64,000 nucleotides of DNA from Octopus vulgaris (lineage: Eukaryota). The stretch is taken from positions 39,370,001 to 39,434,000 of the forward strand of contig OX597821.1 in NCBI GenBank assembly GCA_951406725.2, given 5' to 3'. The position numbers and the translations under genes were made by a program. This document shows, in pieces, positions 1 through 64,000 of this stretch; positions within the stretch are counted from its first letter, which is position 1; each line of letters opens with the position of its first letter. The notes under the pieces were generated by a model. It searched no databases. It was not told the DNA's origin and saw only the letters and a list, made by a program, of their open reading frames with translations.

Positions 1-40
1 GCTCTTTCACAACAACAACGGCAAGAACGGCAGCAACAGT

Positions 41-410
41 GGAAGCGCAATGGCCCAGTGGTTAGAGCAGCGGACTCATGGTCGGAGGATCACGGTTTCG
101 ATTCCCAGACCGGGCATTGTGTGTGTTTATTGAGCGAAAACACCTAAAGCTCCATGAGGCTCCGGCAGGGTGTGGTGGCGACCCCTGTTGTACTCTTTCG
201 CCCCAACTTTCTCTCACTCTTTCTTCCTGTTTCTTGTCCCCGACTTCCTATGCAACCGCTGAGCCTGGATGTGCATTCATCCATCCGTTGATGCTCTCGG
301 TGTCAGGGGTTGACCTACTTTTTCTTCTGCGGGTCTTACGAATAGCAAAGGACCATGTTTCAGACTTCTAGGATGAAGACCTCTTCGCTCAACAAACAAA
401 CAAACAAACA
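41..410 (+). mobile_element. tRNA-derived SINE (local type E)
   Basis: A-box TGGCCCAGTGG (51-61), B-box-like GGTTTCGATTCCC (~94-106), unique body, (CAAA)n tail; sits in a CAA-rich tract. Confidence 0.75.
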
Positions 411-464
411 GCAACAACAACAACAACAGATAATAATAATGATTTTATTTATTTGCCAGTTTAT

Positions 465-620
465 GATTTTAACACAAGGTCAGCAGATTTGATGGGTGGA
501 GATTAGTTGATCCCGTATAGCCTGGTTCTTGAATGGTACTTTATTTTACCAACACCAAAGAGATGAAAGGCAAATATGACCTCAGCAGTATTTGAACCCA
601 GTACATAAAGATAACCAACC
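465..620 (-). mobile_element. SINE family A, degenerate
   Basis: Reverse complement resembles the GTCGACTTTGCCTTTCATCC...AAGTACCA core of the better-preserved copies. Confidence 0.6.
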
Positions 621-649
621 AAACAATGCATAATTTTAAATTTAATTAA

Positions 650-860
650 AGCAACGAGCTGGCCAAATTGTTAGTACACCAGGCAAAATGCTTAGTGGTA
701 TTTAGTCAGGCTTTATGTTCTAAGTTCAAATTCTGCTGAAGTTGTGCTTCCCTTTCGTCAGAGTTGATAAAAATAAGTACCAGTTGCATAAGGGGGGAGT
801 CAATGTAATCAACTTAACCCTTCCTCCAGAACCTTTGGCTTTGTGTCAAAATCTGAAACT
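650..860 (+). mobile_element. SINE family A
   Basis: GAGCTGGC head, AGTTCAAATTC B-box-like motif, TAAGTACCAG core. Confidence 0.75.
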
Positions 861-902
861 AATGTTTCATCCAATTCTCTTTCGTTCTGTTTTATTAATA
901 AG

Positions 903-1106
903 CCTTTCTACTAAAAGGCACAATGCCTGATATTTGGGGGCTGAGGGTAAGTTCACTAACCCCTGTGCTCAACTGGTACTTATTTTTTCAATGCCAAGAA
1001 GGACGAAGGGCAAAGTTAACCTTCTTTGAATTTGAATTCAGAATATGTAAAGAAAGATTAAATGCTCACATTTTGCCTGGCATGGAAACGATTCTGCCAG
1101 CACACC
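903..1106 (-). mobile_element. SINE family A
   Basis: CTGGTACTTA, GAATTTGAATTCAGAA and TTCTGCCAGC on + strand are family A motifs in reverse. Confidence 0.7.
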
Positions 1107-1204
1107 CACTTTGTTATCAGAAATATGGAAGGAGAGAGGAAGCATAATTGACATTTCATTGATTTTGGATGAATGAAAGATATTTAGCTTTAGCTGGATT
1201 GGAA

Positions 1205-1560
1205 ATCTTTTATCTTCACCTTTTACTTAGACTCTGGCCAGAGGCGCCACCTTGAGGAGTTTTAGTTGACTGAAACAAACAAGTATTTTTTTAAAATCCT
1301 GGTTCTTATTTTATTGGTCTCTATTGCCGAACAGTAAAGTTATGGAGACATAAACATACAAAAATGGCTGTTGAACAATAGTGGGAGATTAAACACACAC
1401 ACACACGGTATGCTTCTTTCAGTTTCCATCTACCATATCCACTCACAAGCCTTTGGTTGACCTGAGGCTATAGCACAAAACACTCACACAAGGTGCCGAG
1501 CAGGGGGATTGAACCTGGAACCATGTGGTTAGGAAGCAAACTTTCTACCAAACAGTCACT
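1205..1560 (-). mobile_element. tRNA-derived SINE family B
   Basis: Reverse complement aligns by eye with the copy at 49572-49910 (head, GGAAACTGAAAGAAGC, TG tract, GGTG(G)CGCC tail). Confidence 0.75.
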
Positions 1561-3717
1561 GATTAGGAAATTTTTATATAAATACTCTGTAACACATTTT
1601 ATGGAAAGCAGAAGTAATTTCTTATCTTTTTGGATAAATCCAAATGAAGACATTCTCCTTCACAGTCTTAAGAGTCATCCCTGAGAATTCTATTGTTCCC
1701 AGTATATAGCTGGTATGTTTTTTTAATTGGTCCTAGAAGAATCGAAAATAAAGTTGACATTCAAGTGTCATAGGGAAGATGGCACGAGACTGTAAAACAC
1801 GAGAGGATATTTGAACTTATTGTAAGCAGATCTATTCTATGCCATTGATGATAATAAACGGATTTTATTCTGTTAATGTTTTATGACCTTGAGGCTAAAT
1901 TTACTCTTCTCTTCTGATCATCTCCACGGAAGAACATAAAGCTAGCTTTAAAAAATGCATATTGTATTAGTTGTGTTAGTATCGTCGTCATAATATAACT
2001 ACTTGCTTAGATTTTGATCTCCCTCCTATTATGTTCATTAAGTGAACTTAACGTCCACCTCTGAGTGAATTGCATGTTGTCTTTTATTTGTCCATTCTTT
2101 ACCTTCTCCTAAAATATATTTTGCTTCTCAGGTTTGGCAAGGGATTCTGGAGATATTGATTTATACATATAGTTCTTTACCTAACAGTAATGTTTCTCTG
2201 TAGGACAACAGAGACACGAGGAGCTCCTAACACCCATCTCCAGATATAGGCATGTATGTGTTTGCATGCATCCGTGTGTGTGTGTGTACATGCGTGCGTA
2301 TGTGTATATGTATACATACACATGTATATGACTATCTGGGCATGTACATATTTGTATGTAGATGCACATACACTCAGTAAATGAACAAAAGCAAATGAAA
2401 TTAATGAAAAACAGCAAAAGAGACAGGTGTACAAAAAAGGAACAAATAAAATAAATAGAAAGCAAAAACAAGAAGCAAAAATTGCAAGCCAAACATTCAG
2501 AGACCATGAAACGGCTGAGAAGATAAACAGTCGCCTATTGAAATGATAGTAGTGACTGGTCACAGTTGAATTTGCAAATCTATAAATGCATGTCTCTCTA
2601 TTCTCTCAACATTTTAGCAAGCTAGCATGAAATTATAATTCATATGCTTCTGTTAGTCTATCATATTTTATTTTTACATCAGCTCTTTCTTTTATATTTT
2701 ATTGTTTTGATACATATTTCTATCTTTTCGTTTTTGTTTTTGTTATGGTGGGTGATTGGTAAGTGGAAGTCAGTTCTGTTGCTCAGCGATCCAATTGCCA
2801 GAGCTTGTCCATTAGCTATCACAGTTTCCATTGATCCTAAACTATTCGACATTGCATTTATTTGTTTATTTCTGCTACAAAATCAATATCACAAGTGGAA
2901 GCTCATTGCAGAACATAAGTCAATAGTCAACCTGCTATTTATCACTCTCTTCAAACCAGTCGACTGCAACTTCAACTGGACTTTTGCAACAGTTTTTTGC
3001 ATGCTTTTCATGGGTTTTTTTTTTATTGTCCCTTGACCTATTTTTACATATGTCAATTTCAGTTCCAGCACTGGAACACTTTTCCATATTTTTTCAATAC
3101 TCTAACAGACATTTTATAGTTCTTAGCATTATCCATACTACAATTTCAGAAATGTGCAACAACAACCTCTTACCCAGCTTCTCTCTCTCTCTCTCTGGCC
3201 TGGGCCAAGCTTCGCTTAAAACATATCAACATATCAAGTTATTTAAATCACACACACACACACACACAAAGGTAAAAGAGGAGAGTTAGGGCTACACATA
3301 AACACAAAGTGAACGGTCAGTGTCTCTGTAAGAAAAAACAAGAGAAAGAGAATACACACACACACACAGCCACACATGCATGCACACATACACACACACA
3401 CCACACACTACACATACATACATTCATGCACACTCCTATATATACAGCTGTACAGTTTCCACTTTCTGACATGTTTTTGAAATTAAAATGGCCCCTGCTC
3501 CTCAGAATTGTCTGACCTCAGATCTAATTATTACTCAACAAAACTTAATCTACTCCAGAAAATTTCAGCCAAACAGAGATTCTTTAAACCCAAGATGAAC
3601 TCAATTGTATTGCAGTCCAATGATGGCTTAGCTGACCGATTCTTCAAAGTCACTGTTAATACAATTCTTGGTAATGAATAATACATACATACATGCATGC
3701 ATACATACATATATATA

Positions 3718-4175
3718 TCATCATTTAACGTCCGCTTTCCATGCTAGCATGGGTTGGACGATTTGACTGAGGTCTGGCGAACCAGACTCCAATCTGATCT
3801 GGCAGAGTTTCTACAGCTGGATGCCCTTCCTAATGCCAACCACTCAGAGAGTGTAGTGGGTGCTTTTATGTGCCACCGGCACGAGGGCCAGTTTGGGGGG
3901 TACTGGCAATGGCCACACCCAAATGGTGCTTTTTATGTGCCACCTGCACAGGAGCCAGTCCAGCAGCACTGGCAACGACCTTGCTCAAATGTTTCTCATG
4001 CCACCAGCACAAGTGCTAGTAAGGCAACACGGTAATGATCATACTCGAATGGTGTGTTTAACGTGCCATCGGCACGAAGGCCAGCTTGTTGCTCTGGCAA
4101 CGATCTCACTCGTATGGTACTCTTTGTGTTCCACTAGCAAGGGATGCCAGTCACCTAGTTTGATTTCGACTTCGA
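3718..4175 (-). mobile_element. RTE LINE 3' end / RTE-derived non-autonomous element (family C)
   Basis: (CAT)n-TTTAACGTCCGCTTTCCATGCTAGCATGGGTTGGACG terminus; internal 61-67 bp repeats with GTGCCACCGGCAC. Confidence 0.8.
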
Positions 4176-4290
4176 TATATATATATATACTAGTTTAAAA
4201 GCAACCTTTCAGCTAGCTCCTGTGGAGCCAGAAGGCTGCACCAGTCTTGATCTGATCTGACAAAGTTTCTACAGCTATATATATATATAT

Positions 4291-4347
4291 ATAAGTAAAT
4301 AAATGGAGTTGAACGCAGATATTATTCAACTCCATTTATTTACTTAT
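4291..4347. repeat. 23-bp inverted repeat; terminus of the Penelope-like family seen at 51.2-51.4 kb
   Basis: ATAAGTAAATAAATGGAGTTGAA ... TTCAACTCCATTTATTTACTTAT; same sequence ends the ribozyme-bearing fragment at ~51345-51367. Confidence 0.7.
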
Positions 4348-5596
4348 ACTATACAAATTACTGCACATTAACCCGGAGTTTCTACCTTTGAATAAGTCGC
4401 TACATCCTTGTTACTTGTGTGAATTTTGCTACCCTGGTAACTGTTTATTGAATTTTCCATGTTAACAGTAAACATATATATAAATATATATATATATAAA
4501 TATATATAAATTTAGTTATGCTAAGTACCTATAATCTTTTTTCTCATTCATTATATATATTGTTATTGTAGTTTATAAATCCAAGCATGAAAACGTCACT
4601 CAACTTTGGAGTTTTGGAGACAGACTCCCCCTTTTCACACACACACATGCACTTATATATTAATGATTTACCCAAATACATAACAGGTGTACATAATACT
4701 GAAATATGCATAAAGTAAACACATCCAGACAAATATGTTAATATAACAAATTTTTAAAAATGATAAGAAATACAATCAATGAAGAGACAAAAGAAACAGT
4801 AATATGATACATGTTGATTTTATTAGGTACTTCTGTTTATTTAGAAACCTACAGTGAACGGGTCAGACGCTAAACTATAGATTTCACTGGATACAACCTT
4901 CAAGTTGACACCGCTCCAGTAAACACAGAAAATTTCTGTTTCGCTATTGGCTAAAAATACCCATATTTTTTTGATTTCTAAACCTCAGTAATTTTTTTCT
5001 CCAATTTTTTGTTCCACATCATACCTTCAAAGCAATGAGACTAGAAGGCTACATTATTATAACTGATTTTCAGATTTTGTACTTTCTTTTAAAAAATGCA
5101 TATTTTACGAATGTAAAAAACTAGATCCAGTGATGATGATGATGATGATGAGGATGATGATGGTGATAATGATGATGATGATGACTATGATGATCTCGAC
5201 TTTCAAAGAAGGTTGAACAATTACTTGGTATATATGCATGTAGAAATTATATATCATCACTTTAATCTCCATTTCTGTCTGTTTGCATGAGTCAAAGAGA
5301 ATCGGTTGAGATGGATTTTGTACTGATTGATGACGAACTTTCCTGTCACCAGCCCTCACCCAGTTCCAGCAAAGTACTTTTACCCCATGGCCAGACATGA
5401 TTCCATTGAAGACTGAAAATGAGGGACTCCACTCGTATGAAGGGGACTTTGATATCTATCCTCTGATGTCTAAACATGAAAGCACGCATATGCCAAGCCT
5501 TCTTTCAGTTTCCATCTGTCTGTCTGTCAGCTAGTCTACTTATCTATCTGTCAATGTGTATGTATGTGTATGTGTGTGTTTATTTATGTATACAAA

Positions 5597-6726
5597 CATA
5601 CATGGCATGGTGAATAAATTGTCATCTAAATTACGCAAAAGTGAAAATAACACTGACATCTCATTTTAACAGATATATTTACCAAAATTACATAAAAATA
5701 TCTTAAAATACTAAAGAGTAAATTTATTCAATAAAATCAATATTGGCTTCGACCATAGCCTCCAAACAACTTTGGAATCTTCTGCAACTCTTCTGCCAGT
5801 ATCCTTGTTTAAATTGGTCAACACTGCCATAATCCTTGCCTTCAGTTCATCTTTGGTGTGTGTTACGGGGAGTTTTGTTGGTCTCTCATTCAACTGTGCT
5901 CCACACATAATAATTAAGGGGGCTGCAGTCTAGGGGGTTAGGTGGCCAGATGTTAGGGGTGATGTGGTCGCAGAAACTGTCTGACAGCCGTGACTGGGTT
6001 TTCTTGCTTGAGCCTCGCCTGGCCCCCGTGCCGGTGGCACGTAAAAACACCGTCCGTTCGTGGCCGTTTGCCAGCTCTGTCTGGCACCTGTGCAGGTGGC
6101 ATGTAAAAAGCACCCACTACACTCACGGAGTGGTTGGCGTTAGGAAGGGCATCCAGACATAGAAACACTGCCAGATCTGACTGGGCCTGATGAAGCCTTC
6201 CGGCTTCACAGACCCTAGTTAAACTGTCCAACCCATGCTAGCATGGAAAACGGACGCTAAATGATGATGATGTGGCATGGTGCAGAGTCCTGTTGCCAGA
6301 CATAAGGTCGTCCAGCAGCCACCCCTTCATCCAGGGCAGTTATCTCCTCCAGGCACTTGATGTAGGCCTCTATGTTGAGTTTGAATCCATGTGGGAAGAT
6401 GAATGGTATAGTGATCATTCCAGACGCCATGATGTTGACTGGATGTTTGATTTTTATCTCAGTACATGTTTTGGGGACACAGCAAGCCAACGGATGTTCT
6501 GTGTGTTCATCTGTTTGTATTGGAGCTTTCGGCACGAATGCCAAGCAGTACAGCATGCTGTTTCCAATTCTCTGGCAGAGTGAATTGTGCCGTGGTGCTA
6601 TTTTTCTAACAGGCTGTGCCCAATGACCCTACTATACTGTGTAGTTGACAAAATAAAAAACAAACAATGTGCATGTGCAAAATTAGAAATATAAAATGGT
6701 GACAACTTACCCATTGCACCCAATAT
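5597..6726 (-). mobile_element. Internally deleted Tc1/mariner (maT, DD37D) transposon
   Basis: Transposase remnants VWQQDSAPCH and WPPNPLDCSPLNYYVW; imperfect TIRs at ~5597-5628 and ~6697-6726; split by an RTE 3' insertion. Confidence 0.85.
6011..6272 (+). mobile_element. RTE 3' end nested in the maT element
   Basis: GTGCCGGTGGCACGTAAAAA repeats and CCCATGCTAGCATGGAAAACGGACG...(GAT)n tail; interrupts the transposase between catalytic residues. Confidence 0.85.
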
Positions 6727-6762
6727 ATGTATATATATCATGTTTGTATATTTGTGTATGTT

Positions 6763-6797
<35 letters not shown>

Positions 6798-6816
6798 TGT
6801 ACATTTATATGTGTAT

Positions 6817-6852
<36 letters not shown>

Positions 6853-7107
6853 CTAATGTACAATTATATGTGTATGTATGTATATATGTATGTATGTATA
6901 TATATATATGTATGTATATATGTATGTATGTGTGTACATATATATATATATATATATACGTGTATATATATATCTAATGTACAATTATGTGTATGTATGC
7001 ATGTATATATGTATGTATGTGCGTACATATATATATACACGTATATATATATCTAATGTACAATTATGTGTATGTATGTATGTATGTATGTATATATGTA
7101 TGTGTGT

Positions 7108-7164
<57 letters not shown>

Positions 7165-7165
7165 T
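6727..7165. repeat. Compound (TA)n/(TATG)n microsatellite with repeated ATCTAATGTACAATTA subunit
   Basis: Direct reading; subunit recurs at ~6851, ~6972, ~7051. Confidence 0.95.
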
Positions 7166-7554
7166 GCTTATTCAATACACAACACACCATGTAGTGGAAA
7201 GGAAATAACAGCCATGAATGGATGTTTAAGTAAGGCTGTTGTGAGTTTGTGACTGGTTGTTTTATGATAAATGCCTGCCTTTGTAGAACATTACACATCT
7301 AATTTACTGCTCCGCTTTCATTTTAGAACAGGCTTTATGAACTTGTATGCAAATTAATAGAAGAATTAAGGCTTTTCATGAGGGATGCATACATGCACAT
7401 GTATATATGGTGAGTAAAGCAACCCAGGCATGTATACACACAGATGTGTATATACATGCATGCCAATAAACACATAACCATGTACACACAAACACACACT
7501 CACTCACACACACACGCACACACACACGCACGCACGCACACACACACACGCACG

Positions 7555-7593
<39 letters not shown>

Positions 7594-8449
7594 GAGTAAT
7601 ATGTAAAACATGAACTGACATACGAGTCTGCAACAAGCTGGATGTCACTTCTCTTACTGTAAATCTTCATCATAAATCATTAACTCTCTCCCTCTCATTC
7701 CCTCTCTTTCTTTCTCTTTATCTTTCTCTCTCTCTCTTACACACATATGCACACACACTTTGTCTCTTCCATGTAAACACAGACACACACACACACACAC
7801 AAAGTAGGGAAAAAGTGAAACTATGATAACACTATATTGCCAATGGCCTCAGCTTCTACACTGCAATATAAAACAGTTGTATGAGTTTGATAGTCTATAT
7901 CAAACACAAACATGAATATATAAATATCTGCATTTGTGCTAAGATTGATTAACAGTTCTTCTTCAAGGCATATGTGCAAAATAAAATATTATTATGACCA
8001 GCTTCCTGTGGCAACGAAGAGTGGATAGTCTTCTTCTGTCTGGTGGCCATAGCGAATGCAGTTGACAGGTTTGAGGACCAAGTTGTATTGTGAAGACAAG
8101 ACCACATTGAATATGGTTTAAAGAGGGAAATGTGGGTCGAGAGGAAGATGCTATGCTCTGGTAAATTTCTCATGTGGCATAGAGCTTGATCATAAGGAAA
8201 CTGAGCGGGTAGAGCAGCCTCCTGTATGGCTATGAGCTGATAACAGAACTGGGGGAAGACACTGGCCTTTGATCAGTCAGAGTAATCATGAGGAATATAT
8301 AAGGTTCCCCCAAATAACCCTGTTGAGGCAGGTTTGCTTAATTTTGAGGTGTTGTTTTCTTGGTTTCATACAAGTGTTATTATTTATAATAATGAAATTA
8401 TTGTATACAGTGCTCAGGTGCACCACATGATGTAGACCCATGGCTGATA

Positions 8450-8598
8450 CTGACTCATGTATGGGCATCCAGCTGTAGAAACTCTGCCAGATCAGATTGG
8501 AGTCTGGTGCAGCCATCTGGTTCGCCAGACCTCAGTCAAATCGTCCAACCCATGCTAGCATGAAAAGCGGACATTAAACAATGATGATGATGATGATG
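8450..8598 (+). mobile_element. RTE 3' end (family C)
   Basis: GGGCATCCAGCTGTAGAAACTCTGCCAGATCAG...CCATGCTAGCATG...(GAT)n. Confidence 0.85.
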
Positions 8599-8699
8599 TT
8601 GGTGGTCAAAGCAAGCTCAGTGAAAGGTCAGCTGCAGTCACAGATTGTCGAAATGGACTCCTGAAGACCAGAGAGCTGTATCACAACTGCCCTATGTAG

Positions 8700-8860
8700 C
8701 TGTGTATACTTGGGAGATTTTTGAGCCAGAAATCCTGGACACCATCTGCTCCGGGGGTTTTCCAGGTTGGTATTTTCCTAATCTTTTCTTTTTCTTCTTA
8801 CCTGTGATTGCTCTATTCTCTTGTGTCGTTCCATCTTCCAGTTCTCTTTTAAATTCCCAT
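8700..8860 (-). pseudogene. R4/Dong-type LINE RT N-terminal fragment
   Basis: Minus strand translates to KIPTWKTPGADGVQDFWLKNL, matching the NWKAPGPDGVxxFWLK motif of R4-type ORFs. Confidence 0.55.
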
Positions 8861-9254
8861 GACCAGTTTGTTTTTAGGTTACGTTGGACAGTGACTAAAC
8901 CAGCAACCCCGAAGAATTTGCTTTGTGAGTAGAGTGTTTTTCTTGCTATTTGGTCACCCTGCAGAAGGGAACACAAGACCTAAGAGCAGATGAACTTTGA
9001 GGAGTCAATGGCCATCCAAATAGCAGCTCTTTATTGGTGTTATTGATGAGGCCATTACCCCTTAGAACAATAGTAGTAGTAATAATGATAATAATAATAA
9101 GAAGAAGACGAAGGAGAATTGTGTTACTAAACTCTACACTTGGAAGTTTAGCCATGTGAATACTTTGTCATACTAGGATGCTAAATATCTGATTGGAGAT
9201 GTTTCAAATCTATTTTACCACAGTCACTGCCTTGTGCATCTATTTTTCCCCCTT

Positions 9255-9305
9255 TCAAGATGGTGCCCCAGTATGGTCAGAGTTCAATATCTGAAACAAG
9301 TAAAA
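9255..9305 (+). mobile_element. Isolated SINE family B / CR1-type 3' tail
   Basis: GGTGCCCCAGTATGGTCAGAG...CTGAAACAAGTAAAAG. Confidence 0.6.
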
Positions 9306-9604
9306 GGAAAGACAAAATAAATAAAAGAAAAATGAGACAAGGATTTCTGTAATTCCTTTTTTCCTTCTCCTTGAATCCAAGAACAAGTCTTTACCTCTTT
9401 TAGCTGGTCTAGACCAAGTGACAGAGCAGCGTCATTTGTTCATGAGGGCATCCAGGTTCCCTGTTCCCTGAAGCAATGTTACCTCTTCCATGTTACCATA
9501 TATGTTCTCTTGTGGTATTTAACTGTTGTTTGCTTAGACCTCACAATATTCTTATCAATAAACTGTTATAATAAATATATAGATCTCCCTAGGTAACTGT
9601 ATAT

Positions 9605-10228
9605 TACGTGGCACCTTGGGCAAGTGTTTTCTACTATAGCCTCAGGCTGACCTAACCAAGGCCTTGTGAGTAGATTTGACTGATGGAAACTGAAAGGTGG
9701 TGAGCTGGCAGAAATGTTAGCATGCCGGGCGAAATGCTTAGCAGTATTTCATCTGCCATTACATTCTGAGTTCAAATTCTGCTGAGGTCAACTTTGCCTT
9801 TCATCCTTTCGGAGTTAATAAATTAAGTACCAGTTACCCACTGGGGGCGATGTAATTGACTTAATCCCTTTGTCTGTCCTTGTTTGTCCCCTCTATGTTT
9901 AGCCCCTTGTGTGCAATAAAGAAATAGGAAACTGAAAGAAGCTTGCTATATATATGTTTTTACATATGTTTGTGTGTAACTTTAGCCTTGCCTTTACATC
10001 ACGTGATAATTGTGACTGTCAGTATCGTACAAGTGATATACTTTGTCTCAAATCTTCCAAGGAAACATGCCTGACTACGGAGCAATGCTGCATTACTTTG
10101 GAAACACATGATGCTTGCTGACAGGAAGGGCATCCGGCCATAGGATATCTGCCTCAACAAATTCTGTTTGCCCCATGTGAGCATGACAGAGTGGATGTTA
10201 GAACTGAGGATGACGATGATGATGATGA
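9605..10228 (+). mobile_element. SINE family B-related element ending in an RTE-type (GAT)n tail, with nested family A copy (9697-9926)
   Basis: 12-bp TSD GGAAACTGAAAG at 9685-9696 and 9927-9938 flanks the full-length family A insert; 3' part has AGGAAGGGCATCCGGC...GGATGTTA...(GAT)n. Confidence 0.8.
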
Positions 10229-10340
10229 TAACTCTGTTTCATTTTAATGTACTCAGATGCATTGTAATATATATTTTTCTACATTTTTTTTAATGCGTTG
10301 TACTTGCAGAAGCCCTTTGAGGTTACTTATCTACCCTGTA

Positions 10341-10573
10341 TTAGTTAGTTAGTTAGTTAATTTTTTGGCTCAAAAAGCAAAAAGCAAGGCCATGTAGGGG
10401 GACATAGAGTTATGTACAGGGTGGTGTTCATGTAAATAGTTCAGGCCACTTGAGGTCAAGGAAGACTTTGAACCGAGCGGTCGTCGGCATCTTCACCATC
10501 TCGTCCAGCAGCTTATTCCACGGATCCGCAACCCGGACGGGGAAAGCCCCTCTCCTTCGATTGAGATGAAATC
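10341..10573 (-). mobile_element. 5'-truncated CR1-clade LINE 3' end
   Basis: Minus strand reads FHLNRRRGAFPVRVADPWNKLLDEMVKMPTTARFKVFLDLKWPELFT*, then a short UTR and (TAAC)n tail. Confidence 0.8.
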
Positions 10574-11229
10574 ATTGCAGTATCCAGCCTGTATCAGCTT
10601 AGATTCACGTCTGCTCTCTCGCTCGTCATCTACTCATTTTGGTTTCCATCTATGCTATTCCTTTTATTCTATGCACCCTTATTTCATCCTTTTTACCCTT
10701 TATCTATCTACCCTACTGCCCTTATTCTTGATCTTGCAAACAGAAAAAACATTTTTTATTGTTTCAACATTGAGAAAATACATGCAAAGTCTTCGCTTTA
10801 TTAGTCGTAATGGCTGTGAAAACAAAACGACGACAAAGATAATGCTGATGGCAAGGGAAATGATTATGATGGTGATGATGATGATGATAATTTTACATCA
10901 ATAGCCACCTATTTTTATAACACATTTAGTTCATACATATTTAGGAACCCTTTGACAATTTCTCCCTCTCCCACCCACCCAGCTCTCTCTCTCTCCCACC
11001 CACCCAGCTCTCTCTCTCTCTTCTATACAACCATAGGTATACAAGCATAGTTGTGCACATAAACAACTGCACTTACATGCATATACTCACACAATACACA
11101 CACATACACACACACACGCATATGTACATACATATCTGTATCTTTATACTTATATACATGCATATATATGAGTGTTTATATATGTATGTATGTCCAAGTG
11201 CATGTGTGTGCATACAGACACACACACAT

Positions 11230-11265
<36 letters not shown>

Positions 11266-11339
11266 ACATATGTCATTCAATGAAGAAGACATTGAGGAGA
11301 AAATTACTGTAATAATGAAACTTGCCTAATCAGCATTAT

Positions 11340-11373
11340 TGATAATAACAATGATAATAATAATAATCATAAC

Positions 11374-11406
<33 letters not shown>

Positions 11407-11430
11407 TACAATAATAATAATAATAATAAT
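11340..11430. repeat. (AAT)n microsatellite
   Basis: Direct reading. Confidence 0.95.
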
Positions 11431-11819
11431 TGGTGTTACACAGATTGAGAAATGACTATGGTGAAAGTTTTCTTTGCCCTGCCATTTTCCATTTAATCAA
11501 TACCCTATTGATGCTATGTTATTAATTGCCCATGCATTAGCAACTCTCTCTCTCTCTCTCTCTCTGTTTATACACATCACCGCTTCATTTGTCGAAGCAA
11601 TCTTCACCATCTACCCTCACCCCCTGGCCTTCCCCACCTTCCAGCGACTGCTAATCTTTCTAAGCCTCCTACAATGCCAATTTTGCAACGATTTCTTTGT
11701 TTTTGTTTGGTTGGTTTTTGTGTTTTGTATTTTTGTTGCTTTTTCTCTCTAAGCCTTTCAATGGAAATGACCGAATTTACCGGAATATTAACAGATGTAA
11801 AGTTTATTTCTTTCACCTC

Positions 11820-11876
11820 ATATGCACACATACACACATGCACACACATGCACATACGTATATACATACATACATT

Positions 11877-11920
<44 letters not shown>

Positions 11921-12257
11921 CATATATATATATACATACATATAAATATATATACATACATATATATATATATATATATGCATGTATATATAAGTATATA
12001 TATGCATGTATATATAAGTATGTATGCATAAATATACATATATACAATATATACATTATACGTATATATAATATACATACATTATTATATAATATATATA
12101 TTTATATATACACAGTATATGCATTATATGTATATATAATATATATACATTATCATATAATATATATATTTATATATACACAAATATATACATTATAAGT
12201 ATATATAATATATATATGACACATATGTGTATGTATGTATGTATCTATGTGTGTGTA

Positions 12258-12295
<38 letters not shown>

Positions 12296-12733
12296 AAACT
12301 GCTTGCCAGGCAACTCTGATGCTAATTTCTTTATCAATGGACAACTGTTCATTGAGAACAGTGGATTTATTTTGTCTTTTCTGGCTGGGTCAGTAGAGTG
12401 AGGTGGTGGCAGTGGTGGTGGTGGTGGGACATGCAGAAAATGAAGAACTAAGTGTTTTTCTCTCAATAGAAATACTTGTAACATATTAGTGAATATTTCA
12501 TTACCCTGAAACTATTAGTATATAAGAGAGTGTTCAGCTTTGGATCAATAGTCATTTCCCAAATTCCTTGACCACTTCAGCCACATCATTTCTATTCAAT
12601 GAATGCTTGCTGCTATTTTCAAAACACTAATTGATTGTTGATCATCGAATTGTTAGCAGCATTTATTGATTATTTTTTTAACATGTATACATACATAAAC
12701 ATAAAGTTATATATATATATATAATTATATATA

Positions 12734-12796
<63 letters not shown>

Positions 12797-12930
12797 ATAT
12801 ATATATTGTATATATATACATATATACACAGACATGCACACACATATATATATATATATATATACACATACATAATTACATACACACTTTATATATATAT
12901 ATATATATTTTACACATATATGTGTGTGTG
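11820..12930. repeat. Two (TA)n/(CA)n/(TG)n compound microsatellite blocks (11820-12295, 12690-12930)
   Basis: Direct reading. Confidence 0.9.
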
Positions 12931-13809
12931 TCAGTGTGTTCATTCATTTATTTTTTTTATTTATTCATTTATTTATTTTGCCAGCAATAATGAGTAGAAA
13001 AACAAGTACAAAAGAGTTTGCTGAAAAAAAGTAAAGTAAAATAAAGAAGCAAAATAGGTCCTATAGTAGGTCTGTCAATAGTTTGTTATTGAATTATATA
13101 GAATAATATAGTATGGTTGTGTGTGGTAGCTGGTTGGTTCCAGTCTGTTCTGCTCCACTGACTAACACGGATATCATTAACAATTTCTGCTCTGACAAAA
13201 TGTAGATTAGAATGTAAAATATAGAGTTTATGAATCTGGATTAGATGGGAGGAAAGTGGTTGGGAGATTTGTCAAGTCTCATTTTTGAAAAAAGAAAAAA
13301 AAAATGATGGGGAAATAATGTCTGAAAGTAAAAAATATTACAATCCATAACGAACATCCAAATTCAATATTGTTATGATTAACAAACCAAAAAATTTTAA
13401 ATAAGCAAAAATTTAATAAAAACCTATTATTTGCTGCTGCAAAAATAGTCTCTATTCAAATAGTGTAACAAGCAGATGTGTTTGTTTGTGGGTGTGTTTT
13501 AGTACTTAAAATGAGAATGTGTGTGTGAGTAAAAAAAAACCAACACATATATACACACACATAAACATATTTATGTATGTGTGTAAATATGTGTGTATGT
13601 ATGTAATATATAGCAAGTTTGTCATTATAGTGCTAAATTGCTTATGCTGCAGTGTTCATAGCAAAAAATGTGCAAGACCCCCCAAGTTGGCAGTACATCT
13701 GCCACATATGAAGTTTACCTTCACCCCCCCCACACACACACACACATATACATACATACACACACACATATGCATGCATACCCACTCACACACACATGTA
13801 CATTTGTAT

Positions 13810-14095
13810 TCTTTTTACTTTGCATTTGTTCCAATCGTTGGATGGCAGCCATACTGAGTCACCACCTCAAAGGGTAGAGTCACAAAGACCAACTCCAGTG
13901 CTTATTCAGTTAGTCTCTTTTGCTGAACTGCTAAGTTATGGGGATGCAGATGAGCCAACATTTGTTGACATGTTATGGCAGGGGTCAAACACGAAGACAC
14001 ACACACATGCATCAGGCTTCCACACAGTTTCTATCTACCGAGTTCACTCACAAGGCATTGGTTGGTGTTGTGTAGTGGGATTGAACCTGAAACTA
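13810..14095 (-). mobile_element. SINE family B, degenerate
   Basis: TAGTCTCTTTTGCTGAACTGCTAAGTTATGGGGA and CAGTTTCTATCTACC motifs in reverse. Confidence 0.65.
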
Positions 14096-14413
14096 TAAAG
14101 TTTCTCAACTTCACTGCTATATCTGTTCCTATATTTATGTGTCTTGATTGGAGATTGGTAAAACTTGGTAAAAGAAAGCATTCAACCATAGAATTCTGCA
14201 TCATGCCCCAATAAATCTTGTCTAACTCATGTCAGGCTGGAAAATGTAGACGTAAATGATAATGATGATCATGGTGATTATGATGTGTTAGTCCTTGTAT
14301 GTGTTGTAATAATTTCACATACAGCAAGTCTATAATTGATAACTGTAAAGTGACACACACACACTTGCACATTCAGGCACAAACACTCACATGAATGTTC
14401 ACACACACACATT

Positions 14414-14452
<39 letters not shown>

Positions 14453-14478
14453 AAGGGTGGAAAGGAACACACGAGTTG

Positions 14479-14895
14479 ATATATATGAAAAAACAAGTCA
14501 AAAATAGAAAATGCTAAAATAATTTTATAGTGAATCTTTCAGTACTGGTTTCGGTCATTTTGAGACCTTTTCAACTGTAATGATTAAATAATTAAATTTA
14601 GAAAAATTAGAAGAAAAGTTTTTTTAAAGGAATATTTCTATAGTAGTGTTCAGATATAAGTAGCATTCTGCCTTTCTCTGACTCCCTTGTTTGCACTTGT
14701 GTGTTCGAGGCCACTTATATCTGAACACTACTATAGAAATATTCCTTTAAAAAAACTTTTCTTCTAATTTTTCTAAATTTAATTATTTAATCGTTACAGT
14801 TGAAAAGGTCTCAAAATGACCGAAACCGGTACTGAAAGATTCACTATAAAATCATTTTAGCATTTTCTATTTTTGACTTGTTTTTTCATATATAT
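14479..14895. mobile_element. ~180-bp near-perfect inverted repeat (Penelope-like inverted pLTR) between (TA)n tracts
   Basis: Arms ~14479-14661 and ~14713-14895, ~51-bp spacer; each arm carries a hammerhead-like motif. Confidence 0.8.
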
Positions 14896-16019
14896 ATATA
14901 TATATATATACATGCAGTTAAAAACAAAGCAATACTACAAAATATAATCACAAGACTGTGAGGTAATGCTGTAATCTGTTATCAACTTTTGATTCCTGCT
15001 CCAGGTGATCTGTTTCTATGCCATTTACACCTGGCATTTAGTGAGACTCTGGTGCTGCTCCTTGATGTTCACATACAACTCCAGCGAAGTTTAAATATCT
15101 AAATATAACACAACAGACACTGCCAAAATCCATTGTAAAATAGCTTTATGGTAATCTGCTGTGCGCCACTTCTGATCTTTTAGCAGCTGCAGATAATGAA
15201 ACTCCCTGGGGTCCTACAGGCATTTTATATTGTGTCTTGTCTGTTCTGTTGGGTGTCAGGATCTATGCTCTGCTCACAGCACTCTGTTTTTGCTTACCAT
15301 GGATAACCAACAGTGACACCCTGGTGTGTTCAGCTCGTATATGTTAGTGTTGTGGCCGCACACTGTTAATATTCTTCAATAGTCATTACTGAAGTGTTGT
15401 GGTGTGGCATTCTGCTGGCCTATGGCTGTTATGGAATAATATACTGAAACTTTACTGTTGTACACCCTCCATGTGCAAGAACTGTTGAGCAGTTTCTTAA
15501 AGCAATGTAGGTGCATGCTCAGGTACTGCTTGAAGGTACTCCTGGCTCAGTCTTTTGGGCATTTTTGCAGACTAGATCCTAGGATTGAGAGGGTCAGATC
15601 TGAGGTTGATCTGCACCTTAGCATCTCTGGCTATGACATTAGGGTATCAGAACATTTTGATTAACGGTTTCAGTGTAAAGTAAGTTTTACTCACTAATTC
15701 CTATCACTAAAACCTTATGTTGGAACTTTGGTCCCTCCTGTGATCTGTTTATGATATAGCAGAGCAAGTGTTACTCTTTAATGGAGAAGACTAACCGTAT
15801 CTTTGAAGAACTTCAACCTGTTCTGTCTGTAACTGAAAGTAAAAAAAAAAAAAACTGAGTGCTGCTCATAGCGTCACCTCATAGCAGAACCTGAGACTCT
15901 ATATTTTGCAACATCAGCCTACATTTATCAGCTGTGTATAAACATCTCTAGAGCTTCAGCAATCAATGCTGCTGCTGATAATGATGTTTTGATGTGTGTG
16001 TGTCAGTGTGTTTGTAAGT

Positions 16020-16391
16020 GGCTGAGTTCCTTTCAAGTGCTGCACCTCACGGAAGTAAAGTGGTTGAGTTCCTTTCAAGTGTTGGGCTCTCAGAGGCAAT
16101 GACTGAAACCTTTGGCATTATGTCGTGCTTGAGAAGAAGACCCATCAAGCCGAGCAAAATCTCAGTCAAAACAAATACTGGTGTCACGCAAATGGTATCC
16201 ATGCCGGTGGCACGTAAATGCACCCATTACACTTTCAGAGTGGTTGGCATCAGGAAGAGCATCTAGCTGGAGAAAACCATGCCAAATCAGACTGTTGTCT
16301 GTTGCAGCCTTCCAGCTTACCAGCCCTGGTCAAACCACTCAACTCATGCCAGCACGGGGCAACAGATGTTAAATGATGATAATGATGATGA

Positions 16392-16395
<4 letters not shown>
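16020..16395 (+). mobile_element. 5'-truncated RTE LINE: ORF C-terminus plus 3' UTR
   Basis: LGLSEAMT / LWHYVVLEKKT-like end of RTE ORF followed by family C UTR and (GAT)n tail. Confidence 0.75.
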
Positions 16396-16455
<60 letters not shown>

Positions 16456-16830
16456 GTATATATGTATGTATGTATGTATGTATATATGTATGCATGTATG
16501 TATCAGCAACTACTGATAAATGGGTGTCTGACATGAATACCTTTGAGTGCTTAGCCCAAACTGCACTCCCTTTGTGTGAAAGTGGACTCAGCCAATTGAG
16601 AAATTGTTAATTAAAACAGTAAGTGAAGGACAAAGTCATGGGGAGAATATAATTCCTGAAATCCCTTGAAAAAGAATGGCCAAATGTGAGTTAAACCAGG
16701 AAATAATAAAAAAAAAAGGAGATGTGGTGTGCATGGATGGATTTTCTTGCTTTATTATTTTATTTTGTCGTTTAGTTTGCCTTAGCTTTTACAGTTAAGG
16801 CCATTCTGGTGAACCACCTTCATGCATTAA

Positions 16831-16875
<45 letters not shown>

Positions 16876-17149
16876 TATATATGCATATAAATATATACAT
16901 GTATACATATTATATATACATATAAATATATATATATATATGTATACATATATATATATACATTTATATATATATATGTGTATATATATATATGTATATA
17001 TATATATATGTATACATATATATATATACATTTATATATATATGTATATATATATGTATACATATATATATATATACATTTATATATATGTATACATATA
17101 TATATATATATATATATACATTTATATATATGTATAATATATATATATA

Positions 17150-17204
<55 letters not shown>

Positions 17205-17275
17205 ATATATATATGTGTATATATATATATGTGTGTATATATATATGTATGTGTATATGTATATGTATATGTGCC
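16395..17275. repeat. (TA)n/(TATG)n microsatellites (16395-16500, 16830-17275)
   Basis: Direct reading. Confidence 0.9.
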
Positions 17276-17714
17276 CATGTCAGTGTTGTTTGTCTTTTCT
17301 CTGTGTAATAATGTTGTTATTAGTAAACGCTTGTAACAAAAGATCAGTGTCTCAGGTTTTCTGGTTAGAAATCCAGCACAGATCCAATTTACCTGTCAGT
17401 CTTCGCAGTTTGATATCATAAGTATAAATTGATTGAAGTCAAAACTGACTGTGTATTTCTGCCAACAAAATTTAGCTTTGGCTAAATTTGTAGCAGAACA
17501 GTCACTGAGCAAAAAATATGTTATAATAATAAGTCAGTGTTTAGTTTATAATATTTAGTTTTTGTGTATTTTGTGTTCGCATGTGTGTGTGTGTGTGTCT
17601 GTGTTTGAGTTACATTTATGGGTATTTCTATGTGTGTGTTTATATGGAAATTGGTGTATGTACGAAGCAAAGTAGCTGGTTCTAAAACCTCTATAAGGGA
17701 TGCAAGTGGTAACT

Positions 17715-19310
17715 CTACTGGAAAGTAATGCTTGTTGCCACTTCACTGTGGCTGTTCTGTATGGAATGACGTTACTACTCTTCTTTAACCCCAGCGCAAC
17801 ACTTCCTCTAGCTGGTTAACAACACAACCGGTGTCCGATATATTGCAAGTAGGGGAGCAAACACCTACCATCTAGCAACTTGAGAGGATCAGTAGACCAG
17901 CCTAGTTTCAGGGTATTTACCCTTCCTCAGTACTGGGCACCTGTCTGCTAGAGATAAATTATTTATTGTGATAATAATTATTGGACATCAAGAGGACAGT
18001 ACAGAACATCACAAATGAAAAGTGTTCACGGGTTCATAAATGAGTTTTAAAAATATGGTGATATATTTTAATATAATTAAAAATTTTTAAACCTTGACCA
18101 TGAAGTCCACCGGCTACACTGTACTACTTTACTATGGTTGAAATTAAGCAGGGTCATTAACCCCCAACTTTCTTTCCACATCCTTCCATATTTTTCTATA
18201 TACACATCATGACAGGCATCTTTTCTCCAGCCTATCTTGCTCTTCAGATGATATCTGAAGTATTATAGCAAACCAGGATCAGAGATGAATGTTCCTGTCA
18301 CGACTCCTTTCATTCTAGTTTTCCATATACACTCTTTCAGTACTACAACTGTGCATAAAAAGCATACCTTACCTTCCTTTGACAGTCCGGATGGTGGCAC
18401 AATCTTAATCATGGATTCAGCTGATAGTTGTACTCTTCCCAGATGTGCAACAGCACATGTTCTGTGTAAATTATCAAGCCTGAAAGCTCCGGACACTGAA
18501 CAAGGGCATGCAGAACAGTTGCATCGTCCTTCCTGCACCTTGGGCATACTGATGGCACAGACATTCCATGCCTAGACAGTTTATCGCGAACAGGTAAAGC
18601 ACTCCTATAGCACTGCCAGGTCAGGGATTTCTGTGAGTTATCCAGATACCCTGGCTCGAAAGTTCCTTGGAACAGGTTGGCTAACTGTTCCTCATTGAGT
18701 CCCAGAGCTTCTCCTAGGATGTCATCCCTCTTGAACTCAACTACCCAACTAAAGAGTATCGAGGTGGTATTCCCACTGCTGGCTTTGCCTGCCTTGTGAA
18801 TTACCTGTCTGCTAGAAATGGCAGTCGATCACCCTAGCTCACAGTATATAAAAAGATAAGCAACATTCAGTCACTGATCTTGCAACAAGCAAAGAAGCAA
18901 GATTTTAAAAAGTAGTAATTCTAGTGGAAAGTAATGTTTGTTGCCACTTCAACATGGCTGTTCAATATGGAATGATATTTCTACTATTTAAAGGAAAATT
19001 TGACAAGAGAGTCAGTCGCCCGCTGACACTCATTGACGCTACATCGAAGAGACCAGGAACAGAAGAAAGAAGACATGCACTCAACACCATAGCTGATGAC
19101 ACCTCCAAAAGGGGGGGTGCACTACATCAAAACGGTAGAGGAGTAGGATCCGAAATTGGATGTGGTTCCTCCTGATGATGTCTTGAGTTAACTAGATCCT
19201 ATTTGAAATTCCTCCTTCTAACCCCAGGAGGACACCTTCACCAGCTGTTTAATGACGCAACTGGTGTCCGATACATTGAGAGCAGAGGAGCAAACTCCTG
19301 CCATCTAGTG
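17715..19310. repeat. Diverged direct-repeat pair (~17715-17878 and ~18920-19310, second copy ~220 bp longer internally)
   Basis: Shared GGAAAGTAATG.TTGTTGCCACTTCA, TAACCCCAG, GGTGTCCGATA.ATTG and GAGCAAAC.CCT.CCATCTAG blocks. Confidence 0.7.
17953..18802 (-). mobile_element. 5'-truncated L1/Tx1-type LINE with TSD
   Basis: Minus strand encodes WQCYRSALPVRDKLSRHG...CPRC...TVLHALVQC (zf-RVT-like); 14-bp TSD ACCTGTCTGCTAGA at 17939-17952 and 18803-18816; AATAAA near 3' end. Confidence 0.8.
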
Positions 19311-20268
19311 ATGTGCATGTATATGTACAAACATATACACATCCTTTAGTTCTTCCTATAGTTTCTTTTGCCTTTCACAGTTGGGAGTGGGCTCTAGCTG
19401 GAGCAGCACCTTCTGTGTTTGTATGTACATGTATACACACAAACACAAATGTACATGCAGAAACACACACATAGAGATGCACACACACACACGTACGTCT
19501 CTCAGAAGCCTACTGAACCTATTAACCAAATATCCACCACTGATATGGCCATGACGGATTAAACAATGCCTTAAATTAATTGACTGATCAATGACTTTTG
19601 CAGAAAAAGTTTCCAAGGACTCACACACAGCCTGCAGTTGTTGCTTTCTGCCATCTCATGAAACTCTATATTCTAACCAACATCAGCAGGAAAGAAATCA
19701 AGTTATAAAGAAACAAAAACAAAAAATTATTGTTTCATGGCCATTTCTGAGAAGGTAGCAGCATGAAACACCATTCTTGGAATCCCAGCATGGACTACAA
19801 TTTCGTCAGTAGATGGTTGTTAAATTAAGTAGGAGTAATAGACTGGGAATCGATTCAATTATCTCTAAATCCTGAATAAATATTTACCTTGCATTAAGGA
19901 AAAAAAAACCCAAACAAACAAAAACTAATGATGGCATTATTTTTCCAAGTTATTTCTTTGCAAAAGTAAATATTGAAATGAAGATTTTTCCCCCCCATTG
20001 AAGCTATCTTTGTCTCTGGTTAAAGTTTCCATGGGTTGACTTTAGTAGCAATGGAAGCACCATTAGATGGGCAACAGTGTTATTTTATCATTGTTTTATG
20101 TGTGGGATACCTGTCATTGTTCTGTTCATATAAAGTAAATATCCTGTAAATATGTGTTTCTAATATTCTAAACTACCTAAGCTTGGTCTGCTTTGAGAGG
20201 AAAACACAATAAATACTATAGAACGAGAAAGATGCTGAATAAAGTCTGCAATATTAATAATAATAATG

Positions 20269-20303
<35 letters not shown>

Positions 20304-21125
20304 AATAATAATAATGATCATTTGTATAGTCTCAAGAAATAAACTGTAGCTCAATGAACCCGATTAAATACTCTCTTATCTTGCCATCTGTTCTTATTAT
20401 GATAACTTACCAATTCTAAAGAAACGGGAACAATATCAGACGTGTGTCTTACAAATTGAATATTTTTTTCTTCTTTTAAAACACCCATAATAAAACTGTC
20501 ACTTATAAATACGTTGATGTGTTAGGAATGCATTATGGGTGACAGCTTTAATTGTAGCTACGTTCCATATAATACCTTTTTCCTTCTCTTGTCATACAAT
20601 GGACTCAACTTGGAATAATAATAATAATAATAATGATAAAGTATATTTTGTAACTTCATTATGAGTTGGCTGCAATTTATTATAATTGTATCAAACTTGG
20701 AGTCGACTGAACAAGAATTAAGTGATGACTACCTAATGGTTACAAAGAAAGTTTTGATTTCTTTATTTATGTTTCTGTGTCTTCAAACGTCTGATTTGAG
20801 GACAAATAAATATATCGTTTTTGTTTTCTATATCAATGATCTGTCAAATGTATTTCATATCAAACAATTGTGGATAGAAAATTACAGCTTTGACAATAAA
20901 AGAAAAAGAAAACAAGAAAGACATTTACTGTACTAAGTAAATGTGTGAGTCTTTAGTCTTTTTAAATTAATCACCTTGACTAATGATTAATCATCAGTCC
21001 TTGAGATGGCCCTAAACTACTTTATGGTGGATACATTTATTGGCTGATCCTTTCAATAAACAGTTTAATACAACTTTATTAACCAATGAAACTGGATACA
21101 TACTATCAGATACACATATTTTATC

Positions 21126-21187
<62 letters not shown>

Positions 21188-21382
21188 GATGCACAGTTAA
21201 GAGGTTTACTTTTCAACTACATGACTTTAAGTTCGATTCCACTTCACGGCAGCTTGAGTCGGTACCTGCTATCATAAACCTGAGTTTGATAAAAGCCTTA
21301 TGAATAAAATTCGGTTGATAGAAACCATTTAAAAGAGCATTTATGGTTTTAGGGAGGAGACTTCATTCATTTTATGGTTTAA

Positions 21383-21595
21383 GGTAGCGAGCTGGCAGAA
21401 GCGTTAGCATGCCAGGCAAAAAATACTTAGTGGTATTCATCTTTTCTTTACGTTCTGAGTTCAAATTCCGCCAAGGTCGACTTTGCCTTTTATCCTTTTG
21501 GGGTCGATAATTAAGTACCAGTTGCATATTGGAGTCAATCTAATCAACTGGTCCCCTCCCAAAAAATTTTGGGCCTTGTGTCTAGAGTAGAAAGG
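21383..21595 (+). mobile_element. SINE family A (short-tail variant) with TSD
   Basis: Full head and core; TSD ATTTTATGGTTTAA at 21369-21382 and 21596-21609. Confidence 0.9.
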
Positions 21596-22307
21596 ATTTT
21601 ATGGTTTAACACTCTAAGTCTCTTTAGAAGAACAGACCCTGTTTAAAATCTTGAGTTAAATTATAGGTATGATTTCTCTTTCAGACATCCAGGTTTGGTT
21701 TCTAGTCTTATTGGAACTTCTCATTTTTCTTGAACCCTGTCATGGTAAAGAGAAAAAAATCAGCAACTTTCAGAACCCATGATTCTTAGATTCAAATCCT
21801 ACCTCAAAAATCAAGTAAAGAACTGAAATGGGTAGGTATTTTAGCCAAGGGGAATCCTTTCCTCTGACCTGCTACAAAATGTTGCCACATCTGAATTCAA
21901 ATTGTACTCAAGCATCTTAAACTGGGAGGATACACTTGACAATGTAGATCACTGGCTAATCCTAGATCTGCTCACATGGAGCTAAACAACAGCCATTAAG
22001 TATTTGAAGTAACTATTGATCATGAAGCTTGGAGTTCAACTCCTGATTGAACAAATCTATTAAATGTATTTCGAACTGAAGAGAGCAATAAAATGAAAGT
22101 AGATTTAATTAAAATTCAAATCTGCTTTGATCAAAGCTCTGTTTTCTTGCAGCTTATTACTTTCTGTGGTTCTCTTGTTCATCTCGTGGAGATCAAGGAA
22201 GTCTTATTACGAGACAAAAATTATTATATTGCGTGTGAATTGTTCTGTATTAAGTCTTGATTTCAAATTATAACTTGACTAGAGATGAAGAGGTGCAGTT
22301 GAACATC

Positions 22308-22560
22308 ATTATCATCATCTAACGTCCATCTTCCATGTTGGCATGGGTTGGACAGTTTGATTGAAGCTGGGAAGGCTGGGGATTGCACCATGCTCCATTG
22401 TATGATTTGGCATGGTTTCTACAGCTGGATGCCCTTCCTAATGGCAACCACTTCACAGAGTCTACCGGGTGCTTTTTATGTGTCACTGGCACTGGTTTCT
22501 TTTACTTGGTACCAGCATGAGTATGTGGCAATTACACTAGTGTTTGTTACATGGCACCAT
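22308..22560 (-). mobile_element. RTE 3' end (family C)
   Basis: (CAT)n-AACGTCC...GCATGGGTTGGAC and CAGCTGGATGCCCTTCCTAATG motifs. Confidence 0.75.
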
Positions 22561-22737
22561 GACCGAGATCGTATAAATAGATTTAAATGACTCTAGTTGG
22601 TTGTTACTACATAATTAGGACAGTACTATTGCTACACACTAAAGCATCCCTGACTGAATCCCCGCCAAAAAAGCTATCTGGTTGATGAGTTAGGAGTCAC
22701 TCACCAACACACACAAATCTCCAATCAACAGATCTCT

Positions 22738-23912
22738 TAGAAAATTACTATTTGTAAATCTCATAATGAGAGATATTCAGCAACAGTACTGTGGAGTAAA
22801 GATTGTTTGCCAATATATCATGGCAGTCCTGGTTTAGGACGAATGTTGCTGTAATTTAGCCCCAGGAGACATCATCTCCAGCTGGCTATATGTCATGATC
22901 TGTGTCCTTATATTTTCAAACAAGGGAATCTAGCACCCCCACTCAGCTCAAAACAACATCTGTGTATCACGATTTCTGGGTTATTTCTCTTCATCAGCTC
23001 GGAATAATTGTTTGGCTACAGGTGGCGCTGCCAAATACCCGTTTGAAATATATAGTTTTCAAAGTGACAACTAGTCACTGATCTATAAATTAGAAAATTA
23101 CTATTTGTAAATCTCATAATGAGAGATATTCAGCAACAGTACTTTGGAGTAAAGGTTGTTTGCCAACATATCATGGCAGTCCTGGTTTAAGATGAATGTT
23201 GCTGTAATTTAGCCCCAGAAGACATCCCTTGTTTGAAAATATAAGGACACCCCTCACTCATTGGACAATAAACTTTGCTTGCGAAGACCTATTGAGGCAA
23301 TTGAAATCAAATCAAATCAAAATCGCTGATGTGGCCGATGGCAGTACTTCCTGATTGGTACTCATACCAGTAGAATGTTAAAAGCACATCCGAGCATGAT
23401 TTTTGCCAGGGCCATAGATTGGCTCCTGTGCTGGTGGCACATAAAAAAGCACCATTCGAGTGTGATTGTTGCCAGCATCTCCTTACTGGCACATGTAAAA
23501 CAACATTCAAGCATGGTCATTGCCAGTGCCGTCAGACTGGCTCCCGTGCAGATGGCATATAAAAAACACCTTTTGAGCGTGGTCGTTGCCAGAACTGCCT
23601 GACTGGTCCTTGTGCCGGTGGCACATAAAAGCACCCACTACACACTCGGAGAGGTTGGCATTAGGAAGGGCATCCAGCTGTAGAAACTTTGCCAGATCAG
23701 ATTGAGCTTGGTGCAGTCTTCTTGCTCACCAGTCCTCAGTCAAACTGTCCAACCCATGCCAGCATGGAAAGCGGACATTAAACGACAATGATGATGATGA
23801 CAGATCATGTCATATAGCCAGCTAGAGATGATGTCTCCTGGGGCTAAATTACAGCAACATTCGTCCTAAACCAGGACTGCCATATTATGTTGGCAAACAA
23901 TCTTTACTCCAA
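22738..23912. mobile_element. Penelope-like terminal repeats (direct plus inverted), interrupted by an RTE 3' end
   Basis: Direct repeat with 353-bp offset (22738 vs 23091); 23227-23250 and 23801-23912 are the reverse complement of 22790-22926; CTGATGA...GAAA on minus strand at ~22965-23006. Confidence 0.65.
23251..23800 (+). mobile_element. RTE 3' end (family C) with multiple internal repeats
   Basis: Several GTGC.GGTGGCAC.TAAAA units and canonical GGACATTAAACG...(GAT)n tail. Confidence 0.85.
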
Positions 23913-24240
23913 CAGACCTCTTGTCTTGTCATTATTCGACCTCTTCTACAACTACCACAACGGCCTCTACTCCTGACACTGGCTTATTACCCTCATCCAA
24001 CCTCATCGCTTGCACTTAACTCCCATCCTCTTGCCACCCATTCAGTATTGCTATTCACAATCATTTTCCCCCTCAACATGATCCCTCTGGAATTCCTACC
24101 CTGCTTACAATATTCCTGCATTAATTGATGTGAAACTGTTGAAATTTAACATAAATATCACTCCAACTAGTTTGTGTGTGTAATGGTTAAAGGTTTGGTT
24201 AATTTTTGTTGGGTGATACTTTCAAACCATCAAGTAAAAC

Positions 24241-24400
24241 CTATTTCTTTACTACCCACAAGAGGCTAAACACAGAGGGGACAAACAAGGACAGACAAAG
24301 GGATTAAGCCAATTACATCAACCCCAGTGCGTAACTGGTACTTAATTTATCAACCCCGAAAGGATGAAAGGCATGCTAACGTTTCTGAGGGAAAGGTATG
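24241..24400 (-). mobile_element. SINE family A 3' part (long tail)
   Basis: TATTTCTTTACTACCCACAAG.GGCTAAACACAGAGGGGACAAACAAGGACAG. Confidence 0.8.
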
Positions 24401-25169
24401 CTAACGTTTCTGAGGGAAATAGATCCCTTGCAGTCATTAAGATAAAGTTCTGATAGGAGAGGCAACCACTGTGTAAAATTAAATAGATCAGGCATTTGGC
24501 TTGAGCTGCATCAGGATGTAATTGAGAGATATGTGGATTATACTGATGATGATGATGATTGTTAATGGCTTTTAGGTTGTTGTATAGTAGCAAAGACTCT
24601 TCACCAAAACTGGATTATATTAAGAACTTGGTTCAGTTTGTTACAGATATTGAGTTTTGTACATGATTGTGAAACCAGCATGAGGAAGCCGGCAGATAGA
24701 GAAAATAAATGTCGAATGAATGTAAATATCTTTGAATACATTATTCTTATTTCACAATCTCTTCACTTGAATTCTTCTCATTAGCTAAACACCATGAAAA
24801 TATTTTTCATGGCAACCAGAGATCAGTACTTATTTTAGAGTTCACGTGGCTAATATTTTAAATTAAATTTATACAATTTTATATCCATTTTTTCCATATT
24901 TAAATGTGTGGTTTGATTTGTTTGCTAGAATAATTGTTTTTACAGCTGGATGCTTTTCTGCTGTTAACTGTTCAACCATGAAATAAGAACGGCATCCATT
25001 TTTTGGTTCAGTCAGGCAAACTGGAGCAAGTCGAGGTGGATATCTTGGTCAAAGATACAACATAATGAAGAACTTCTGAACTTGTTAAGATAGTGTTAAT
25101 ATATTTAATGTCATAAGCAAAGACAATCTAATTGGAAGTACTTATCTGGTGAAAAAAAGACAGCATTCG

Positions 25170-25392
25170 TTCAGAATCGTTAGCATGCTGGGCGAAATAC
25201 TTAACAGTATTTTGTTTGCAGTTACATTCTGAGTTCAAATTCCGCCGAGGTTGACTTTGCCTTTCATCCTTTCAGGGTCAATTAAATAAGTAGCAGTTAT
25301 GCACTGGGGTCGATGTAATCAACTTAATCCCTTTCTCTGTCCTTGTTTGTCTCCTCTATGTTTAGCCTCCTGTGGGCAATAAAGAAACAAAT
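25170..25392 (+). mobile_element. SINE family A (long tail)
   Basis: Core and GTGGGCAATAAAGAAA tail. Confidence 0.85.
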
Positions 25393-25395
25393 ATT

Positions 25396-25548
25396 ATATT
25401 GGGTTGGTGCATTATTATTACAGGTTTTTACAACAAATTTTATTCAACCAAAACAACAATATATAACAAAAAACATCTTTAAATGACAGTCTGACCGTCT
25501 GCCAAGCAAATGGGAAGCAGTAATTGAAGTAGATGGCGAATATGCTCC
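25396..25548 (+). mobile_element. mariner-derived fragment (TIR plus transposase C-terminus)
   Basis: TATTGGGTTGGTGCA TIR-like start; LTVC/DRLPSKWEAVIEVDGEY-like C-terminal motif. Confidence 0.6.
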
Positions 25549-25630
25549 AGCCTTCATCAAGTGTCTTGGGGAAATTTTGAACCTGGGTTCTCATTCCTAA
25601 GGTATTTTTCGATGTTATTATTATTATTAA

Positions 25631-25678
<48 letters not shown>

Positions 25679-27330
25679 TTACTGCCTGGAATTGAACTCG
25701 GAATCTTGGGGTTAGTAGCCTGTGCTCTTAACCATTACACCAAGGATACTCCCACTGAGTCCAACGTGATGGTGCGTCTAGATGTGATAAGTCTGTTCAC
25801 CAAAGTCCCAACTGGTGAAGCACTATCGGTGATTCAAGAAAAACTAGTGACAGATACCTATCTAAAAGAATTCACTAGTACACTAATAAGAAACTTGATG
25901 GAAATGTTGACCTTCTGTGTAGAAACTACCTACTTCAGTATGGACACTGATATATATTGACAACAAGAGGGTTTAGCTATGGGTTCACCATTATCACCAG
26001 TAATAGCCAATATACACATGGAATGCTTTGAGAATTTGGCTTTAGGATCAACACCACTAAAACCAACCCTATGGCTACAATATGTTGATGACACCTTCAT
26101 ACTCTGGCCCCACCAGGAAGATGTCCAAGTGCTGTTAGATCATGTGAACTCAATAAAGCCATCCATATAGTTCACAACAGAAAAGGAAAAAGACAGCTAG
26201 CATTCCTGGATGTATTAATAACACGCACCAGGTATGGATTCAGGACATCCGTATACCGCAAGCCGACCTTCACTGGATGATACCTCAACCTCAATGCACA
26301 CCATCCATACAGTGTAAAGTGAGGGATTGCTTAGCACCTAAAACATCGAGCAATGAATATAAGTAACAATCGTGATACCCACCACGAAGAAATGATCAAG
26401 TTCAGTAACAATCTATTAAGCAACAACTACCCCAAAAGCATACTCTCCACTCCAATTATGAAGAAAAGAGAGGATGAAATCGATAAACTGTCCACAGTCT
26501 GTCTACCCTCTGTGAAAGGCCTCTCCGAAAAGATACAAAAGATATGTGCCCCATATGACATCAGGACAGTATTCAAAAGTAATTCAACACTTTGCAAATA
26601 TCTCCTTCGAATAAAACCACCAGTAGAAGAGAATATAACTAAGAACTGTGTGTACTCTATCCCATGCAGCTGTAGTAGGTTATACAAAGGCAAAACATGC
26701 CGCCCCCTCAAAATAAGGGTAGAGGAACATCACAAAGCTGTGACACAGGGAGATATTGATAAATCGGGTATAGCTGATCATGTATGGAAAAATGAAGACC
26801 ACTTCCCCCTGTGGGATGAAGTTAAAATAATAGACAGAGAACACCACAAGAAAATATGAAAATTAAAAGAAGCAGCCCATATGCTAGGACACAACAACCT
26901 CCTAAGCAGACCAAGTGCAGATATGAACAGCATATGGAATCGGTATTAAGGAAGGATAGGAGAATATTGGAATTATAAGCCCTAAAATTCACTCTATAAT
27001 TGCCCACGGGCATCTGGTATAGTGGTTAAGAGCATAGGCTACTAACCCCAAGATTCTGAGTTTGATTCCAGGCAGTGATCTGAACAACAACAACAACAAT
27101 AATAATAATAATAATAATAATAATGATAGTAATAATAATAATAATGATAATAATAATAATAATATAACAACAACAACTACATCGAAAAATACCTTAGGAA
27201 TGAGAACCCAGGTTCAAAATTTCACCAAGACACCTGATGAAGGCTGGAGAGTATATCAGCCGAAATGTTGTGTTAACAACAAACAAGATGAGGACAAATA
27301 TCCGTCAATTGTAAATAAATGTACATAATT
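25545..27330 (+). mobile_element. Penelope-like element (RT + GIY-YIG, disrupted) between inverted pLTR copies
   Basis: LDVISLFTKVP, GLAMGSPLSPVIANI, LQYVDDTF (RT); CVYSIPCSCSRLYKGKT.RPLKIRVEEH (GIY-YIG); stops/frameshifts; 25545-25742 is the reverse complement of ~27014-27250. Confidence 0.9.
27229..27274 (+). ncRNA. Type I hammerhead ribozyme (minimal, PLE type), probably one core-adjacent mutation
   Basis: GACAC-CTGATGA-A-GGCTG(10 nt)CAGCC-GAAA-TGTT-GTGTT. Confidence 0.7.
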
Positions 27331-27774
27331 TTTTATCTCTTAAACATAGAACTGAATAAGTACCAGTTGAATGCTGGGATTGATATAATCAACTTAAATC
27401 CTCCTTGAAATTGCTGGCCTTGTGCCAAAATCTGAAACCCTTATTATTCATTCCTTTGTCAACTGGGGATGGAAAGTAAAATATACTCCTGTGAGATCTG
27501 AATTCAAGATTTTGGGAGAGGCAACAAATCTGGAACTTGTCAGCAGAATTAGCTATAGAAGATCTCACAACTCTTATGTGCCAATAATCTACTGGAATAT
27601 TAGCACCAGGTCAGGCCAATTATTCTAGTTGTGAGCATTCCATCTTATTTTCAGAAAATTCATCCAGCAAGATTAGCCAATGAGCTGTTTTATTTTCAAA
27701 ATCTATGGATGGGTATAGTTTCAGAAAATTTGACTACCATTTCTGGCATGTTGCACAACCACATAAAGGCTCTT

Positions 27775-28183
27775 TCATTCTCTTCTACTCTAGGTAAAAG
27801 ACCCGAAAATTTTGGGGAGGGGGACAGTTCATTAGATCAACCCCAGTATGCAACTGGTACTTAGTTTATCGACACCCAAAGGATGAAAGGCAAAGTCAAC
27901 CTTGGCAGAATTTGAACTTAGAACGTAACGGCGGACGAAATATCTATTTCTATTTCTTTACTACCCACAAGGGGCTAAACACAGAGAGGACAAGCAAGGA
28001 CAGACAAACGGATTAAGTCGATTACATCGACCCCAGTGCATAACTGGTACTTAATTTATCGACCCTGAAAGGATGAAAAGCAAAGTCGACCTCGGCAGAA
28101 TTTGAACTGAGAACGTAACGGCAGATGAAATACGGTTACACATTTCGCCCAGCATGCTAACATTTCTGCCAGCTCGCCACCTT
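27775..28183 (-). mobile_element. Tandem pair of SINE family A (short-tail partial plus long-tail full copy)
   Basis: Two consecutive CTGGTACTTA...GGATGAAA.GCAAAGTC.ACCT.GGCAGAATTTGAACT blocks. Confidence 0.85.
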
Positions 28184-28969
28184 AATAGAACTTCCTTCAT
28201 TGGCTTGATGATGATGATGATAATGATGCTGCTGTTGTTGTTGTAGGAGGAGGAGGAGGAGGAGGAAATAATGCTTGCTTTAGCCGTTGAAGTTGAACTT
28301 ATCCTCCTACAATGAAAGGAATTTGTGAATTTTCAGATATTTCGAGTGGTGTCACTGATCGGTTGTGGGGAATCCTCCAAACCTCCAAATTCGAGTCTAA
28401 TGGTAAAATGGTAAATGTGGCACAAGCTGAGGAAGTAGAAGTAGTCTGTGACTAACGTAAGAAATCTAAGAATATTCATCAACCCAATCAGGGCCTCAGC
28501 TGCCAATTAACAGGAATAGTTTTTAATATCTTTTTCAGATTTATATTAAGATCTTTCTGTTACTAGTTTTACTTTTACTAATTAATATTGAAGAATTATC
28601 AGTTGTTTTGGATTTTTGAAATTAATTAGATTGTAACTTCATCAAAGAAATTAATATTCAATTATCTCAAAATGAAAAATCAAAATAAAAGTGCATATAT
28701 ATATATATATGTGTGTAACAAAATAATATATAAACATATGCATATATAGATACATATATGTACATACCTACATCTATATGTATATATACATGCATATATG
28801 GGTACAGGACACAAAAAACACGTTGGACACAATGAGAAAATTTGGGATTTTCTGTGGAGGGTTAAAAGTGGTAACAAGAACAGGACAGTAAAACAAAACA
28901 AGACAGTAAAACCAATACAAATAAAAACAGTAAAAGACAGGACAAGGAGAATAAGAGAGAGAGAGAGAG

Positions 28970-29832
28970 AGGGTGTGATGGGTAAAATGTTTTTATTATA
29001 CTTCTAATTTTGTGTGCATGTGCATTGGTTGCTTTTGATTTTGTCAACTACACAGTGTAGTAGGGTCAGTTGGGCACTGTCTGTGAGATACAAAACACAA
29101 GGATACAATTCACTCTGCCAGAAATTTGGAAACATGCCATATTGCTCGGTATTCATGCCAGAAGCTCCAATACAAACAATTCAGAGTGCCTGGGTGTCAA
29201 TCTGAGGACATGTTCCATGAGTGATAAAAATCAAACATTCAGTCAACATCATGGTGTCCAGAGTGATCACTAGTGATGGCGATGTTATGCCTCCATTTGT
29301 CTTCCCACGCAGCTTCAGACTCAACATGGAGGCCTACATCAAGTGCCTGGAGGGGGTAGTGCTGCCACAGGTGAAGAGGGTGGCTGCTGGAAGACCCTAC
29401 ATCTGGCAACAGGACTCTACACACAGCCACACAAGCAGGAGAACCTAGTCATGGCTGTCAGACAATTTCTGTGACTACATCATCCCTAAAATCTGGCCAC
29501 CTAACTCCCCAGACTGCAACCCCCTTGATTATTATGTGTGGAACACAGTTCATCCCCACCCGCACATAACGAGATGAACTGAAGGCAAGGTTTATGGCAT
29601 CTTTCACCAAATTAAACAAGGAGTCAGTCCAGAAGCGTTCCAAGAGATTCCAAAGTTGTCTGGAGGCCATGGTTGAATCCAATGAAATGGCGATTTTATT
29701 GAATAAATTTACTCTTTAGTATTTCAAGGTATTTTAAAGTAATTTTGGTAAATATATCTGTTAAAATGGGATGCCAGTGTTATTTTACATTTTTACGTAA
29801 TTTAGACGACAATATATTCACCGCACCCTATA
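28970..29832 (+). mobile_element. Internally deleted maT (DD37D) transposon
   Basis: IWQQDS...(37 codons, one stop)...WPPNSPDCNPLDYYVW; TIR-like GGGTGTGATGGGTAAA and ACAATATATTCACCGCACCCTATA; same structure as 5597-6726. Confidence 0.88.
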
Positions 29833-30229
29833 CATATACATGCAAACACACACACACATATATATGTACACACATGCACATATATACATGTGTGTGTGTG
29901 TATGCAGGTTTGATATTACAAAAACTAGTGTAGATATAAAAAAAAGATTGTTAGCGTGAAAGGAAGATTGTTAGAGTGAAAGAAAGAAACAAAGGAAGAC
30001 AGATTGTGAGCAGTAAGGTGGAGAAAATGTCAAAATAAGTAAGACTATTCACATTATTATGTCCGAAGTGTGTATCAATAAATGATTTGGCTTCCAACAC
30101 TGAAGTAGCCTCAGGCCATAACAGATGTAATAAATCAATGAATGTCATATCACATTGTAAGCACATCAAATATGGTACTGAAGCACAAGTATATGCTTGC
30201 TATCTTCAGAAGCATTAGAAATATAATAT

Positions 30230-30625
30230 AATCACACATATATATGTGTGTGTGTGTGTGTGTTTATGTGTGTACATATGTATATCTATGTGTGTGTATG
30301 TATAAACGTACATACACGAATAAGTGTATGCCCATATATGCATATATCTGATTATATGTGGATGTGTATTTATGTGTATCTCATAAATGTGGGTGTGTGT
30401 ACATATGTAGGCATTTAAAATGATTATATGCAAATAAATGTGTATAAATATTATATATGTGTGTGTGTATGTATATATATACATATATGTGTGTGCATAT
30501 ATATGTATATATATATATATATATGTATATATTTTATATATGTATATATTTTATATATATATATATATACATATATATATGCATAAACATATATATATGC
30601 GTGTGCACACACACACACACACATG
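30230..30625. repeat. (TA)/(TG)/(CA) low-complexity tract
   Basis: Direct reading. Confidence 0.9.
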
Positions 30626-31527
30626 AATGTATGTATGTATTAGTGACGTCTTTAAGGAAAGAGAATACAGAGAAAAAAGTCTTTTTGATATCTGTTGGAA
30701 AGTTCTTCAAATCCAAGACATAAATAGCAGAAACTGTAAAAGAAATGAAAATAGAATTGCTAAAGTTATATTTGATGTCACAATATGAATGTTAAAATTA
30801 CTTGGGGTTTCCATTGTAATTTAAAAGAAATAAGTTAAGATCCGGAATCCAAGGAAATTAAAAGAAATAATCTGAAAAGTAATATGAACTTGGAACAAGA
30901 TGTGCATCTGAGTCATTTTGCCTCTCTGTTTCTCAAGAATTCACTTACCATTTTGAAATTCATGATAGAATACTTTGCAAGAAAACATGTATCTGGTTAA
31001 AAAACAAAATTTTAGAAAAAAATGGTCTCAGACATGTTTAAATATGAAAGTTTAGAAAGAATTTCTCACACAGTTGAAATCTACTTTATTTTCTTAATTT
31101 GTTTTATTTTTGTTGTTGTTGTGATTTTAGTTCCATGAACAATGTTGCATTTTAAACATGGAGCCTGAAGTAAATAGAATTACTGAGATGAGAAGACTTA
31201 AATATTGGAACAAAACTAGTAATACAGGAAATGGGAAGAAACCATTGTCATATTTATATTTTTTTGCCAAACCTTTAATGGCATAAAGAAAGTGGAATGG
31301 TTACAGACAGACAGTCAATGACTTTCTTTCTATTCCAAAGTCTCCACTACTCCTGATTCTTTTGATAATAAGCAAAAGTCGAAGGTAACTAGTCTCGATA
31401 TATCCCGCTATCTTTTACTCCCTCATCGATAACTACTATGGGTTCTTATTCAGTTCAATAAAACCCATCAGTGGACTCTGTTGGTTCATTCAATATAATG
31501 ATATATGCTGTAGATATATATTTATAT

Positions 31528-32260
31528 AGGCGGAGGGGTGGCTGTATGGTAAGCAGCTTGCTTCCCAACCTCATGGTTCTGGGTACACTCCAACTGTGTG
31601 GCACATTAAGCAAGTGTCTTTTACTATAGCCTTGGGCTCACAAAAGCCCTGTGAGTGAATTTGTTAGATGGAAAGGAAAAGAGGCCGATCATATATATGT
31701 GTTTGTGTATGTGCATGTGTATGCGTCCTTGTGTGTGGGTGTGTGTCCACCAGTGAAGGTGTGTGTGTGTGGCTCAGTGGTCAGGGTATTCAGCTCAAGA
31801 TTATAAGGTCATGAGTTCTACTCCCCCATGGCACATTATGTCCTTGAGCAAGACACTTTATTTCACATTGCTCCAGTCCATTCAGCTGGTCAAAATGAGT
31901 GGTACCTGTAATTCAAAGGGGCCAACTTTGTCTCATTCTGCGTCGTGCTGAATCTCCCTGAGAGAACTACATCAGTGGTATGTGTGTCTGTGGAGTGCTC
32001 AGCCACCTGCATTTTTTTGAGTAAGCTTTTCCTTTCATTAGATCAACTGGATCCCTCATTGCTGTAACCGATGCCAATCTGTCCCCTAACACTGCTTGAC
32101 AACTGCTGTTGGTGTGTTATGCCCCTGTAACTGAGCAGTTCAACGAAAGAGACCAAAACAAAAGTACTGGGTATCGGTTCATTCCACTAGAAACTCTTCA
32201 AAGTGGTGCCCCAGCATGGCCACAGTCTAATGACGGAAACAAGTAAATGATAAAAAGATA
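31528..32260 (+). mobile_element. SINE family B with a nested second tRNA-SINE (family D, ~31753-32075)
   Basis: B head GGCGGAGGGGTGGCTGTATGG and tail GGTGCCCCAGCATGGCCACAG; insert has TGGCTCAGTGG A-box and GTCCTTGAGCAAGACACTTTA. Confidence 0.8.
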
Positions 32261-33539
32261 TTTCTATGAGTCTGGTGGACTTATCTTTAGATTGTTACAG
32301 ATGCAAGACTGTTGCTTCAAATACTTTGCTTCAGCTCTTTGAACGGTCAGATGTCAGTTTACCTGGAAAGAAACAATTAATAAGAAGAGCTGAAATTAAT
32401 GCATGCAAGGTTTCACAGCTCTAGCATCACTCCTTCATAATCAGTGTATAAACTTTTCAGCCCCCCCCCCTCCGCTTTTGTATTTATGGAGAAATCCCAT
32501 AAAACCCTGTGATTATCATTCACTCTCACAGCCTCTGCTTCGTGTTCCTTCCACTTTTCTGCTATTTCGAATCCATGTACTCAGCTAAATTACCAATGCA
32601 CAGTTATACTTCTGCTTATGCTCTTTTTGTACAAGCTTACTGCATGCACTTAAGAGGTGGTTGATACTTTTTTCCTCTTTTCCACAGATTCTGCATTTGC
32701 TCGTTGAGTTTTAGTAATCTTTACCATTATCATCATTGCCTTAATCATCATCATCAGCAACATCATGTCATCGTTGTCATCATCATCAGCATTGCCTTCA
32801 TCACAATCATTATGGAAATTTATGCCTCCAAATGATTCACTAAATTGTAGGCCCTTTCTATCTTAATAAAGATTTAAAATTATTGTCTAATGTTGACCCT
32901 TTTATTGTGGAATGTTCTGTTGTTCTGTTCCATGGCTTCTGTGAAGAGACAGATTTGCTGTTAAAAACTAGGTTGTGGTAAACAATTTCCACAATCATTT
33001 TAAAGGAAAAAATAGATTCTATTTCAAAGAGTGTAAGTCTACTTGAGAAAGAAGAGAGGGAAATGGGCAGAGACTGAGGGAAGGGGATGGTACAGTGTCT
33101 TGATCCCCATGGTTACTAATGAAAGTACTGTCTCTTTTACAACAATGGTTGCAGCTGTCTTACTTATAAAAATCATCATTGATATTACAGTAATAGCTGT
33201 ACATTACAACAAAATCAAGGGTCTGGTGCTATTAATGATTACAACAACAACAACACAACAACCACTGTCATATGAGAAATGATAAATGATTATTATTGTT
33301 GGAAATGTTATTAGTATTCAAATCCTGCAAATAGTGTTTTTGTTTACTATCCAACCAGGTGTCTCAGATAAGAACCAATTAATCACAATGATCAGTTTAG
33401 AAGCCCTTTACAAATCTCTAGAATTAGGGTGATTTTGGAACTTATCATCATCATCGTCATCATCATCATCATTATTGTCATTGCCTTTGCACAGCTTCTA
33501 ACGCTGGAGATGTACTATGGTGTCAGCTGTTGACTACCA

Positions 33540-34310
33540 GTGAACTAAGTTAACACATCTTATTTTTCAAGGACCTTCCAGAGTATTCCAAGCAATGCTG
33601 TTCTCTGCAAGTGCTCCACCCTTATTGCAGCCCCTATTTGTTCCACATACCTCTCGAGATTTTTGTTCACTGTTTCCAGGGCTCCAACAATTATTGGTAC
33701 TACTGCTACCTTTTTCATCGACCACAAATGCTTAACTTCCCAAGCTAACCTGTCATATCTCTCGACTTTTCTTTCTTCCTTATCGCATACCTTGTCAGCT
33801 GGGCATGCTATATCTGTGATCCAGCATAGTTTGTTTTCTTCCTCAATTAAGACTATGTCTGGCTTCCTATTCTCTATCTCATGGTCGCACTGAATCATAA
33901 AATCCCATAGGATCTTTGCATTTCTATTTTTGACAATGCCTTTAGGTTTGTGGTTGTACCAATGTTTTGCAAGTCCATACTTGTTGCAAAGTATCCAATG
34001 GACAAGCCTTGCTATGTTGTCATGGCCTCTCTTATATTCCTTCTGGGCTAGTGGTGTACATTGACTGGTAATATGCCATACGGTTTCACCGTTTTGTCCA
34101 CAGATTCTGCACTTATCACGTTCTGCTGTGTTGTCTATTCTGTATTTTATGTAGTTTGTTTTTAGTGCTTGCTTGCTCTTGGGCAGACACATTAGAGTCT
34201 CCGTTTCTGGTTTTAAATCACTTTTAGTCATCCACAGCCATCTTTTTTCAACATCCCTATGAAATTGACCATGCATTCTTTTCTTTACCCACCTATTTTT
34301 CAGTTTCATT
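33540..34310 (-). pseudogene. R4/Dong-type non-LTR retrotransposon C-terminus (CCHC knuckle + restriction-like endonuclease)
   Basis: ORF 33560-34309: CRICGQNGETVWHITSQC, RGHD, KILWDF, RKPDIV...DIACP, K..RY. Confidence 0.9.
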
Positions 34311-34529
34311 CGTTTTCAATTATCATCATCATTGTCATGAAGGTGAGATGGCAGAGTTGTTTGTGTATTGGACACAATGCTTATTCACATTTGTTCTGGT
34401 TCTTTACATTCTCAATTCAAATACTGCCAGGGACAATAAAACAGAGAATCAGTCAAGCACGGGGAAGGGGTTTATTTAATCAACTGACCCCTCCCACTAA
34501 AACTACTTGTATTGTACCCTAACCTTAGA

Positions 34530-36560
34530 TCCACCAGCTTTCAATAATCTTTCAAGTGTTCAAAACCTTTCTGATGATTTTTCGTGTTCCTAAGAGGCAA
34601 ACATTCTGTAGAGGCTCTATAAGATATTCATTTGTTTACATCTTTATCGAACCAAAATTTGAAACCATTATTATTATTAATATATGAAAACTCACAGCTT
34701 ATTTTGCTTGGTATGATGGAAAGTGTCTGCTGTCCACAGCCAGTGGACTAAGGTGACACTTGTTTACTGGTCATACTTCAAGAACCCTGCCAAGATTTCT
34801 TGCAGTTCCAAGCAATGCTGATTTTTGTAGGTGTTCTACCTTCACATTTGCACCAATCTTTTTCAGCGATGTTGGTAGTTGAGTGCTGATACTTCCAAGT
34901 GAACCAATTACTATTGGTATCATGTCTACTCTCCTCATTGACCTCAACCTTTCTATTTCCCACATCAAATTGTCATAGTTGTTCAGCTTTTCTTCTTCTT
35001 TCACATTGATGCTGTTGTCACCAGGACATGCTATACCAATTATCAGGCAAGTTCTTCCCCCCCCCCCACAACAATGTCTGGTTTCTAGTGCCTGGTCAGG
35101 TTACTGCACTGAACCATTGCATCTCACAGGACTTTGCAACCTTCATTCTCAGTGACACCTGCTGCAGTGTATGCTCATACCATGTCTTTGCTATTTGTCA
35201 GCAATGATTTTCACAGAGCTCCCAATGGATCATTCTTGCCACATTGTCATGGTGTCTTTTGTATTCACGTTGTGCCAATTTCGAGCATTCACTACCAATG
35301 TACCATACCATTTCACACCTCTCACCACACAATCTGCATTTGTTGTCATTTGTATTGTCTATTCTGTACTTCATAAAGTTAGCCCGTCACACTTGTTCTT
35401 GTGCTGCGTGTATGAGAGCTTCTGTCTCTATCTTCAGGTCACTCCTCCTCATCCAGAGCCACTGGTCTTCTGTATCTGTCTTGACATTTGTATCTCTTGC
35501 AAACTGATCATACATTTTTTCTCCATCCATGATGTTTCTTTTTTTTTGTGTGTGTTCTTTCCCTCTTTAAGATATTCTTTCTTTGCACCATTATCAATTT
35601 TCGTGATACTGGATAGCCCCAGCCCATCCAAAGTACCTTCGATTGCAGATCGACCTGCTGTGCTTACCTTGGATTGTAGGGTGATCTGCTGTGCTTGAGA
35701 AGACCTATTGAGTCAAGTACATCAGCATCAAAATAAATATCAAATAGAAATTGTAGTTATGATACCTGTGCCGGCAGCACAAAATAAGCATCATCCGAAC
35801 GTGGCCAATGCCAGCACCGCCTTGACTGGCTTCTGTGCCGGTGGCATGCAAAAAGCCAATCGTGGCCACTGCCAGCTTCCCCTAGCATGTAAAAAGTACC
35901 CACTACGCTCACGGAGTGGTTGGCGTTAAGAAGGGCATCCAGCTGTAGAAACACTGCCAGATCAGACTGGAGCCTGGTGCAGCCTCCTGGCTTCCCAGAC
36001 CCTGATCAAACCATCCAACCCATGCTAGCATGGAAAGTGGAAGTTAAATGATGATGGATTTCTTCACATGTTTTAACAATGGTTCCAAGACATTTTTTAC
36101 ATACCACACTAAGCTGTTTTCCTCTGCTTCAAAACAATCCTGGTAACTGATCAAACTTCTCCCACCCTTTCTTCTGGACAAGTACAGCCTATCAGTGTCA
36201 CTCTTAGGGTGGAAGTCTCCACACACACTCAATATTTTTCTTGTTTTCAAATCCATGTTCATCAGTTCTTTCTTTTGCCAGTTTATGATTCCAGCTCCAT
36301 ACCATAGTGATGCTATCACCCATGTATTAAACTGCTCGGATATTACTCTATCTGGCCAGTTTTTAGTACAACACCAATCTTAGTCTTTGGTTTGACTCAG
36401 ACTCGGTCTTGGTAGAATTTATGTGGGTAGCAGGTTACTACATGTAGCCTTAAGTATCCACAAATTTTCAGTAGTCTTTTAAGTGCTTAGAACCCTCCTG
36501 ATAACCTTTGCTCTCCCTAAGAGATAAACTTTCTGTAGGAGTGCTACAGAGTATTCTATT
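34530..36560 (-). pseudogene. Further R4/Dong-type fragments (34540-34610, 34740-35620, 36060-36345, 36450-36560)
   Basis: EEEKLNNYDNL.WEI..L...IPIVIGSLG, HLQKSALLGTAR, YGAGIINW...HPKSDTDRLYLSRRKGGR, LQNVCLLGTRKIIRKVL. Confidence 0.8.
35610..36057 (+). mobile_element. RTE 3' end nested in an R4 remnant
   Basis: GTGCTTGAGAAGACC ORF-end motif, internal repeats, CCATGCTAGCATGGAAAG...(GAT)n. Confidence 0.85.
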
Positions 36561-37049
36561 CCAATCTCCTATTATTAATATTATTATTATTATTATTTAG
36601 TGAGAGAACAATGCATGCCATCAAAGTGACACTGGGGTAAAATATACGAAGCCCAGTATACCCATCTGATAAGGATACACCAGGTACATGCATCACAACT
36701 ATATGCACTTGACATGGTGATCTCATATTAAAAAAAGATAAACAGCACATGACCTTGCAAGTGGGGCACAGTTAAGATTTTCTTCAGGTTGAGTAGCTCA
36801 TCCTGCTCAAAAGGTCCCCAAATAAGGGCTGTTTAAGGTAAATTATTCCAACTCCAAAGAATCCCTCTTAACACATGGTTATGATGTTCCCCCAGTACTT
36901 CTGCTCATGATCAGAGATGCACATATCGTCAGCCACTAAGGGACATGGTCAACTGGTTAAGGTCAAACAACTGACCAGCAAATCTGTAGTATTGAGCAGA
37001 ACACTTGCTGCAGCTCATCTTTTACACCAAGACAAAATGTGTACATGAG

Positions 37050-37240
37050 GGCAGGATCATTAGCATGCTTAACAGTATTTTGTCTGCCACAACATTCTGA
37101 GTTCAAATTCCACCAAGGTCACTTTGCCTTTCATCCTTTTGGGGTTGATAAATTAAGTATCAGTGAAACACTGGGGTTGATGTAATCGACTTGTTCCCTC
37201 CCCACCCCAAATTTTAGGCCTTGTGCCTTTAGTAGAGAGA
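37050..37240 (+). mobile_element. SINE family A
   Basis: TTCTGAGTTCAAATTCC...CTTTGCCTTTCATCC core, short tail. Confidence 0.8.
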
Positions 37241-38589
37241 ATTATCATCATCATCATCATCATAATCTTCATCATCATCATCATCGCCGTCATTGTTATT
37301 TCATTATCATGTTTCCTTGAAATCTTCTGTATAACTCATGTTAAAATCTATCATTTATATAAAACACCAACAATGATAACAACAACAATACTGATAAAGA
37401 GGATTTGTAAAAGTTGCTCCATCCTATGGATAGAGTTTTGTATCAAACTCCATTAATGTAAGATTGGTTAAGAACAAAGCAAACAAAACGAAAGAAAAGA
37501 AAAAACAACCAACAAACTTCCTGTGTGTATTTGGCAAAAATTAATATTTTTATGGGTTTTATTATTGTTATAGTTTTGAGATGTGTTGTTATTGGCCAAG
37601 CCAAACTATATCTTTATGCCAATAATAATAGCAACTTATTATGAAGTTATTTTTCATGTAACTAATGTTGATATATCAACACAATTTGGAGATGTAATGC
37701 TAATAAAATTACGAACAAGACAAACTGTTTTAAGATAATGTTACTTCATAACAATCTCTTGAGGCATAGCACCACCTTCATAAAAATGAATGTTTTCTAT
37801 CTTCAGTTGGCAATATGTTGGCATCAGTGTTTGACTACATGTCTTGAAGTATTCATTTCATCTTTAGGGTTCCTGGATTCTTGTTTTGTTTTCCATGTTT
37901 TTTCCAGAGTTGGATGCGCAGTCTCATTTAAACCTTTTTTATCATCACATTAAACCTATCATCACATCAAAAACCTGCTGCAATTGCTTGCTGCAGAAGA
38001 AATAGTAATGATGGTATTGCAATTGGTGTAAAACAATGATGATTTTAAAATCTTTCTGATGTTAAAACCATCATCATTCATTGTCCATTCTCCATACTTG
38101 TATTGGTTGGATTGTTTGACAAGAGTCAGCAAGGCCATGGGCCATACCATGTTCCACTGTCTGTTTTGGCATGGTATCTACAGCTGGACACCCTTTTTAA
38201 CACCAACCACTTTACAGGGTGTATGGCTTTTTAAATGGCACCAATCACCAGTGTATTTTTTGTTTTTCTTATGGCACAAGCACCAGTGATTTTTACGTGA
38301 CCCCAGCCACAAAAGGGATCACCAAGTACCTTGCAAGACAAGAGCCCAGCAGCTGGGGGGGTAAGAAGTAGTACTGAGCTGGTTGTTACTTTGTACCTGT
38401 TGAGAGATTTAAGATATTGAGGGGATAGATAAGGGTGTCTTGCTGCAGAATAGATACATGGATACTCCACACCATGATATATTCTGTCAAATTCCATCAA
38501 TTCTTGAGCTCCTCCTTTACAGAACTTTCCTATTTCATTGAGGTAGCAACATCTGTTTTTTTTCTTTAGTAATGTAGAGCATAGAAGAT

Positions 38590-39643
38590 ATTATTTTCTA
38601 CTCTGAGCACAAGGCTCGAAAGTTTTGGGGAGGAGGCCAGTTGATTAGATCAACCCCATTACGCAACTGGTACTTAATTTATCGACCCTGAAAGGATGAA
38701 AGGCAAAGTCGACCTTGGCAGAATTTGAACTTAGAATGTAAAGACAGTCGAAGTACCACTAAGTATTTCACCCAGTGTTCTAACATTTCTGCCAACTTGC
38801 CAACTTTATAGCATAGAAGATCTTGTTAAGGTTCTGGATTATTGGTCGATATCTCAATTAATGGCTCATGTCACAATACTGTACATTGTCCCTCACAGCT
38901 GCCACAGGAACCCCAAAGTTAGTCTTTATACTTGTCATGATATTGAGCAATACTGGTCATAGATCTGGGGAAATATTTATTGGAATATTACAGCGGCAAG
39001 CTGGTAGAATCGTTAGCAGCTTTTGATTCTTCTTTACATTTCTGAGTTCAAATTCTGACTTTGCCTTTCATTCTTTCATAGGTCAATAGAATAAGTACCA
39101 GTTGGATGCTGGGGTCAATTCAATCCACTTATCTGCCCCCCCCCCCCCCCCGAAATTTCTGACCTTGTAACAAAATTTGAAAACAATATTTATTGGAATA
39201 TTATGTCAGTCCAACACATGCCAGCTTGGAACATGGACGTTATATGATGATATCTTACTGTTGTTAGTCAGGGAACTGATGTGTTTTATAGTGAGATCAC
39301 AACAACCATAGTTAAGACAATTATAGAAATAAAAAAGAAATGTAAATGTTTGGAAAAAATCAATAAAAATAAATGCTGCAAATAAAAGTAAAAAACAAAG
39401 CATATTCCTATTTTTTACTACCTACAAGGGGCTAAACACAGAGGGGACGAACAAGGACAGACAAACGGATATTAAGTCGACTATATCAACCCCAGTGCAT
39501 AACTGGTACTTATTTAATTGACCCCGAAAGGATGAAAGGCAAAGTCGACCTCGACGGAATTTGAACTCAGAACGCAACAGTAGACGAAATACCGCTAAGC
39601 ATTTTGCCTGGCGTGCTAACGTTTCTGCCAGCTCGCCGCCTTA
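38590..39643. mobile_element. Three SINE family A copies in alternating orientation (38590-38805 -, 38991-39185 +, 39405-39643 -)
   Basis: Core motifs; TSDs AGCATAGAAGAT (first copy) and AATATTTATTGGAATATTA (second copy). Confidence 0.85.
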
Positions 39644-40559
39644 AAAAAATGGTTTTTGGTCTTTCATCTACATTAACTTTGTATTTAATTGGATTATATA
39701 TTTTTTTTTCCACAACTGGATTATTTATTGCTGGTGGTGACCAACGACAATGGATTTGTTGGATTTTGAATTTTACCATTAGAAGAATTATAATATTGGT
39801 TGCTGAGAGTTTGGTAGAAAACATCTTAAAGTTCAAATTATTATTTAATCCAAGTTAGAATTAATCTAAAGTTACTATTCAACATAGAACATAGAAAAAA
39901 TAAACCAAAAACCAAAAAAAAAAAAACACAACTGAATAAAGATTTAATCTCCATTAAGTGAGTTTGGAGAGAAGCTGCTGTGTCAATGTCACTCAATTTC
40001 AATGAGAGAACAACAGACACAAGAGAAACTCTATGTCAGCTTTGAAAGATCTTAATGGAAATTAACTTATCTCACTGATATTATACTAACATTTGGAGTG
40101 CCTTGTAGACCAGGTCATCTCATTCTGCTTGCTACTACTTCTCCTCCTCTCTGCACTGTTCTTGCTCTTTGCTGCTTCATTTATTTATTACTGTTGTTGT
40201 TGTGGATTTAACAAATACTCATTTTCCTATATTGTATACAATGATATCAGTAGTTCTTGTCTCATACAGACACAGTTCAATATTAATAACTTTGCACATT
40301 TCAAACTCTGTAACCTTTGTAAATTACTCAATTTTCTCAAGTAGTTACAAATCATATTATTACTTTTCTCTGCTAATACTCCAGATGTCTTACATTTCCG
40401 TTTTAATGGTTTATTCAGATCCTCCTGCTTAAAACTTCCATTAAAAAACACAACCCCCCACCCTGCTTTTAAATGCTCATGACAGTTGTTCACCACAAAA
40501 CTTCTCTCCCACCCCAGGAGCCATGCAAAGATATGAAACAGCCGTCTGCTCATTGTCAG

Positions 40560-41800
40560 TTCCTGATTCAGAAAAGGAATGATATTCCTTGGCAATTCTG
40601 GTGGAAATTTTTTTGATGAACGTAACTTTGTAAAAAATATGTTCATTCAAGTAGTTTTCTGTTTTTGTGGACTCACCTGGGATTGCTGCAAATTTGGTCT
40701 CAAACAGGAGGCCTGCTCATTTGGCTTTCAAATACTCATTCAACCTGTTTGCAATATTGGCAAATGGTTGAGACACACAGCAGAGGTTCTAGAGCTGACC
40801 AAGCACAAAGCATGAGTGCACAATGTCTTACTAACTTCTATTTAAAGCTCTCAGTTGAGAAGATGTCAGAAGTAACACCAACACCCTAACTGGACTCATA
40901 ATCTGGTTTTCTGGAGATTTCCGGCAAAATCTACCTGTCATGCAATTCATACACTGCAGCCAAGTTTGCAAAAGTTTAATTTAAATGAAGGTAGTGATCC
41001 CTCACACCAGTTGACATTGAATGTGGAGAGGTCAGAATGGCAATAAAATTGTGGAATGATTATGAACACAACTCACGAAATACTGTTGAAAGTTTACCCT
41101 GCGTCTTATGAAATGATAAGAAGTCATGAGTGACTCTCTCAATGTGTTATTTTTGTCCCCCCAAATCAGTTTGTGCAGGTTAATAATGCTTTCATCATTC
41201 AACGAGTACCAATCCAATCGAACTGGTATAAGATCTATCTATCTATCTATCTTCCTATCTATCTATCTAGCTAGCTATCTGTCTGTGTGTCTATCTATCT
41301 ATCTGTCTGTGTGTCTCTCTATCTATCTGTCTGTGTGTCTATCTATCTATCTAGCTAGCTAGCTAGCTATCTGTCTGTCTGTCTGTCTATCTATCTATAT
41401 TATATATAAATATAACATCTCAGTATGAGAAATGAATATCTCCAAGAGAGTTCTTCAGTTCTCTTCAGCCTCATGTCATCCTTCCTTAGAATCTTTAAAC
41501 TGAAAATAGAGGCACTAGTTATGTTACTAGAAAATTTTCAATGCACCAAAACTCTGCAATGGCACAAAAGACCCTCATAGAATCAGTTTGTGCTAAAGAA
41601 GATGTTTGGATTGCATGCATTCTCCTCCTTCTGTCAGATAAACTGTTTCCGTCCAAGCGGTCGGTTTCCAGTGTGATTGTTCTTTTCTGTGACTATCAAT
41701 GAGACTCAGCAACAGTCTCATGGTCACTGGAGTTGAACTGAAAAGGACATGATTTTTCTTGGTCAGCTCTTGGTTCCATGGCTACATTTTGGGGTCATGC
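40560..41800 (+). pseudogene. Decayed Helitron Rep/Hel Pif1-type helicase
   Basis: In-order remnants: GMIFLGNSGG (Walker A region), (D>H)ECTMS, FSGDFRQNLPV, VMLL.N.NAPKLCNGT, FPV..FSVTINETQQQS; many stops/frameshifts; (CTAT)n insert at ~41230-41400. Confidence 0.75.
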
Positions 41801-42328
41801 AGATATCTTTTCATCAGAACGCCAACCCAGAGAGCAAGAAATGTCTTGTACCACAGAGTTCTAACTGAATAGAACACATTTCTGTTAGAATTGATTCTGT
41901 TTTATGCATTGCATATCAGTTTAGAATACATACACAGCCACCAAATATAGTGGTGTAACAATTGGATATACCAACTTAACATATTAAACACATTCCCGAC
42001 AACTGGTATGTACATATTAAGCGCTGTAGGGACCTTGAATTTCATTATGCAACAATAATATACTACCAAGTACATTAAAAGCTCATAAGCATATTAATTC
42101 CCTACTAGCAATTAATGTGTGCATTCCAATTGCCAGGAATGGGTTTAAAATGTAAATTTGGTCTTTCCAATTGCATTACTCTGCTATATTTACTGGCCGT
42201 TTAAGCAGTGTGTTCGTGGGTGGTTAATTGATTGGAAATGGTACTGAAGGAGGAGCAAAAAAACTCTTGAAATACCTATTTTTCTATCTTTGATAGCATT
42301 GTTTACATAGATATATTTGCATGCAAAA

Positions 42329-42560
42329 AGGCGACGAACTGGCAGAAATGTTAGCGCGCCGGGCGAAATGCTTAGCGGTATTTTGTCTGTCATTATGTTC
42401 TGAGTTCAAATTCTGCCAATGTCGACTTTGCCTTTCATCCTTTCGGGGTCAATAAATAAAGTACCAGTTTCGCACTGGGGTCGATGTAATTGACTTAATC
42501 CCTTTGTCTGTCCTTGTTTGTCCCCTCTATGTTTAGCCCCTTGTGGGCAGTAAAGAAATA
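42329..42560 (+). mobile_element. SINE family A, full-length long tail, with TSD
   Basis: GGCGACGAACTGGCAGAAATGTTAGCGCGCCGGGCGAAATG...; TSD ATATATTTGCAT(G/A)CAAAA on both sides. Confidence 0.9.
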
Positions 42561-43871
42561 TATATTTGCATACAAAACATGTATAAATATATTTAAAGTA
42601 TATGAAAAGTATATGATACGTAATTATCAGTTTCTATGAAAATTTTTAACATGAGTTTTACTTCCAGCTTTGTTTGATCAAGTTATTTTGTCTATGTCTC
42701 ACTCTTGTTCACTCATGCTTTACTCAAATGTTTAAGATTTACTTAGTGTAATAGAGGTTGGGTTCTGTAACTACGTTTATTATATTGTCAACCCATGGCC
42801 TAGTTTAAGATTGAATCTGCTGCTACAAAATAATTGCTTATGTTTGGTATAGAAAAACCAATAATGAGAAATGCTATGATATTTTTAAGGACTGCATTTT
42901 GATGTTTGGGCAATGAGAAAGTGCATAAGAATTCTAGCAAAACCATTGCAGGGCCTATTGGAAAGAACGAGGTGGATGAGACAATGGACAGGTTTTGTTA
43001 AGCATAGCATGATATTCACTAATTACTCCATAGCAAGATTTACATCTTCATATTGATTTCTGTTCTGGTATTGGTACAAATTCTCCAAATTTGTAGAACA
43101 GATCTATAATCAATGGAATCAAATCCTGCCAGATAAAAATAAGAAATAATGGAAGAAGCAAAGTGAAACCCTATGCTATTCGAAGATATAAATAGAAAGT
43201 TGTAATTAAATATCGGAAGGACATTTAGTTCAATATTCTATCATTGCTATCAGAATCTGTTGTTTCTGAGAGAGTCTAAAGAATCTATCGCTTATGTTTT
43301 AAGTGGTTCTGTTTTTAAGTGGTTTCCATGTTATCAAACAGGGAGACTCAATGGAGAATAACATGCGTTGATAAAAATATTTAAATTAAATCAACCAAAG
43401 ATGTTATTTTCGCAGATATTGATTCCTAACATTAGCACAAAGCCACAGATTTTAGCGTGTGAGTGTGTGTGTGTGGGTATGTTCTATTACATCGACTCCA
43501 CTGATATTTTATTGATCCATTCCAAAGGATAAAAGGCAAATCAAAGAGGGATTTGAAGCCAAAATATAACTGACGGACTAAATACTGCAAGGCATTTTGC
43601 ATTGTGTCTACTAATTTTGCCAATTCCACAAGTTCCAGCTTTCTCTTTTGCTGAATATGGGGGATATAGCTTCAAATGAACATTGTTTTCTATTTGGCAA
43701 AGCTGTTTGGTTAAGAATTTACTTTCCTAACAACAAGATTTTGGGTTCAATCCTACTGTGTATATGTGTGTCACCTTGAGCAAGTGTTCTCTGTGCAAAC
43801 CCTGGCCACATAAAGCCCAAAGCCTCATGTATGGATGTGGAAGACTGAAACTGAAAGAAGCCCCAGAATAA

Positions 43872-44546
43872 TAGGATGGAGAAAATTCAGAGAACTCTTA
43901 CCTCTGTTGGCAACAAAAAGGTCTCTCTCTCTTTAAGTGAAAGGAAGATTGTACAATGCATGTATATGAATAGCAATATTATATTTTAGTGAAGCATGGT
44001 CCTTGAATGCAGAAGACCTGCAAAAGCTGAAGAGGAATGAAGCTAGGACGCTCTTAAGGATGTGCAATGTCAGTGTACATGTGTATTGAGAGAAAAATTA
44101 AGTATAAGAGAAATTTGATGCAGTGTACAAGAGGAAAGACTGAATTGGTTTCATCATGTGATGTGTATGGATGTAGAGAGTTGCATACAGGAGTGCTAGT
44201 TGCTTAAAGTGGATAGAACTTGTGGGAGAAGGAGACCCAGGAAGACATGGAACAACGTATTGAAGACTGAGATAATTGGCACCTTGCTGTTCTTCAGAAG
44301 ACCTGGCCACTCCAGTAGAATTAATACCGGTGCTAGTGCTGCATTAAAAGCACTGGTGCTAGTACCATATAAAAAAACTCCCAGAACACACTAAAGTGGT
44401 TGGCGTTAGGGCGGGTATCTAACTATATAAACGATGCCAGAACAGAAAAGGGTGTCTGGTGTGACCCTGGCCTTACCAACTCCAATCAAACTGTCCAACC
44501 CATGCCAGCACGGAAAAATGGACGTTAAATGATGATGATGATGATG
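43872..44546 (+). mobile_element. 5'-truncated RTE LINE (RT C-terminal region + 3' UTR)
   Basis: GWRKFRELLPLLAT, VKGRLYNAC, EERLNWF.HV..M, CGRRRPRKTW followed directly by the family C UTR and GGACGTTAAATGATGATG. Confidence 0.85.
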
Positions 44547-44583
44547 AATACATATGTATATAGACATTGATATATATATATAT

Positions 44584-44615
<32 letters not shown>

Positions 44616-44819
44616 ATGAATAATAGCAAATGGATTGAACGATATTCTTTATTTAAAATCACTACAATTGTTTCAATTTCATTTTTACACTCTTGGTACA
44701 TTGGTGAGATGATAGTAACATGTATAATCCATCCAAGATATAAGATGCGCTTCCTTAGGTGATTGTTGAAATATATCCTTCATTAGATCATACTGTGAGT
44801 TCACTCATACCGTTATTTC

Positions 44820-44965
44820 ACTGGAGTGGTTGGCATTGGGAAGGGCATCCAGCTGTAGAATCTATGCCAGAGCAGACTGGTGCCTGGAGCAGCCACTGGC
44901 TTTCCTGACTTCAGTCAAACCGTCCAACCCATACCAGCATAGAAAACAAACATTAAATGATGTTG
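44820..44965 (+). mobile_element. RTE 3' end
   Basis: GAGTGGTTGGCATTGGGAAGGGCATCCAGCTGTAG...GTCCAACCCAT. Confidence 0.75.
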
Positions 44966-44999
44966 ATACAACAGATTAGACTGTTGGAAAATAAAAATT

Positions 45000-46490
45000 C
45001 CTAACATCAGGCTGCAACTAGTAAGCTTAGATGCCAAGAAACCCCCTAAGTAACCAAGCTGTCCCTAACAACACTGTTTTCTGGAGCTCTACTGGGTTTT
45101 ATGCCTATTTCCATCTGTTCAAACTTTTAGGGATAGTTCCTAATGCAGCTATAACTACAGGGAAACATTTTACCCGCACTTTCCATATTCTCTGTAATTC
45201 AATGGCTAAGTCCTGGCACTTTGCTACTTTTTCTATACCTCTCATATTAATTTTCCATCACTTGGGACTGTAAAGTCAATTATCTTATTTCTTTATTGCC
45301 CACAAAGGGCTAAACATAGAGGGGACAAACAAGGACAGATAAAGGGATTAAGTCGATTATACTGACCCCAGTGCGTAACTGGTACTTAATTTATCGACCT
45401 CGAAAGGATGAAATGCAAAGTCAACCTTGGCGGAATTTGAACTCAGAACGTAGCAGCAGATGAAATACCGCCAAGCATTTTGCCCGGCGTGGTAATGATT
45501 CTGCCAGCTCACCACAGTCAGTTATCTGGCACTTTCTATTCTCTTTATCTACTACTACTAAATGAGGCCTTCTAGCTTCTATTACTCTGTCAGTCTGAAT
45601 ATTAAAGTCACACAACATCTTGTATTTCTTACTTTCTTGTACTTTACTAGGTTCATGTTTATACCATTTATTGGTATGGTCAAATCCTACCTTTCTATAT
45701 AGTTCCAAGTGGATTGCTCTCCCTAGGTTGTTATGTCTTTTCTTGTATTCTTTTTCTGCCAGCCTGCTGCATTCACTTACCATATCAGTAACGCTTACCT
45801 CTTTTGATTTGCATAATCTTCATTGGGAATCTACTTGGTTTTTGTTTATCTTGGCTTTTATCCAATTAGACCTTAATGCTTGATCTTATGCTATTACTAA
45901 CAAACTTTCTGCCCCCCTTTTCAGCTTTCCTTTCTGCAACTATCTTTGAGAATCTACCATGCATTTTTATTATTATTATTTTTCTTTTTCTTCATCAAAG
46001 GTTTTGTTGGAGCTCCAGGAGTCTTGCATGCATAGCATGCTTGCTACCTCCAGCCTACGGTACCATGTTATTCATTCTTTTCAGCTATCTAATACTTTCG
46101 TGATCATTCTGGCCATGCCAAGGAGATAAAGCTTTTATAACACTTCTACTGGGCACTCGATTCCAATTTCCTTTATATTCCTCTTGATGCCTTCTGATAC
46201 TGTTCCCAGGGACCCACCAATAATTGGCACTATCTTCACCTTCTTCATTTTTTATAGCCAGGCTATTTCATACTTAAGAGGATTGTATCTCTATCTTTTC
46301 ATCTTTCTTTTTGACTATTTGTGGGTCAAAAAGGCAAGCAGCATCAACTATATAGCATATATGGTGTACCTTGTCCACCACCATTGGGTCCACTCTGTTA
46401 TGCTCCAGCACCTGATCTGTTTGGATTGGGAGATCCCAGAGGATATTACTAGTCTCTGACTAACACTCTGTGGTTTGTGCTCATACCAAA
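45000..46490 (-). pseudogene. Two R4/Dong-type RLE fragments; the first has a family A SINE inserted (~45285-45516)
   Basis: VSECSRLAEKEYKKRHN, DFNIQTDRVIEARRPHLV, LQKTVLLGT; second fragment PIIGGSLGTV; ~10-bp TSD GTCA(A/G)TTATC around the SINE. Confidence 0.8.
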
Positions 46491-47519
46491 TATTATTATT
46501 ATTAGTAGTAGTAGTAGTATTTAGTCAGTGTATTGTACTTCTTATGAAGAGGAAACTCTGCCCACACACTTTAGTCTAGTGAACACACTGTCCACAGGTT
46601 TTTCTTCTATTTCACAGCTGAACGGTCAGTGTTAGAAAGATTATTTTTAATATGATTATTCTAAGACTGTGAAACTGTAGAGATGTATAAAAAAAATGTT
46701 GCTAACCATTGCAGCAGGGGAAATTGGATGTAACATAGCAAAAGAAAAAACAGCAAAGTATCCAACTGTGAAAGAAGTTGCTCTGGTTACATATCTGAGT
46801 TCAAAAACTAAAGCAAAATAAAATCCAACTGAATTTGTCTCAGAAAATTAAATTTAAAACAATAAAATAAATGATTATAAGTTTCTGGAAGATGTTTCTA
46901 GAATAATTAAAACTTTGGGACTATTAACTTCAAAGGTGATACCTAACGATAATTAAAGATCAAACCAGTTGAAATTTGTTAATAGAAGCTCTAAATAAGG
47001 GGTTAATAGTTTGGAAAATTTCCTCTAGAATTAATTTTGCCAAACTATATGCATAATAAATTTATGTAGATGCATGAATATAAACCTATGTAATTTTTTG
47101 TTTTGTTTAGCTTTGGAGAAAATAAAGTTATTTAGACGTTAAAGTTAGTGAACTCAAATATCCTTCAGGAATTTTCTAATTCTTTAGAATTCTTCAGATA
47201 TTCATCTGAAAACTAGCTGAGATGTCATTGACTAATCTATGACATCTTCTGGATTTCTGCTTTGGATGCCAAAAAAAAAAATAATAATAATAAATAAATA
47301 AAAAGCACCAGTTTTGGCTAGAATCAAGATAATGTGACTAGGATATGACTTTATGTTTAAGAATAGTGTGTTCTGGGTTTGATCACAAACTACAGCACCT
47401 TTGGAAAAATTGATTCCACCATAGTGTTGGGTTGATCCAAGTTTTTATAGTGAAATCTCATCATCATCATCGTTTAACGTCCACTTTCCAAGCTAGCATG
47501 GGTTAGATTTTTTTTTGTC

Positions 47520-47732
47520 TAAGTACATTATTTACATTTTGACGGATTTTGTTCTCATCTTGTTTGTTGTTAACACAATGTTTCAGCTGATATACCCTCC
47601 AGCCTTCATCAGGTGTCTTGGGGAAATTTCAAACCTAGTTTTTCATTCCTAAGGTATTTTTTGCTGGAATCGAACTCAGAATCTTGGGGTTAGTAGCCCA
47701 TACTCTTAACCACTACGCCATATGCCCACAGG
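47520..47732 (-). mobile_element. Solo pLTR/SINE-like unit (tRNA-like head + hammerhead) nested in an RTE 3' end (47459-47880)
   Basis: Reverse complement matches 27008-27330 without the (AAT)n tract; flanks are the two halves of a family C element. Confidence 0.8.
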
Positions 47733-48309
47733 ATGCCCTTCCTCATGTCAACCACTCTGAGACTGTAGTGGGTGCTTTTTACATGCCACTGACACGGGAG
47801 CAAGTCAGGGGTCACTGGCATCGGCCACGTTCAGATGGTGCTTTTTACGTGCTCCCGTGCAGGTGGCACATAAGCCCATCAGCTGTGACTGTACCTGTTC
47901 TTAGGGGTAGACATAATCCATTAGCTTGGTTTAAAACTACCACCTGGTTCTTGGGTACATTTAACTGAATCTGTGCTTTTATAAGCCTTATATCCAGGTT
48001 TTCAATCTGAGAATGAACTATCAATTATGTTTTTTAGTTTATTTTCTCCACATTAGTCTCAGTCTCCTTCAGAATAAAGAACTTTGCCCTTCTCTTTCTG
48101 GTGAAACCATTAAAAACAAATATGTCACCATGGTTATTATATTTTCTGTCATCATTTTAATGATCTTCAGATCCTTTTGCTCCTATGCAAGATATCTTTA
48201 TTAAATTTTGACTTTGGAATTTCATTTCCAGGGCTTTTAAACATTTTCCTCAGAAATTCGTATAAAGCAGATGCTTTCTTAAACAAAAAGTAGAGAAAAT
48301 GTTATTGTT

Positions 48310-48342
<33 letters not shown>

Positions 48343-48694
48343 TCATGAAAGAATTTTTATTTGGAAATTGAAAATTGTTCTTAAAAGAAAAATTAATTGA
48401 AAAGAAACTGAGATTCACTTGTCCATGATGGAACATTTCTTGTGCTTTTTTTTCATTGAATTTCAACTTGAGGTTTTATTCCAATTTCAATTCCAAATTC
48501 TTCTCTGTTGTTGGTTTTGTTCAAAAGAAGCATCATGGTTTTACTCATCTGAAATTTCAAGAAGAAAATAAAATTGAAATATTGATCCTGCAACTTTCAT
48601 TTATTAAATTAATCCAAACAAGGAAAGGCATTGCCCTGGCCATTTGTTTTTCTGTTTTTGTTAAAGACCTACTCAGACTCATGCTTTTGGAATA

Positions 48695-49365
48695 TTGTTT
48701 TCAAATTTTGGCACAAGACCAGCAATATCAGGAGAGAGTTAAGTTGATTACATTGACCTCAATATTCATCTGGTACTTATTTTATCAACCCCAAAAAGGA
48801 TAAAATGCAGTCAATCTTGGCAAACTTTGAACTTAGAATGTAAAGATGGACAAATGCCACTTAGTGTTTTGCCTAGCATTCTAACGATTCTGCCAGCTGG
48901 CTTTTAAGTTTAATGCGAATTGTAAAATATAACAGGATGAAATAAACAGGCAGGAATTTGGTTCCAAAATTACCAATTTTGGTAGGAGCATCAGAGGGAT
49001 ATAATTGTATAGAAAGACGACTATTAATCAATTAATCTTTTTAATTTGAGGGTTGGATAGGTGATATTCAGTGATGGGTTGTACAACAGTCAATGGTGAT
49101 GGTCATGACATTGTAGCTATGATTGTCATTGGTTAAGTAGTTAGAGTATTGGTAATATTTACCTGTTACAAGGCAGCAAGCTGGCAGAAACATTAGCAGT
49201 ATTTCACAGGTCTTTACGTTCCGAGATCGAATTCTGCCGAGGTCGACTTTGCCTTTCATCCTTTCAGGGTTGATAAATTAAGTACCAGTTGCATACTGGA
49301 GTCAATTTAATCAACTGGTTCACTCTCCCAAAATTTCGGGCCTTGTGCCTAAAGTAGAAAAGAAT
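48695..49365. mobile_element. Inverted pair of SINE family A (48695-48900 -, 49170-49362 +)
   Basis: Core motifs; TSD AATATTTACC(T/A)GTTA around the + copy. Confidence 0.8.
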
Positions 49366-49571
49366 ATTTACCAGTTATTAAACATGCACATTTAAATGGT
49401 GGGGTATAAAGTGTTTTCTTTCTTCAGTTACATCTTTGGCAATTATTTTGGCGTCAACTGAAATGTTAATAATTGGTAATAAATAGCTGTTAATCATTTT
49501 CATTATTATTATAACAAGCTGATGTTGAATTTCTAGCAATATATCTACGTGACACAATGCTGGCTATAGAC

Positions 49572-49910
49572 ACAGGAGTGGCTGTGTGGTAAGAAGCTTG
49601 CTTCCCAGCCACATGGTCCTGGGTTCAATCCCACTGCATGGCAACTTGGGTAAATGTCTTCTACTATAGCTTCAGGCTGACCAAAGCTTGTGAAAGGATT
49701 TTGTAGATGGAAACTGAAAGAAGCCCATCGTGTGTGTGTGTGTCTGTGTTTGTCCCTCCATGATTGCTTGACAATCAATGTAGGGTTGTTTATGTACCCG
49801 TAACTTAGCGGTTCGGCAAAAGAGACTGATAGAATAAGTACTAGGCTTACAAAGAATAAGTCCTGGGGTCAATTTGGCCACAGTCACCTGAAACAAATAA
49901 AAGAATAAAC
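49572..49910 (+). mobile_element. SINE family B, near full length
   Basis: GGAGTGGCTGTGTGGTAAG A-box, GGGTTCAATCCC B-box, body, TG tract, GGCCACAGTC...GAAACAA tail. Confidence 0.88.
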
Positions 49911-51148
49911 AAGTACCAGTGCTGTTAATGGAGATATAATTAAATACATACTTCAGTGGGAGCACCAACCCTCAGTGGGCTGAGCTGACAAACATTTTTA
50001 ATAAATCAAAAATTACTAACAATGAAATTAAAGATAAACACACTCACCGGTAAAATTTCCACTTTTTTTCTTATCTTTATTTTCCTAAAATTTTCGTTGC
50101 GTCTTGCAAAAAAAGTGTGCCTTACATTATAAGGCCCAAAAAGAAAATGACTCTCCCCAGACACAGCAGAATATGCCTCAACACAAAATCATATAAAGAA
50201 TCTTGCAAACCAAATCCAAAAACGAAATAAAGATAAACAGTCATTGTGTTAATGAAAATTTTTTTCAGTGGTAAGGGAGACAACCTCTAAATTCAAAATG
50301 GTAAAATATTAAATGGTGCCAGCAGAGCAAGGTTAAATTTGATTGTTTGGTAAGTGCTCTGACAATTCCTGACATGTTTCTACTTTTAAGAACTGTGTTA
50401 CAGGATTAATAAGGAGAGATTTATAACTAAATGTTCTTATCAAACACAAGGAAAGTGGATCTGATGTTCTTCTCATGTCAGTGACACTAGAAAACCCATC
50501 TTGTAGATGTAAAGGCTCTCTGTAAACTAAATCCATGTTAATTCAGTGTAACGGCTCTTGTAGTGATATTTGCATTCCATGTTTATAATGAAGCAAGTTA
50601 TCTGTTTCTTGGAAGTTGGCAAAAGGATGGGGCAAATATCAATTCCTTTGACTAAAGCAAAGATCAGGAAAACGGTCAAGATTGTCATAGCAACAACAGC
50701 AGGAGAATTAATGAAGTAAGAACTGAAATATAATAATCCTGAATATTGTCATTTTCATAGAAATTAATGGCAACTAAGAAATGGAGAGATGAGTGGAATG
50801 TTAGACAAAGGCTTGGTAAACAAACAAAAGTCAAGTGAGATCATTATATTCCTGGAAAAATCATCAAAAATGAAGCAGAGGAACCAGGTTATGAAGACAG
50901 AAAATTACATATTAACAAAAGAGATCAGTTCAAGGGAGGAGTAGAGAACGGTAATAGGTACATAGTTTATGTTCTACTGTACTGTTAGATCTCGTTAATT
51001 GGGTGGCAGCGGATTGTAAGACTATTTTTGGAAAATACAAAGCATGGAGTTAACAATGAGAAAATAAATAAATGCACAGAAAATCACAGCATTTAATGAT
51101 CTCTGCTTATACAGATTTATAAGTCCTCCAATGTATGTGTGCATATAC

Positions 51149-51183
<35 letters not shown>

Positions 51184-51236
51184 GTATATATAAATGGATG
51201 AATTAATTATCCTTTGTTTATCGTTAGGTTCTCTTT

Positions 51237-51319
51237 CTTTCCTGATGAGAAGATTGCATTTTACACCATTTATTCTTTTGGAATAAAACCAATGTTATCT
51301 TCGAAACATATGTCGAAAG
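51237..51319 (+). ncRNA. Intact-looking type I hammerhead ribozyme in a Penelope-like terminal fragment (~51185-51368)
   Basis: Stem I CTTTC/GAAAG; core CTGATGA (51242-51248); stem II GAAGAT/ATCTTC; GAAA (51303-51306); palindromic stem III ACATATGT; GTC cleavage triplet (51312-51314). Confidence 0.85.
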
Positions 51320-51819
51320 TAAAAGAATTTGAATAGCATCTGCATTCAACTCCATTTATTTACTTATAAATGAATATATGTATGTTTGTGCATGTACACG
51401 TGTGAGAGTGTGTGTGTGTTTGTATGTATGTGTGTGTGTGCAAAAATATAAGTATGTGTACACACATGCATATGAATTTATCTATGTATATCTATCTATC
51501 TATCTGTCTATCTAACTATCCATCTATGTGTATATGTATAAATATGTGTGTATTCATTTAAATGTGGGTGTGATATATCTTGCCTTTGAGATGACTTACA
51601 TTATAAGTTGGTCATGGAATGATACATTACAAGTTAGAGCAGTGACTGCCTGACTTTTTTTTTTAAATGGTAGCAGTGTAGTCAGGAAGTAAGAGGCAAC
51701 AGTGTTCCCTCTGAAGAGACATCAGTTCGCAGCAGAGTTGCTTCAGGGAATTTATTGATTTGAGACAATATGACTGTTAATGGTGGCTCTCTCAGACATG
51801 AATTCATTCATGAAAGAAG

Positions 51820-52122
51820 AACTGGTACTCTGTCAGTTACAATGACAAGGGTTCTCATGAAATTAATGTGATTGTGGCTGAGTACTCCACAGACTTATGT
51901 ACCCCTAATGTACTTCCCAGGGATATTCAATGTGACATTAAGTGTGACAAGGCTGGCCCCTTAGAATTTCAGGTACGACGACTCATTTTTGCCAGCTGGG
52001 TGGACTACAGTGATGAGAAATAAAGTTTTTTGCTGAAGGACAGAATGTGCTATCATGAATTGAACTCATGACCTTATGATCATGAGCTGAATAGCCCTAA
52101 CCACTAAGCCATGCACCTTCAC
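51820..52122 (-). mobile_element. tRNA-derived SINE family D
   Basis: Reverse complement resembles the insert at 31753-32075 (GTGAAGGTGCATGGCTTAGTGGTTAGGG head). Confidence 0.75.
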
Positions 52123-52149
52123 ACTGCCTTCAGTTATACAATCAGTGTC

Positions 52150-52460
52150 TATGACTGGCTGTGCTGGCAATGCAAAAGTACGACAGGCAGTCAAGGACTC
52201 TCAGAATAATGCAAATCTATAGTGAAATTGAAATGCCTCGTAGAGGTAGGCTGAAGAAAATAACGAGTAGTTCACCTGTAAAGAAATTTCGAGTGTTCTA
52301 CTACTAGCCTACAAACAGTTCACAGGTGGAATATACAAGAGGATGATGAAAGCATATTGCAATCCTGGAGTCACAAATCAGTGCATGATCTTGGAATCTA
52401 CACGAGTAATGAGACATCGTTCCTTGTGCATATTAGAAAGAGAGCAACAATATAAAGACC
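52150..52460 (+). pseudogene. Old, decayed relative of the CR1 LINE RT
   Basis: AEENN..F...KF..FYY and IAILESQ.SVHDLGIYTSNETSFLVHI parallel [19 protein letters not shown] and [26 protein letters not shown] of the intact ORF. Confidence 0.65.
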
Positions 52461-52472
52461 ATATCCAGTAAT

Positions 52473-52860
52473 TATCATCCTCATCATCATTTAACGTCTG
52501 CTTTCCATGCTAGCATGGGTTGGACGGTTTGACCAGGGTCTGAGAAGCCAGGAGGCTGCACCAGGCCCAGTCTGATCTGGCAGTGTTTCTACAGCTGGAT
52601 GCCCTTCCTAATGCCAACCACTTCCTAATGCCTCCAGCACAGGTGCCAGGCAGAGCTGGCAATGGCCACGATCGGTTGGTGCTTTTTACGTGCCACCAGC
52701 ACAGAGGCCAGTCGAGGCGGCGCTGGCAACGGTCACATTCGGATGGTTCTTTTACATGTCACCAGCACTGGTATCACAACAACAATTTCCATTGATTTTT
52801 GATCGATTTCGATTTCACTTGCCTCAACAGTTCTTCGCAAGCAGAGTTTTGTGTCCCAAG
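52473..52860 (-). mobile_element. RTE 3' end (family C)
   Basis: (CAT)n-TTTAACGTC.GCTTTCCATGCTAGCATGGGTTGGACGG terminus plus internal repeats. Confidence 0.85.
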
Positions 52861-53555
52861 ATAGCAAAAACAACTCATTATCAGAGTCTGATACAATTTT
52901 AACTACAGTGTTGATGTGGATATAATCTTAGAAATGCTTGTGATAAAATATAACAAACTGCATAAATATATTCATAAGAATTTAGCATTTCATAATTTAA
53001 TTAATGCTTCATATTATGTTAATACTTGTTATGTTGCTAAGCTTGCTGCATCCTCACCATTTAACCATTTAAACTTTCCACAGACTGTTATAATTAGCAA
53101 TTTTTATTTCAATTGTTTTCAATAGAATCAGCTTTAAATCTCCTCTATTGCTACTCATCTTTTGGTAAATCAAAGAATTAATTCAATCCAGCCTTTGTTT
53201 AGTCACTCCAAGCGGTCGAACTTGCAGACTTCTTGGTTATAAATTTTAAGGCAAAACTGGTCAAGTATCCATAAATTTCTGACCACTGTTTCTATTGAAA
53301 TCTTGGTGGTTGTTTGTGTATGTGTGTTTATTGCTACACTCTGTGTGTGTTAATTCTGTATATGTAGGTGTATGTTGCTGGGTGTGTCAGTCATAAATCA
53401 AATAACCCTGCTAGAGACACACACACACACACATACATACATACATACATACATACACACATGCATATATATACACACACATATATATATACATTTGTAG
53501 ATATATATATATACATGCATATATACACAAACATATATATATGTACATACATATG

Positions 53556-53605
<50 letters not shown>

Positions 53606-53986
53606 CACATGCACACACACATACATATAAAAAGAAATGTAATGGTAGATAGTTGAGTTAAACTTTCTCAACATAAATCTTTGCTCAGAAGGGAATTAAG
53701 CAAACTAATGGAACACCTAGCAAATTAACGTCAATTCTTGTAAATAATTGGAAGGTTTTGCAGTATTTCAGCCAGCTTAAGCACAGCTTTAAAGCTTATC
53801 CTTATTCACAGCACATTCTCACATATGTGCTGTTTACATCATGATGTTCAATGTGCGTGCGTGCGTGCGTGTGTGTGTGTGTGTGTGTTAGACACAACTT
53901 CATGCAAAAGTGAACTTCCTAAGTGAACAATAAAAATTTACTTTCTGAAATGACAGCGACATTACAAATGAAGAATTAGGAAAGAC

Positions 53987-54019
<33 letters not shown>

Positions 54020-54099
54020 TGGGAGGAGAGAGTTGACTGAGGGATACATACATTTATCATCACACATACAGATATGGGTATATAACTGTGGAAAAGGGG

Positions 54100-55216
<1,117 letters not shown>

Positions 55217-55308
55217 GATTGATTGATTGATTGATTGATTCTAGTTTCAGCTTATGAGCTGTGGCCATGCTGGGGCACCGCCATTTGGTGTTGCTACTTG
55301 GTTTCACT

Positions 55309-58300
55309 TCATGGAGGCTTTCTAGCAACTGCTATTTGGTGCATGAGAGAGTTCGATGCAGCTGCCCTCATCTGCCCCTCCTGCCGTGAAGTTGGTTCAT
55401 CTGGGACACCTGACAGGAAGAGATCCAGCTTCATTTTAAAGACATCTGTATCCACCCCATGCAGGTCTCTCAGGTTCTTCGGGAGGATATTGAAGAGCTG
55501 TGGGCCTCGGAAGCCCAGGCTATCACAGAATCTTGTCCTACATCTTGATGGCAGGTTTGGAGTCCTAGGCACCACGCAGTGGCGCCCAGTTCTGGCATTT
55601 GCGTAACTCTCGATGCCAAAGTTCAGGACACTTCCCTCCAGGATCTTCCAGATGTATATTATGGCATATCTTTCCCGCCTACGCTCCAGGGAATATAATT
55701 TTAATCTCTTGAGTCTTTCCCAGTAGCTTACATTCTGCATAGAGGCTATCTTCTTTGTGTAGCTTCGTTGGATCGCCTCAAGTTCTGTGATCAACTTGAC
55801 ACTGGATGGTGACCATAGCTGAGAGCAATAGTCAAAGTGGCTTAGGACAAGTGTCTTCCAGAGGACCATCATGGTTTCTTGTTCTCTTGTTCTAAAGGTT
55901 CTAAGAATCCATCCAGCCAGCCGTCTACATTTCATTGTCAGTTTAGCAACATGTACATGAAAGGTCGCGTCATCACTCATGTGAATACCAAGGTCACGCA
56001 CTGATTGTGCCTCTGGGATTGCAATCCCTCCGGGTCCAGTGTATTCATTGGGTATTGCATTCAGTTTTGCATGCTGATAGTATAAAGCTTGAAACTTTCC
56101 AGCATTGAACTGCATGCTATTCTTTTCAGCCCACTTGTATATTTCGTCCAGCTCACATTGCAGGTGTTTAGTGTCCTCAGGGTTCTGTATTGCCTGTGAG
56201 ACTTTTGTATCATCTGCATAACTTGTGATCGTGGCTCTCTGCGTGGCTGAGGGCATGTCTGAGAGGGCCATTATGAACAGTAGTGGTCCCAGAACAGTGC
56301 CCTGCGGAACACCGCTCACTATTTGTGTGTTAATGGAGGTGGCCCCATTGGCTACTACCACCTGACTTCTATCCTTCAGAAAGTCATGAAGCCATTCTCC
56401 CAGTTTTCCAACTATGTTGAGATCACGCAGTTTGTGACATATCATTCCATGATCGACTTTATCAAAGGCCTTTGCAAAGTCGAGATATATCACTTCCACA
56501 TTTGAGTGGTTGAGCAGCCGTTTCAGCACCCAGTCATAGTGTTGTAGGAGCTGAGTTAAACAGCTTCTCCCTGGTCGGAAACCATGTTGGGTGTCGGGCA
56601 GCAGGTCATTCTCTTCAAGGAAGGTGATCAGCTTCCTTCTGACTATTCGTTCCATGACCTTGCTGATGTGTGAGGTCAGAGAGATAGGTCTATAGTTCTT
56701 GGCTTCCGCTCTGCTACCTCCTTTATGAATGGGGCATATTTTACCTTCCTTCAGTTTTCCTGGAAGTTTGCCAGCTGCAAGGAAGCTCTGAAAGAGGAAC
56801 TGCAGTGGTCTTGCTAGGACTCTCTTACATGCTTTTAGGAGGATTGCCGGGAATCCATCGGGGCCAGTAGCTGAGTCTGTTTTCATTTCATCTATAGCCT
56901 TGGTTACATCGTCTTCCTTTATATCGATGTAATCTATCGTCGCCGCCTCTGATTTTATATCTGCAGTGGTAAAAAAGTCAGTTGGATTGGTGATTTGGAG
57001 ATGCCCAAGGGGTGGAGTGAAAACACTCTTGAATTGCTCATTCAGTATTTCACTTACCCTCATTGGTTTTCCTGTAAGTGTGCCATCCTTTTCAAGGAGT
57101 GGCCCTATTCTACAGTGCACTGTAGCTGTTTCTTTGGCATACCTGTAGAAAGCTCTGGGGTTAGATTTTATGTTTTCTATAGCCCAGGCTTCTTTGTCTG
57201 CTCTTTCTTTTTCATGGGAGAGTTGCAGACATTTTTCGATTTCCAACAGTTTTATTTTTAGGCGGGACTTTTCACTGCTTTCAATCTGTTTGTTTAGGCG
57301 ATTTGAAAATTTCGTACGCCGTCTCATTAAAATTTTCCTCTCTCTGGGGATTTTGTTCTTGTGTACAGTGGCCTTTCTCTCTGGGACACATTTGTAGCAT
57401 ATGGCTTGCATTACAGACATGAATTGTTGAAGTTTCACATCGATGTCTGGCGAGGAGAGACATTCAGGCCAGTTTTGTTTGAGGATCTCTTTCTCAATTT
57501 GTTTCCAGTTTGCCTTATGGTAGTTCAAGCTGGAAAGATTTTGAGGGTTTCTTGTAGGCTGCATGTCCGTGCTCTCTTTTGGCCCATACATGGTCAGCTC
57601 TATCATGTTGTGATCCGAGAGTAGTGTCGGTGTCACTTTCACATTATGGATGAGATCCATGTCATTTGTGAAGCAGAGATCCAGTGTGTTACCTGCCCTG
57701 GTTGGTTGGAGTATTACCTGCTCCATGTACAGGGTGTTGATGAGGTTCAGGAGGGACCTCGCCTGTCCTCGTTCACATCTTGTCATTCCTGGGAGAGAAA
57801 GGCCCTCGGGCCATCTGACATTGGGCAGATTGAAGTCTCCCATAAGAAGCACACCTATGTGTTGTTCTAATGTGGTTAGAATTTCTTCTATTTTTATAAG
57901 GCAGTCTTCGAACTTGCCCACATGGCTTGGGGCATCTGGAGGGCGATATGTAGCACACACAACTACATCAAGTTGCCTAATATGTACAATTAGTGTGTCA
58001 CACACCGAGTTTGAGTATGACAAGAGGACCTGGGGTGTGAGGTCCTCACGGATGTACATAGCAACACCTCCATGACTCCTTTCTTTCCTGTCGGTCCGTA
58101 GTACAGCATACTGTGGTATGTGTAACTCCGCATCTGCTATGTCCGGTTTCAGGTGCGTTTCTGTAAGTGCTATGCATAAGGCTTGATTGCATGCAACAAA
58201 GTCTCTCAGGAACGGGATCTTTGTCCTGTTACTGAGTGTTTGCAGTCCTCTGATGTTCAGTAGGAGTATCGAGGTGAGGTGTACGTTGTTGCCGGCGGTG

Positions 58301-59169
58301 TCCATCCTGTGTCTGTTTGCTGTGGTGGTCTGGTATATAGTGGGTAGTCCCACCTGCGGGCTTGGTTTTGATGAAGCCAGGTCAGCTGCTGTACAATCTT
58401 TTGTGCCATGCACAAAAAAAGATTGTTGCTCAGCAGCTGCTCTTTCGACAACATCATGTTGGCTGTTTGTGGCGCGCACAACATCTGCGTACCTCCGCTT
58501 TGGGGCAGGTGGTGCGTAGTCCATCCCTTTTCTTTGTGTTGATGGTTTGTCCATCTGCCTCGTGTCTCTGTGGCAGGGTCCCCGATGTGCAAAGCGGCAG
58601 CCTGCACCTTCCTTTCCGTGCCAGCAGGAACCTCTCAGGTAGAACATACACACCCGTGTGCGCTGTTTGGTTCCATCCTTTGCGGTTCCACTTCTACTCC
58701 TGGTTGTTTCACTCTTTGGTCCTGCTTGAGCTTTTTCTTTTCCTTTAGCTCTTCCAGTCCTTCTTTTAGTTCTTCTTCCTCCCTCTACCTCTTCACCGGG
58801 TTCTCCGTCTCCATGGCCCTTGCTGCCGGTTGGAGAACTTGCACCTGGGTTCACTTCCCGGGCAGGTTTCTCATTCAAAACCTCCTCCTGGGCGTCCACC
58901 AGGTGGGGGTGACTTCTTTCATCGTCTCCATTCTTGCCATCTTTGCCCCGCTCGTTCTCAAAGATGGCATCAAGTGCGCCAATGTGCGACCGTACAAGCG
59001 CATATGAGCGCACGAATTCCTGTCTCTTTCGCTCCATCTGAGCCGCTGTCCTCTTGTAGCCTCTGCTCTTCAGCGCAGCCGCAATCACCTCGCTAGGGCT
59101 ATCTCCGCCGGCGCACTCCCATGCTCGTACGAATAAATCCAGCTCGTCACGTCTCCATGCTCTGGACAT
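55309..59169 (-). CDS. 1286-aa LINE polyprotein: Myb/SANT-like domain, CCCH zinc finger, APE endonuclease, reverse transcriptase
   Basis: APE motifs LLNIRGL, LTETHL, YRPP, GDFNLP, LDLCF, SDH; RT motifs [51 protein letters not shown]; CR1-type C-terminus [19 protein letters not shown]. Confidence 0.95.
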
Positions 59170-59224
59170 GCTGGATAATCCGTCTATCCGTTTATCTATC
59201 TAATTATGTTCGAGAGAAGACAGG

Positions 59225-60350
59225 AAGATATTAAGGCTAATTAGAAGATAGAGTACTTGAAAAAGAAATATTAACAATATTAAAGTTTGTGTAAAAACGT
59301 TATTTGGGTAAAAACGTTATTTAATCTTAAGGCTAATTAGGAGATAGAGTATCTGAAAATATATTAGCAATATTAATATTATATTAGAGTGTGGGTAAAA
59401 AAAAACGTTATTTAATCTTAAGGCTAATTTGGAGATAGAGTATCTGAAAATATATTAGCAATATTAATATTATATTAGAGTGTGGGTAATATTAAACGTT
59501 ATTTAATTTAATCTTAAGGCTAATTAGAAGACAGAGTATCTGAAAAATTATATATACAATATTAAGCAATATTAACCGTTATTTAATTTAATCTTAAGGC
59601 TAATTAGACGTTATTAATATTAAACGTTATTTAATTTAATCTTAAGGCTAATTAGAAGATAGAGTATCTGAAAATATATTAGCAATATTAATATTATATT
59701 AGAGTGTGGATAAAAACGTTATTTAATCTTAAGGCTAATCAGGAGATAGAGTATCTGAAAATATATTAGCAATGTTAATATTATATTAGAGTGTGGGTAA
59801 TATTAAACGTTATTTAATTTAATCTTAAGGCTAATTAGAAGATAGAGTATCTGAAGAAGTATTAACAATATTAAAACAATATTAAACGTTATTTAATTTA
59901 ATCTTAAGGCTAATTAACAATAATTATTAACAATATTAAACAATATTAAACGTTATTTAATTTAATCCTAAGGCTAATTAACAATAATTATTAACAATAT
60001 TAAACGTTATTTAATTTAATCCTAAGGCTAATTAACAATAATTATTAACAATATTAAACGTTATTTAATTTAATCCTAAGGCTAATTAGACGTTATTAAT
60101 ATTAAACGTTATTTAATTTAATCTTAAGGCTAATTAGAAGATAGAGTATCTGAAAAATTATTAACAATATTAAAACAATATTAAACGTTATTTAATTTAA
60201 TCTTAAGGCTAATTAACAATAATTATTAACAATATTAAACTATATTAAACGTTATTTAATTTAATCCTAAGGCTAATTTGACGGTATCAATATTAAACGT
60301 TATTTAATTTAATCTTAAGGCTAATTAGAAGATAGAGTATCTGGAAAATT
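59225..60350. repeat. AT-rich tandem array with conserved AAACGTTATTTAA(TTTAA)TC(T/C)TAAGGCTAAT core and variable linkers
   Basis: 16 cores here (TAAGGCTAAT at 59232 through 60316) plus 2 in the downstream duplicate. Confidence 0.95.
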
Positions 60351-60985
60351 ATTATATCGAGAACAGTTATTGAAAATGTAAACAAACCAAATGACGATCG
60401 CAACTTTAACTAAGATGTGGGCCTAAGTGAAAGATAAAATAGAATAATAAATAAAATATGAAATAGATGAAATTGATACTTAATCCAACAATGTGGTCTG
60501 GATAATTTTTTTGGTTTACGGGATTTTTTTCGGGAGAGATGCTTCTTTTTTCTTTCTTGCAGGAGATAACTTGATTCAGTTATTTTTGCACCATGTGCGT
60601 TTCGGCGAAAACTATATTAAACATTATTTAATTTAATCCTAAGGCTAATTTGACGGTATCAATATTAAACGTTATTTAATTTAATCTTAAGGCTAATTAG
60701 AAGATAGAGTATCTGGAAAATTATTATATCGAGAACAGTTATTGAAAATGTAAACAAACCAAATGACGATCGCAACTTTAACTAAGATGTGGGCCTAAGT
60801 GAAAGATAAAATAGAATAATAAATAAAATATGAAATAGATGAAATTGATACTTAATCCAACAATGTGGTCTGGATAATTTTTTTTTGGTTTACGGGATTT
60901 TTTTCGGGAGAGATGCTTCTTTTTTCTTTCTTGCAGGAGATAACTTGATTCAGTTATTTTTGCACCATGTGCGTTTCGGCGAAAA
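60238..60985. repeat. Near-identical ~372-374 bp tandem duplication
   Basis: ~60238-60611 repeated at ~60610-60985; visible differences are a longer poly-T run and one substitution. Confidence 0.95.
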
Positions 60986-61172
60986 TGAAAATTACTGTGT
61001 ATATGTATATATTTATATATATATTTTTAAAAATATTTTTAACCAAAGTGTTGTAGTGATCTCTATGACTTAGAGTTTTACGTTTTGCAACTACAGTGGG
61101 TTATTTCGCCGTTCTATGCAGACTTTTTCACAGAGCAAAGGCAATCACGTCTTTCTCTGCTGAAAACGGAAC

Positions 61173-63462
<2,290 letters not shown>

Positions 63463-64000
63463 AATACACACCTACAGGGGGAATAAATAAAAAGAAAAGG
63501 TAAATAAATGAATTGTGAGAGAGAGTGATATAGGTTTGATGTAAATGAAGAGGAAATAATTCAGAGAAAAAGTGTTGAAGAAACACAAAAGAACCACAAT
63601 GGAAGAATCTGTGATCAGGGGACACAGTTACTGCATGCCTCTTTGTGTGTGTATGTGTGTGTGTGAGGTTACCCAAGAAGTGAGAGGAGGAACATTATTG
63701 CTAATTTGTCTATTTACTGTTAAAGAGATATGGTAAATCTAGAGAATAAGATGCCAGAGACTAGAGGTATTTTTCTAAATTATGATCCGGTTATAAAGGT
63801 GAAAGCATTGTGCCATGAAATTTGCTAAATAATTCCTTTAAACATCAATAAATAATAGCAGAGTTAATAGATATTATGCAGTTAATCTAATTTTGTGAAA
63901 AGCCCGATCTGAGTTGCCAGTGGTTGCTTCCAATCCTTTAGCTCTTTGTTGATGACAGATTAAATTAGCTCCGGCTTTATTGTGAAGACAGCATTGTTGT

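What the first reader, a model, noticed from the sequence alone, without database searches (positions are those of the whole stretch)
59225..60700. 18-copy conserved-core / variable-linker array directly upstream of the RT ORF
Seen: TAAGGCTAAT cores at 59232, 59328, 59419, 59515, 59595, 59643, 59730, 59826, 59905, 59969, 60023, 60077, 60125, 60204, 60268, 60316, 60640 and 60688. Spacings are 96, 91, 96, 80, 48, 87, 96, 79, 64, 54, 54, 48, 79, 64, 48, 324, 48. The ~28-33 bp core is nearly invariant and packed with short palindromes (AACGTT, CTTAAG, TAATTA). Linkers come from a small reshuffled set, giving higher-order repeats (79/64 and 48 reused). The array begins ~60 bp before the ATG. Known: some LINEs have monomer-array 5' UTR promoters (mouse L1). 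Inference: a modular, copy-number-tunable regulatory or RNP-assembly array, possibly read by the element's own Myb-like or CCCH domains. With the frameshift-like junction and TA flanks, it makes this the best candidate for an undescribed system in the window.
Basis: partly seen in the sequence, partly recalled or inferred. Interest (0 to 1): 0.8.

Follow-up and report, generated by a model that had tools for sequence, protein, structure and literature searches.

The report
Repeat-array leader of an octopod LINE
A jumping gene, likely from an octopus, carries a chain of short related repeats just before its first gene, which other copies share and vary; the chain likely tunes the element's own promoter, a design known from other retrotransposons and seen here in a new form.

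Summary
The 18 cores and all spacings are real, but two cores come from a near-perfect 372-bp duplication, so the array has 16 units (59232-60345). Most linkers are related length variants of one 80-96 bp unit, not independent spacers. The palindromes and RNA folds are no better than shuffles. The array belongs to the retrotransposon family: a 602-nt contig from a public run crosses ATG, tether, unit 1 and core 2; three runs join array to leader; other copies show unit variants absent here. In the family the array precedes ORF1 (predicted Myb-like plus CCCH), not the RT: the window's single 1286-aa frame depends on one extra base. Best reading: an AT-rich VNTR inside the 5' UTR of a CR1-like LINE, likely remodelled by microhomology slippage and likely a repeated cis-regulatory module (0.5); a neutral passenger is the main rival (0.3). 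5' repeat arrays are described in mouse and other L1s, CR1-group elements and FoTeRs; SVA/LAVA VNTRs have the same architecture. Function and transcription are untested. New variant of a known kind; interest 0.3.

The parts
59232..60345 (-). VNTR of 16 units (48, 54, 64, 79-80, 87-96 bp), 21% GC, with higher-order blocks
   Evidence: carried and varied in other copies
59170..59231 (-). 62-bp unique tether between array and ORF1 ATG
   Evidence: crossed by a 602-nt contig of run X11
60346..60611 (-). unique leader, inner copy
   Evidence: joined to the array's outer unit in runs X4, X9, X11 (loose ends at 59366)
60609..60985 (-). second copy of a near-perfect ~372-bp tandem duplication (leader plus cores 17 and 18); real or assembly artefact not determined
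   Evidence: (D3, D5)
60986..61166 (-). outermost unique 5' leader; likely holds the transcription start
   Evidence: sequence; start site inferred
61167..61210 (-). 5' junction: three copies of the terminal hexamer separated by (AT)n runs
   Evidence: (D7)
58257..59169 (-). ORF1 of the family (about 300 aa); in this copy it reads on into ORF2
58987..59160 (-). predicted Myb/SANT-like three-helix domain
   Evidence: Pfam PF13837 E=0.05, below cut-off
58585..58662 (-). CCCH-type zinc finger
   Evidence: Pfam PF00642 E=0.043, below cut-off; weak CCCH hits in 5 of 7 relatives scanned
58414..58420 (-). T-run at the ORF1/ORF2 overlap; one base shorter in many other copies; candidate -1 frameshift site
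   Evidence: table 4
55309..58412 (-). ORF2: AP endonuclease (about 58179-57601) and reverse transcriptase (about 56730-55984), no stop
55216..55308 (-). short 3' UTR and four-base microsatellite tail
54100..55216 (.). TA-rich microsatellite, 3' flank
61189..63453 (.). TA microsatellite, 5' flank

Best explanation
The array is an AT-rich variable-number tandem repeat inside the 5' leader of a CR1-like LINE family, shared and varied among its copies, likely built from one 80-96 bp unit by microhomology slippage and likely serving as a repeated binding module that tunes the element's internal promoter. Steps: (1, shown) order on the minus strand is unique leader, array, 62-bp tether, ORF1, ORF2, microsatellite tail. 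(2, shown) other copies join array to ORF1 and to the leader and hold unit variants missing here. (3, shown) the longer linkers are homologous to each other, and blocks of units are duplicated. (4, inferred) slippage or unequal exchange between the 21 copies of one 8-base word makes new unit lengths and higher-order blocks. (5, inferred) transcription starts in the leader, so the whole array is copied with each full-length insertion. (6, inferred by analogy with mouse L1 monomers and the TRE5-A A module) host factors bind the repeated core and unit number changes promoter output.
For: Family-borne: 20 of 24 listed runs, from 8 studies (one may be the window's source) and 3 organism labels, hold the 5' part, 19 of them half of its words or more. 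In the 4 runs laid, all 30 bins had depth. One X11 contig of 602 nt (58756-59338, 1 other letter, no gap) bridges ATG, tether, unit 1 and core 2. Loose ends matching the leader leave the array in X4, X9 and X11 (4, 4 and 1 contigs). Three junction variants not in the window appear in X4 and/or X9. The 80-bp unit type, single here, stands in X1 at depth 6509 against 49-126 for the rearranged single contigs in the same table (depth is only a rough guide). One ancestry: the 79, 80, 96 and 64-bp linkers align with the 79-bp or 96-bp linker at P<=0.005, the 54-bp with the 79-bp at P=0.02, and one 48-bp linker with the core at P=0.003; 1.1 kb holds only 408 distinct 12-mers. Core constraint: in six disjoint same-type pairs 0 of 175 core sites against 8 of 253 linker sites differ, P=0.023. 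No AUG on the sense strand. Precedent: PMC9022269 (abstract), PMC5911963 and PMC4432496 (passages).
Against: No promoter, binding or expression data. The core/linker difference is modest, the core was defined as the shared part, and gene conversion among 16 cores would give the same result. The array is 21% GC, unlike the CpG-island L1 monomers (PMC5381506 passages), and lies inside the leader, so it cannot rebuild a promoter after 5' truncation as mouse monomers do. The second 48-bp linker aligns with nothing (P>=0.11). The sense strand has 27 ATTAAA words (a recalled variant poly(A) signal). Only 1 of the 32 contig pieces shown (of 8970) bridges ATG and array; none shown from X1, X4 or X9 does. 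Unit order in whole other copies was not seen, and the leader's read-level link to the 5' end was not obtained.
Confidence: 0.5

Rival explanations
1. Neutral passenger: an unstable AT-rich minisatellite arose in the source element's leader and is copied along without a function; the core looks conserved because of conversion and recent duplication.
For: Same-type units are 91-100% identical over their whole length; palindromes and folds at chance level; no Rfam match at E<=0.1 in 55200-60600; transposons are a known source of minisatellites (PMC9659126 passages).
Against: Kept at a fixed place before ORF1 in runs of three organism labels although it adds 1.1 kb to be reverse transcribed; core less changed than linkers.
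Confidence: 0.3
2. Self-reading array: the predicted Myb/SANT-like domain of the element's ORF1 protein binds the repeated core as DNA, giving feedback on its own promoter set by unit number.
For: Three-helix model (pLDDT 78); top structural matches are Myb/GARP DNA-binding domains (prob 0.97-0.99; Z 8.0, rmsd 1.7, 57 aligned); two Trp nearly invariant in 13 sequences; the core has a one-mismatch version of the recalled Myb consensus, exact in 1 unit.
Against: No Foldseek match at E<=0.001 and Z of 8 is common for helical domains; Pfam below cut-off; the domain could as well read the TA target or bind RNA or protein; the motif is short and recalled.
Confidence: 0.1
3. RNA-level element: the transcribed array acts in RNP assembly (CCCH finger), splicing or translation control rather than as DNA.
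For: AU-rich sense strand without AUG; six 3'-splice-site-like words in sense and none in antisense; CCCH fingers bind AU-rich RNA (recalled); the LAVA VNTR holds determinants of mobilization (PMC4432496 passages).
Against: Four unit types fold no better than shuffles (z -0.73 to +0.63); the six words descend from one ancestral word; the bridging contig is unspliced; no canonical donor word in the array.
Confidence: 0.07
4. Unrelated minisatellite or spacer-acquiring (CRISPR-like) array that only neighbours the LINE.
For: Core-plus-linker look; independent arrays elsewhere in the genome could not be searched (no genome held).
Against: Contigs join it to ORF1 and to the leader; core-bin depth is only about 3-11 times that at the ORF1 start, within what 16 units per element give (rough); linkers are homologous and reused.
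Confidence: 0.03

Closest known systems
SVA/LAVA central VNTR (PMC4432496; passages read)
   Same: Internal VNTR of a non-LTR element; a small set of unit types derived from each other by indels, arranged in ordered higher-order arrays, remodelled at microhomologies.
   Different: SVA/LAVA are non-autonomous primate composites with 40-50 bp units; this is an autonomous invertebrate LINE, AT-rich, 48-96 bp units, in the 5' UTR. No homology is implied.
Mouse and rat L1 monomer arrays with tether; 70-100 bp tandem motifs in horse, elephant, opossum L1 5' UTRs (PMC5381506 and PMC6454616 passages, PMC9022269 abstract)
   Same: Tandem units, then a unique tether, then ORF1; units differ between copies.
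   Different: Mouse monomers are ~200 bp, CpG-island type, terminal and hold the start sites; here units are short, of uneven length, 21% GC and lie behind ~450 bp of unique leader.
5' subunit arrays of CR1-group elements (PMC13343379 section 15 read; 'highly repetitive' 5' regions in PMC4120745 passage)
   Same: Repeat array near the 5' UTR of a CR1-group LINE, species-specific in sequence.
   Different: Described for ORF1-less vertebrate elements with 1-5 units of 100-500 bp; here 16 shorter mixed units before an ORF1.
FoTeR/MoTeR VNTRs (PMC12857005 passages) and TRE5-A A module (PMC5911963 passages)
   Same: VNTRs concentrated upstream of the coding region and variable between strains; TRE5-A has a modular 5' UTR with promoter activity and a -1 frameshift into ORF2.
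   Different: Other clades and hosts (fungal telomere-targeting REL elements; Dictyostelium tRNA-targeting elements); many unrelated motifs rather than one core family.

Membership tests
APE-type non-LTR retrotransposon (LINE) | AP endonuclease followed by RT in ORF2 | tested here: met
   PF14529 E=9e-12 and PF00078 E=4e-30, above cut-off; L1 ORF2p best PDB match
APE-type non-LTR retrotransposon (LINE) | Simple-repeat or poly(A) 3' tail, no LTRs, many 5'-truncated copies | tested here: met
   four-base tail; depth falls towards ORF1 in all 4 runs laid (rough)
CR1 group (Jockey superfamily) | RT phylogeny placing it in CR1/L2 | not testable with these tools
   no classified reference RTs available; 'CR1-like' rests on domain order, no RNase H hit and tail type, and on recall
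CR1-Zenon | No ORF1 and a poly(A) tail (PMC13343379 section 15) | tested here: not met
   ORF1 present; tail is a four-base repeat
Mouse L1-type monomer promoter | Tandem units joined to ORF1 by a unique tether | tested here: met
Mouse L1-type monomer promoter | Array forms the 5' terminus of the element | tested here: not met
   unique leader lies 5' of it in the window and is joined to it in 3 of 4 runs
Mouse L1-type monomer promoter | GC-rich CpG-island monomers of even length | tested here: not met
   21% GC, 48-96 bp
Mouse L1-type monomer promoter | Monomers carry promoter activity and start sites | not testable with these tools
   needs CAGE or reporter assays
Retroelement-internal complex VNTR (SVA/LAVA type) | Unit types derived from each other by indels, in higher-order arrays | tested here: met
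   one 48-bp linker unexplained
Retroelement-internal complex VNTR (SVA/LAVA type) | Unit content varies between copies | tested here: met
   junction variants absent from the window (tables 4, 5c, 7); whole-array order not seen
Retroelement-internal complex VNTR (SVA/LAVA type) | Remodelling at microhomologies shown by orthologous loci | not testable with these tools
   no second assembly; only the abundance of one 8-base word (21 copies) is shown
Spacer-acquiring array (CRISPR-like) | Unique, unrelated spacers between even repeats | tested here: not met
   linkers homologous and reused
Myb/SANT DNA-binding domain (ORF1 N-terminus) | Three-helix fold with spaced Trp; DNA binding | tested here: inconclusive
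   fold and Trp pattern fit, scores below firm thresholds; binding untested

The most novel reading that the evidence does not exclude
An autonomous octopod LINE whose ORF1 protein carries a Myb-like DNA-binding domain that reads a 16-fold repeated site in the element's own leader: a self-regulating retrotransposon whose feedback strength is set by VNTR length, with ORF2 made by -1 frameshifting.
Probability: 0.1. Interest if true: 0.65.

Novelty: new variant of a known kind. Interest (0 to 1): 0.3.

Why it matters
Repeat-built leaders recur in unrelated retrotransposons, and why is still open. This case adds an AT-rich, SVA-like mixed-unit VNTR in an intact, abundant invertebrate LINE, with natural unit variation among copies, so unit number can be set against expression and copy success. 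The ORF1 type (predicted Myb-like plus CCCH) is not named in the main text of the ORF1 survey searched (PMC4120745: 0 occurrences of 'CCCH' or 'Myb'). Without functional data it remains a variant of a known design.

Tried and rejected
No whole genome is held, so copies could not be counted or read end to end. No RNA holder listed; 'RNA?' labels are guesses and were not used as evidence of transcription. A read-level test of the outer leader, the 372-bp duplication and the 5' flanks was not obtained, so whether the duplication is real and whether TA is a preferred target stay open. Metagenome scan: 80 loci kept of 486, all distant (22-49% in the best segment); TRF on the upstream DNA of 15 of the 80 (those with 1.2 kb or more upstream) found no comparable array, only one 13-bp x 20 array; too distant to inform. 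Word-indexed search for a stand-alone ORF1 found 0 of 853 candidates; the full HMMER search then found 32. ESM Atlas: no usable hit. Rfam: none. Cluster look-up of 10 proteins gave one name only. Only one 74-bp, 76% match to the element elsewhere in the window. Palindrome enrichment and unit hairpins rejected. Earlier-findings look-ups by place and sequence were empty. Ten paper searches listed no description of this array; the O. vulgaris repeat library (PMC13282606, parts 1-2 of 3 read) is on Zenodo and its one supplement was listed but not read, and Repbase/Dfam are not available, so the family may already be catalogued.

Full report
Observation. The 18 core positions and 17 spacings are exactly as reported; the 10-mer is found nowhere else in the window and 0.004 copies are expected by composition. 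Cores 17 and 18 belong to a tandem duplication (60237-60611 = 60609-60985, identical runs of 261 and 106 bases around a 2-base indel), so the array proper has 16 cores over 59232-60345, 21% GC. The core has five variants. Its palindromes are not enriched (3 against 1.5, P=0.18) and four unit types fold no better than shuffles. Rfam has no match in 55200-60600.

Anatomy of the array. Read in the element's sense, unit lengths run 48, 64, 79, 48, 54, 54, 64, 79, 96, 87, 48, 80, 96, 91, 96, then a 62-bp tether and the ATG. Same-type units are 91-100% identical; blocks of 131-182 bp recur at 91-98% and TRF sees a 311-bp period. Of 8 linker types tested, the 79, 80, two 96 and 64-bp linkers align with the 79-bp or 96-bp linker at P<=0.005, the 54-bp with the 79-bp at P=0.02, one 48-bp linker resembles the core (P=0.003), and the other 48-bp linker resembles nothing. 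So these are mostly deletion and duplication variants of one unit, not acquired spacers. One 8-base word occurs 21 times and would supply microhomology (mechanism inferred). In six disjoint same-type pairs 0 of 175 core sites and 8 of 253 linker sites differ (P=0.023; all eight pairs 1 of 235 against 13 of 319, P=0.006). That fits selection, but also gene conversion and the way the core was defined.

The host element. A minus-strand LINE runs from about 61166 to 55216 between two TA microsatellites, with AP endonuclease, RT and a four-base tail. The best named relative is an Argonauta hians protein at 58%; earlier scan notes call this genome octopus (unchecked). 'CR1-like' is inferred from domain order and tail; no RT tree could be built. 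It is not a Zenon by the criteria of PMC13343379 (section 15).

Is the array part of the family? Yes. The 5' part is held by 20 of 24 listed runs, from 8 studies (one may be the source) and three organism labels; 8 of the 20 have only 45-141 million letters yet hold 0.48-0.59 of the words. I laid 4 of the 20 on 57900-59420. One X11 contig of 602 nt (58756-59338, one other letter, no gap) bridges ATG, tether, unit 1 and core 2; it is the only one of 32 pieces shown (8938 not shown) that does. Loose ends that match the leader (compared by eye) leave the array in X4, X9 and X11. The window's single 80-bp unit type appears in X1 at depth 6509, against 49-126 for rearranged single contigs, which suggests on the order of a hundred copies (the tool warns that depth is no copy number). 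Three junction variants in X4 and/or X9 are not in the window, and long and short cores occur in all four runs. Core-bin depth is about 3-11 times that at the ORF1 start, so no large free satellite is indicated (rough). Whole-array order in other copies was not seen.

The ORF behind the array. One base is missing at 58414 in 31, 17, 13 and 4 contigs of the four runs (21-49% of summed depth; the denominators include contigs that end there). With that base absent ORF1 ends at 58257 in another frame, whose tail matches stand-alone relatives: 26 of 39 identical to P0169, and 4 of 10 fetched relatives (of 32 found) end in the same motif. Two of the three closest ORF2 relatives begin at this junction. 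The family is therefore two-ORF, with an overlap at a T-run that may be a -1 frameshift site (inferred; precedent TRE5-A, PMC5911963 passages); this copy is fused by mutation or by a homopolymer error. ORF1 starts with a predicted three-helix domain (pLDDT 78, single sequence) whose best matches are Myb/GARP domains (no E<=0.001; Z 8.0, rmsd 1.7, 57 aligned, a level common for helical domains), with two nearly invariant Trp, followed by a weak CCCH finger.

How it likely works. Because a unique leader lies 5' of the array and is joined to it in other copies, transcription likely starts upstream and the array is copied whole. It cannot buffer 5' truncation as mouse monomers do (PMC6454616 passages). 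I rate a repeated host-factor binding module of the internal promoter at 0.5, a neutral passenger at 0.3, reading by the element's own Myb-like domain at 0.1, an RNA-level role at 0.07 and an unrelated array at 0.03. None of the functional steps was tested.

Comparison with what is known. Tandem units in LINE leaders are described for mouse, rat, horse, elephant and opossum L1 (PMC5381506 passages; PMC9022269 abstract), for CR1-group elements (PMC13343379; PMC4120745 passage) and for FoTeR/MoTeR (PMC12857005 passages). The mixed-unit, higher-order architecture is that of SVA/LAVA VNTRs, which that 2015 paper called the only non-LTR elements with complex internal repeats (PMC4432496 passages). 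PMC10294476, PMC11203168 and PMC9659126 were seen as passages, PMC13282606 as parts 1-2 of 3. Ten searches listed no account of this array, but repeat libraries and that paper's supplement were not seen. Unchecked scan notes report 5' arrays in an RTE of this genome and in a CR1 of another, which suggests the design is recurrent.

Verdict. Observation confirmed with corrections; interpretation partly supported. It works like the repeat-built leaders of other non-LTR elements and is built like an SVA VNTR; it fails two membership features of the mouse monomer promoter. New variant of a known kind; interest 0.3.

Noticed in passing
window 58257-59169 (-): ORF1 family with a predicted Myb/SANT-like domain, a CCCH finger and a conserved C-terminal helix; 32 relatives found; this domain pair is not named in the main text of the ORF1 survey searched.
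   Followed up: partly
window 58395-58425 (-): The ORF1/ORF2 overlap T-run sits inside a predicted 13-bp hairpin (z -1.8 for the 96-nt piece); candidate -1 frameshift site; this copy has one base more than many others.
   Followed up: partly
window 61167-61210: The element's terminal hexamer occurs three times, separated by (AT)n runs: possible repeated priming or slippage at the 5' junction.
   Followed up: no
window 60237-60985: Near-perfect 372-bp tandem duplication of leader plus two units; recent event or assembly artefact.
   Followed up: partly
window 54100-55216 and 61189-63453: Element sits between 1.1-kb and 2.3-kb TA-rich microsatellites; target preference untested.
   Followed up: no
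window 59232-60345 (-): Six long units carry a 3'-splice-site-like word in sense; a strong polypyrimidine-AG acceptor-like stretch lies on the + strand near 60540-60562.
   Followed up: no
window 55241-55300: The 3' end resembles, from memory only, the tail of a common octopus SINE; a possible LINE-SINE partner. One paper search gave no confirmation.
   Followed up: partly
window 58069-58375: Many single contigs in runs X1, X4, X9 skip 65-350 bases here or leave at 58212 and 58368: related subfamilies or deleted copies that share the endonuclease start.
   Followed up: no
L005:1-258: 13-bp x 20 tandem array upstream of a distant (30%) LINE ORF2 in a metagenome contig.
   Followed up: no
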